From NCBI RefSeq assembly GCF_963921235.1, contig NC_086097.1, positions 127,536,001-127,600,000 on the forward strand: 64,000 nt of DNA, in the 5' to 3' direction. The notes under the pieces are model-generated. The model searched no databases and had not been told where the DNA came from. It saw nothing but the letters and a program-made list of their open reading frames with translations. Numbering within the stretch: position 1 is the first letter of the stretch; each line of letters begins with the position of its first letter. Positions 1 to 64,000 of this stretch are shown here, piece by piece. Source of the DNA: Mobula hypostoma (taxonomy: Eukaryota). A program made the position numbers and the translations under genes.

Positions 1-988
1 ATTTCTGCTGTTATTCTTGGAGTAGAACATTGCCCAAGGAAATACTCCATGGTAGTTTTGAAGCTGATGTATCTTCTCAAGCCAGTCAGATTTTAACAGC
101 ATTAGAATCTTTGTAGCTAAGTGATTTTAAGGGGATCTATAAGAGCAGATTCCAGCCTGGTGAAGGGAACCCAATTTGGGCAAATTCTCTTTAATTCTTT
201 CATTTACTGTCCCTGTGTCCTCTATTGATAAAGCCTTTCCACTGTGCTTCTATCACCACTAAAGTGCTACAAGTTGATCTACACTGCTCTTTCTTTCTGA
301 TCTCTACCGTTCCCTTGTACCTTGAGCATTTTCCCTCCTTGCCCCAGCTCCTTGTGCCAGTTAATCCAATTTCTGCTGCAGGGTTGCACTGACAGATTAT
401 GTTGGATCTTGTGGAAGGCTGATTCAGCAGCACCCAATGATTTGGGCCTCAGTGATATTTTAAGCCATTGTCTGACACCAAATCACTTATGGCTGTAGAG
501 AGCACCAGTTGGGATCACACTGATGTGGGTGCCAATAACTTTCTGGGCCAGTGACTTCACTGTCCCTCACCTGGACTGCTGCAGCTGTAAAAAGGAATGT
601 GAAACATTCCACAGCCAATGGGTGTCACTGTGGGACAGGGCATCAGCACAGGCTGAACTAAGGTAGAGAGTTGGGGGAAGGGGAACAGCAGCAATCACTA
701 GCTTGTAGGAGGACACATTTTAATTTTTGTTCACAAAGATTACATTTTAAATTAATTAAACAATCAAATGGAGGAGGAATCTAATTAATCACCTTATTTA
801 TCATATTTTTCCTTCATTCCAACCTTTCATGTAAGAGTCATGATTTTCAAAAGAAATTTATAAGTGTTTGATGGGATCAACATTTTCAAAATTAAATTAA
901 TTGAAGTATCAGATGTGTGGTATGACACAAAAGGCATCTGTGCCGTGTTAAGTGGCAGCTTTTATAGCCGTACCACAGAAATCAAGAT

Positions 989-1544
989 TGCACCTCTGTC
1001 CCAGGATACTGACGGACTTTTACCACTGTACTATTGAGAGCATACTCACCAACTGCATCTCAGTGTGGTATGGCAATTGCCCCGTATCGGACCGCAAAGC
1101 ACTCCAGTATGTGGTGAAAACTGCCCAGCGGATTATCGGCACCCAATTGCCCACCGTTGAGAACATCTACCATAAACGCTGCCTGGGCAGGGTGAAAAGC
1201 ATTACCAAGGATGCATCCCACCCTAACCATGGACTTTTTACTCTCCTCCCATCCGGTAGATGCTACAGGAGCCTCCGCTCCTGCTCCAGCAGGCACAGGA
1301 AGAGCTTCTTCCCTGAGGCTGTGACCCTGCTGAACCTCACGTCACAGCGCTAAGCAGTATTGCACCCATATTGTACTGTCTCAGTACTTTCATATTTGTG
1401 TGCTGTAGCATTTACTTTTTATTTGCAGTTATTTTCTAAATAACACTAGTCTTTGCATTTCTGGTTAGATACTAATTGCATTTCATTGGCTTTGTATCTG
1501 TACTCGGCACAATGACAATAAAGTTGAATCTAATCTAATCTAAT
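989..1544 (+). mobile_element. Rex1/Babar LINE 3' fragment
   Basis: ORF 952-1353 has the Rex1 C-terminal motif (FYHCTIESILTNCISVWYGNC...HPNHGLFTLLPSGR); ends AATAAA plus (AATCT)n tail. Confidence 0.85.
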
Positions 1545-2177
1545 TTCCTTTTCTAACCAAACAGGAGAAATGTTAGGTACACCCAATACAAGTGGTTTCA
1601 GAATGGGGTACAAAAATCTGGAGCAGGGCTCATCAAAAAGTCACCAAATGAAGAAGAATTGAATTTGTTTAGTATTTCCCGGACATTGTCTTCAGAGTAT
1701 AAGGTCTTGTGAGTTTATTATTGATTGGCTTCATTGTGTCACAGCATATGTAGCCAAAGAGTACAGCACACTTTTCAAGACAGCACACGTAAACAATTAA
1801 CATGTCGAGTCTCTAAGCTGCTGGTGGACACTGAATGGTTCAAACCATTATTTCAATGTTACCTTTCTGCAAATCAGAGGATCCATTTAGCTCTCCTGTA
1901 ACATAGGATTTCAATATACTAAATAGACAGATACAAAAGAAAAAAAATCTATGTCTATGCCTGAAGACACTACACTGCTTATTTTCTCCTTGAACGAACA
2001 GTGAGGTACAAGTAGGTGGGATTAAAGGCAGCATTTATGACTGTACATTTGAACTGTGATTCAGGATGAAAATGGAAATGAATTTCCTCAATCACTGAAT
2101 TTGTAGAACTCACTACCTAAGAGGGCTGTGTATATTCAAAACAGGGTTCAATAGGTTTATAGATATTATAGATATTT

Positions 2178-2378
2178 GGGGTGTATTGGGTGTCAGGGAG
2201 GGGTAGCACCTCTGGTGCGGGAACATGTCGCGTTCTTTTCAAGACGGTTAGTCCAACTTTGGTCCCCACCTGGCACTCAGCTCTCACCTGTGGCTCCCCG
2301 TAGCGGTTTGCATGTGACAGCGGCCACGACCCGGGCAACGGCTTCGACAAACCGGCTAAACCAGGTGAGGGCAGCTGA
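2178..2378 (+). ncRNA. Candidate HDV-like self-cleaving ribozyme
   Basis: Pairings in HDV order: P2 2280-2290/2362-2372, P3 GGC 2292-94/GCC 2323-25, L3 TCC with P1.1 GG 2333-34, P4 hairpin, J4/2 GCTAA (C2356); P1 imperfect. Confidence 0.5.
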
Positions 2379-2738
2379 CGAGTCTCAAACCCTCGGTGAG
2401 ATAGCGTGTTGTCTATCCCAGCTTGTGAAGACAGACTCCGGCGGATTGAGCAGACGAGACCAATGGAAAGTCCAATGATCAAGAAGGCGGTCTCTGCAAG
2501 CATCGTGGAACGTGTAGAGCAGGACAAGACACAGAAGATGTCCTGGTTATCCACTGCACCTAGTCCCATCTCCAGCTGTCTTGACTCTGTCTTGCCACTG
2601 GACCCAGATGGGAATTGGGAAGAGAGAGTGAGGCTGACGCTGCGCAACTCTCCCTCACTTAAATCCAAATCAGGCACTAGTCTGAACACCATCTGGTGTC
2701 GAGGTCCTCATTGATGTCGACAATGGATGAACAACAAC
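2178..2738 (+). mobile_element. Non-autonomous RTE-derived retroelement (RTE 5'UTR-like head, CAA tail)
   Basis: TSD AGATATT (2170-2176 / 2739-2745), (CAA)n tail, no RT; head resembles RTE-clade 5'UTRs; related copy at 51870-52060 (-). Confidence 0.7.
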
Positions 2739-2984
2739 AGATATTAAAGAAAACAAGGGATGTGTAGCTAGTGCAAGCAAATACCACCAAAGTTAAGAGA
2801 TCAGCCATGATCTGATGGATTGGAGGCATGAGGCACTGAATGGTCTCTTTTTAGAGTCATGGTGCACAGGGCATAGGTCCTTTGGCCGATCTGTTCCATG
2901 CTGACCAAGATTCCCATCTAAACTGTTCCTACTTACCAGTGTTTGGCCCATATCCTTCTAATCCATCTATTACTTTATGTACCA

Positions 2985-5900
2985 GGTTTAAAAAGCAAGC
3001 GGGGCTTGTTGGGACTTGTCTGCGGAGCAGGAGGTTGCTTGGGTTTTTTCGTAACTTAGCAAGGGACAATCAAAAAGCCAAGGTGTAAGCAGAGCGTTCA
3101 TTGTGGGAGTGAGCATGGTTATTGAGTTCACGAATGATATCTAATGATAAAATTAAATGCCCTTGGGAATCAGAACTTCAAGAGTCATTTTCAGATAATC
3201 AATGAAGTAAAATTTTTCATTCGGTTAACAACTCATCTATTTGTGCCCGTCATTCCTTGATACAGTTCAAGGTAGTGCATCGGGCCCATATGTCAAAGGA
3301 TAAACTAGCGCGTATTTTCTCTAATATTAATCCTATTTGTGACAGATGTAAAACTGAGCTGGCCATTTTAACTCATAAGTATTGGTCTTGTATAAAGCTA
3401 GATAACTTTTGGAGAGATGTTTTTAAAACACCATCAAAAGTTTTAGATCTGGATCTACAACCTAATTTGCTTACGGCAATTTTTGGGATTATCCTAACGG
3501 AAGCAGGAAATATTCCTGTTTCTGCTCAACGTATGATAGCCTTTTTGACCTTACTGGCTAGGAGAGCCATTTTATTGAAGTGGAAAGAATCTAATCCACC
3601 TACGGTCTTTTATTGGCTTTCCTCCATTATGTCCTGTTTAAGTTTAGAGAAAATAAGAAGTCGGACATTTGATACATCTTTTAAATTTGAGCAAATATGG
3701 TGACCTATTATCCAATATTTTCATTTAATTTGATTTATTACTCTTTCAATCTTTTTTTTCCGAAGTTTTAGATTTGATCAGAAAGGCTTTTTTTCTTTTT
3801 TGGTCGTATCCTCAAAATGGACTGCCCACTCCCTTTTTTTTTGTTTTTTTATATAGTGTAGTAGTTTTTTTTTCTTTTCATTTAAAACCCAATGTTTTTT
3901 CCTTTCTCTTCATAAACTGGTAAGAGGAGAATTGTCATTTTCATTTTTTCATTAATAATTTTATACTAGTTTAACAATATCTATGATTTTGACAATGTCT
4001 GTCTTAATCTTGGTTTATATTGCTACTGATATATATATTTGAACTAATTCTCTTGATTGTATTTATGCTTTTTTTAAATCAATAAAAAGATTAATAAAGA
4101 AAGAAAGAAGTCTGGAGTCATTTAGTTGATCGTAGAACTTAAATTTACGAAGTTAGAGCCAGAGGTATAACGAGTGTAGGCAGGACAGTAGTTAGACAGT
4201 GGAATACGCCTCTTGTAAAATGTGGGATTGCAGGTTATCTAACAGTCTCCTGGATGACTAAATTTGTAGAAACTGTATCCAACTCCTGGCTGACAAGGCT
4301 AAGGAACTGGAGCTGCAGCTGGATGCACTCAGGACCATCTGAAAACCTCATAGATGAATCTTTTACTGAAGTAGTCACATGCAGAATGCAGGCTTCAGAC
4401 AGTAGACGGGTGACTATCAGGAGAAGTAAGGGGAGTAAGCAGTCAATACAAGTTTCCCTAGTGGCCATTCATCTCAGGAACAAGCGTATCTCTTTGGATA
4501 CTGCTGGGGGAATGACCTATCAGTGCATAGCTGAAGCAATCAGGCCAGTGGCACTGTAGCCAGCTCTGAGACTCAGCAGGGAAGGGTAAAGTCAGGCAGA
4601 GCAATAGTGATAGGAGACTCGATAATTAGGGGGATGGACAGGAGACTATGTTGCCACGAAAGACACAACAGGATGGTGTGTTGACTCCCAGGTGTTAGGG
4701 TCTAGGATGATTCAGAGTCACTGAAGAATATTCTCAAAGGTGAGGGTGAGCATCCAGAGGTCAAGGTGCACATTGGCACCAATGACATAGGTAGAAAGGA
4801 GGAAGAAGAGTTAGAAAAGAGGCAGAAGAACAGGTCTTCCAAGGTGGTCATCTCTGGATTACTTCCAGTGCCACAGGCTAGACAGGGCAGGATTAAGATG
4901 ATAGTGCAGATGAATGAGTGGCTAAGGAACTGGTGCAAGGGGCAGGGTTTCAGGTTCTTGGATCATTGGAATATTTTCTGGGGCAGGGGTGACCTGCACA
5001 AGAGGGATGGGTTGCACCTGAACTAGAGGGAAACCAATATCCTGGGTGGGAGATTCGCTGGTGTTACTCGGGAGGGTTTAAACTAGTTTGGTGGCAGATC
5101 GGGTGGGGGGGGCAGGTGTGGGAACCAGAGCCCCAGGACAGAAGGTGAAGGGAAGGGAAGGAAGGAAGGTGGAGGTTCGGGTCAGGAAAAACAGGTTGGA
5201 GCAAAGCAATTGATGTGATATGCTGGACAGTGTGAAGTTTGTGTATTTTAATGCTTGGAGTATTATGGGTAATGGTGATGAACTTAGAACATGGATCAGT
5301 ATGTGGAACTATGATGTTGTGGCATTACAGAGACTTCTTCAGGAGAGGGACAGAAATGGGTGCTTAATGTCCCAGGGATGTGATATTTTAGAAAAGATAG
5401 AGAGGGAGGTAAAGAGGTTGGTGGGGGTGGGGGAGGAGAGTTGCACTACTAATCAGGGACAATATCACAGCTGCAATCAGAGGGGACATATCGGAAGGAT
5501 CATCCACTGAGTCTTTCTGGGTGGACACAAAAATAGGAAGGGTGCAATCACTCTGATGGGATTGTACTACAGACCCTTCCCCGATAGCAACTGGGACATT
5601 GAGGACCAGGTATGCAGGCGGATTAAGGAAAGGTGTAAAAGCTATCGGGCTGTTGTCATGGGAGAAGTCAGCTTCTCTAATAAAAACTGGGACCCTTTGA
5701 GTGCAAGTGTTTTGGATGGGGCAGGAATTGTTAAGTGCATCCAGGAGGGTATCTTAAAGCAATTTGTAGATAGTCCAGCAAGAGGAGGGTCTGTACTGGA
5801 TCTGGTGTTGGGTAATGAGCCTGGCCAGTGGATGAACAGTTAGGCAACAGTGACCACAACTCCTTATTTTAAGATAGCTGTAGATAACGATAAGTATGGA

Positions 5901-8060
5901 CCTTGCGGGAGAGTATTAAATTGGGGCAGGGCAGGTTACAAGAACATTAGACAGAAAGTAGGGAGAGTTAAACAGCTGCTTTGGGGCAAGTGGAGAGTGT
6001 TTATAGATCAACTGCACAGAGTACAGGATGGATATGTTCCAGGAAGGACAAGGATGCCAAGGTGTGAGAACCTTGGATGTCGAGAAAGGTGATGAATTTC
6101 GTCAAGAAGGAAAAGGAAAAGTACATAAAACTTAGGAAGCAAGAATCAAACAGAGCCCTTGAGGACTATAAAGTAGCCAGAAAAGAACTCAAGAAAGGGC
6201 ATTAGGAAAACCAGGAGGGGCCACAAAAAGTCCTTGACAAATAGGATTAAGGAGAATCCCAAGGCAATTCAGGAGCAAGAAGATAACTAGGGAGAGGGTA
6301 GGACCAGTTTAAGCAAAGCGGGGGAGGGAGAAACATTTGTATGGATGCGAAGGATGTATGTGAGGTCCTTAACAATTACATTACATCAGTATCTACCAAG
6401 GGGAAGAATGAGGAGGATAGGGAGTTCACTGCTGAGCGTATTAATATGCTGGGGCACTTTGGGTCTCCTAAAGAGCATTGAGGCGGATAAGTCTCGAGGA
6501 GCTGATAGGATAAACCTCAGGTTATTGAGAGCGGCAAGAACAGAGATTGCTGGGGCCTTGACCAATATCTCTGTGTCTTCTCTAACCACAGGTGAGGTCC
6601 TGGAGGACTAGTGAGTAGCCAATGTAGTTCTATTATTCAAGAGGAGAACCAGGGATAATCCTGGTAACTATAGTATAGACCAGTCTCACATCAGTGTTAT
6701 GGAAATTACTGGAGAGAATCCTTAGGGATAAGATTTATGGGCATTTGGAAAACCATGGCCTAATTAGGGAGAGTGACCATGGCTTTGTGCAGGGCAAGTC
6801 GGGTCTTACAAACTTGATTGAGTTTTTTGATGAGGTGACAGGGCTGATTGATGAAGGCAGAGCCATGGATGTTGCTTGCATGGATTTTAGTAAGGAATTT
6901 GACAAGATCCCTCATGGGCAGCTCATCTAGAAGATTAAGATGCATGGTATCTGTGGTGAATTGGCATTAGGATTAAGAACTGGCTTGCCCATAGAAGACA
7001 GAGGATAGTGGTTGAAGGGACTTATTCTAGCTGGAGATCTGTGATTAGTGGTGTTCTGCAGGGATCTGTACTGGGACCTCTGCTGTTTGTGATGTGCATA
7101 AATGACCTGAGTGAAAACGAAGATGGGTGGATTAGCAAATTTTCAGATGATACAAATATTGGTGGTGTTGTGGATAGTGTAGAAGAATACAATGGGATAT
7201 AGATCAGTTGTAAATGTGGGTGGAGGAATGACAGAAGGAGTTTAACACATGCAAATGTGAAGAGTTGCACCTTGGTAGATAAAATGCAAAGAGACAGTAC
7301 ACTTTTAAGGTCAAGATCCTTAGCAGTGTGGATGAGCAGGTGGATCACGAGGTCCAAGTCCATAGCTCCCTACAAGTGGCTACACAGGTTGATAGGGTGG
7401 TAACAAGGTGGATGACATGTTTGCTTTGTTAGTCATGGCACTGAATTCAAAAATCAGGTGGTTACGCAGCAGCTTTAGAAACCCTTAGTCAGGCCACATC
7501 TGGAGTATTGCATAGTGTCTGGTCACCCCATTATAGAAAGGATGTCGAGGCTTTGGAGAGGATGCAGAAGATGTTTACCAGGATGTTTCCTGGATTAAAG
7601 GGCATGCGCTGTAACAAGAGGCTGGACAAACTTGGGTTGCTTTCTCTGGCGCGGTGGAGGATGAGTGGAGATCTGATAGAGGTGTGTAAGATTATGAGAG
7701 GCATAGATAGAGTAGACAGACAATATCTTTTTCCAAGTGTTGAAATGTCTAATAACAGAGGGCATGGATTTAAGGTGAGAGGGGGTAATTTTAAAGGAGA
7801 TGTGGGGGGCATATTTTTTTACACAGAAAGTGGTGGGTGCCTGGAAAGTTCTGCCTGGGGTGGTGGTAGAGGCAGATACATTAAAGACTTTCAGGAGACA
7901 TTTAGATAGGCACATGAATGTGAGAAAATAGAAGAATATGTACATTGTGGGGGCAGAAGAGCTTAGTTAGCCGTTGGATTACTAATTTAATTGGTTCTGT
8001 ACAACCAATTGGTGCTGAAGGGCCGGTTCTCATGCTTTAATATTCTATACTCTAAACGTT
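2985..8060 (+). mobile_element. Near full-length decayed CR1 LINE (ORF1 SGNH-esterase-like, ORF2 APE endonuclease + RT), interrupted by an L1/Tx1 fragment
   Basis: ORF1 remnants (IVIGDSII, HIGTNDIG, DGLHLN); endonuclease (YFNAWSI, LDLVL); RT (HGFVQGKS, DFSKEFDK, QGSVLGPLLF, KFSDDT); many stops and frameshifts. Confidence 0.9.
3130..4108 (+). mobile_element. L1/Tx1-clade LINE 3' fragment
   Basis: ORF 3257-3703 is an L1-type ORF2 C-terminal Cys-rich region (IQFKVVHRAH...CDRCK...HKYWSC..FW); T-rich 3'UTR; AATAAA plus (GAAA)n tail. Confidence 0.85.
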
Positions 8061-8253
8061 TTCAATCCAGCTACCTGTCAATAAACCTTTCAAATATTGT
8101 TAAAGTACCACTTCTTTTTGGCAGCTCATTCAACATAGATTCTATTTTTCTCATTCCTCATTTCTATTTATACATTTCATAAAAGGCAGCCATAATTTTT
8201 GGATTTCAAAATCAAATTGTCAAATTGTCCTCTTAGATGCATTGTGGTTAATC

Positions 8254-10676
8254 ATAGAAACATAAAAACATAGAAACATAGAAAATAGGTGCAGGAGTAG
8301 GCCATTCAGTCCTTTGAGCCTGCACCGCCATTCAGTATGATCACGGCTGATCATCCAATTCAGAACCCTGTACCTGCTTTCTCTACATACCCCCTGATCC
8401 CTTTAGCCACAAGGGCCATATCTAACACCCTCTTAAATATAGCCAATGAACCGGCCTCAACTGTTTCCTGTGGCAGAGAATTCCACAGATTCACCACTCT
8501 CTGTGTGAAGAAGTTTTTCCTCATCTCGGTCCTAAAAGGCTTCCCCTTTATCCTTAAACTGTGACCCCTCATTCTGGACATCCCCAACATTGGGAACAAT
8601 CTTCCCGCATCTAGTCTGTCCAATCCCTTTAGAATTTTATACATTTCAATAAGATCCTCCCTCAATCTTCTAAATTCCAGCGAGTATAAGGATAGTCGAT
8701 CCAGTCTTTCTTCATATGAAAGTCCTGCCATCCCAGGAATCAATCTGGTGAACCTTCTTTGTACTCCCTCTCTGGCAAGAATATCTTTCCTCAGATTAGG
8801 GGACCAAAACTGCACACAATACTCCAGGTGTGGTCTCACCAAGGCCTTGTACAACTGCAGTAGAACCTCCCTGCTCCTGTACTCGAATCCTCTTGCTATG
8901 AATGCCAACATACCATTCGCCTTTTTCACCGTCTGCTGTACCTGCATGCCCACTTTCAATGGCTGGTATACAATGACACCCAGGTCTCGTTACACCTCCC
9001 CTTTTCCTAATTGGCCACCATTCAGATAATAATCTGTTTTCCTGTTCTTGCCACCAAAGTGGATACGCTCACATTTATCCACATTAAATTGTATCTGCTA
9101 TGAATTTGCCCACTCACCTAACCTATCCAAGTCACCCTGCATCCTCTTAGCATCCTCCTCACAGCTAACACTACCGCCTAGCTTCGTGTCATCTGCAATC
9201 TTGGAGATGCTGCATTTAATTCCCTCGTCTGTCATTAATATATATTGTAAACAACTGGGGTCCCAACACTGAGCCTTGCGGTACCCCACTAGTCACTGCC
9301 TGCCATTCTGAAAAGGTCCCGTTTATTCCCACTCTTTGCTTTCTGTCTGCCAACCAATTCTCTATCCACATCAATACCATACCCCCAATACCGTGTGCTT
9401 TAAGTTTGCATACTAATCTCCTGTGTGGGACCTTGTCAAAAGCCTTTTGAAAATCCAAATATACCACATCCACTGGTTCTCCCCTATCCACTCTACTAGT
9501 TACATCCTCAAAAAATTCTGTAAGATTTGCCAGACATGATTTTCCTTTCACAAATCCATGCTGACTTTGTCTGATGATTTCACTGCTTTCCAAATGTGCT
9601 GTTATCACATCTTTGATAACTGATTCCAGCATTTTCCCCACCACTAATGTCAGACTAACTGGTCTATAATTCCCCAGTTTCTCTCTCCCTCCTTTTTTAA
9701 AAAGTGGGGCTACAGTAGCCACCCTCCAATCCTCAGGAACTAACCCAGAATCTAAAGAGTTTTGAAAAATTATCACTAGTGCATCCACTATTTCTTGGGC
9801 TACTTCCTTAAGCACTCTGGGATGCAGACCATCTGGCCCTGGGGATTTATCTGCCTTTAATCCCTTCAATTTACCTAACACCACTTCCCTACTAATGTGT
9901 ATTTCCCTCAGTTCCTCCATCTCACTAGACCCTCGGTCCCCTACTATTTCCGGAAGATTATTTATGTCCTCCTTAGTGAAGGCAGAACCAAAGTAGTTAT
10001 TCAATTGGTCTGCCATGTCCTTGTTCCCCATGATCAATTCACCTGTTTCTGACTGTAAGGGACCTACATTTGTCTTAACCAATCTTTTTCTTTTCACATA
10101 TCTACAAAAGCTTTTACAGTCAGTTTTTATGTTCCCTGCCAGCTTTCTCTCATAATCTTTTTTCCGTTTCTTAATTAAGCCTTTTGTCCTCCTCTGCTGG
10201 AATCTGAATTTCTCCCAGTCCTCAGGTGTGCCGCTTTTTCTGGCTAATTTGTATGTTTCTTCTTTGGAATTGATACTATCCCTAATTTCCCTTGTCAGCC
10301 ACGGGTGCACTACCTTCCTTGGTTTATTCTTTTGCCAAACTGGGATGAACAACTGTTGTAGTTCATCCATGCGATCTTTAAATGCTGCTGCTGCCTTCCC
10401 CTGATGAGACATCTCCCCCAACAGCATCCAAAACAGTATATCTGTTTAGGAGGGAGATGACCTCAGGGGACTCCTGCACTACCTGCCTACTGCTACGCTG
10501 TCGAGTGGCCACCCATTCCCTTTCTGCCTGTGTAGCCTTTACCTGCGGTGTGGCCAACTCACTGAACATGCTATTCATGACTTTCTCAGCATTGCGGATG
10601 CTCCAGTATGAATCCAATCGCAGCTCCAGCTGCTCAATGTGGTCTGCCAGAAGCTGCAGCTGGACACATCTCCTGC
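8254..10676 (-). mobile_element. Young CR1 LINE with internal deletion (ORF1 piece joined to ORF2 RT)
   Basis: ORFs 9216-10427, 9098-9289, 8360-8959 give RT (YRPVSLT, DFQKAFDKV, PQGSVLGP, IADDTK); ORF1 piece 10378-10617; (TTTCTATG)n tail. Confidence 0.93.
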
Positions 10677-10835
10677 ATCATCTTTGGGACTGCATGATTC
10701 TGACCTTGAACTCAGGGACAGCTCTCTCCTTTTGACATAAATGCTTGGTTCTGGTTTTTCACCTACTACAGTCTGTATTGCATCTAACTCTGGCACAACT
10801 TCAGGACTAAATAGGTCATCACCTAGATTTTGTTC

Positions 10836-11156
10836 TTTCTTTTCAAATCTTTTTATTGTATACATAGTAAAAATAACATGAGTACATCGAAGTAACAACA
10901 CATACAATGCCTCAAAAAAAGCCCATCGTCTTAAAGATTGAAAACAAAATTTTGTGATAACAAAAAAAAAGACCTACTGAGCAGAAAAGTGAGAAAAAAA
11001 AGAGAACCCATTAGGTGTACAACCCGGAGCCATGCATCATACAAAAAGCTTCTAAAAATAAACATCAAACCGCCAGCAAGAAAAGAAAATATACTAAAAA
11101 AATTTACAATTAGATTGTGGAAAAATTATATCAATTAACTCAAATGATAATAACGA
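10836..11156 (-). mobile_element. L1/Tx1 3'UTR-only insertion
   Basis: 16-bp TSD CACCT(A/G)GATTTTGTTC at 10820-10835 and 11157-11172; tail AATAAAAAGATT..GAAAGAA like the one at 4081-4108. Confidence 0.75.
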
Positions 11157-11214
11157 CACCTGGATTTTGTTCATCTCCAGCAGAGGCCAGTTGATCTAGT
11201 GGAGTTAGAGTTGT

Positions 11215-12030
11215 TGGTAATTTTCCAATACTTGAGATGCATGTTGGAAATAGACCAGTTTTCAGAAGCATATACAAGAGAAGGGAACACTGCTGCCAGA
11301 TAGACACAAGTGTTGTGCCAAGACTAAGAACATGATCTTCAAATACCTTCGACTTTGACTGAATGGTGTGCTGGCACATTGAAGGCAATAGGACTTTTTT
11401 GTCTTTGCTATCATTCTTCACTAAGGGGTGTTGAACCAGTATATGGAAATGATCGAAGTTCCTCAGGGTCTTGCTGTGTACCTATATTGGTGTGGTATGG
11501 GAGGAAGGAGAAAGTTGATTGAGGGTCTTGGTCTCACAGGTACTGAGTGTAAGGCCCAACCTCTCAGTGAAAAAGACAACTACGTCATGGAGCCTGGCTT
11601 CCAAATGTGTGCAAGTGAAAGCAATGCCAGCATACTGCAGATTAACTGAGGTTCAGGTGACCTAGGTGCTGGAATTTACATTCCCATATATTGAATAGTT
11701 TCCATTATTTCTGAAGTTTAGTTCTACTCCCATGGGAAGCTTTTTGGAGGTGACGTGCAACACTAGTGTAAGAAAGATTGAGAGATGTGTCAGGGCAATG
11801 ATGCAGCCTTGTTTGACAATGGTTCTCACTGAGATTGGTTTTCTTGTAAACCCATTGGGTAACACTATGGCATGCACGTCGAGGTGGAACAAACATAAGA
11901 TGCAGCCAGATGTATGTGGGGAGCTAAATCTGAGATGTATTTTCCACAGAATCAACCACTTAATGGAGTCAAAGGCTTTAATGAGGTCACCTGAAGTGGT
12001 GTCACTATTACTCTTCAGAGCTGGTTTTGT
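11215..12030 (-). mobile_element. Decayed RTE-clade LINE ORF2 (RT)
   Basis: Minus-strand remnants DLIKAFDS..LWKIHLRF..VKQGCIIA..GVELNFR and KVFED..LVYASENW resemble RTE ORF2. Confidence 0.8.
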
Positions 12031-12249
12031 AAACTTGACTACAGTACTCGTGCTGCAGACTGTGGCTAAAGTGTTGCTTATGGTGGATCAAATTCTCTGC
12101 ACTTTTTGGAAATAATTTCCATCGCAAAAATTTAATACAGTATACAAATTCAGAAGTCGAGTTGTGCACACGTCACAGCTTTGGCTAAATTTATTGATCT
12201 GCCTGTTCACTCTTCAGGACACCAATGTTGCAAGGTAGGGATTAGGGGA

Positions 12250-12690
12250 AGTTGTGGTACAGCCTGGAAACAGGCCTTTTGGCCCACTATGTCTATGCGT
12301 ACTATCAAACGCCCACTGATGATAATCCAGTTTAGTTCTCCCTCACATTCCCATCTATTGCCCCAGATTTTACCGTTCTCCCACATACCAGGGGTATTAT
12401 GCCTCCCGTCATGTCACAGAGTGAGAGAGAATGCATAGAAATAGGTCCTTTGCAAAGTGAACTGCTTCAAGCATCAACCTACTTACAATAACCATCCATT
12501 AATCGCATTTTTTATTCTCCACACATTCTCATTAACTCCTCCCACATTCTATCACTCACTTCCATATTAGGGACAATTTTACAATGACTCATTACCTAAT
12601 AACCCACACATTATTCAGATGAGGGAGGAAGCTGGAGCATCTAGTCAAAACCCATGCAGTAACAGGGAGAACTCAACACAGACAGCCTTG
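12250..12690 (-). mobile_element. Two decayed V-SINE/HE1-like fragments
   Basis: CR1-like tail plus gggaggaagctggagca..aaaacccatgcagt..acagggagaa motif shared with 26903-27030 and 39550-39826. Confidence 0.6.
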
Positions 12691-12699
12691 AATGTCATT

Positions 12700-13200
12700 G
12701 GCTTATTATCATTATATGTACCAAGATACAGTGAAAAGCATTGTTTTGCACACCATCCATACAGATTACTTGAAAACATAGACACATTCAGTCAGTACAA
12801 GGGAAAACAATAATAGAATCAGAATCAGGCTTAATAACACCAGCATACGTCGTGAAATTTGTTAGCTTTGTGGTAGCAGTAGAGTGCAATATGTAATAAT
12901 AGAGAAAAAAACAGTGAATTACAGTAAGAATATATATAAATAATTAAGGCAAAAATAGAAATAGAATACAGAATATAATGTTACAATTAAAGAGAAAATG
13001 CATTTCAGGTAGACAATAAAATGCAAGGGCCATGATGAGGTAGATGGTAAGGTCAGAGTTCATCTTCCCTGAACAAGAGGTCCATTCGTGAGACCTATAG
13101 CAGCAGGATAGAAGCTGTCCTTGAGCCTCCTGGTACATGCTCTCAAGCTTTTATATCTTCTGCCCGATGGAAGTTGGGTTGGGGGAACAAAGAGTGAATG
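12700..13200 (-). mobile_element. Rex1/Babar 3' fragments (one nested in another)
   Basis: ORF 12944-13138; 3'UTRs similar to those at 36430-36860 and 18898-19030; cagaatcag tail. Confidence 0.65.
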
Positions 13201-13277
13201 TCTATGGTGAACTGTGAGGTAACAGCTCTGCTAACTGTGCCACTGTATTCTTTCACAAAACAATGCACTTTTCATTG

Positions 13278-13591
13278 AAGTTGCTGGTGGAGGCAGCAGG
13301 CCAGGCAGCATCTCTAGGAAGAGGTACAGTCAACGTTTTGGGCCAAGACCCTTCGTCAGGACTAACTGAAAGAAGAGCTAGTAAGAGGTTTGAAAGTGGG
13401 AATGGGAGGGGGAGATACCCCTCCCACTTTCAAATCTCTTACTAGCTCTTCTTTCAGTTAGTCCTGACGAAGGGTCTCGGCCCGAAATGTCGACTGTACC
13501 TCTTCATAGAGTGCTGCCTGGCCTGCTGCGCTCACCAGCAACTTTGATGTGTGTTGCTTGAATTTCCAGCATCTGCAGAATTCCTCGTGTT
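13278..13591. mobile_element. Penelope-like element: inverted pair of pLTR fragments
   Basis: About 120-bp inverted arms; 14-bp TSD TGCACTTTTCATTG (13264-13277 / 13592-13605); hammerhead motif in each arm. Confidence 0.85.
13460..13495 (+). ncRNA. Minimal type I hammerhead ribozyme (Penelope-associated)
   Basis: agtc CTGACGA a ggg-tctcgg-ccc GAAA t GTC gact: conserved core, stem I and stem II. Confidence 0.75.
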
Positions 13592-14094
13592 TGCACTTTT
13601 CATTGTCTCACTCCAGCTCTGGCTCCTCCTCTCAAATTTGGGGCTTTCAGATATTTTTAATAACTTCCAATTGCTGCTTAACTTCCTGACCAAGATGCCT
13701 TTCACCTTGTGTTTCACGACTTACTATATGAAACTGACCCATCTTCCTTCAGGAATAATATGTTTGTATGCCCATATTTCTCATTGTTTCGGGCTCTCAC
13801 ATGATCACCATATCCTTTCATTCAGTATTGTATACTTTTGGAGATCCAGATACAATTAACATGCAAGATGTTATCACATTCATTTTTGGGTGATGTGACT
13901 AACTTGGTGATCTTAGTTAGCCCTTTGAAAAATCAACGCTGCTGTCTCTGGCACTTGGCTTCTGCATTCTCATCATTCCACCCTTGGATAATGAAGTGTG
14001 GCTGCAGGAAAACTCTACAAAACAATCTATTTTGAGGCTACAATCTCACCCAGACATTTGCCAAGCAATATTCGTTAATGTCCTTCAATGTCCT

Positions 14095-14325
14095 CATAGT
14101 ATGTGCTATAAGGGGAGGTTGGGATGAGCATATTTTTTTTTCTAGAGTGCTGTAGGTCGGTGGGGGGGGGGGTACCTGATAGAAGTTTATCAAATAATGG
14201 GTGGCATAAATAGGATAACAGCCAGAATCTTTACCCGAGGGCAGAAGCAGCAAAGACAAGAGGACATGCATTTAAGATGAGAGGAGGAACAATTAATAGA
14301 AATATGTTGAGTAATTTTTTCTTAC
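14095..14325 (+). mobile_element. Old CR1 ORF2 3' fragment
   Basis: gacctgatagaagtttat..agaggacatgcatttaagatgagaggagg resembles 7670-7830. Confidence 0.65.
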
Positions 14326-14419
14326 ACAGGGAGAGGCAGGAGACTGGATCAGGCTGCCAGGTGAGTGGTGCAAACAGATATGATAGAGGTGCTTGTAAAT
14401 AAAACACCAAGTACCTGCT

Positions 14420-14570
14420 GGTGATTACATTGCTACTTGTGGGATATTGCTGATGGCCAACTTTCAAACCTACAAAACTGAACAAATACACTTTAGAAAT
14501 ACTTCATTGGCAGGAAAGTTGTTTGGGTCAGTCTGGGTTTCTGAAAAGTGCTGTATAAAAGGTTTCTGTC
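14420..14570 (+). mobile_element. DeuSINE (AmnSINE/SacSINE-like) 3' remnant
   Basis: ttgctacttgtgggatattgctg..acactttagaaatacttcattggc..gaaaagtgctgtataaa resembles the Deu-domain tail and the copy at 40400-40690. Confidence 0.55.
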
Positions 14571-15093
14571 ACCAATATTCAGGGTTGAAACAAGGTTTTG
14601 CTTTTCTCCTTATGAGTCAACTTTGAGGGAAAAATATGCTTCCCATTTATGTTACAAATATATCTGGTAACTTTAATATTTTCATGAGATGAACTTGGAC
14701 ATTACTTTCTGGTGAGTTTCCTGAATTATTTCTCTTATGTATTCCACATGCATTTTGCCCATGTCTGCATGTTCTTTGAGGAAGAGATCTCCAGCAGGCC
14801 TCACATGGAACAGGGAGTCTCAGTGCTCCTCTAGTTTCACCTCTGCCTGCTCGGGACAAGATATTGCTAGAGGGTCACAAGTAGTAGGCAGGCTTGATGA
14901 GAATGTTAAATTGATCAGTCGGGTTACATTATGAAATATACTAATTCTAACATCAGACCTAGTACGTGTTTGGACTCCATAGCAAGAATACCAAGGAGGC
15001 AAGTCATTCTGTAGGGGTAAACACCAATCACAAGTAGAGGAACCCACGGAGGATCTACCTCAGTGTAAGAAAACTGTAATTTGCTATTTTTGC

Positions 15094-15474
15094 GGATTAT
15101 CGGCACCCAATTGTCCACCATTGAGAACATCTACCATAAATGCTGCCTGGGCAGGGCGAAAAGCATTATCAGGGATGCATCTCATCCTAACCATGGACTT
15201 TTTACTCTCCTCCCATCCGGTAGATGCTACAGGAGCCTCCGTTCCCGCACCAGCAGGCACAGGACCTCTCATCACAGCGCTAAGCAGTATTGCATCTGTA
15301 TTGTACTGTCTCAGTACTTTTATATTTGTGTGCTGTAGCACTTTTTTTATTTGCAGTTATTTTGTAAATAACACTATTCTTTGCATTTCTGGTCAGATGC
15401 TAAATGCATTTTATTGGTTTTGTATCTGTACTCGGCACAATGACAATAAAGTTGAATCTAATCTAATCTAATCT
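15094..15474 (+). mobile_element. Rex1/Babar 3' fragment, same family as 989-1544
   Basis: Near-identical to 1129-1544 except for an internal deletion of about 35 bp; (AATCT)n tail. Confidence 0.88.
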
Positions 15475-17084
15475 TTGTTTTTAAAATATATACTTCTTTT
15501 CTGGGTAGAGCACAGGTCTGGATCCCTACTCCAGAACAGATGTACCAGAACAGCCTGTCATGCACCCCACAGGTGCATTGTTTAAGGAGGAAACGTGAGG
15601 GGTACAGACACATCACAATAGGATGTATCGAACTGAGGGTACAATGATTGCAGAGAATGTCTCCATTGTATTCACTATGCACAGTATATTGTGGATAAAG
15701 TACATATTGGTGCACACAAAAAGAAAGCCATTGCTTTGAGACTGTGGAACACTGGGATACTGGGGCAGTGACCTCTGCCGAGACCCTTGCTGATTTAAGA
15801 ATTCTGGCATCAAGTGTCAGGAAATAGCAAAATGCCCAAAAATACCCACTCATTTTTAACACATTGGCCTGTAGCTTATAGATGAATATAACGAAGGCAT
15901 GTGTAATGAACTTGCCAGCGTTCTGCAGGATAAACTATAAACACAATGGAAATTATTGATAATGAATAGAAACGGAATTCAGTTTGACAATTTCAGATCT
16001 AATAGGATTGTGCATTAACAATACTCAAGCCATTTGTAATGACTGAGTAGCTCCAAGTGATATTTTTTTTTTGCTGCTTTCCATGTGCAATTTTCTTCCC
16101 TGAAGCAATAACAAAAAAATAAAATCCACGCTGCTTTATTTTAAATAACACAACCCACACCACAGGCCTTTTTTACACATGCTTTCAAATACTTTTAGAA
16201 AGTCTCTAACGCGTTATGAAGCGTCTCTGATTTACTGTCAGAAGGAAAGCAACAGTCTGCTTGGCAGGAGGGGTCATCCTTCTTCATTAAGTTAATAAAC
16301 AGCTTGTGGAATTTTGACAAATATCCTATGTGAAGTAGCACAGAGATGCTGTCTAGTTTGGATCAGAACTCATGCAGAATTGGAGCTTGCCGATGCCTGC
16401 TCCCATTTTGTTAGCAGGCTCAAAGTCACACTCCATAGCTTACACACCACAAGGATGTTCTTGACACCACTGCAAAATCTGGGTACCATTTGCTTCAGAC
16501 AAAAATTCGGCTTTTCTGCAGGGAATATCTGAACATTTTAAGTGTGGAGCATCAAGATGCTAATCTGTAAGGGGAAAAGGAAATGACAAAAAGTTTACAA
16601 ACACAATCTGCTTTGTGTACCGCTCTGCTGCCTGTCCCATTCTGCTCCCACTGAGGTAGATTGGAAAGATATACATGAATCTGCTGCTGCAGTTAATCCC
16701 ATCTCTTCTGTCTGAAACAATCGCTTGGCTATCAGCAGAGGTTATTCTCACTTTTAAGTTATTATGAATAAGTTCATTCAAAGGTCATCTGGACATTGAA
16801 AAGACAGGAAAGATCAAAGGGCTAGTGATAAGGCAAAAGTGAATGAGATAAACTATCATTTGTTCTTGCGTAGAAATTGTGCAGTAACTTGTGTGATTTT
16901 TCTGGGATTTATGTGGTTTTTTTGTTATTACTTACAATAGAAAGAATTGTCTGAAATTTTGTGATTGATCAGACTGCAGTCTTTTATTCGTGTGTTTGGT
17001 ATTCTTGGTCATGGGCCATTACATAAAGGGGCATTCTATTTTTCAGTGAAAGACTAGTGGAAAATACAGACTCTCATTCAAGAT

Positions 17085-17345
17085 TTAAGATTGTTTCTTG
17101 TTTTTCTTCAGTAAACGAGTGCAAAGGAGAACAAAATGATTATTACTCTGAATCCAGTGCGGCATAATAAAACCCAAAAGGCATAAGGAACACAACACAA
17201 GACAAATAGAAATATAAATGTAATCCTATAAAACAGAATGTACAAGTAACTGCTATATACAGAGACTGATTGTATGTACATAAACTGACGCTAGGTGATG
17301 TGTATGTAGTAGTGTGCAGGGTGATGGGTGGGTTAATGGTTGGAG
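17085..17345 (-). mobile_element. Rex1/Babar 3'UTR fragment
   Basis: Tail attcaagatttaagattgttt and body similar to 52545-52650 and 62575-62900. Confidence 0.6.
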
Positions 17346-17524
17346 GCCTTTTTTGAGGTCATGTATTTGGCCTTAAGTGATTTAACCATGATTTTCAGAA
17401 TGACAAAAGGTTTTTATGGGTAGATAATTTGTTACAGCAAAAGGTTCAGATGTCAAAGGGCAGAAATTAAAAATAAGTGCAATTGGCATACAAAGTTTTC
17501 AGCTGTGGGCACACCTTAATGTGG

Positions 17525-17950
17525 GCATCAACAAACAATTTGGTGGAGGAACTCAGGGGATCAAGCAGCACCTGATGCAAGGTTTCTGGTATGTTTTGTA
17601 ACTCAAAACATTAAACAGATTCAAAGGAAGGCCTGGAGTCTGAATTGTAGGTCTAACTTTGAGTTTACTTTAAGCAAGGCGTGCGTGTATCATGTGCTAG
17701 CATGATGACATATATAACTTACGTATTTTTGTATATAGCCTGTAATTAATTGTTTAAATGAATAAGAATGCTTAATCAACCAATATATAGTATGTACAAT
17801 ATTACTCAGATATTGTCAAAGTATTAAATACACAACAGTTTTAACCCAAAATGTCAACAATTCCTTTCCCTCACAGATGCTGTTTGACCTACCGAGTTTC
17901 TCCAGCAGACTCTTTCTTGCTCTAGGTTCTAGTATTTGTAATCTCCAGAA
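17525..17950 (+). mobile_element. Penelope pLTR remnant (short inverted 5' piece) split by a solo LTR
   Basis: cctgatgcaaggtttc | aacccaaaatgtcaac..cagatgctg..gagtttctccagca rejoin to a hammerhead-containing pLTR. Confidence 0.6.
17587..17837 (-). mobile_element. Gypsy solo LTR (family of 28980-33313)
   Basis: TG..CA ends; reverse complement resembles LTRs 28980-29229 and 33066-33313; possible TSD GTTTC/GTTTT. Confidence 0.75.
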
Positions 17951-18590
17951 AGTAGGAATGTTTGCTGATGACTGCAGAATATTCAATTCTACTTAATAAA
18001 TGAAGCAGCCAAGGGTTACTTGCAGTAAGCCCTAGACAACATTCGGGCATGGGTTGATATGTGGCCAGTAACATTGCTGCCACAGGGTTGCATGGCAACA
18101 AGCATCTCCAAAAAGAGCCAATTAACCTCTTACCCTTGAAGTGCAGTAGAGGTACTGTTGATGGATTCTTCACTATCAATACTTTATCCTTGATTAGGTT
18201 AGAGGCTGGGTTCCCTGCAGTGACCCATTTGCCACCGGACAACCCAATAACTTTCCACAATCTACAGGTACAAGCCAGGAACATGATGGAACGCTCTCTA
18301 CTACTTTGACAGCACCTCCCAGACATGTGACTTCTCCTACCAAGAAGGAGAAAGGCTTCAGGTGAATGGGGATACCACCAATGGAAGAGTCCCCTCTTGA
18401 CTTTGATTTTCCACTATCACTGCCTCTCAGTCCTGGAAATGTCCCCCCGCCCAACAGCTCTGTTGGACTCCCTTCACCAGGACTGCAGAATTGCTAGAAG
18501 GTGGTTCTGCACCAGTTTCCTGAGGACAATGAAGCATGTTCAATGAACATTGGTCTTGTTGGCATTTCCAACATCCTGAAAATGAATGGA
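17950..18590 (+). mobile_element. Old CR1/L2-group LINE 3' fragment
   Basis: gtaggaatgtttgctgatgac = VGMFADD; later QVQARNMMERS motif; decayed. Confidence 0.65.
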
Positions 18591-18897
18591 TTTACTGTTT
18601 TGCATTACCTTTTTGGTTCAATATTATAGATATTCTTTAAGTATGTGTTAAGAAAAGCCTAGCATTTTATGATGGGTCAGAATATCAGGGTCACACGGGA
18701 CCGGAAGAGTATTATTGAATCTTGCATACAGGTTCTCAGGTGTACTACAGCTACTAATAAACTCTTCCCCTGCTAATGATAATTGTAATTGCCATTATAA
18801 AGAATTCTGCTGAAGTCCAAAAATAATGAAGGAATCTCACTATACCTGCCCTTTGCAAGATCCACATAGAGTTTAAATTAACTTTTCTAGAAGATTT

Positions 18898-20327
18898 TAC
18901 ATTAATATCACCAGCATATGTCATGAAATTTGTTAACTTTGTGGCAGCAGAACAATGCAATACATGATAATATAGAAAAAAGCAGTGGATTACGTTAAGT
19001 ATATATATATATATATATGTATATCAAATAGTTAAATTAACTAATTGTATTGGCGCGTGACCAAGTAGTTAAGGTATTCGTCTAGTGATCTGAAGGTTGC
19101 TAGTTTGAGCCTTGAGCAAGGCACTGAACCACACTGTTCTGCGACAACACTGGTACCAAGCTGTACGGGTCCTAATGCCCTTCCCTTGGACAACATCGGT
19201 GGCGCGGAGAGAGGAGACTTGCAGCATGGGCAACTGCTGGTCTTCCATACAACCTTGCCCAGGTCTGTGCCCTGGAAGCCTTCCAAGGCGCAAATCGATG
19301 GTCTCACGAGACTAACGGATGCCTATAAAAGAAATTAACTAATTAATGGAAAAACAGAAACAAAAACATAGTGAGGTAGTGTTCATGGGTTCAATGTTCT
19401 TTCAGAAATTGGGTGGTAGAGGAGAAGAAGCTGTTCTTGAATCATTGAGTGTGTGCCTTCAGGTTTCTGTACGTCCTTCCTGATGGTAACAATGAAAGAG
19501 GGCATGTCTTGGGTGGTGGAGGTCCTTAAGATGGATGCCACCTTTTTGAGGCACCACTCCTTGAAGATATCTGAGGCCAGTGCCCATGACAAATTTTACA
19601 ACTCTCTGCAGCTTACTTCGATCCTGTGCAGTAACCCCCACTTTATACCAGATGGTGATGCAGCCGGATAGAATGCTCTCCACAGTACCTCTGTAGAAAT
19701 TTGCAAGTGTTTTAGGAGACATACCAAATCTTCTCAAACTCCTAATGAAATATAGCTGCCATCTTGCCTTCTTTATAATTGCATTGATCTGTTGGGACCA
19801 GGTTAGGCCCCCCCAGAGATATTAAAACCCAGAAACTTGAAATTACTCACTTCTGATCCTTCTATGAGGGCAGGCGAGAGCTCCCTCGTCATAGCCTTCC
19901 TGAAGTTCATCATCAGCTCTTCGGTCTTTCGGACTTTGAATGAAAGGTTGTTGTGCAACACCACTCAACTAGCTGGTATATCTCACTCCCGTATCTTCTC
20001 TTGTCACCATCTGAGACTATGCCAACAATGGTTGTATCATCAGCAAGTTTATAGATGGCATTTGAGTGTGCCTAATCACACAGTCATGGGTGTAAAGAGA
20101 ATTCAGCAGTGGGCTAAGCACACATCCCTGAGGTGCACCCGTGTTGATTGTCAGTGAGGTGGAGATGTTATTTCCAATCTGCAGAGATTGTGATCTTCCG
20201 GTTAGGAAGTCAAGGATCCTGTTGCAGAGGGAGGTGCAGAGGCCCAGGTTCTGCAGCTTTTTGATCAGGACTGTAGGAATGATGGTGTTAAATGCTGAGC
20301 TGTGGCCAATAAACAGCATCCTGACAT
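18898..20327 (-). mobile_element. Rex1/Babar LINE (RT to 3' end) with nested SINE
   Basis: ORF 20017-20319 ([22 protein letters not shown]) and ORF 19459-19737 (FYRGTVESILSGCIT). Confidence 0.88.
19047..19331 (+). mobile_element. tRNA(Thr-like)-derived SINE with CORE-like motif and RTE-like tail
   Basis: A/B-box-like head, cttgagcaaggcact motif; 13-bp TSD AAATTAACTAATT (19034-19046 / 19332-19344). Confidence 0.8.
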
Positions 20328-21049
20328 ACAGTAGATATTTGTATGGGAATATGGGAAAGAGGAGTGGAAGTATAGCCCTGCTTGTGATAAAGGTGGTTAG
20401 TGGGGTTAGGACATTGGGTACAAAGGGACACTGTGAGAAGATTTCTGCACTTAATGATTATTAAACCCATATGGTTATAGAGGTGAGCCTTCTAAAGAAA
20501 TGTGAGTATAATGGTATTCCTGCATATCCCTCACCTTTATGGGTCCTGAGACTATGCTCTGATTCTCAATTCTCCTGTGGAACCAGAGATCTACCTTTTC
20601 AATCACACTCAGTATCTTATGCATCCCAACAATATTTCCAGGGGTCGGTCTTCTTTAATTGCTCTTCCAAGGTCAACTTTCTCTTTCTAGCCACCATTCT
20701 GCAAACCTCTAGTGAATGTCTAGGCACAGCTCGAGACAAACCTAACTTTCCTCAGGTAAGAAGGGAGTAACTACCCACAATATTTCAGCTGCATTAGCAG
20801 CTATAATCTCCCTCCCACCGCCCCCACCAACCCTACAGCAGCCACACAGACATCAGGGATCTGGGACCATCTTTGTGTGAGGATTCAACCCCCATGGTGA
20901 ATTTACACAGTGGGCGATGAAGGAATGTACTGCCAGAGAAGGTGCTGCAGTCGCGATAATTTCCCTCCACAGGCTGGACTATTCACTTTGTCTGCCTTCC
21001 CCTCCTAACCCTAGTTTGAAAGCTTCTCAATAACTCCTGACAGTGACAT

Positions 21050-21450
21050 CTCCAGGGCCAGGGTACACAGTGCCAGTGAATCACAGGTTTGCAGGCTTGT
21101 ATGAGTCTGGAGGTCAAAGTCCCGTGATCAGTGAGCAAGTCTGCAAATCTCGCCAAGGGAATGGAGGTTGGAGGCCTATCCTGGGCTTGGAGGCCTGCTT
21201 GTTTGCACAAGTGGGTGGCCAGATGTGTGGTTGGGAGGGAGAAAAGGAGCCTGTTTTGCTGCTGTTGTGTAGTTGTTGTCAATGCCTGTGTTGCTCTGCA
21301 AACATTGAGGCCAACTTATGCTGGCACTGGAATGTGTGGCAACACTTGTGGGCAGCCCCCAGCACATCCTTCTGTTGTGTTGGTTGTTAATGCAAATGAC
21401 ACATTTCACTGTGTGTTTCGATATACGTGTGATAAATAAATGAATCTAAG
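21050..21450 (+). mobile_element. Non-autonomous element with Rex1-type 3' tail
   Basis: GT-rich body ending catttcactgtgtgtttcgat..AATAAAtgaatct. Confidence 0.45.
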
Positions 21451-21639
21451 CTAGCGGCTGCACAATTACACCAGGACCTCCATAGTCTTGCATTCATTCT
21501 AAAAATCTTACCCTCATTAAAGTGAAGATCTAAATACTAGTCTTGTTCCTTTGTTAGCAACTTGAAATTCAATGTGGGAAAGAAAACATACAATTACCAA
21601 TTTTGCTGATTGCTGTGACAATTTATATATCAGAGGCAG

Positions 21640-21745
21640 AATCTCTGACGAAGTGCCCTTGACCTGAGACATTACTTGTTCTCATTCAGCAGATTCTGCC
21701 TACCCTGCTGAGTGTTTCCTGCATTTTCTGTTTTGTTATAGAATC
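21640..21745 (+). mobile_element. Penelope pLTR remnant with degenerate hammerhead
   Basis: ctgacgaag..gacctgagac followed by ctgcctaccctgctgagtgtttcctgcattttctg. Confidence 0.55.
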
Positions 21746-21819
21746 CGGCCTCTGCTGTTTGTCATTGAGAAATGCAGGACCTGTACCTTATTCTGGCACA
21801 TCTAACATAGAGAGGCTAT

Positions 21820-22045
21820 TGTCTTGTTTATTATTTATCGTAATGCTTGCACTGTTTTGTGCACTTTATGCAGTCCTGGGTAGGTCTGTAGTCTAGTGCA
21901 GTTTTTGTGTTGTTTTACATAGTTCAGTGTAGTTTTTGTATTGTTTCATGTAGCACTATGGTCCTGAAAAACATTGTCTCGTTTTTACTGTGTACTGTAC
22001 CAGCAATTATGGTCGAAATGACAATAACAAGTGACTTGACTTGAC
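21820..22045 (+). mobile_element. Rex1/Babar 3'UTR
   Basis: Ends aatgacaataa..(GACTT)n. Confidence 0.55.
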
Positions 22046-22984
22046 GTGAAATAGTTTGTCCCTGGAATACCTTTGCTCTTCACCCCATTTCCAAGTCTAA
22101 ACAGAGGGCAATATTTTACTAAGAATCACAACAGTACAAGCACACTTGCAATCCTTCTTTAATGGCTGCTGCCATTAACGTTCTTACTGATGCAGCTTGC
22201 TTAGAGGCTTGGAACATCAAAGCCCTCAGGCATGAAATCGCAGCAGTAATTGCAGACGATGAAGTCAACTTTATGTTTTCTAAACTATTTACCAGGAGAT
22301 AACGTTGTCAGCTTGCTTCCCAATCTCTCTAACGGGATTTCAGGCACAGCTAAATTGAATTGGAATAAAATCTTGTTTCACTTTGATAGCAAATAGGTAT
22401 TCCCTTTGTCGCATGTTCCATGCAGCATAACTTTTGCTGCTGAATCTTTAAGATTGACAGTGAGGGACTGCAGCTGGTCCCTGTATTCTGGTTCTGAAAA
22501 TGTGCCCATTTGTCACTTTTAATCTATCAGTCAACAGTGTGACAGTGAGTTCGGAGTGACGCCACGAGAAATCCGCCTCACAGGGAACTATTTGCCTGAG
22601 AGGTACCTCAAACTATGCAGCTGCCACAGATATTTTTGAACCCAATGTCAATTTAGGGGGTTGATTTTGATGAAAATGAGTGTGAAGTACAGGACAAGCT
22701 TTTTTTTAAACAAGGAGACAGAGAGATTTTGAGATTTGATGGTAAGTTTAGAAAAAGTCAGGTTGTGCCAGGTGTACCAATGGGTTATCTGTGATTGATG
22801 TCTCCTAGCCTCAAGAAAACTGTCTGACGCCTCCCGCTGAGCATTGCTCCCATCATCTCACCTCCTCACCTGGATATTGATTTGTGACTCCGTTGCAGGA
22901 TAGGGCCGTGTAGATGAGTAGCTAGCTAACCCTACATTGACACTTGTTATGGTAATGGAAAGCAAGCAATGATGATTGAGCAGA

Positions 22985-23510
22985 CTCTATCTAAGGAAAG
23001 TGTGCTGGCCCCAGAGGGTTTCCAGAAGTTTATGAGAATGATCCCAGGAATGAAAGGCCTAACAAACGAGGAGTGTTTCATGTCTTGGCCTGTACTGATT
23101 GCAGTTCAGAAGAATGGGGGGAGGGGGTGGAGGGAGGGTGGTTGAATCTCATTGAAACCTAACGGATATTGAAAAGCCAGGAAATAGTGCACGTGGAGAG
23201 GATATCTAGGATCTGAGCGCATAGTCTCAGAATAAAGAAACATCTCATTAAAGTAGAGATGAGGAATTTCTTCAGCCAGAAGGTGGTGAATCTGTGGAAT
23301 TTGTTGCCACAGAAATCTGTGGATGCCAAATCATTTGGTGTATTGAAGTAGAAATTGATAGGTTCTTGATTGGTAAGGGGACAAAAGGGAGAAGGCAGAA
23401 GAATTAGTTTAAAAACCAATCATCCACAATTGAACAGCAATGCAGACTCATGGGTTGAATGGCGTAATCCTGGTCCTAGTAGTCTTATGATCTAATGATC
23501 TTATGGATAC
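22985..23510 (+). mobile_element. CR1 3' fragment
   Basis: Similar to the 3' parts of the 8254-10676 and 49359-51466 elements (aggaatttcttcagccagaaggtggtgaatctgtggaatt). Confidence 0.8.
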
Positions 23511-26500
23511 AGAATAAGAAAGGGTAGGATATTTGTCTTTGGTTTTAAGCTCTCTGTCGCTTTCGTAGTCTTATATTTGATCTCAGTTTTGGGAAGTGAG
23601 TATATCAGGCAGCTTGTATCACAACAAATATTCAGCATCAGTGACAAAAGACACATCTGAGTCTCAAGCTCTTAAAAGGGGAAGAAGAAGGGAGATGGGG
23701 GAAGGAATGGAAATATTTTTAAAAATGAAAAACAAGAAGATAAATTGCAGAGAGAAAGCATGAAAGAAGTTATGAAACATTTTTGTCCTTCCTCCTCCAC
23801 ACAGGAGAGGACAACCAGAGCAGTAGAAGGCTGTCCAGCTCCTCAAACATGCCCTAATAATGTTAGGTTATGCTCGATCTCACTTTAGGACTTCACCCCT
23901 TAATTCTTTACTCTTATAAACATACATGGTTCTGAATTTCCCAATAGCTTTCTTTTTGGGAGAACTCCTGACTTCTATCAACCTCTTGTGAAGAACTTGT
24001 TCTTGATGTTGCTTTTGGACTTTAGGTTTAAGGGAGACAGAGGAAATAGTTCCTTTTTGTTCACCATTTCAAATTTAAACACTTCATTTAATGGCTGATG
24101 CTTAGATGGGTTAATGAATGCCGGGGCTCCTCCTGATTCCTGATCTTTCCATATGTGGGAGCCCATTCAGACCTTTAAAACAATTATTATTACCCTGCCC
24201 AACAACTTTGAATCCAAAGATTGTGCTGAGATCTTCATATTTTTAATTGTTTAGTATCAAGTTCTGTAGGAAATTAGTATCTTCAGTTGTGAACTGATTT
24301 TGAAATTGCTCAATTACAACCTAAGAATGGTATGAATATTGTCTTTCTGTTCTGAGACAATTCATATCAAAACAAAATGAACTATGCACACCAAGCTGGT
24401 TCTGTTAAGAGTGAGTATTATACCCTCTAACCTCATTCAGTCCCATAACTGCTTCAGATGAATCAGATTACCCTGACGCAAAATTGTGCAAAACCAAGTT
24501 AACACGAGTTACAAGAAGAAATAAATCATGCAAAAAAAGGGAATAATGAGTGGTGTCATAGACCATTCAAAAATCTGATAGTGGAAGGGGAAGAAGCTGT
24601 TTTGGAATCATTGAGCATTGAGTGCCTACTTCCTTAAAACTCCGGAAATAATGAGATATGGTCAGGATATGTAGAGGAGGCTTGACCCAAAAACAGAGCA
24701 GCAGAAATGATTTAGTGGTGAGTGATAACTTCAATAATAAGCAAAATAACAAGCTACGAGGGGCCACAAAACAACAGGGGACAGATACTTAATGCAACAA
24801 GGAAGCAAGGTAACTGAAGGCTAGGAGAAAATGGTTGGTTAAATGGGTGAACAAGGACTGTGAATGAGAGCTGGGTTTCAATAGGCTGCAGGTGATGAAT
24901 GGGAAACAAGTGGCAGGTGACTCCTGTTAGCTAGGTGAAGACTGGGAAGCGCCTGCCTCTGCAGGCCAGACAAGACTCTCCTTCCTATGGCTGGATCCCG
25001 ATGGCCCAGGATGACCCAGATGGGTCCAGTGGAACACTTCAATGAGCAATGGATCCAAGATGAAACTGGACAGCACTCAAGACCTCTCCTCCATGCCAAA
25101 CCTTCCCAGTTGTCCAGGTACTGCACAGACTGTCAACGACAATGTGAATCCAACAACCAGTGACCCGCGTACATTGGACTACCTTCCACCATCCTTGGTT
25201 CTGGAGGGGCTGATTCAGGTGGTCCATGGACAATGGGTTTAAGGCAGGACACATGGAAGGTAGGTGTGTTCCTGAGAGATGGTGGCAGCTGGAGATGATA
25301 AGTAGCTGGGTTAATGCAATAGGTAAATGTAAGGGACCAGTGAACTGGGGAAAGAGCTTGCAAGACGTGATGCACAGGGGCAGATCTTAGGTGGACTGCC
25401 AGACACAGTCCCCAGGCTGGAATTCTCAGGGTGGCACTGATGGTGGTTAGCCTGGCAGCAGTAGATGCCATTGGCAGCTAGGATGGCCCTCCATGCCCTC
25501 TTCCAAGCATTCTATCAGTGGCAAGCCAGTGCCCTGGTGGATGGGACCTGGACTGTCGGCTCCTTGCAGGGAACAATGGGGTTAGAAGCCATGAAGCACT
25601 TCAAAGGGAGACATGATAGAGGAGATGTGTAGATTGTGGGACAGTCTGGCCCAGAGGAGATACCTCTTCCACATGGAAGGGTTAGAGGTGGCAAAGCATT
25701 GCAGAAACTTCTCTGCTGGCTGATTGCCTCTTTCTGACTAACCATTGGTCTGCAGATGATATCCTGAGGACAAACTCATGGCGGTGCAGAGGAGGAAGCA
25801 GAAGGCTCATCAGAAGCGGGAGATGTATTGTGGGCCCTTGTCTGATGCAATATCCTGAGGGAAACCGTGGAGACGAAATACATGTTAGAGAACCAGGTCT
25901 GCCGTCCAGCAATTGATGGAAGTTTGGGGAGGGCAATGAAGTAGGCCGCCTTGGAGAACCGCTCCACCACTGTCATGATCATCACGGCCCCATTGGAAGG
26001 TGGCAAACCTGTGATAAAATCCATGGCGATGTGGGACAATGGGTGTTGTGGGACAAGCATGGGCTGCAGGAGCCCAGAGGGCCACTGGTTGGAAGAATTG
26101 GACTGAGCATATTGAGGACAGGTAGCAATGAACTGACGTACATCTGAGATCATGATGGGACACCAGAATTGGCATTGCTGAAAATCCAGAGTCCATTGTG
26201 CACCTAGACGCCCGGAGAGGGTTGAGGATTGGACCCACGGGAGTATCTCAGAAGGCACTGCCACTGACAGGTACATGTGATTGTCAGGTGTGTTAAACAG
26301 AGCAGGCTTGTGCTGTAGGGCCTGACAGATCTAGTTCTCCAGGTCCCTGATGATTGGGGAAGAGGATCAGCGGGGATGGAATGATGGGCTGAAGGTCGAA
26401 CTCCACTTCAGCTGTGTTGAACTGCTATGACAGAGCATCCACCTTAGTGCTCTCAGAGCCAGTTCGGTAGGAAAGGGTGGAACTGAATTGCTCATGGGTT

Positions 26501-26534
26501 GAGTTGGTGGGTCTGTTTATTTGTTTGTTTATTT

Positions 26535-27030
26535 ATTAAATTACAGCATAGAATAGGCCTTTCTGGTCCTTTGAGCTGAGCCACCCAGCAACCGTCAATT
26601 TAAACCTGACCCAATCACGGGACAATCTATAATGACCAAATAACCCACCAAACAGTACAGCATGGGAGGTCATTCCTGCCTGTTGCTATCGAACTTGCAG
26701 CTCCTCCCGTGGAGGGTCAGACACCCTGAGCCAATAGACTGGTCCTGGACTTATTTTCCATCTGGCATAGTTTGCATTTTGTTGTTTGATCGTTTGTGGT
26801 TTTTGTATTTCGATATTAATGCTCTATTCTTGGTTGGTGCGGCTGTAATGAAACCCAGTTTCCCTCGGGATCAATAAAGTATATCTATCTATCTATCTAT
26901 CTTTGGACTGTGGGAGGAAGTCAGAGCACCCACATGGTCACAGGGAGAATGTACACAGACAGCAGCGGGAAATGAACTCGGGTCGCTGGTACTGCAAAGC
27001 GTTGTGCTAACCACTCTGCTGCCATGCCAC
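26535..27030 (-). mobile_element. V-SINE nested in Gypsy, split by a Rex1 tail
   Basis: tRNA-like head at about 27030 (ggtggcatggcagcagagtggttagcac on -); V-like motif; CR1-like tail. Confidence 0.7.
26662..26902 (+). mobile_element. Rex1/Babar 3' end nested in V-SINE
   Basis: tttccctcgggatcAATAAAgta(TATC)n tail. Confidence 0.7.
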
Positions 27031-28304
27031 CTGTTGTATGGATATGAGCTTCTGGTGGTCAGAGCAGATCAGGAGGCGATCGATATTTCCCATCAGCCAT
27101 TGTCTCCATTTCTCCACGGCCCAGTTGATGGCGAGTAGCTCCCTGCCTCCTACTCCATAATGGCTCTCTGTAGAGTTGAACTTGTGCTGGTCGAAGGCAC
27201 AAGGGTGTGTCTTCCTGTCTGGTCCTTGCTGGGAGAGGATAACTGCGGCTCCTACGTCAGATGGATCCACCTCTACCATGAAATGTCTGGAGGGATTTGG
27301 ACGATGGAGAATTGGAGCAGTGGTGAAGTATTTCTTGAGCTCCTCAGAAACATAGTAAAAGGCAGCAGAACATGCTATCCATTAGATAGGTGATTTGATG
27401 GGGGAGGTGAGAGGAGCTGCGATCTGGCTGTAGTCTGTGATGAAATGCAGCCGAAGCTGGAGAAGCTCATGAAGCAGTGTAGCTCTTTGAGTGAGCGCAG
27501 TCAGTGCCATTCAGTGATTGGACTCACTTTTTCTGGGTCCATGGTCTTGTGGTGAAAGGACGTCATCAAAGAAGGGAGTAACTGGGCCTGGAACTCATTC
27601 TCCAGATTGCACTACAGCTGGTTTTGGAGGACGCGCTGAAGGACTGAACGGGCGTGTCACACGTGATCTTGGGGGCCCAGATCAGCGCTTGCCCAGTCAA
27701 GAGAGGGATATTGAAGGTAATCTTGGCTCGGTTAATAACATACAGAGATGACTGGAACTCAAAGTGTAAGACGCACTGGAACAGGAAGTTGCGACATCAG
27801 GATGGAAATTCGTTGAGATGTTCTTGCACCAGAGTCCAGAGCTCAAAGGGCGGAGGGGGTTGCTGTATTGAAAAAGACAGTGGCGAGCAGGTGGTTAATG
27901 GTTTCCTGTTGCTTCTGGATCATGTGCTCATGTCGACAGATAACTCACTTTAGGTGAGCAAACTTTGCTGGGTCAATCGTGGGTTCACCTATCCTATCAG
28001 GAAATACAGAAGAGATTTGACCCAACAGCAGAGCAGCAGAGAAGATTTAGCAGCGATTAATAACTTTAATATTAAACTGCAATATATTAAGCCATGAGGG
28101 GCCACAGAACAAGAGAGAACAGATAAAGGCAACAACATTACTGATGGCTAGGAGCTGCTGATTGGTCTGATGGGTGAACAACAACTGTAGATGAGAGCTG
28201 GGTTTAAATAGGTCGCAGGTGATGAGTTGGAAATGAGTGGCAGGTGACTCCTGTTCACTGGGTGGAGACTGGGAGGTGTCTGACTGTGCAGGACTGACAG
28301 ATAT

Positions 28305-28516
28305 AAGGAGTCTTTAATCACTATGCACTACAATGAACTTTGTTTTGCTTTGTTCTGGTTATGTTCTTTACTGTACAACTTTGTATAATTTATATTTTTC
28401 TTGTGAATGTTGTGCCTCCGATGCCAAGTGCCTGTGATACTGCTGGAAGTTATTTTATTCATCACATCTGTGCATACGTGTATTTGTAAATACACCATAA
28501 ACTTGACTTTGACTTA
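28305..28516 (+). mobile_element. Rex1-type 3'UTR
   Basis: Ends ataaacttgactttgactt. Confidence 0.5.
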
Positions 28517-30079
28517 ATCTCTGGATTTCTCCCAGTGGCATGTGCTAGCCGGGGCAGGAATAGAACAATAGTACAGGTGAATAAATGGCTGAGGATGTGG
28601 TGCAGGGGGTAGGGTTTCAGGTTCTTGGTTAATTGGGATCTCTTCTGGGGAAGGTATGACCTGTACAAAAAGGACTGGTTACACCAGAACCTGAGAGTGA
28701 ACAAAATCCTTGTGGCAGGTTTGGTAGATCTGTTGGGAAGAGTTTAAACTAACCTTGCAGGGGGATGGGAACCAGAGGATGGGACAGTTGGTACACAAGT
28801 TGATGAAGTCTGTAGTGAGAATGGATAAGCAGATGACTGGGAAAAATTACAGTCAGTGGGATGAGTTGAAGTGTAATGTGGGGGCAAAATTGGAAAGGGT
28901 GATGAATACAGGACTGAAGGCTTTTGAATGCACGTAATATACGGAATAAGTAAATGATCATGTTGTGCAGGTATGACAGTGTATTGTATTTAATATTTCA
29001 GTAACATTTGTGTAATCTTGTAAATATATTGTTTAATTAAGCATTTTTTCCTATATATAATTCAATACCGTTATCTGTAAAAATACATAAATTGCATACT
29101 GTACCTCATGACATTACCATGTGATATGTAGGTGCCTTGCTTAAAGTAAGCACGAGGTTAGATTCACAACTTGGACTCCCGTGTCTTCCTTTGAATTAAT
29201 TTAAAGTTTTGAAGTTACAAAATGTAACAGTGGTAGTGAGGTATTTTAAAAATTAACCTGATACAAATACCAAACTGTTAAAACACAGCAAGGAATGGTG
29301 AGAACAAACAATGCAGCACGTGCAGACGATCGCATTTTGAAAAAAGCAATACAGCACATTTCTTCAGAAAGGAAAATATGATCGAGTTTAAAAAATGGCA
29401 GAAAATGGATCAGAAAATGGGTTCATAATCAGAGAATACCACATGATAATAATCATTAAAAAGGCCAGAAATGACCAGCTACATTAGAAAGACTGATACA
29501 TTCAATTGCTCAATGGGTAACCGTCTCATGAACTAATTGAACAGCATTTTAAAGCAACTGAAATAGCCAATGAGAAATGAGTACCAATTTTACCGAGTGC
29601 ATTAAGCTTAAAGGCATATAGCTTTGAGGTTTAATGCTCCAACCAAACCCACAAAAACGATCTTTGCAGATATTGTGAAAGCAATGCCGGATCATTTAGA
29701 ACCAAAAACATTGTTGATTGCAGAATGATTTAGGTTTCATTAGCGAATTCAAAGCGAAGGGGATCCCATTTCAGCAGACGTGGGTGAATTGAAGAAGTTG
29801 TCTGATCATTGTCAGTTTGGTAATAGGTTTAGTGATGCACTGTGAGATTGTTTAGTTTGTGGAACCCTACAAGAATGCAATAAAAATGGCTCCTAATTGA
29901 TGCACAACTTACATTTAAAAGGGCATTTGAAATCTTTGTGTCAATGGAAACAGCAGACAGAAACGCACTTGAGTTACAGTCAGGAATGAAAGTGAATGTG
30001 AACAAAATTGCAATGTCCAAATGGAAACCAGCCTGTCTGAACAAACTGTTACCATTGCGGCAAGGGCTCACTCATGCAA

Positions 30080-30801
30080 GATTCTTCTTCTGTTTTTATG
30101 TCTTTCTTTTCTTTTTGAGGTGGCTGGGATCTTGTCGGAGTTCATGATCTATAGCTGCAGCTCAAAATATGGTCCTCTATGGGTGGTGGGTTCTTGCTCT
30201 CAGACTCGCCGTGTGGTCCAGGTTTTGAAATCTCCAGATGCAGTCCGGAAGACATATGGGCGGAGTGCGCTGCTTTGGAAGGTCCCTGCACTCTCTCTCC
30301 CTTGACGGTGAGTGAAAGTCTGTCAGTCCTCGAGTCGGGGGGATGGGGGGGGGGTGTTCTCGGAGAAGTGACACCAAGGATTGTAAGGATAAAACAGTGA
30401 GCTGTTGGTTTCCCCTCTCATTGCAAGAGTGATACCTCTCTCTCCCTCGTTAATGAGAGAGACCCTGTCTGAGATGTCGACGTTTTGGGATGGACAGTAG
30501 ATTTTGATGGACTCTAGATCATGGTCTCTTTGGGGGCTTTGCTATTGCTTGCCTCGGGGGTGGTGAGGGGGGGAGGGCTGATCCAGTGCTTGAGCAAGTG
30601 TGGGGAAGGGACTGGTGGAGGGCTGATGCTTTCTCTGCTGCTTGTGCGTGGGAGGGGGAATTTGGGATTCTAATGTTTTTCTGTCATTCGTTCTTTGTTT
30701 TTTTCCCTCTCTGTTTCATGGACGTCTGCGAAGAGAAAAAATTTCAGGTTGTATACTGTATTCATTCTCTGATGTTAAATTGAAGCATTTGAACCATTTG
30801 A
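30080..30801 (+). mobile_element. Non-autonomous element with Rex1-type tail inserted in gag
   Basis: Interrupts gag just before the zinc knuckle; tail tttcaggttgtatactgta..ttgaaccatttga resembles 60010-60090. Confidence 0.55.
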
Positions 30802-31903
30802 TCTATGCAGATTTAAAGGTGACACTTGCAGAAAATGCAACAAAGTAAGACACATACAAAGAGCATGTTGGGCAGACAAAAAATGGATGGACTGCACAGA
30901 GAAGAGCAAAAGATTTAAAGTCAAGTTGCAGTTTCAAAAAGAGCACTAACCTGTGTGCTGTTGATGAAAAATCTGATGAGAGTAACACAAGACTGTGTAG
31001 CCTTAAGATTTACAATGTGAAAACTAGCAATAGATAGGCAATATGGTTTATTCCAGTGATAAACAACAATTTAATTAAACTATAATTGGACACTGGTTTG
31101 GCTGTTGTACCACAAAATGAGTTTAAACAGCACTTCAAAAATACTAAACTGAAGCCTGCAGATATCCAACTAAGAACTTATACTGAGAAAAGGAAACGCC
31201 TATGGGAATGACATTCATAGAGAAATACAACAACCAACAAGCCAAATTGAGCGTATATGAGGTAGAAACAAAAGGGCCACCATTCTGGGGCTGTGGTTAT
31301 CTGAGACAACTGCAACTTGATTGGAGATCTATCCACTATTTGCATGCCTCATCCCTTGCAATAGAGACAACTGAAAGTGAATTAAGAAAGGTTCTGGATG
31401 ATGCCACAACTGTCTCCATGACAAACACCATAAACCATTGCCCAACAGCATTCAAACAGGTATTGGTGCCACCCTCTGTACCTCTGGTTGGAAAGCATAT
31501 TGGATCAAGAAAGACCATATTGCTCAGAGGAACCATGAAAGTGACAGAAACAGTAGTCTGACTACAACAGTTTTTGTAGGTAACGTTTACAGTATGAGAA
31601 GGCCACTAATGTGTTAATCAGGTAAAAGCGACTTGATTTTAAGCTGCAAGAGATTTCAAGGAGTTTCAGGAAAGTTGCAAGCATTTGGTTTCTGTGAGTA
31701 TAAAGAGCCAGAATCTACTCTGTGTGCATTAAGGTTACTGTATAAACTTCAAGTATTAGACAAAAAGCTACTTGAAAAGTAGATGCAAAGACCAAAGCCC
31801 AGGTGGATGAATGGAGTTAATGGAGATACAGAAGCGGAGGATTCATCGGATGATGTTGTGGATGTGGAAACCAAGAGAAGAAATCAGATTGTAAAGGGAG
31901 TAA

Positions 31904-32636
31904 TTGAATTGAATTGAATTGACTTTATTACTTCCATATACATGAGGAGTAAAAATCTTTACCTGTCTAAATGTGTAATGTGAAATTTATAGTAGTTTAT
32001 AATAAATGGCATGTACAACAGGACAGTCAATATAACATAGAAATACAATTGTATTGGCATGAATTAATCAGTCTGACGGCCTGGTGGAAGAAGCTGTTCC
32101 AGAGCCTGTTGGTCCTGGCTTTTATGCTGTGGTACTGTTTCCTGCATGGTAGCAGCTGGAACAGTTTGTGATTGGGGTGACTTGGGTCACCAATGATCCT
32201 TTGGACCAATTTTACACATCTGTTCTTGTAAATGTCCTGAAAGGTGGGAAGTTCACATCTACAGATGCGCTGGGCTGACTGCACCACTCTCTGCAGAGTC
32301 CTGTGATTGAGGGAAGTACAGTTCCCATACCAGGCAGTGATGCAGCCAGTCAAGATGCTCTCAATTGTGCCCCTATAGAGAATTCTTAGAATCTGGGGGT
32401 CCATACCAAACTTTGTCAACCGTCTGAGGTGAAAGAGGCGCTGTTGTGCCTTTATCACCACACAGCCGGTATGTACAGATTACGTGAGATCCTCAGTGAT
32501 ATTTATGCCAAGGAACTTAAAGCTGTTCACCCTCTCAACCTCAGATCCATGGATGTCAATAGGGGTTAGCCTCTCTCTATTCCTCCTGTAGTCTATGACC
32601 AGCTCCTTTGTTTTTGCGACATTGAGGGAGAGTTTG
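31904..32636 (-). mobile_element. Rex1/Babar 3' fragment nested in Gypsy
   Basis: ORF 32027-32461 (KAQQRLFHLRRL..YRGTIESILTGCITAWYGNC); (AATTC)n tail. Confidence 0.88.
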
Positions 32637-34239
32637 TTTATAATAGAAAGGTTAGTAAGAGAATACTCTAGTGAACTAAATGCATCTTCCCAAGACCAAA
32701 TTACACAAGCTTGAAGAAGAAAAAAGAAGGAGGAGAAAGGTGTCCAGAGCTGTCAGAACCACTTCTTGCAGTCTCAGAATCGATTCCTACAACCACCATG
32801 GAGGAGGTCCCGGAACCTGAGATTGCTTTCATAGTCACAAATCTCACCTACCAAGCAGAATGATCCCCCTTGTCAGGAGAGACATTATCCCATAAGAGTA
32901 AGAAGGCCTCCACAGTGATTAAATCTTTGTACCTGAATGGGACAATTTAAAATTGACAATGCTGTGGATGTCTGTATAGTGTTGCATTGTGTAGTATGCT
33001 GTGTAGATACAGTAGCTGAGAGGCAGTTTCTATTGAGTTGGAGTCTAGAGCTATGTAGGGAGTGGTATTGTGTATGTAATATTTCAGAAATTTTTGAGTA
33101 ATCCTGTAAATATGTTGTTTGATTAAGCATTCCTTGTTGTTTATATAATTCACTATGGATCCATGTAAAAAATACATGAATTGAATACATCATGACACTA
33201 CCACATGATAAGGGCATTTCTCACTTAAAGTAAACACAAAGTTAGACTCACCTTTCGGATTCCTGTGTCTTCCTTTGAATTAGTTTAATGTTTTGAAGAT
33301 ACGAAACATAACAGAAGTTGGAGGCATCACTGAGCTGTAGCTGGAAGATCATAGTTTGGAGCTTAATATCCAAGGATGGACATTGTATTGAAAGGACAGG
33401 TAGGTAGGCAAAGACAGTCACTGGCTTTGTTGGTTAAAAACAGTATCAAATCCTTAGAAAGAGGTGATGTGGGATCGGAAGATTTAGATCCTTTTGGGTA
33501 GAGTTAAGAAGCTGTAAGGGTTAAAAATACTGATGGGTGTTATATACAGGAATTATATTACAACAGGAGATAGGAAAAGTGTATTTTAAGGGCAATGTTA
33601 TGATAGTTATGGGATATTTCAATATGCAGGTAGATTGGGGAAAATCAGGTTTGTACTGGATCCTAAGAGAGAGAATTTGTAGAATGTCTATGAGATAGAT
33701 TTTTAGAACAGCATGTGGTTGAGCCCACTATGGGATAGGCAATTCTGGATTGGGTTGTGTAATAAATCAGATTTGATTAGGGAGCTTAAGGTAAAGGAGA
33801 CCTTAGGAGATAGTGTTCATTGTATGATAGAATTCACCCCGTAGTTTAAGAAGGAGAAGCTAAAGTCAGATGTATCAGTATTATAGTGGAGTAAAAGGAA
33901 TTACAGAGGCATGAGAGAGGAGTTGGCCAAAATTGATTGAAAGGGGACTCGAGCAGGGTTGATAGCAGAACAGCAATGGCTGGATTTCTGAGGTCATTTG
34001 GAAGACGTAGGAAAGGTGCAGCCCAAACATGAAGAAGTATTCTAAAGGGAGGATGAGGGAGTTGTGGATGACAAGGGAAGTCAAAGACAGCATAAAAGCA
34101 AAAGAGAGGCCATATCACATAGCAAAAATTAGTGGGATTGGGAAGCTTTTAAAAATCAACAGAAGGCAAATAAAAAGCCACAAGGACAGAAAAGATGAAA
34201 TATGAATGTAAACTAGCCAACAATATCAAAGAGGATACT

Positions 34240-35085
34240 GACTTCAGCAACACTAAAACACATTCTGGTGGGCTGCAAGACCAGCCTTACTCAAGGCCGA
34301 TACATCTGGCAGCACAACCAGGTGCTACGGTGTCTTGCAGCAGTGCTGGAAAGTTGGCAGATGAGTGTCAATGTTCTCCCTTCCCCTTCATCCGGCTGGC
34401 CATTAACAGCATTTGTCTGGGAAGGTGAGGGTCAAGCCAGACTCGATGCATCGAGACCAGACACCGGGCGGCTAGGCGGGGCATGTGATTAGAAGATGGT
34501 GGCAGACTTAGGCCAGAGGCTCTGCTTCCCAGCTGAAATTGCAGAAACCAACCTCAGACCAGACCTTGTGCTAAGGTCGGCCTCACTGCATCTCGTTTAC
34601 ATCATTGAGCTGACAGTGCCCTGGGAGGATGCAGTGGAGGAGGCCGACGAGCGCAAGAAGCTGAGGTATGCTGAGCTTTCAGCCGAAATGCAACAACGTG
34701 GCTGGAAAGCAAGGGTCCGACCGGTCGAAGTAGGCTGCAGAGGATTTGTAGCCACATCAACATCAAGGTTACTCCGGGAGTTGGGAGTGCGAGGGAAGAC
34801 ACAATGACAAAGCAGTCAAAGACCTCTCCAGAGCTGCTGAAAAGGATAGTCAGTGGCTCTGGTTGAAGAGAAAGGATTCCATCTGGGCCCCCAGGTGAGA
34901 GCCCGGGATGCCGGGATTCACTGCTGAACCCTCCGGAGGTGTCGTGGGCCTATCAGCGAAACACTGAGGAAAAAGGGCGCCCACTTGATAACCCAGAAGA
35001 TGCCACCACTCACTCGGCCACCCCACAGAGTCTAGGGAGCACGTCTCAGGAGTGCAAATAAGGGTTATTAACATCTAGTCCTACA
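34240..35085 (+). mobile_element. Hero-type (R2/NeSL group) non-LTR 3' fragment with restriction-like endonuclease
   Basis: GCKTSLTQGRYIWQHNQVL and LRPDLVL..IIELTVPWE..ERKKLRYAEL..PVEVGCRGF are RLE PD-(D/E)xK motifs. Confidence 0.88.
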
Positions 35086-36429
35086 TGACATACCTTACTT
35101 CGATTTTTCAGAAGGCCTTTGACAAGGTGCCACAGTGATGCTGCTTAACAAGTTAAAAGCCCATGGTATTATAAGAAAGATGCTTTCATGGATGGATGAT
35201 TGGCTGACTGGCAGACAGGAGGCAAAGAATGGGAATAAAGGGGCCTTTTCTGGTTGGCTTCTGGTGACTAATGGTGTTCCCCAGGGTTCGTCATTGGGAC
35301 CACTTCTTTTCACATTATATGACAGAATTTGTAGTTTCGAGGTCAAATTTGCAAAAATAGGTGGAGGGGCAGGTAGTATTGAGGAAGCAGAGAATCTGCA
35401 GAAGGACGTAGACAGATTGAGAGACTGGTAAAAAAACTGGCAACGGGAATATAGTGTAGGGAAGTGTATGGTCATGTACTTTGGTAGAAGGAATAAAGGT
35501 GTAGATTATTTTCTAAATGGGGAGAAAATTCAAAAAATCAGGAGTGCAAGGGGACTTGAGAGTTCTTGTGGATTCCCTTAAGGTTAACTTGTAGGTTGAG
35601 TCGGTGGTAAGGAAGGCAAATACAATGTTAGCATTCATTTCGAGAGGAATAGAATATAAGAGCAAAGGTATAATGCTGAGTCTTTTAAGGCATTGGTCAG
35701 ACCACACTTCGATTATTGTGAAAAGTTTTGGGCCCCTTATCTAAGAAGGGATGTGCTGCATTGGAGAGGGTTCAGAGGAGGTTAATGAGAATGACTCGAG
35801 GAATGAAAGGGTTAACATGTGAGGAATGTCTGGACCTGTACTTGGCGGAGTTTAGAAGTATGAGGGGCGATGTCATTGAAACCGATTGCATATTGAAAGG
35901 TCTAGATAGAGTGGATGTGGAGAGGATGTTTCCTATAGTGGGTGGGACTAAGACTGGGGATAAAGCCTCAGAATAGTAGGACGTCCCATTAGAACAGAGA
36001 AGAGGAGGAATTTCTTTAGCCAGAGGGTGATGAATTTGTGAAATTCATTGTCACAAGCATCTGTGGAGGCCAAGTCATTGCGTATCGTTGATAGGTTCTT
36101 GATTATTCAGGGTGTCAAAGGTTATGGGGAGAAGGTAGGAGAATGGAGTTGAGAGGGATAATAAATCAACCATGATGGAATAGTGGAGCAGACTCGATGG
36201 GCTGAATGGTCTACTTCTCCTCCTTTGTCTTCTGGTCTTTGATTTTGAATCATACTGACAGGAATACACTGAGAGGATATTTGTAAGTATATTAGCATAG
36301 ACCTCAAAAAATGACCAAACTAAGGGACTTTTTGGTAATGGTCCCAAGCTGCTGTATCCATTCATTTGACGAATGTGTATTTCATTTAATTTTCATTTTC
36401 TGGAAGGTCTACAACAGAGGTGGTAACTG

Positions 36430-36860
36430 GTAATTGGTTTATTACTGTCACATGTGCTGAGATACAGTGAAAAGCTTTGTTTTGTGTGTTATCCGTTCAA
36501 GTTATTGCAAATTCCGGAACATTGAGGTAGTACAAAAGAGAAAATAATAACAGATTACAGAATATCATGTTATAGTTACAGAGAAAGTACAGTGCAGGGA
36601 GACAAATAAGATGCAAAGGGGCGATGAGGTAGATTGAGAGACCAAGAGGTTATCTTTATCGTACATGAGATCTGTTCAATAATGGAATAGAAGCTGTCCT
36701 CGACCCAGATGGAACCTGAATTCAAGCTTTTGTACCTTCTGCCCAGTTGAAGTGGGGAGAGAGAATGACTGCATCGGGAGAGGTCTTTGATTACGTCCGT
36801 GGTTCTCCTGAGGCAGTGGGAAGTGTAAACAGAGTCAACATAGCGGAGGCTAGGTTTTGG
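36430..36860 (-). mobile_element. Rex1/Babar 3' fragment
   Basis: ORF 36576-36881 (LSPLQLGRRYKSL); 3'UTR like 12700-13200. Confidence 0.7.
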
Positions 36861-36974
36861 AAGATACACAAATCCCATCAATTTGAGATCAACTGGAAGT
36901 ACTTAAAAGTAAAGGAGGTATCCCCAGTACTTTGCCTCCAAACAATGTCATCATTATTGCTGTACAGATGAGGT

Positions 36975-37065
36975 TAGTGTGCTGTGGAAGAGCAGGCTGC
37001 TGGTTTTCCTACAATCACAATAACTACACTTCAATAGTTCTTCATTAACTGTAAAGCTCTGAAGA
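36975..37065 (+). mobile_element. DeuSINE 3' remnant
   Basis: ggctgctggttttcctacaatcacaataactacacttcaa..cttcattaactgtaaagc. Confidence 0.5.
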
Positions 37066-37877
37066 AACATCAGAGGAAACATCAGTGTAATTTTTCAAGA
37101 TAATCTTTTTATTTGCATATTATTCAAATGCATTTTAAAAACTGTTGTTAAAACACTGCGTTGAATGATTACACCAAACTCAATCTTTATGTAAGCACAT
37201 AAAAATTTACACAATGGCTTGACTCTGCAAGAGCACTACGTTGAGAGCTTTCTTCCCCGTGTTGCTCCGAGTTTTTCATGTAATATACAGTGTATAAAAC
37301 TAAATGAAGCATTTGACGTGCCGCTCAGAATAATGCAGCAATACATTGATACTGAATGGTGATTTCAGCTTCTCTAATGATGAGGGATACAGGGAAATGT
37401 GGAGTGTCACCCAGCTCCTGATGTGCTGCGGACTTGTCACTTTCCACCAGCCTATTCTAGTCAACAAATCCCAGCTACTCTAATGAGGTGCTTATCCTGG
37501 TCCAACTTCTCAGGTTTATTGCACTCCTGTGTGTACTTTCTCTGTTGAATGCTGGCAATTCTAAATTACCTACTATTAATATGAATGCACTGCTGTCACA
37601 GATGTCAGATTGTGGGGGTGATTTGCCCTCTGAAGGTAGTTACGACATCATCTTTCTCCAGTTGATGTAGTGGATAGCTGAGTAATTAGAACAATTACTC
37701 ATCACTGTCTGTCAGAGTAGATCAGATCAGTCCCCTGACTGCTGTACTAACCTAGACCTGCACAGAGTAGATTATTTAAAGTAATCGTCAACTTTCACTT
37801 GGAAGTGCCCGTGTGCGGCTCCTGATAATCACAAATTCCTCTGCTTTTGCAGCTGCCTTCGCCTTGTTTGTTCCACG

Positions 37878-38055
37878 TCATTAGGTATATTTAAGGCGGA
37901 GGTTAATAGATTCTCGATTCATCAGGGCATGAAGGGATACAGGGAGAGGGCAGGAGACTGGGGCTGAGAGGGAAATGGATCAGGATGATGAGATGGTGGA
38001 GCAGACTCAATGGGCCAAATGGCCTAATTCTGCTCCTATACCTTGTAGTCTTATA
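37878..38055 (+). mobile_element. CR1 3' tail
   Basis: tcattaggtatatttaaggcggag..ggagcagactcaatgggccaaatggcctaattctgctcc. Confidence 0.8.
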
Positions 38056-38205
38056 TTCACCTCCTGTGAGGTTGAGGATGAGTTATTTTAAGGTGCATGT
38101 TATTTCTGGCATGATTAGCCTGGCCTTTCTGTCACATTGACGGATGGAATTCCAGCTGTGGTACATCAGAGATCATTCAAAAGATTGAAGTTTAAATCGG
38201 AGAAA

Positions 38206-38421
38206 CACACATCAAAGTTGCTGGTGAACGCAGCAGGCCAAGCAGCATCTCTAGGAAGAGGTGCAGTCGACGTTTCAGGCCGAGACCCTTCGTCAGGACT
38301 AACTGAAGGAAGAGTGAGTAAGGGATTTGAAAGTTGGAGGGGGAGGGGGAGATCCAAAATGATAGAAGAAGACAGGAGGGGGAGGGATGGTTCCAGCATC
38401 TGCAGAATTCCTGTTGTTTGC
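38206..38421. mobile_element. Penelope pLTR insertion with inversion (family of 13278-13591)
   Basis: Minus fragment 38206-38390 plus short plus-strand 3' end; 16-bp TSD GTTTAA(A/G)TCGGAGAAA (38190-38205 / 38422-38437). Confidence 0.82.
38265..38300 (-). ncRNA. Minimal type I hammerhead ribozyme, intact core
   Basis: Reverse complement: agtc CTGACGA agggtctcggcct GAAAC GTC gact. Confidence 0.8.
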
Positions 38422-38629
38422 GTTTAAGTCGGAGAAATGGGTTGGATCATGTAGGACCTGCCCTGCTTCCTGGAATCATGGACAGTGGTAATTGTTCACC
38501 CCTACATTCTTTCTCCAGATTCAGAGAATGCAGTCTGGTTCTGTACTTGAAGATAACCAAGAATCTTCCCAACACATTGGCACTTGCTTTGCAAGATGAC
38601 TTATTGTCTTTTAACACTTAAGAATAAAC

Positions 38630-39165
38630 TGGTAATATTGCAGTCATTTCTGTTTGCCCCATTATAGGAAGGATGTATAAGCTTTGGAGAGGGTGCAGAT
38701 GAGGTTTATAGGATGCTGCCTGAATTAGAAAGGATCTGCTATGAGGGGCAGTTTAACAAAACTTGGGTTACTTTCTCAGGAGCTGCAAAGGATAAGGGGA
38801 GACCTGATGGAAGTTTGTAAGATTATGACAGGCATAGATAGAATAGCTAGCTGGTAGATATCTTTATCCCTGGATTGTGAAGTCTAATACTTGAGACATT
38901 TAAGGTGAAAGGAGGTAAAGATGTTTGGGACAGGTTTTTTTTTTACATAGAGAATGATGGGTGTCTGAAATACGTTTCCAGGGGTGGTAGTGGAGACAGA
39001 GACCATAGAGGCTTTAAAAGGGTCTCATACAGGAAACATGGATGTGAAGAGAATGGAAGGATATGGACATTACGTATGTAGGCAAAAGGGATTATTTTAG
39101 TAGGACATTTACTTAGTTTGGCAAAATGTCATGGGTGACAGGCCTGTCGCTCTGCTGTAGAAATA
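38630..39165 (+). mobile_element. CR1 3' fragment
   Basis: Similar to 7500-8050. Confidence 0.8.
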
Positions 39166-39549
39166 AAGAAACAAAAAAGGAAAGGCACGTTAACTGTATC
39201 GGTAGAGACTGTGGTTGTAGATTAGTGCAACTGGGAAGGGACAGTGGAACGATTGATCTACAACTGCAGAGGGCCCTCTGTACCCGTGAGCCTTCTATCG
39301 AGGAGGAGAGAGTGCCAAGGGGTGAAAGGGACGGAGATAGCAAGTCCTAAGCAAACACACAAGGAAACTCTGAATGACATTTGGGAGCCCAATACTCTCA
39401 AAGGATCAGGAACTGTTTTAATTGCTTTTGATTGTCAAATGGATTTGTAAATTTAAAAAAACAATTAATAGCACATTCAAGTACTAACAAATAACTATAA
39501 ACATTAAAACTGATTACAATAACAAGTACTTCCTTGCACTTATTTTATT

Positions 39550-39826
39550 TTACTTCGAGATACAGAGAGGAACAGACCCTTCTGGCCAACTGAGCCTCAC
39601 TTTTTAACGTTAGTCTAATCACAGGACAATTTACAATGAATAATTAACCTACTAACTGGGGAGTCTTTGGGCTGTGGAAGGAAACCGGAGCATTCTGCAG
39701 AAAACCACGCGCTCCATGGGGAGAATGTACAAAGTCCCTACAGATGGTACCTGAACTGAACTCTGAACCCCGTAATGCTCCGAGCTGTAATAGTGCACGC
39801 TAACCGCCATGCTACTGTGGCACCCC
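39550..39826 (-). mobile_element. V-SINE
   Basis: tRNA-like head ggggtgccacagtagcatggcggttagc on -; V-like motif ggaaaccggagca..aaaaccacgcg..catggggagaatgtacaaa. Confidence 0.75.
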
Positions 39827-40234
39827 GGTTATCTGAAGGGCAATAGTTTATTTGGGTGAATGTGATACTTTCCCTTGTGTCTGCCCCACTTAGCTGAGGG
39901 ATAAATGCAAAAATAGTAACATAATTGGAGATCTGCCTTGTCATCACTGTCTCCTCCTCTACCTTCTCCAGCCCCAAACTCTCTCAGGGCAGGTCATGTC
40001 ATGCTAACTATGCCAATGTTAAATATCATTGAGGTAACATTAAGGGGAAATGCCAATGTAGTGGGAGTTTCATGTCCCAGATCAGCGTGGTCTCCAGTCT
40101 TTGTTAATGTTAGTGGATGGAATTCTTATCTTTGGGCAAAGTGTTCTGATTGTCACCCAGGCTGGAATTATTGCATTATTGCAGGTACCATCTTGTTGGT
40201 GGAATTGTTCAAAGCATTACTCTAACAGCTGTAT

Positions 40235-40395
40235 CGTTGGACTTGTTGGATTGCTGAAGATGCCACATTGTTAGAGCTGTTGCATTGTTGGAGGTGTTGC
40301 ATTTTGTAAATTATGTATTATAGCTGATGCTGCATAAATAGAGGTGCTGCATTGTTGGGAGTTATGCATTGTTGGCTTTGCCTGTTGGAGGTAAT
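40235..40395 (+). repeat. Degenerate ~17-bp tandem repeat (tgttggaggtgctgcat)
   Basis: Several diverged units directly upstream of a DeuSINE body. Confidence 0.6.
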
Positions 40396-40399
40396 ATTA

Positions 40400-40690
40400 T
40401 ACTGCTCTGTCAGATACCTGTTAGAGATCCCGTGATATGTTTTTCAAAGGAAAGCAGGGGAGTTTTCTATAGGGCCCTGATCTAAATTAACCCCTCACTA
40501 AAACATCAAAAACACTTCTAATTTTCTGATCTTTGTTACATTCCTTCTGCTGGGGTTTTGCTGTGTCTGCAAATTGGTTACTGATTTCTATTTTCCAACC
40601 AGCACTACACTTCAGAACTACTTCATGGGTTGTAAATTGCTTTGTGATCTCCTCAGGATTTGAATGGTGGCCATAGAATTTCAGGACTTC
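40400..40690 (+). mobile_element. DeuSINE body and tail
   Basis: agatccc..ggaaagcaggggagtt..caaattgg..actacacttcagaactacttcatgggttgtaaattgctttg. Confidence 0.65.
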
Positions 40691-40864
40691 TTTTGTAGAA
40701 AATAGAAAAGTTATGTTTTTGATATGATATTTAAAAATGGTATGTTTTTGCAAAATATCTGCTGTAGTTGAACTATAATTTTAGTAGAATGCCCCCAAAC
40801 CAAAGAACATTGTTTGATCAGGGACAAGAGTGTTTAAACTGCACAATTATGTTATACAATTAGG

Positions 40865-41925
40865 CCCATATCTGGGCCTCTGTACCTCCCTTTGCAACTG
40901 GATCCTTGACTTCCACCAGGGGACCACAGTCTGTGTGGATCAGAAAGAACTTCCGTTTACTGATGGTCAACACTGGTACACCTCAAGGATGTGTGCTTAG
41001 CCTACTGTTCTGCTCCCTCAACACCAATGATTGTGTGGCTAGGCACAGTACAAACACCATCCATAAATTTGCTGATGACACAACTATTGTTGGCAGAATT
41101 TCAGATGGTGATGAGGAGCAGTACAGGAGCAAGATAGATCAGCTAGCTGAGTGGTGTCGCAGCAACAATCTTGCACTCAGTGTCAGTAACACCAAGGAGC
41201 TGATGTGGACTTCAGGGAAGGAAGTTGAGGGAGCGCACACAAGTTCTTATCGAGGGATCAGAAGTGACAATGGTGAGAAGTTTCAAGCTCCTGGGTGTTA
41301 ACATCTCTGAGGATGTATCCTGGATCCAGCATATTGATGTTTATAAAAAAGGAATGACAGAAGCCACATTTATTCAGGAGTCTGAGGAGAATTGGTGTGT
41401 CAGCAAGCACCCTTGCAGATTTCTATAGATGTATCATGGAAGATATTCTAACTGGTTGCATCACCCTCTGGTATGAAGGGGTTACCTCACTGGATCGGAA
41501 AAAGCTGCTGAAAGTTGTAAAGTCAGCCAGGTCTATCATAGGCACTAGTCTCCCCAGCATCAAAGACACCTTCGAAAGGAGACGCTCAAAAAGACAGCGT
41601 CCATCACTAAGAACACCCATCACCCAGGACATGCCATCTTCTCATTACGACCATCAAGGAGGAAGTACAGGAGCTGGAATACACACACTCAACATTTTAG
41701 GAACATCTTCTTCCCCTCCACCATTAGATTTCCAAATGAGTAACAAACCCATGAACACTCCTCTCTTTTTGCACTACTTGTTTAATTTAGTTTTTATATA
41801 CAGTATACTTATTGTAATTTACTGTTCTTATTGTTATGCATTGCAATGTACTGCTGCCGCAAAACAAATTTCATGACATACTGTATGCCCCAGTGATATC
41901 AAACCTGATTTCTGAGTCTGATTCT
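40865..41925 (+). mobile_element. Rex1/Babar LINE RT to 3' end
   Basis: [40 protein letters not shown]. Confidence 0.88.
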
Positions 41926-42639
41926 CATTCAATGCCTTTGCCACTGGCATTTGCATAGGCTTCCAACACATAATGATAGCAACCTTGTCTCTCTAATATC
42001 TCTGCTTCATTCATTTCTAATTTTGAACAGTGCACTAATTGAGTTGCAGTATTTTGCTGAATCCACAAAACAAACCCAATTTAGTTAATGTCATAATTAA
42101 TTTGCTGGCATCTTTTACCCAGCAAGACCATCAGTTTTAATGGGGAGATATTCATGGAGGTTGTGCTTTGGAGAGGAGGCTTGAGTCCAAGTCCTTCTAA
42201 AGTGCCCCTGGCATGAAGTATGCTTAGGGTGCTCGTTTGCCTCAATGCCTCCCGTCCTGCTGGAGCACCACTATCATAAAGCATTTGAGCAATGGAGAGA
42301 GAATTCGATGTAAGATCAATTGAAGACTGCTTCATTAAATAGCTGCTATAACTAGTGCCTAATTAACTTGGTTTAGCATAATGATCTATTTGCTTTGCTC
42401 ATATATTACCCACCTGTCTTGGATCATTTTACAGTGCATGGTATTTTGCCATGAGCTTGCCTCTTCTTTTTCTTTTCCACCATGTTATACTTGTAAGTCT
42501 ATTTCTACGCATGTGTGACTTGGAAGGAAATTTCATCCCCGATGATCTTTCTCAAACCTCTGTAACACAGACGAGAAGTTCAGATGAGTTGCAATCAATG
42601 CCAAGATTCAGTAAAGTGAACTAGATATGGTTGAAAAGG

Positions 42640-43450
42640 AATTCAAAGATTCAAAGTACATGTATTATCAAAGTTTGTATGCAGTGTACAACCCTGAGAT
42701 TCGTCTTTCCACAGACGGCCGTGAAACAAAGATACGCCATGGAACCCGTTCAAAGAAAACATCAAACACTCAACGCGCGTGAAAAAGAACAAATTGTGCA
42801 AATGGCAAAAATGACGGAAAGACACAAAATATAAAATATCAAACCATAATGTCATTGAAGCAGTCTAAGAATGTCCTGTTCAGCAGTTCAAGTTCAGCGC
42901 TGTTTTTTTTGGTGACTGTAGGCTGCAGAGCTAGTCCGTTCTGATCAAAATCGCACAACATCGAAGGATATATAAATGCAGATGAGCTTGGGAAAGAGCA
43001 GTGGGAAGAGTAAAAGTTCAAATTTATTGCTATGGGCAAGCACTCCCAGGGCATAAATGCCACGAATGTTAGCTTTCTACAGCAGCATCAGCATTTTACA
43101 TTAAAAACATGACAAACATCAATTACATAAACACAATATACATAAGTTACATGTGATTTGCATGACAAACTAAACACAAAAATAATAGCATTAGTACAAG
43201 TTGAGGAGAATATCATCTGAGATAGAATTATGAATTTTCGGGTGAGTTCAAGAACTTGGCAGCAGTGGGGAAGAAGCTGTTTTTGAACCTTGAGGTACAG
43301 GTCTTCAGGCTCCTGTACCCCTTGCCTGAAAGTAGCAATGAAAAATCACTAGAATGGTGGGGGCCTTCATGATGGATAGCTCCTTCCTGAGACATGTCCT
43401 CGATGAAGGGGGGAGCTGTACCTGTGATGTAAATGGCTGAGCCCTTCACT
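42640..43450 (-). mobile_element. Rex1/Babar 3' fragments
   Basis: ORF 43228-43449 (SLLLSGKGYRSLK..RFKNSFFP); ttcaaag-type tails. Confidence 0.65.
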
Positions 43451-43974
43451 CAGATTTACAGACAAGAATATAGTTTATCTTTTTTTCAAGAAGGGGAGTT
43501 GTTGTGGCATTTAATAGGGGTATTCCTTGGCCACTCAGTTAGTCACTCCTACATGGGAGGAGTTCATATATTGTACAATCAGCATTATCCATAAAGTTTA
43601 TCTGAGGATCCTGCATGCTGCTGTCCCAGTGTGCTCTGCACTATCCCTCAATATCGAATGCAGCATGTATTACACCTCACTCCTTCCTCAAATACTGCTT
43701 TGAAAACCTTAAACCTAAGAAAATTTGTTCATCTAAGATACTGACTGGATTTGCTTTCCATGCTGCTTGACCATCTGAGTTCTTTCTATTTTTGCTACAT
43801 GCTTTGCTTTTTGGTTTTCAGTTGCCTTGAAGCTCTGTTTTATTTTGATACAAGAGACTGGAAACTTCCAGTTTTCTGGAATTTCATTTAAATTATGCAA
43901 TCCAGAGTGAGTAGGAAAATCAGAGTGAACTAGTCATTCCAGTCAGCTCTAAGCCTTTCAACTTTTATACTTGA

Positions 43975-45025
43975 TCGTCCTCCACCATCAACGCTGCTCT
44001 CATCCACATCTCTTCCGTTTTGTGAACATCTGCCCTCATTGCATCCTCCTGCCACCCTACAACAGGGATAGGGTTCCTCTTGTACTCATCTGCCACCCCA
44101 TCAGCCTCCACCATCTCAACACGATCCCAACAGCAAACACATCTTTCCCTCCCCCCCAACTTTCCACTTTCCGCATGGATCACTTCTTACGCGACTCCCT
44201 TGTCCGCTTGTCCTTCCCCACTGATCTCCCTCCTGGTACTTATCCTTGCAAGTGGAACAAGTGCTACACCTGCCCCTACACCTCCTCCCTCACTACCATT
44301 CAGGGCCCCAAACAGTCCTTCTAGGTGAGGCAACATTTCACCTGTGAGACTGTTGGGGTCATACTGCATCCAATGCTCCCAGTGTGGCCTCCTGTATATC
44401 GGTGAGACCTGTTGTAGATTAGGATACGGCTTTGTTGAGCACCTATGCTCCATCCTCCAGAAAAAGCAGGATGTCCTGGTAGCCGCTTATTTCAATTTCC
44501 CATTGCGACGTGCCAGTCCCTGTCCTCCTCTACTTCCACAATGAGGCCACACTCAGGTAGGGGGAGCAACACCTTATATTCCATCCGGTAGCCCCCAACC
44601 TGATAGCATGAACATCAATTGGAGCCCCTTCTCCCCCTCCTTCAATACTCCCCATTTCTATTTCACTCTCTCATCTTACCTGTCCATCACCTCCCTCTGG
44701 AGCTCCTCCGCCTTCCATTTCTTCCATGATCTTCTATCCTCTCCCATCAGATTTCCCCTTCTCCATCCCTTTACCTCTTCCACCAACTTCCCAGCTCTTT
44801 ACTTCACCCCTCCTCCTCTCCTGGTTTCACCTATCACCTACCACCTTGTACTTCTTCCTCATCTCCCTCCATCTTCTTACTCTGACTTCTCCTCTTTCTT
44901 TCCCATCCTGATGAAGGGTTTCAGCCCGAAACGACAGCTGTTTATCCTTTTCCAAAGATGCTGCCAGATTCCTCCAGCATTTTGTATGCTTTGGATCTCC
45001 AGTATCTGCAGATTTTCTCTTTTTT
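43975..45025 (+). mobile_element. Penelope-like element 3' part (GIY-YIG endonuclease remnant plus pLTR)
   Basis: RDRVPLVL..RDSLVR..YPCKWNKCYTC; YCIQCSQCGLLYIGET..EHL; hammerhead-like ctgatgaagggtttcagcccgaaacg at 44908. Confidence 0.88.
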
Positions 45026-45579
45026 CTTGTACTCTATCTAATTGCCCGTCTATTACCGGGTTGGGGAAAAGCTATCCTTTAAATTTGTCACTGCACCATT
45101 GATTACATAACATAGTAACTGAGGAAAAACCAAGTGTTCAAGATTAACATTTAGAATACAATTAATCTTATTTTTGGAAAATATATCCTTCAGTAATATC
45201 AATTACAGCAAAGAGATGAGGGGACAGGCCACTTGATGATTACAGAGATAGGGTTCAATGAAAATAGATGAAGCTTATTAAGAATTAACAGTTCTTTACA
45301 TTTCACTGCTGGAACAGATTTACTGCTAACATTTTATTTACTGCTACAACATGACCACCTCTTGAGAACGATGATTTTAGTGCTGCGTGAGAGCTGGAAA
45401 ACCTTCTTGACATGTAGCAAGCACTCATTATCGCTGATAGAATGGTCATGAATTCAGATTTCCTCACGAGTCACAGACCGAACTTTGATTGTAAAATATT
45501 CTGGCAGCACTTCTGGCAAAGTGGCTGCAAAAGACAATGACAGAGGCCCGAACAAAAAAGATTCCTCCTTTCCTTTCTC

Positions 45580-46600
45580 CTATTCCACATTTAAGTTTGC
45601 TGATGACACCACTGTCGTCGGCCGAATCAAAGGTGTATTAGCATACGAGAAGGAGATTGAAAATCTGGCTGGCTGGTGCCTCAACAATACCGTCTCACTC
45701 AATGTCAGCAAGACGAAGGAGCTGATTATTGACTTCAGGAGGGGAAAACTGGAAATCAACGAGTCAGTCCTCATCGGAGGATCAGACGTGGAGACGATCA
45801 GTAATTTTAAATTGCTCATTGTAAATGCCATTAGAAATAAAGCGTGGCAGAGCCTCTACTTAGAAGTTTGTGAAGATTGGACATATCATATAAAACTTTG
45901 ACAAACTTCTATAGATGTATAGTGGAAAGTATATTAACTGACTGCATCACTGTCTGGTGTGGAAAGACCAATGCCTTGAATGGAAAAGCCTACAGAAAGT
46001 AGTGGATGCAGCCCAGTCCATCCCAGGTAAAGCCCTCCCCCACCACTGAGTACATCTACAGTGCAGGAAAACAGCATCCATCACCAAGGAGCCCTACGAT
46101 CCAGGCCATGCTCTCTTTAACGCTGCTGCCATTAGGAAGAAGGTACAGGAGCTTCAGACCCACACTACTAGGTTCAGGAACAGTTCTTAGACCTCAGCTA
46201 TCAGGCTCTTGAACCAGAGGTAATAACTTCACTCAACCACTCATCCCATCACTGAACTGTTCCCACAACCTGTGGACTCACTCTCAAGGACACATCACCT
46301 CATGTTCTCGATATTTATTGCTTACTTATTTCTTTCTTCTTCTTCTTCTTCTCCTTTCTTTTTTTTCCTTCTTTTTGTACTTGCACAGTTTGTGGTCTTT
46401 TGCATGGTTGCTATCTGTCCTGTTGGGTCCGAGCTTTCAGTGATTGCAGTATCTGCAGATTTTCTCTTGTTTGTTCTTTCATTTATTCTGTTGTGTTTCT
46501 TGTACTTGCTTTGATGCTGACAAGAAAGTGAATCTCAGGGTTGAATATGATGACATATATGTACTTTGATAATAAAATTTACTTTGAACTTTGAACTTTT
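45580..46600 (+). mobile_element. Rex1/Babar LINE RT to 3' end
   Basis: KFADDTTVVG..LNVSKTKELIIDFR; (TTTGAAC)n tail. Confidence 0.85.
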
Positions 46601-46749
46601 TTTCTATTTCTTTATAACTTTATCTCCATTCTGTCTTTATCAGCCCTCTTTCATCTTTTTACATTCACTGCCTTTCCATATTTCATTCTTTTCTCTGTCA
46701 TAGTTCTTTACTTTCCCTTTCATCTCCTTTCTTTTGCTTTGTCTGTTTT

Positions 46750-46890
46750 TCTCTCTGATTCTCACCTTCTCTCTCTCTCTATCACTCACTCTCACTCCTA
46801 CTCTCATTCTCACTCTCACTCTCTCTCGCAGTCTCTCACTCTCTCACTCTCTCCTCACTCTCGCTTTTTGTCTCTTTCTCTCTTTCTCTC
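46750..46890. repeat. CT/CTCA microsatellite
   Basis: Direct inspection. Confidence 0.85.
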
Positions 46891-47049
46891 TAGGATAGCT
46901 TTAATTATTGGCTCACTTGCTTTCAAATAATTTCATGAATTTTTCTTTGAACATGTATTTCCTTTCCGCTTCTTCAGGCTGTGAGAAGCTGGGATGTTTA
47001 TTTTCCTGGAAGGTAAACTGTATTGTGGACATTGTAGAGACTTGCGAAA

Positions 47050-47497
47050 AAAAGGCCACACTCAGGATGGAGGAGCAACACCTTATATTCTGTCTGGGTA
47101 ACCTCCAACCTGATGGCCTGAATACTGATGTTTTTCCTCTCTCTCCTCTCTTCCTCTTTTCCCCACTCTGGCCTCTCACCACTTCTCACCTGCCTGTCAC
47201 TTCTCCCTGGGTCCCCTCCTCCTTCCTTTTCCTCTGCGGTCCCCTCTCCTCTCCTATCAGATTCTTTCGTCTCCGGCCCTTTACCTTTCCCACACACTCT
47301 GCTTCACCTATCACCTTCCAGCTAGCCTCCTCCCTCCTCACACCTTCTGGTGTCTTCCCTCTTCTTTTCCAATCCTGAAGAGGGTCCCAGCCCCAATTGT
47401 TGACTATTATTTTCCATAGATGCTGCCTGACCTGCTGAGTTCCTTCAGTATTTTGTGTGAATTGCTTTGGATTTCTAGCATCTTCAGAATTTATCAT
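47050..47497 (+). mobile_element. Penelope 3' fragment/pLTR
   Basis: Similar to 44545-45025; degenerate hammerhead at 47375. Confidence 0.8.
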
Positions 47498-48209
47498 GAA
47501 TAAATTTCATCCTGTTAAGTAAGCACTTGTACTAATTGGGATAAAATAAGTTCAATTGGGAATTAAACGAATTATAAATTGGGTTGAGTTTTTGTCATCT
47601 CCCTGTGGCGTCTGGTTACAGTAGCATTACAAATTATTTATGGACTAAAAGGTGTTTGTTAGCTGTGATGTCATGCTGACGTGATGGCTTTGGAGTCTGC
47701 AATTTTCAGCAGATGGGAAATGGCAACGTTCCAATACAACAGTATCTATTTTCACAGCACTTTGAAATGATATCCCTCAATTTACCTTCAGACAGTTGTA
47801 AGTTAATGCTCTCGAGCACCGTGGCCTGAATTCAACCTGAGAAATAGTGCCATTGAACACAGTTAATTTACCAATACTCAGATAGCCAAGCTGAACACTA
47901 ATAGATAGCTGGCTTTCCCTGCCCTTCAGTTTAGAGGTTCTATCAAGACCACAAAACACCAATGGAGGTACCGATTGCATAGTACATTGACCACAGTACT
48001 TCATGCACAGGTATGTCCAGTGCTAGCATCCCAAATTCAAATCTCATTTCACAGTTCGAAGGGACATGAGTCGACTGAACTTTCTGAGTAATTATTTCAT
48101 CACAGTTTGGAACTGCCCCATTTAATTTGGTTCTGGATTGAGCACTATTAAAACTAATTCTCTATGGCAGCGCCATTCTACACAAAGATCATTGTCTTTG
48201 TGAAACTTA

Positions 48210-48555
48210 GAATAAAAGTGAGGTATATAAAACGATAAAGGGTGTAGGTGGGGTAGAATGCAGGAAAATATTCCACATAGAAAAGGGAGACAGAACTCCA
48301 GGACATAGTTTTGGGGAAGAGGTAAGAGTTTTAGAGGAGATCTGAAGGTGACATTTTCCACCCAGTGAGTGGAGAGTATTTGAAATGAGAATGGTGGCAG
48401 CAGAATCATTGACAGTGTGTCTGGGTGAGCACTTGAATCACCCAGGCATAGATACTAGAGGCCAAGTGCTAGAAGATGGGACTAATTATGGATCTGTTCT
48501 TAATTGTCTGTGTAGATGTGGTGGGTCGAATAGCCTGTTTCCATTTTGTTAGACT
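48210..48555 (+). mobile_element. Old CR1 3' fragment
   Basis: gaggtatataaaa..ggagatctgaagg..cacccag..gggtcgaatagcctgtttcc. Confidence 0.65.
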
Positions 48556-48559
48556 TTAC

Positions 48560-48788
48560 AGGGGAGGGAAACGTCGACTCAGACCATGAGAGGCTGCGTC
48601 GGGCATTTTCATGCCTTACAAGGCACAGATTGGAAGTCTGTGTGGGGCGCCACTTCTTGCACAGACTAGAGCAATGTGTGATTAAGTGCCTTGCTCAAGG
48701 GCACAAACACACTGCCACAGCTGAGGCTCGAACTAGCGACCTTCAGATCACTAGACAAACGCCTTAACCACTTGGCCACGTGCCCAGC
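48560..48788 (-). mobile_element. tRNA(Thr-like)/CORE-like SINE with a different tail from the 19047 copy
   Basis: Reverse complement head ggcacgtggccaagtggttaaggcgtttgtctagtgatctgaaggtcgctagttcgagcc; cccttgagcaaggcacttaa. Confidence 0.8.
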
Positions 48789-48924
48789 ACAAACATTACG
48801 ACTCCATAACAATAATGGATGTGATTATTTAAGAAGCACTACAATAGTCCCTAGAATAATTTGTTGGTTTGCAAATAATCTCACTATGAATTTGTTCTCT
48901 GCTGTTTGTGATTGCTCATCTTAG

Positions 48925-49210
48925 ATCATAAAAACATAAGATATGTGAGCAGAATTAGGCCATTCAGCCCATTGAATCTGTTCTGCCATTCAAACATGTT
49001 TTTTTCAACCACATTCTTCTGTTTTCTTATTGCGACCCCTAAACCCCTCCCCAATACCAGTCAATAAGTCTGTTTATCTCTGCCTTAAATGTGCCCAATG
49101 ATTTGGCCTCCACAGCCCTCTGTTGCAATGAATTCCACTGATTTCTCAGTTCTAAAGGGCCAAGTCTTTATTCTGAGGTTTTCTCCTCAGATCCTCAACT
49201 CTGCTACTAA
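48925..49210 (-). mobile_element. Older CR1 3' end (probably continues at about 51490-51660)
   Basis: Tail cataaaaacataagat..gcagaattaggccattcagccc. Confidence 0.7.
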
Positions 49211-49358
49211 TAGGTTAGTAGGTTAATTGGTCATTGTAAATTGTCCTGTAATGAGGGTAGTGTTGAATAGGTAGGTTGCTGGGTGGTGAGGCTCATTGGA
49301 CCAGAAGGGCCTGTACCATGCTACCTCTCTAAATAAAAACAAACAAACAAATAAATAA

Positions 49359-51466
49359 GACCATAAGACCATAAGACAAAGGAGCAGAAGTAGGCCATTC
49401 AGCCCATCAAGTCTGCTCCGCCATCTTATCATGAGCTGATCCGTTTTCTCCTATTTAGTCCCACTCCCCCGCTTTCTCACCATAACCTTTGATGCCCTGG
49501 CTACTCAGATACCTATTAATCTCTGCCTTAAATACACCCAATGACTTGGCCTCCACTGCTGCCCGTGGCAACAAATTCCATAGATTCACCACCCTCTGAC
49601 TAAAAAAATTTCTTCGCACTTCTGTTCTGAATGGGCGCCCTTCAATCCTTAAGTCATGCCCTCTCGTACTAGACTCCCCCATCATGGGAAACAACTTTGC
49701 CACATCCACTCTGTCCATGCCTTTTAACATTCGGAATGTTTCTATGAGGTCTCCCCCATCATTCTTCTAAACTCCAAGGAATACAGTCCAAGAGCGGACA
49801 AACATTCCTCATATGTTAACCCTCTCATTCCCGGAATCATTCTAGTGAATCTTCTCTGTATCCTCTCCAATGTCAGCACATCCTTTCTTAAATAAGGAGA
49901 CCAAAACTGCCCACAGTACCTCAAGTGAGGTCTCACCAGCGCCTTATAGAGCCTCAACATCACATCCCTGCTCCTATACTCTATTCCTCTAGAAATGAAT
50001 GCCAACATTGCATTCACCTTCTTCACTACTGACTCAACCTGGAGGTTAACTTTAAGGGTATCCTGTACGAGGACTCCCAAGTCCCATTGCATCTCAGAAC
50101 TTTGAATTCTTTCCCCATTTAAATAATAGTCTGCCCGTTTATTTTCTCTGCCGAAGTGCATAACCATACACTTTCCAACAGTGTACTTCATTTGCCACTT
50201 CTCTGCCCATTCTTCCAATCTATCCAAGTCTCTCTGCAGACTCTCCATTTCCTCAGCACTACCGGCCCCTCCACCTATCTTCGTATCATCAGCAAACTTA
50301 GCCACAAAGCCATCTATTCCATAATCCAAATCGTTGATGTACAATGTAAAAAGAAGTGGCCCCAGCACTGATCCCTGTGGAACACCACTGGTAACCGGCA
50401 GCCAATCAGAATAGGATCCCTTTATTCCCACTCTCTGTTTCCTGCCAATCAGCCAACGCTCTATCCACGTATGTAACTTTCTCGTAATTCCATAGGCTCT
50501 TATCTTGTTAAGTAGCCTCATGTGTGGCACCTTGTCAAAGACCTTCTGAAAATCCAAATATACAACATCCACTGCATCTCCCTTGTCTAGCCTACTGGTA
50601 ATTTCCTCAAAAAATTGTAATAGGTTTGTCAGGCAGGATTTTCCTTTAAGGAATCCATGCTGAGTTCTGCCTATCTTGTCATATGCCTCCAGGCACTCTG
50701 TAACCTCATCCTTGACAATCGACTTCAACAACTTCCCAACCACCGATGTCAAGCTAACAGGTCTATAATTTCCTTTTTGCTTCCTTGCCCTCTTCTTAAA
50801 TAGCGGAGTGACATTTGCAATCTTCCAGTCCTCCGGAACCATGCCAGAATCTATCGACTTTTGCAAGATCATCGCTAATGCCTCCGCAATCTCCACAGCT
50901 ACTTCCTTCAGAACACGAAGGTGCATTCCATCTGGTCCAGGAGATTTATCTACCTTTAGCCTATTCAGCTGCCTGAGTACCTTCTCTGTCGTAATTGTGA
51001 CTGCGCACACTTCTCTTCCCTGCCACCCTTGAGTGTCCGGGATACTGCTGATGTCTTCCTCAGTGAAGACTGATGCAAAATATTCATTCAGTTCCTCTAC
51101 CATCTCCTTATCTCCCATTACAATTTCTCCAGCATCATTTTCTATCGGTCCTATATCTACTCTCACCTGTCCTTTACTCTTTATATACTTGAAAAAGCTT
51201 TTAGTATCCTCTTTGATATTATTTGCTAGCTTCCTTTCATAGTTAATCTTTTCTCTCTTAATGACCTTCTTGGTTTCCTTTTGTAAGGTTTTAAAAACTT
51301 TCCAATCCTCTGTCTTCCCACTAATTTTTGCTTCCTTGTATGCCTTCTCCTTTGCTTTAACTTTGGCTTTGACTTCTCTTGTCAACCACGGTTGCATCTT
51401 TTTTCCACTCGAAAATTTCTTCTTTTTTGGAATATACCTGCCTTGCACATTCCTCATTTCTCGCAT
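49359..51466 (-). mobile_element. Young 5'-truncated CR1 LINE with long open RT frame
   Basis: ORF 49742-51706 has RT motifs (YRPVSLTS, PQGSVLGPLLF, KFADDTK) plus ORF 49455-49730; (TCTTATGG)n tail; TSD AAATAAATAA (49349-49358 / 51467-51476). Confidence 0.95.
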
Positions 51467-51741
51467 AAATAAATAATCGAGACCTCCTCTTTGCCCAACG
51501 TCCAACCTATCCAGACCTTTCAGTATCCGGTAGCTTTCAATGTGCTTGCTCTTATCTGTCTGAACTCCATCATCTTCAGGTCCACAGATATTGTTTAAGC
51601 ACCTGGGCACTCGAGGGTTAAGGGACAGAGTCACTAATCCAGGGTTTTCCAATGTTCTATAGATGTGTTCACAGTAAGTGGTTGATTTCTTAATATATGC
51701 CACCACTTCCAGAAGTTGAAAAGTTGCCTGATGAACATATA

Positions 51742-52304
51742 CAGTGGATTTTTGTTAATTGGTCCATCAGTTAATTGGGGAAGAACAAAAGAAAATAGAC
51801 AGAGTTCCCTTTGTTTATTTGAGACTATGCTGCATAATTGGGACAGAAGACTTTTGTCCACTGGCTAAGGTCATCAGGTTTAGCCTGGCCGTCAAAGTGG
51901 TGTACTGGGGAGAGGCCACTGTCTCACGTGAACAGGTACTTGGAGCCACAGGTGAGAGCTGAGTGTCTGAGGGGGACCAAAAGGTAAGTGTGCTGCCCCA
52001 GAATGGACTGGGAAAGCCCTTTCATCAGAAGTGCTACCCCTCCCTGGACACTCCATACATGGCACCGTACAGCAGCTGAATTCTTTTTGATAACTATTAG
52101 GAACTAATATACAGTTTTATAGAATGGTGGTAGCTTTGGTGTGGTTCTAATTTGTTCTGTATTTCATTTAAATACATACATAATTTGTTATGCAGTTAAA
52201 CTGTAGTTTGTCTTTTTATATGAAGCTTCAGCTACTTGGGGCAGTTGCTTAATTGGGCCAATGTGTATTGGTCCTGACATGTCCCAACGAACTGGAATCC
52301 ACTG
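51742..52304. mobile_element. Tc1/mariner-pogo (Tigger-like) MITE
   Basis: Termini CAGTGGATT / AATCCACTG; TA on left, TG on right; internal taattggg motifs. Confidence 0.6.
51870..52060 (-). mobile_element. RTE 5'UTR-like fragment homologous to 2180-2370, nested in the MITE
   Basis: Reverse complement shares cagggaggggtagcac, cactcagctctcacctgtggctcc and ggctaaacc. Confidence 0.75.
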
Positions 52305-52651
52305 TGCATGTAAAGTAGGTTTGATCATTCTTGATCCATTCCCCTCAGGTGTACTTTTCCCATAGCAGCACTTTGCATGGTGCTTGAAGCCTCCAATTTG
52401 TCTGGAATTGAAATTGGTTTATTATTGTGACCTGTACTGAGATACAGTGAAAACTTTGTTCTACATGCCATCCACACAGATCACGTCAAAGCACAAGAAC
52501 ACTGATGTAATACAAGGGAAAGGAAATAACAGAATGCAGAACATTTGAGATTCAAGACTCAAGATTGTTTAATGTGATTCATCAGTAGACAAGTCTAAAG
52601 GAGAACAAAATAATTGCTGCTTGGATCCGATGCAGCATATAAAAAAAGTCT

Positions 52652-54272
52652 CAAGCAACCCACGCAAAATGCTGGAGAAACTCAGCAGGCCAGGCAGCAT
52701 CTATGGAAAAGAACAAACAGTTGGTGATTTGGCCAGAGACACTTTATCAGGGCTGGAAAGGAAGGGGGAAGAAGTACAAGGTGATAGGTGAAACTGGGGG
52801 TGGGGGGGAGGGGTGAAGTAAAGAGCTGGGAAGTTGATTGGTGAAAGCAATAAAAGGCTGGAGAAGGGGGAATCTGATAGGCGAGGACAGAAGACCATGG
52901 AAGAAAGGGAAGGGGAAGGAGCACCAGAGGGAGCTGATGGGCAGGTGAGAGAGGGAAATGGGAATGGGGAATGGTGAAATGGGGGCAATTACCAGAAGTT
53001 TGAGATATTGACATTCATGCCATCAGTTCGGAGGCTACACAGATGGAATAAAAGGGGTTGGTCCTCCAATCCGTGTGTGGCCTCATCTTGGCAGTAGAGG
53101 AGACATGGACTAACATGTCGTAATGGGAATGAGGAGTCGAATTAAAATGGGTGGCCACCCAGAAATCATGCTTTTTGTGGGGGATGGAACAAAGGTGCTC
53201 AATGAAGCGATCTCCCAATCCATGTCAGGTCTCATCGATACACAGGAGGCCACACCGGGAGCACCAGATGCAATAGATGACCCTAACAGAGTCAAAGGTG
53301 AAGTGTCACCTCACTTGGAAGGACTGTTTGGGGTCCTGAATTGTAGTGAGGGAGGAGGTGTAGGGCAGGTATGGCATTTGTTCTGCTTGCAAGAATAAGT
53401 ACCAGGAGAGAGATCAGTGGGGAGGGATGAGTAGACAAGGGAGTTGAGTAGGGAGCGATCCCTTTGGAAAGTGGAAAGTGGGGTGAGACAAAAATGTGCT
53501 TGGGAGTGGGGTCCAGTTGGAGATGGCGCAAGTTACGGAGAATTATGTGCTGGAGTTACTGAGAACTATGTTGTCCCTACACTGCCTCCCTGACTACCAG
53601 GCTTATCCTTGCAAGCAGGTGAAGGGACATACCTGTCCACCACAAAATGCAGGATCTCCCAGTGGCACCCATTTCAGTTCTACTTCCCATTCCCATTCCA
53701 ACATGTCAGTCCATGGCCGTCTCTACTGCCACAATGAGGCCATGGACTGACATGTTGGAATGGGAATGGGAAGTAGAACTGAAATGGCTGGCCATTTTGA
53801 GTTGAAGATCTTATGTTCTGTCTGGGTGATGGCATGAACATTGATTTATTGAACTTCCGGTAATGCCCCAACCCCACACCCCTCACCATTCCCCATCCCC
53901 CTTTCCCTCTCTCACCTTACCTCCTTGCTTGCACTCTCTGGTGCTCCTCCCCCTTTTCTTTCTTCCATGGTCTTGGGTTCTCTCCTATCGGATTCCCCAT
54001 TCTTCAGCCATTGATCTCTTTCACGAATCAACTTCCCAGCTCCTTACTTCACCCACTCCTCCTCGCCTTGTTTTATTTATCACCTGCCACCTTGTATCTC
54101 TCCCTCCCTCCTCCCACTTTCTTAGTCTGACTCCTTCCCCCTTCCTTTCCAGTCCTGACGAAGGGTCTCAGTCCGAAACATTGACGGTTCACTCCTTTAC
54201 ATAGATGCTTCCTGTCCCGTTGAGTTCCTCCAGCATTTTGTGTGTATTGTTTTGGATTTGCAGCATCTGCAG
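52652..54272. mobile_element. Penelope-like element, head-to-head inverted halves
   Basis: Minus half 52652-53545 (GIY-YIG remnants), plus half 53570-54272 with hammerhead at 54151-54186. Confidence 0.82.
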
Positions 54273-54649
54273 AATGCAGCATTAAGAATATAATAAATAA
54301 TAAACTTAAGATTAGCTCATACTGTACACATAGACTGAAAGTATGTACATAAAATGATGCTAGGTATCTGTACATAAGGTGACTCTGACAGAAAATGACA
54401 AAGTGGGGAGTGGGATGGGATGGGTTAATGGTGGCGATGTTGATCAGCCTGATGGCTTGGGAGAAGTAACTGTTTTTGAGTCTGGTGGGCCTGGTGTGGA
54501 TGCTGCACATCATTTTCCTTGATGGGTGTGGGACAAACAGTCCATGAGCAGGGTGGCTGGGATCCTTCATGATATTGCTGGCCTTTTTTTGGTATCTTTC
54601 TGTATATGTGTCCTTGACAGCAGATAGGCTGGTGCTGGTGTTGCATTAG

Positions 54650-55008
54650 AACGTTTAGTTTTTTGGCGCGTGCCTGCGTGCGTGCGAGCCTGTTCGTCTG
54701 TGTCTGTGTGTGCGTGCGTGCGTGCGTGTCTGTGTGTGTGCGCGTGCGTGTGCGTGCATCCGTGATGATGTCTTTTTCATGGCTTTTTACAAGGCGCGGA
54801 GTGAGAGAGGGAGACTGTGTGGCCCGCCATTCCTCACACAGACATTTTTGCAGTATTTTTCCCTTTATTTTACGAGGTCGAGTTGTGATCTCGACACTCA
54901 ATCCGGCACGGATGGAAAGTATACTCGGGAGCGGACCCGACTGGTTTTGAACCCGGGAACCTCTGCTCCCGGGTCCGGTGCTGATGTCATTGCGCCACCA
55001 GCCGGCCC
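54650..55008 (-). mobile_element. tRNA-derived SINE with (CA/CG)n tail
   Basis: Head gggccggctggtggcgcaatg..gggttcaaaacc (A/B boxes); TSD GCATTAG (54643-49 / 55009-15). Confidence 0.8.
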
Positions 55009-56129
55009 GCATTAGGACATTTTAACTACCCACTGAAGAGTCCTCCTGTCCACTGTGGTGCAGTTTCCGTACCATGCAGTGATACAGCATGTTATGTTGC
55101 TCTCAAATGCTCATCTGTAGAAGGTCGTGAGTGTTGATGTGGATAGACCAGCTCTCTTCAGCCTCCTCAGAAAGGAGAGGCATTGGTGAACCTTCTTGAC
55201 TGTGGAGGATGTGTTCTGGACCATGAGAGCTTGTGTGACATATGGACCCTCCCAGGACTTTGAAACGACTTGCAGTTTCCACTACCGTGTCATTGATGTG
55301 AAGAGGGTTGTGAGCAGTGTGAGTTTTCCTGAAATCGATAATCATCTCCTTCATCTTGCTTGCATTGAGGGAGAAGTTATTTGCCTGGTATCAGGCTTCA
55401 AGCTCTTCCATTTCCTCACTGTAGGCTATTTCATCATTGTTGATGACAATCCCCCCCCACTGTTATGTCATCGATGAACTTGATAATGTAATTGTTCATG
55501 TGTTTGGCCATGCAGAATTGTATAGCAGTGCCTCAGCACACAGCCTTGGCTGGAACCTGTGTTGAGGATGATGGGAATTGGGCGGGGGGTCGGTGGGAAG
55601 AGCACTTGTGCCTCTTGACCATCTGAAGTCTGTTGGTTAGGAAGTCCAACCCTGAGTTGCACAATGGTATACTTGGACCAAGGAGTAGTAGTTTGTTCCC
55701 AAGGTCTGTGGGGTAATGGTGTTGAATGCAGAACTGAAATCCAGAAGCAGTGCTCTGACGCGAGTGTCCCTTTTTTCTAGGTTTGTCAGGGCCAGGTGCA
55801 AGACAGACACTACAGCACCTGCTGTAGAGCGGTTCTGTCGATAAGCATATTGGTGTGTGTCCAGTGTTTCAAGAATGGAGATTTGATGTGTATCACTACC
55901 ACCTGTTCAAAGCACTTCATGATGATAGGCCTCAGTGCCACCAGACAGTAGTCGTTTCATTCTGAAGGTGCAGAGTTCTTTGGCAAAGGGATGATTTTGG
56001 CTGATTTGAAGCATGTGGAGACAGCTGAAGATGTCTATGAAGACGTCAGTGAGATAATATGCACACTCCCTGTGTACTTAGCCTGGATGTTGTCACCTCC
56101 TGCCTAAGTAAGGGCCATGACCACAATTA

Positions 56130-57052
56130 CTCTTCTACAGTGGATGCAAACTCACTTGCTCTCCACTTGGCCTTGGATCACCTGGACAATAGCAATAGCT
56201 ATGTCAGGCTGCTGTTTACAGCTCAAGGTTCATCACAATCATACCCTCAGTTCTAATCAACAATCTCCAATACCTGGGCTTCTGTATCTCCATCTGGATT
56301 GGAAATAACATTTACTCTTCGCTGACAATCAGCGCAAGGAAGTGTACTCAGCCCACTGCTCTACTCTCTCTGCACACGTGACTGTCTGACTGGGCACAAC
56401 TCAAACACCATCTATAAACTTGCCAGTGACACCATTGTTGATGGAAGAATTTCAGATGGTGACATACAGTAGTGCAATAGATCAGCTGGTGAAGTGGAGT
56501 GACAGCAACAACCTTGCATTCACTGTCAGTAAGACCGAGGAATTGATTGTGGACTTCAGGATGGGGAAGTCGAGGGAACACTCTCCAGTCCTCATTGAGG
56601 GACTCCTCAGCAGTGGAAAGAGTGAGCAGTTTCTACTTCCTGAGGGTCAACATCTTTGATGATCTATTGTGGGTCCAACATATTGATGCAATTAGAACAA
56701 GCCATGACAGCAGCTATATTTCATTAGGAGTTTGAGGAGAATTGGTATCTCACCAAAGGCACAAATTTCTACATACCATGGAGAGCATTCTAACTGATTG
56801 CCTCACCGCCACTCACCAGATTGGAAAAAATTGCAGGAAGTTGTAAATACAGCCAGCTACTTCATGGGCACTAGCCTCCCCAGCATCGAGGACACCTTCA
56901 AAATGCGATGCCTCAAAAAGGTGGCTTCCATGATTAAGGACCCCCTCACCCAGGACATGACCTCTTCTCATTGTTACCATCAAGCAGGAGGTACAGGAGC
57001 AAACAAAGGATTTCATGACCTATGCCAGTGGTATTAAACCTGATTCTGATTC
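56130..57052 (+). mobile_element. Decayed Rex1/Babar LINE
   Basis: LALHLALDHLDNSNSYVRLLF; VSKTEELIVDFR; (GATTCT)n tail. Confidence 0.82.
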
Positions 57053-57393
57053 TGCACTTGGAGTATTGTGAGCTGTTTCAGGCCCTTCATCTATGAAAGG
57101 ATGTGCTGACAGTGGAGAGGGTCCAGTAGAGACTCACGAATGACCTAGGAATGACAGGGTTAATATTTAATGGCTCTGGGTCTCTACTCACTGGAGTTTA
57201 GAGGAATGGGGGATGGGGGAAATCTCATTGAAACCTATCGAATATCGAAAGGCCTAGATAGAGTGGACGTGGAGAGGATGCTTCCTATAGTGGGGGAGTC
57301 TAGTACCAGAAAGCACAGCCTCAGAATAGAAGGACGTCCTTTCAGAAGAAAGATAAGGAGGAATTTCTTTCATCAAGGCATGGTGAATTTTTG

Positions 57394-58151
57394 CAGACAT
57401 CCCACCTCTCCTGGAAGTTCTGGGAGTCTCCTGCATATGAATAGTGGCTCCCTGATGCCCGCAAATTATATACAATATCACGGAAATCAATTTTTTTGAG
57501 AGCAAGCGAGAGAAAGCAAGAGAGAGCACGAGAGCGACCACGAGAGAGAGCATGCGTGCGAGAGAGAGCAACCGAGAGAGAAAGCGAGAGCACACGAGTG
57601 AGAGAGCGAGAGAGAACGAGAGAGACAGAAAGCAAGTGAGAGCGCTTGAGAGCGTGCGAGCGACCATGAGAGAGAGAGAGAGCACGAGCGAGAGAGAGCG
57701 CGAGAGCAAGCAAGCGAGTGAGAGAGTGAGAGAGACAGAAAGCGAGAGCGCTTGAGAGTGCGCGAGCGACCATGAGAGAGAGAGAGGAGAGAGTGCGCGA
57801 GTGAGAGCACGCCATGGCAGAGTGTTCTAAAAAAAATATAAAACGTACGTCACCACAGACTATAGTAAAGTATACCCCTGCCTAATAGGGGTCAAAGTAA
57901 TGACAGTGTTGCTCGCTGCACTGTTTGTAACAGTGACTTTTCTATTGCCCATGGTGGGTTCAGACTGTAAAAGATGTGTTGAGGTGAGTTTAACAGGAGT
58001 CATTCGTTCATTAGCATAGCTAACATTATTTAAACTAGCTGGTAGCTGCTAAGGAGCTGCTCTATTATAAGCATCCCACCTCTCCCGGGAGTGTCCCGCA
58101 AATTGATGTTGCTACCTCCCTGAAATGAGTTTTTGCAGGGTGGGATGTCTG
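57394..58151. mobile_element. Non-autonomous DNA transposon (hAT-like?)
   Basis: 13-bp perfect TIR CAGACATCCCACC; possible 6-bp TSD TTTTTG/TTCTTG; internal GA-rich repeat. Confidence 0.8.
57498..57810. repeat. GA/GAGC complex microsatellite within the MITE
   Basis: Direct inspection. Confidence 0.9.
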
Positions 58152-58544
58152 TTCTTGGAATTCCTTGCCACAAATGGCAGTGGGTACCAAGTCATTGAAA
58201 GCAGATGGTGATATGTCTTGATAAGTAAGAGTGTCAAAGGTTATGTGGAGAAGGCACAAGAATGAGGTTGAGAAGGATAATGATGGAACAGTGGCAGGCT
58301 CGATAGGTCGATGGCCCTAATGATGCTCCTTTGCCTTTTGATCTTATGGTCTTTTCCATGTGTTGTGGCCTTTTTGAACATCTACCACTTTGTCTGTTCA
58401 ATACAGTCCTGAAGCACAGAGATTGTCTCGTTCGTCCATAGGACACCGAAATAGCTGGAAAAACCAGGGAGAAAGTGCAAACTCCACGCAGACGGGAGCT
58501 GAGGTCAGGATTGAACCCAGATCTGATGTGCTGTGATGCACTGA

Positions 58545-60920
58545 GTCCATAGCTGCAGAATACAATGTAAAAGTTACAGAGTAAGTCCTGTGCAGATAGA
58601 CAAGAAGGTGCAAGGTCAATGACGAGGTAGAATGTGAGGTCAAGAGGTTCATCTTTAATGTACTAGTGATCCATTGAAGAACCTCTTAACAGCAGGAGAG
58701 AAGCCATCTTTGAGCCTGGTGGTGTGTGCTCTCAGGCTTTTGTATCATCCTCCTAATGGAAGAGGGGAGAGTTGAAGGGGTTCTGGAGCAGGATGGGTCT
58801 TTGATTATTTTGGCTGCTTTTCTGATCAGCAACTCATGTAGCAGAGTCCATGGAGGAGAAGCTATTTTTTTGTGATGGGCTGAGCAGTGTCCACAAGTCT
58901 CTGCAGTTTTTTTTTTAGGTCTTCAAAGATCAAAGTTCAATGTTCAATGTAAATTTATTATGAAGGCACATATATGCTACCATATACAGTCCTGAGATTC
59001 ATTTTCTTGTGGGCAATCACAGAAACTCGATAGAATCAATGAAAGACTGTATCTACCAGGACTGACAAACAACCAGTGTGCAAAAAGCAACAAGCTGTAC
59101 AAATACAAAATGAAAAAAAGAAAGAAATAATAATGATAATAAATAAATAAGCAATAAATATAGAGAACATGAGATGAAGTGTCCTCGAAAGTGAGTCTAT
59201 GGGAAAAGTTCAGTGATGGGATGAGTAAAGCTGAGTGAAGTTATCCCCTCTGGTTCAAGAGCCTCACGGTTGAGGGATAAGAACTATTCCTGAACCTGGT
59301 GGTGTAGGTCCTGAGGATCCTGTACCTTCTTCCATGATGGCAGCAGTGAGAAGAATGCATGGCCTGGGTGGTGGGGTTCCTTAATGATGGACGCTGCTTT
59401 CCTGTGGCAGCACTCCATGTAGATGTGCTCAGTGGTGGGGAGGGCTTTACCCGTGATGGACTGGGCCGTATCCACTACTTTGATTTTCCATTCAAGGGCA
59501 TTGGTGTTTCCATACCAGGCTATAATGCAGCCGGTCAATATACTCTCCACCACACGTCTATAGAAGTTTGTCCATGTTTTAGATGTGATACTGAATCTTC
59601 ACAAACTTCTAATGAAGTAGAGGCGCTGCTGTGCTTTCTTTGTATATTCTGTGTTTTTGCCCATTCTTTCCTGTTGCCATCTGCTGTGATTTGTTAGTTT
59701 CTTTTGTGTGTGGAGGGGTGGTTTTGGGGTTTGATGCTCTTCTTGCTGTTTGCGCAATTTTTTTTGCACGCGGGGGTTTGATAATCGTGACGCTGTTCTT
59801 TCTTGCTACCGTTTGGCACGATTTGCTAGTTTGTTTTATGAGGGAGTGTTGGGGTTTGATGTCCTTGCTGTTCGCACGATTTGTTTTTCGTCATGAGGGT
59901 GTTGATGTTGCCTTTTGTGTGATTTGTTTTTTTTTGTGTGGGGGTTAGTTTGATGTTTTTCTTGGAACGACTTCCATGGGTTTTTTTGTTTTGTGGCTCT
60001 CTGGAGAAGACAAATCTCAGAGTTCTATACAGTATACGTACTTTGATAATAAATGAACCTTTGAACCTTGGAAAATTTTGGAACCTTTGAAATTGCACGT
60101 ACAGGAGAGATCCTCTGAAATACAGGAGAGATCCTCTGAAATGATAACACTGAGGAATTTAAATTTGCTGACTGTATCCACACTTGATCTCCTGATAAGG
60201 ACTGGCTCATGGACCTCTGGTTTCCTCCTCCTGAAGTCAATAGTCGTCTCCTTGGTGTTGCAGGCATTGAATGAGAGGTTGTGGTTGGGCACCACGCAGC
60301 CAGATTTTCAATCTCTGAATCAATCACGACCTTTGTCATCAGCCAACTTAAATATGGCATAGGAGCTGTGCTTAGCCTCACAGTCATAAGTGTAAAGCGA
60401 GTAGAGCAGGCGCTAAGCACACAGCCTTGTAGTGCACCTGTATTGATGGAGTTGGTGAAGGAGACGTTGTTGCCAATTCGTATTGACTGGGGTCTGCAAG
60501 TGAGGAAATTGATGGTCCAGTCTTGGGTGAAGCAGTTCCCATACCAATCTGTGATGTATCTGGATGAGATACTTTATATGGTGCATCTCTAAAAATTGCT
60601 GAGGGGTCATTGATAACATGTCGAATTTCCTTAGCCTTCTCAGGAGGTGCCCATGTGCTTTCTTTGCTATAGTATCTGTATGGTTAGAGCAGGACAAATT
60701 GTTGGTGATGCTTGCAACTAAGAGCTAGGAGCTCTCAGCCCATCTCCACCTCAGCAGCACTGATACATACAGAGGTGTGTACTCTGCCCACTTCCTGCAG
60801 TCAATGACCGGTTCTTTTGTTTTGCTGGCATTGAGAGAATCATTGTTGTTACGACTCCATGTTACTTCACTCTCCATCTCCTTTCTGTATTTCAGCTTGT
60901 CATTATTTGAGTTCCCTGAG
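58545..60920 (-). mobile_element. Cluster of Rex1/Babar fragments with a plus-strand Rex1-tailed insert (about 59640-60090)
   Basis: ORFs 59284-59553, 60017-60295, 60413-60697; 21-bp tandem duplication 60100-60141. Confidence 0.8.
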
Positions 60921-60974
60921 ACAGAAAAGCATGTGAGGGATGTCTATTTAGAAATTGTTCAAGTACGTAAGAGT

Positions 60975-62130
60975 CATAGAGGGAAACAGCAGGGAAAATG
61001 GCCCTTTGGCCTTTTCTGAGGCTACGTCCACACTGGACCGGATAATTTTGAAAACGCTGGTTTCACGTAAAAACAACAGGTGTCCACACCTATTTTTGAA
61101 AATACCTCCGTCCACATTCGAACAGGTAGTTGGGCGAATCTCCTCCTACTGGGCACGCGCAGGACACACAGAAAACAAGCGAAGAGGAAACGGTATACTT
61201 GGTGCGCGTTTGTCCAGTTACAGACCAGAAAACCTAAAAGGAAATTGCCAAACGAAAGACTTGGTGCGCGTTCGTCCAGAAACATTTCCTACAGCCATAG
61301 TTTCTTCACCGAGGAAAGGGATGACAGCTACAACTAAATGCAATAAGGCTTGTTACTGGGCAAAAGTGAAATTTGCAGTTACTTTTTCCATGTCTTTGTG
61401 TATTATTTTGCTGTATTTAACATGTGCAATAAAATGAGTTACTGGGCAAAAGTGACAATTGCATCTATTGAATGTTTGCACAAGCAATACATTAATAATG
61501 TTAAATGTATAAAACATGTCTGCATCAGTGTTATCTTGTATTTCCATCCAATGTTACATTAGGCTGTTACACATCTATTGTCAGATGTCGTTGTGGTGTT
61601 GGAGGTTGTGTTCAAGAAAACAATGAAATGCCACGCTGCCGCCACCATTAGTTCCAGCACGTCATGACAGTGGTTTTAAAATTAGCCGGTTACCCCGTAC
61701 ACACTACAATGGCCAACTGGCGTTTTCAGATTTTTAGAAAAGCTCCATTTTTGGAGGAGGAAAATGCCGTTTCAGTGTGGACGGAGGGTCAAAACAAAGA
61801 GATAAAGCTTCGGTTATAGATTCATCCGGTCTAGTACGGACGTAGCCTAAGTCTGTGCTATCAACCATGCACTTTACCCTAACCCTTCATTAATCCCAGT
61901 TTTTATTCTCCCTGCATTCTTATCAACCTCCCCTCCCACCCTCAGATTCCACCACACAGTGGGTAATTGAAAGAGCCTAATAATCCACCAGTTTGCACAT
62001 GGGATGCGGGAGGAACAAGGAGCACCCAGAAAGCAAAGCAGGAAGGAATTGCAAGCTCCTCATGGACAGGAACCGAGGTCAGGATTGAACCTGGTCTCAG
62101 GTGTTGTGAGCCCGGGGCTCTACAATCTGC
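60975..62130 (-). mobile_element. V-SINE/HE1-like element split by the Harbinger MITE
   Basis: CR1-like tail at 60975-61019 continues at 61848; V-like and tRNA B-box-like remnants to about 62130. Confidence 0.6.
61020..61847. mobile_element. PIF/Harbinger non-autonomous element
   Basis: 24-bp imperfect TIR GGCTACGTCC..ACCGGAT; 3-bp flanks TGA/TAA consistent with a TWA/TNA target. Confidence 0.85.
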
Positions 62131-62469
62131 ACGTCTGTGCTTCCTCCCCTCAGGATGTTCGAAGTTAGGGGCTGGTCTGTCCTGTGCCAATTTGTTCCCA
62201 ACTTCTGCAATCCTTGCTGTTGGCCTGGATGTCACAGGTGATAGGACAGTGGTTCTTGTGAAATGTACAGCATACGGAAAATGAGCCTGAGCAATAACAA
62301 CCCTTTTAAGTGGCATTGCTTTCAGGATTGTGGCATGTTCTCTGTTTGTAGTAATATACTGTATGTTGTGCAGTGTTCCGGAGATTCTGACCGAGATAGC
62401 CACAACAGAAGATTGGGCTCCCATAACAGGCTTTTCTTTTATTTAATAAAATGCCCAGGTTGTTAGTTT

Positions 62470-63650
62470 AAATTGGTATTGGTATTGGCATATTTTTGTC
62501 ATGTGTCTCATCCAGACAGATCATGCCATACGTAATTATATCGAGATAGTGAAAGATAAATCAAATGCAGAATATTCAAGAATCAATACTCGAGATTCAG
62601 GATTGTTTAATGTCATTTCCTGTACTGTACACAAGTTGTTCATCCAGTTCTGATGCAGCACAAAAGAAAATACAATAAGCTAATTAACATAATAATAAAA
62701 ATCAGCAATAAATTTAAATACACAAGATGGTTCTCCATAGATGCTGCCTGGTCTGCTGAGCTCCCCCAGCATTTTGTGTGTGTTGGTTGGTTTATATACG
62801 TAGATTTCGTACGTTCAGAAGGTGATGCTCGGCACAAAAGGGTCTGTACATAAGGTGACTCTGACAGGAGATGATAAAGTAGATGTGGTTGGGGGTGTGG
62901 AGCAGTGGGTTAGTGGGTGGAGGGGTGGATTAGCCTTATAGCTTGGGGAAAGTAACTTTATTTGAGTCTGGTGTTTCTGGTGTTGATGCTATTTAGCCTC
63001 CTCCCTGATGGGAGTGGGACAAGCAGTCTATGAGCAGGGTGGGTGGGGTCCTGCATGATGTTGTGGGCCATTATCCAGCATTTTTTCTGGTCCTTGATAG
63101 TGAGTAGGCTGGTGCTGGTGATACATTGGACAGCTTTGACTACCCATTACAGAGACTTGCTTTACACCGTATCAAACAGTGATGCAGCATGTTAGGATGC
63201 TCTCTACCATGAATCTGTAGAATGACATGTGCATAAACGTGCATTGTACACCTCTCTTCAGCCTTCTCAGAAAGTAGAGGCATTGGTGAACTTTCCTGTT
63301 TCTGTAGAATATGATCCAGGACCAAGAAAGGTTATGCAAGATGCGCACTCCCAGGAGCTTGAAACAGCTTGCAGTTTCCATCTTTGCACTACCGATGTAA
63401 AGAGGGATATGGGTGATGCAAGTTTTCCTGAAGATAATAACCATCCCCTTTGTCTCGCTTACATTGAGGAAGATGGGTATTTACCTGGCACCTGGCCTCG
63501 AGCTCTTCCACCTCCTCTCTGTAGGCCTTCTTATCCACTGCTATCATGTCATTGGCAAACTTGACAATGTAATTACTTGCGTGTTTGGCCGTGCAGTCAT
63601 GTGCCATCAGAATGCACAGGAGTGGGCTCAGCACACAGCCTGATTGGGAA
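62470..63650 (-). mobile_element. Rex1/Babar fragments with a short Penelope piece (62725-62790)
   Basis: LSPLL..IVKFANDM; LYFLRRL..VESILTCCITV. Confidence 0.8.
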
Positions 63651-63701
63651 GGAGGAGCTGTGGTACATCCTGACTAACTGACGTTGGTTAGTTAGGAATA
63701 C

Positions 63702-63938
63702 TATTATGTTCAGTAACTCCAAAACATAGAACTCATCGAAAGAGAAACACGGGAGCACTGGGATAACATGTACTCTCCATTTTTACTTTAGTGAAGCATA
63801 CGATTACGATGTGGTGACATGATGATGTATGCCATTCACGTGCTTTTACATGAAACCTGTAATGATTTATGTAAGTAACAAAGAATGCTCAATAAAACAG
63901 TATATTTACAATATTACGCAAATATTAAATACACAACA
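63702..63938 (-). mobile_element. Gypsy solo LTR related to 17587 and 28980
   Basis: Ends attaaatacacaaCA as at 17837; shared aagaatgct..aataaaac. Confidence 0.7.
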
Positions 63939-64000
63939 ATTCAGAGTTGAAGTTATAGAGAAAGTGCACTGCAGTTAGGCTAATGAAGTGCCAGGACAAC

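Follow-up and report, generated by a model that had tools for sequence, protein, structure and literature searches.

A predicted HDV-like ribozyme with a hairpin inserted in L3 at the 5' end of a non-autonomous RTE element of Mobula hypostoma

Does a short repeat of the Mobula hypostoma genome begin with an HDV-like ribozyme, and can the L3 loop of such a ribozyme hold an additional hairpin? The repeat lies within a stretch of 64,000 nucleotides (contig NC_086097.1, positions 127,536,001 to 127,600,000 of the forward strand), hereafter the window, in which position 1 is the first letter. Self-cleavage of HDV-like ribozymes in non-LTR elements releases the element from a read-through transcript (PMC6765202, PMC5786205, PMC3774820), and an earlier note on this DNA had proposed an atypical ribozyme of this kind at the 5' end of a non-autonomous RTE element. 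We find it likely that the first 195 nt of the element, in the form of its founder sequence, fold as an HDV-like double pseudoknot that would cut before G2178 and so define where the element begins, with C2356 as the predicted general acid and a predicted hairpin in L3. The element and its relative in the window are laid out as follows.

2161..2168, + strand: left copy of the target-site duplication (TSD), 7-8 bp, from the empty-site contig
2169..2177, + strand: nine additional bases at the TSD-to-element junction, repeating target-site sequence, last base T
2178..2738, + strand: bipartite non-autonomous RTE element of family A, ~560 bp, with a CAA repeat at its end
2373..2693, + strand: remainder of the retained RTE 5' UTR, 91% identity with the 5' end of the autonomous copy L150
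2694..2738, + strand: RTE 3' end plus CAA tail, matching the end of L150
2739..2746, + strand: right copy of the TSD, from the empty-site contig
51867..52059, - strand: decayed 5' fragment of the older sister family B, same ribozyme head, 49 bits

The junctions were taken from an empty site. In run X16, one contig passes straight from 2161 to 2740, 7 of its letters fitting on either side, which gives a TSD of 7-8 bp and nine extra bases before G2178; a scripted call for the window copy returned a longer, imperfect TSD, over which the empty site takes precedence. Over nt 3-516 the element shares 91% identity with the 5' end of L150, and its last ~45 bases match the end of L150 more weakly (32 nt at 78%, with an E value of 0.11 alone). 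The element retains just the two termini (5' and 3') of an autonomous RTE and no reverse transcriptase (RT) coding, and is by its sequence a bipartite non-autonomous RTE derivative; the earlier assignment is thus borne out by a partner that shares both ends. The UTR segment resembles RTE-3_AMi/WALLSI1A in a by-eye comparison with the PMC5786205 supplement. Non-CpG divergence from the family majority averages 4.5% over 25 copies and amounts to 4.2% for the window copy.

We considered and rejected a small protein encoded by the retained UTR. An ATG-started frame of 83 codons (window 2463-2714) has no stop in the family majority, where it continues as far as the tail; 41 of 58 copies of family A keep it open, and it is broken in other lineages. 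The window is also rich in other repeats (4100-8000, 8260-9860, 35100-36240 and 49350-51430), among which long purine-skewed stretches look like decayed LINEs of another clade.

The autonomous partner was identified from 30 fetched pattern-picked loci, a single one of which had a coding continuation. Once extended, this locus is L150, an element of 4.1 kb whose single, broken ORF encodes an APE endonuclease and a reverse transcriptase (PF00078; PF03372 is below the curated cut-off, in a frameshifted piece). Homologues of 1,040-1,100 aa with the same domains occur in turtles, frog, carp, lancelet, snail, tapeworms and many metagenomes. This architecture fits RTE: a single ORF with APE endonuclease and RT, about 1,060 aa, and no ORF1. 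TSDs of 7-15 bp accompany 34 of 42 full-length copies, 27 of them beginning with A, and a CAA-type tail together with a 7-15 bp TSD often starting with A is the RTE pattern (PMC6007223). On sequence grounds, the architecture, CAA tail, TSDs and by-eye UTR likeness to RTE-3_AMi/WALLSI1A place the element in the RTE clade, the tree having been built without named references.

The repeat family of the window copy comprises 4,311 first-look candidates in the 3.48-Gb genome, and the best 39 other copies are 92-93% identical to the window copy. A ribozyme-core pattern matched the genome 866+864 times and its reversed control 0+0 times, so that at least 1,730 matches to the core are present. Alignments were assembled for family A (72 distinct copies), family B (35 copies) and family C (25 copies), the latter two located by searching with the copy at 51870 and with an outlier. 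All three families are non-autonomous and have one ribozyme head in common. Family B (L031-L060) is a diverged parallel of family A, and family C (L125-L149) has a different 3' part from about base 400 on; we take the family C head to resemble marsupial WALLSI3/RTESINE2. The copy at 51870, which the earlier note had used to support the L3 stem, is real; it is a member of a second, older family, and the end of its P2 3' strand is missing. A genome pattern for other P1' variants gave 228 matches, and the 100 of these that were listed are all decayed copies of A, B or C. Two family-A copies, L106 and L107, lie near each other in opposite orientation, one of them ending at base 516. The head sequence also occurs in four further organisms (L006:1480-1720 compared with runs X10, X11, X12 and X18). 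In X12 an A follows G25, and in one contig T replaces the G before P3'; hence these two positions are not fixed.

The 5' ends of individual copies coincide with the start of the proposed ribozyme, as had been suggested. When 28 family-A copies were picked by the core pattern, irrespective of where they begin, 19 started at +1/+2, 4 at +3 to +9, 1 at +10 and 4 further in; for 29 copies picked by their 3' half the same start classes held 12, 9, 0 and 8. Loose contig ends from two runs start before 2176/2177, with unrelated flanks (0.37-0.49 agreement). Among 34 TSD-bearing full-length copies, the TSD adjoins +1 in 19, and 1-10 extra bases intervene in 15. R2 elements that cut at their own 5' junction likewise show untidy added bases (PMC3774820). 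The base at -1 is T in 14 of 19 full-length copies, and T ends 13 of the 15 extra-base junctions. U at -1 is the best base for HDV cleavage (PMC1874588), and with T at -1 new copies would receive U at this position.

The proposed ribozyme occupies the window copy as follows.

2178..2184, + strand: P1 5' strand, paired with P1' in all five lineages; the predicted cut lies 5' of G2178
2188..2278, + strand: J1/2, one long predicted hairpin (P1.2), whose basal 10 bp include the second GGGTGT
2280..2290, + strand: P2 5' strand of an 11 bp helix, with one two-sided change in L201
2292..2294, + strand: P3 5' strand, invariant in five lineages
2295..2302, + strand: canonical part of L3 (U20=2295, C21/C22=2296-97, two free bases, G25=2300)
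2303..2321, + strand: predicted inserted L3 hairpin, 5-bp stem and 7-9 nt loop, mismatch G2305 in this copy; absent from L177
2323..2325, + strand: P3 3' strand
2326..2332, + strand: P1 3' strand, with two mutations in this copy (one mismatch and one wobble)
2333..2338, + strand: P1.1 GG and J1.1/4; GG invariant in five lineages, TCC 2295-97 opposite GG 2333-34
2339..2354, + strand: P4 hairpin, arms 2339-44/2349-54, mismatch A2351 in this copy; two-sided changes among lineages
2355..2361, + strand: J4/2 with putative catalytic C2356 (C75 equivalent); C invariant, next base T/C
2362..2372, + strand: P2 3' strand

All pairings that the earlier note had read in HDV order lie at the coordinates it gave, and its placement of P1.1 and of C2356 in J4/2 likewise stands. 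The imperfect P1' that it recorded reflects mutations of the window copy. In the majority of family A (72 copies) P1' reads ACACCCC and forms all 7 pairs with the element's first seven bases; the arms of the L3 stem read GCTGT and ACAGC. The window copy itself carries mismatches in three helices (P1, the insert and P4), and the distal part of its J1/2 is rearranged; the catalytic positions are intact. This copy is decayed and probably a slower or dead ribozyme, and the reading applies to the family founder sequence.

Rfam gave no match at gathering for the whole window; for 2100-2800, no ribozyme family appeared at E values up to 10. With a folder that excludes pseudoknots, the folding energy of the window copy has z = -0.05 and that of a near-consensus copy z = -1.18, so folding energy alone does not show the fold. 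Pseudoknot-free folding favours pairing of the P3 5' strand with J4/2, which buries the catalytic C.

The evidence for the fold is comparative. Five lineages were used, namely families A, B and C and the metagenome RTEs L173 and L201, whose proteins are 63% and 50% identical to that of L150; family majorities were adjusted for CpG decay. The metagenome protein scan covered the best 80 of 444 confirmed RTE loci. A descriptor permitting a long L3 scored at least 19 in 10 of 71 RTE leaders and in 0 of 71 reverse complements, and three of the ten look like chance matches. A profile and covariance model found the intact insert form in L173 and L201, a degenerate form in L174 and, in ten RTE relatives, a ribozyme with an ordinary 7-8 nt L3 at the corresponding place. 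As MAFFT placed P1 of L201 and the stem of family C in the wrong register, pairs were tabulated by script for each lineage.

Across the five lineages P1 keeps 35/35 pairs and shows two-sided changes that arose twice independently, in L201 at pair 1 and in L173 at pair 2; P2 keeps 55/55 with one two-sided change (L201) and one bulge, and P4 keeps 28/30 with two-sided changes at 4 of 6 positions (B, C and L201). P3 keeps 15/15 and is invariant. The covariation proposed as a check is hence two-sided in P1, P2 and P4; P3 and P1.1 carry none, because they never vary. U20, C21, C22, G25, the P1.1 GG and the catalytic C are invariant, whereas neighbouring positions drift: L3 bases 4-5 read CC, AA, AA, CA and UA, and the catalytic C is followed by T or C and then AAA. 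The double-pseudoknot order P1, P2, P3, P1.1, P4 of HDV-type ribozymes is found, with a P1 of seven pairs (6-7 bp in such ribozymes) that begins with a purine at +1, the predicted cleavage site. In a core alignment of 13 distinct natural sequences, the share of paired cells is 96.8%, and both sides differ in 11 of 24 pairs, a count reached by 0 of 500 shuffles and by none of the slid controls, all of which fall below it; this alignment was model-fitted and includes L174, and relatedness inflates its statistic.

Scans elsewhere returned chance matches. The pattern matched 21 stretches in viral contigs and 30 in prokaryote genomes, in both cases chance matches without P2 or J4/2; the model scores of 13 of the viral stretches (near-duplicates omitted) and of all 30 prokaryotic ones reach at best 22.5 bits, against 95-112 for true members. 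A protein scan of viral contigs gave 22 stretches, none of which was confirmed.

The fold could have outlived its activity. Here the L3 insertion would have abolished or slowed cutting, the fold being kept as an RTE-protein site, a translation element or part of an internal promoter, and the 5' end would be set by the transcription start or an RT stop. Roles in translation and protein binding have been attributed to HDV-like 5' folds (PMC6765202), and L174, which is 68% identical to L173 over 537 nt, keeps the insert and has lost the J4/2 and L3 consensus, indicating that the module can persist without its catalytic core. A G6A sub-lineage (16 of 53 copies) is uncompensated (A6-C) in 15 of 16, yet propagated, and the T at -1 in 14 of 19 copies could belong to the transcript. 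Against this, the catalytic C, U20, G25 and P1.1 are invariant across proteins that are 50-63% identical, and P1 covaries precisely at the first base of the element; untemplated addition explains the T at -1, which 5 of the 19 copies lack. In solved HDV ribozymes both C75 and G25 are required (PMC13635239). We regard a loss of cutting in the founder sequence as unlikely.

The insert deserves separate treatment. In the predicted fold, L3 reads U, C, C, two free bases, G, U, A, the hairpin and one G, followed by P3'. The insert of 17-19 nt would thus follow the eighth base of the loop, with U20, C21, C22 and G25 (numbering from PMC1874588 and PMC13635239) retained before it. L3 is consequently 26-28 nt long and lies outside the 7-8 nt canonical for HDV-like ribozymes, HDV-family loops having 7 or 8 nt (bioRxiv 10.1101/2022.09.22.508989). 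The hairpin may be tolerated because it sits where these loops differ by one base (7 versus 8 nt). In HDV the last L3 base is extruded and dispensable. The close relative L177 has almost the same P2 and L3 start and no insert. The earlier note had placed a stem within L3; a hairpin is supported by 25/25 retained pairs in the five lineages, is better described as standing behind a canonical loop, and the gcggt arm that the note read is a mutation of this copy.

The inserted stem is nonetheless the weakest part of the predicted fold. Among the five intact lineages its only changes are two A-to-G substitutions that give G-U pairs, its 5' arm being invariant, so that the changes supporting it are one-sided. 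Two two-sided changes in the 13-core alignment come from the degenerate L174 and from one genomic copy, L060, where the change was considered as a subfamily signal and discounted as a singleton. Tested alone against shuffles, the insert is clearly better in one of five lineages and not in the other four (fractions 0.03-0.52). The G just before P3' could pair with U20, in competition with G25. Kissing-loop dimerisation through the insert-loop palindrome, by analogy with CPEB3, is not supported; the palindrome is present in A and L173 and broken in family C.

An active ribozyme could instead close a canonical 8-nt L3 with the proximal GCU, the first three bases of the insert stem, leaving the extra sequence between P3' and P1', or the two registers could alternate as a switch. 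The invariance of the insert 5' arm, with variation confined to the 3' arm, looks as if the former had a second job; the same three bases form P3' in L177, and the pseudoknot-free fold of family B takes the proximal register. Energetically this register is disfavoured by 3-4.5 kcal/mol locally (-1.2 kcal/mol, compared with -4.2 to -5.7 kcal/mol for distal P3 plus insert), and it leaves the conserved 3'-arm complementarity unexplained. Furthermore, P3' would no longer adjoin P1', which lies immediately downstream of it according to PMC3774820, and the proximal triplet of L174 has changed along with its stem partner, a weak point. We judge the proximal register decidedly improbable and proceed with the distal P3 and a hairpin in L3.

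The position of the cut depends on which of two similar strands forms P1. The earlier note had offered GGGTGT at 2188-93 as an alternative to the first strand at 2178-84. Compensatory changes seen in two outside lineages tie P1 to the initial seven bases, so the second GGGTGT is not an alternative P1; it begins the 10-bp basal helix of one predicted J1/2 hairpin, 85-93 nt long, which reaches z -1.3 to -3.4 against shuffles in the five lineages and is joined by linkers of 1-3 nt to P1 and 1 nt to the 11-bp P2. Cutting at the second GGGGTGT (+10), or at both sites, would draw on a repeat that is a perfect P1' partner in families A, B and C; duplicated P1 strands can serve R2 ribozymes (PMC3774820), and 1 of 28 copies begins at +10. 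The repeat is sequestered in the 10-bp P1.2 helix in all five lineages, however, L173 P1' covaries with the first GGGTGT copy alone, and bases 1-9, which a +10 cut would remove, are present in most copies, making such a cut very improbable. That G/C-rich sequence has produced these pairings by chance, for which the lack of an Rfam match and the unremarkable folding z-scores might speak, is hardly credible given compensatory changes in three helices over five lineages, the descriptor scores confined to sense leaders and the low bit scores of the prokaryotic and viral matches.

In the mechanism we propose, the element would have no promoter of its own and would be transcribed by read-through from host DNA. 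The ribozyme would cut 5' of G2178 using C2356 as general acid, releasing a unit-length RNA that the autonomous RTE protein would copy from the CAA tail by target-primed reverse transcription up to the cut end, where a few untemplated or target-derived bases would often be added. The long J1/2 hairpin, the 1-3 nt linkers and the 11-bp P2 would pinch P1 and P2 together, as in drz-Agam-2-1, and the L3 hairpin would stack on P3, pointing away from the active site.

In the tree, the RTE proteins associated with insert-bearing ribozymes do not group as one clade (L173 and L201 versus L176 and L177), and nearer relatives have a canonical L3. Comparison of the lineages suggests that the 5' module was exchanged between RTE lineages or that the insert was lost repeatedly. 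The positional homologue L174:358-444 keeps the L3 insert, P2 and P4 without the J4/2 and L3 consensus; its module may have turned into a plain long hairpin. More speculatively, these RNAs might represent an active HDV-like subclass with a fifth helix out of L3, an exchangeable 5' RTE module in distant animals that Rfam and searches for a 7-8 nt L3 miss. The invariant 5' arm would then double as an alternative P3 partner, and the insert would serve as a folding switch or a protein handle that times cleavage. We hold this extended proposal as tentative.

If these RNAs cut, they would reveal a permissive L3 site next to G25, of use for ribozyme engineering and for wider search descriptors, and many vertebrate RTE/SINE heads thought to be ribozyme-free may have one. 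The present families and L177 form a natural pair with and without the insert, offering a direct test. In the literature searched, whose coverage is incomplete so that a prior description is possible, we found neither an L3 insertion in an HDV-like ribozyme nor the printed core motifs. Natural add-ons in the available descriptions of HDV-like ribozymes lie in J1/2 and P4, and L3 builds the active site. Relative to described ribozymes, and within that coverage, the position of the predicted L3 insertion would make this a new variant; a ribozyme role at RTE 5' ends is already known.

Several known systems bear comparison. The HDV ribozymes, both genomic and antigenomic, and CPEB3 (10.1101/2022.09.22.508989, PMC13635239, PMC1874588) share the P1-P1.1-P4 and P2-P3 order, two C-G pairs in P1.1 and the U20, G25 and C75 equivalents, and the J1.1/4 linker is as in the genomic HDV ribozyme; their L3 has 7 or 8 nt, whereas in the present case the eighth base is followed by a hairpin and a single G. 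drz-Agam-2-1 of Anopheles gambiae (Webb et al. 2016, PMC4908430) likewise has a long structured J1/2 closed by P1.2, short linkers and an extended P2 (12 bp versus 11 here), a combination of features that speeds its cleavage; the available portion of that report puts its peripheral domains in J1/2 and mentions no L3 insertion. R2 ribozymes (PMC3774820) also sit at the first base of the element with P1' directly behind P3, have variable 5' junctions with added bases and occur on non-autonomous derivatives; they differ in a conserved 15-nt P1.1/P3/L3 block, compared with the 26-28 nt L3 of the window family. The bipartite non-autonomous RTEs of Kojima 2018 (PMC5786205) retain their true 5' end and may include a ribozyme, the structure of which is not given in the portion available; three ribozyme-core motifs had no matches in the supplement. 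WALLSI3, RTESINE1/2, MAR4_MD and RTE-N1/N2_Lch nevertheless share the organisation described here, a 5' UTR fused by internal deletion to a ~45-nt 3' end, and, as in the window element, these bipartite RTEs have a CAA tail and a UTR segment like those of RTE-3_AMi and WALLSI1A.
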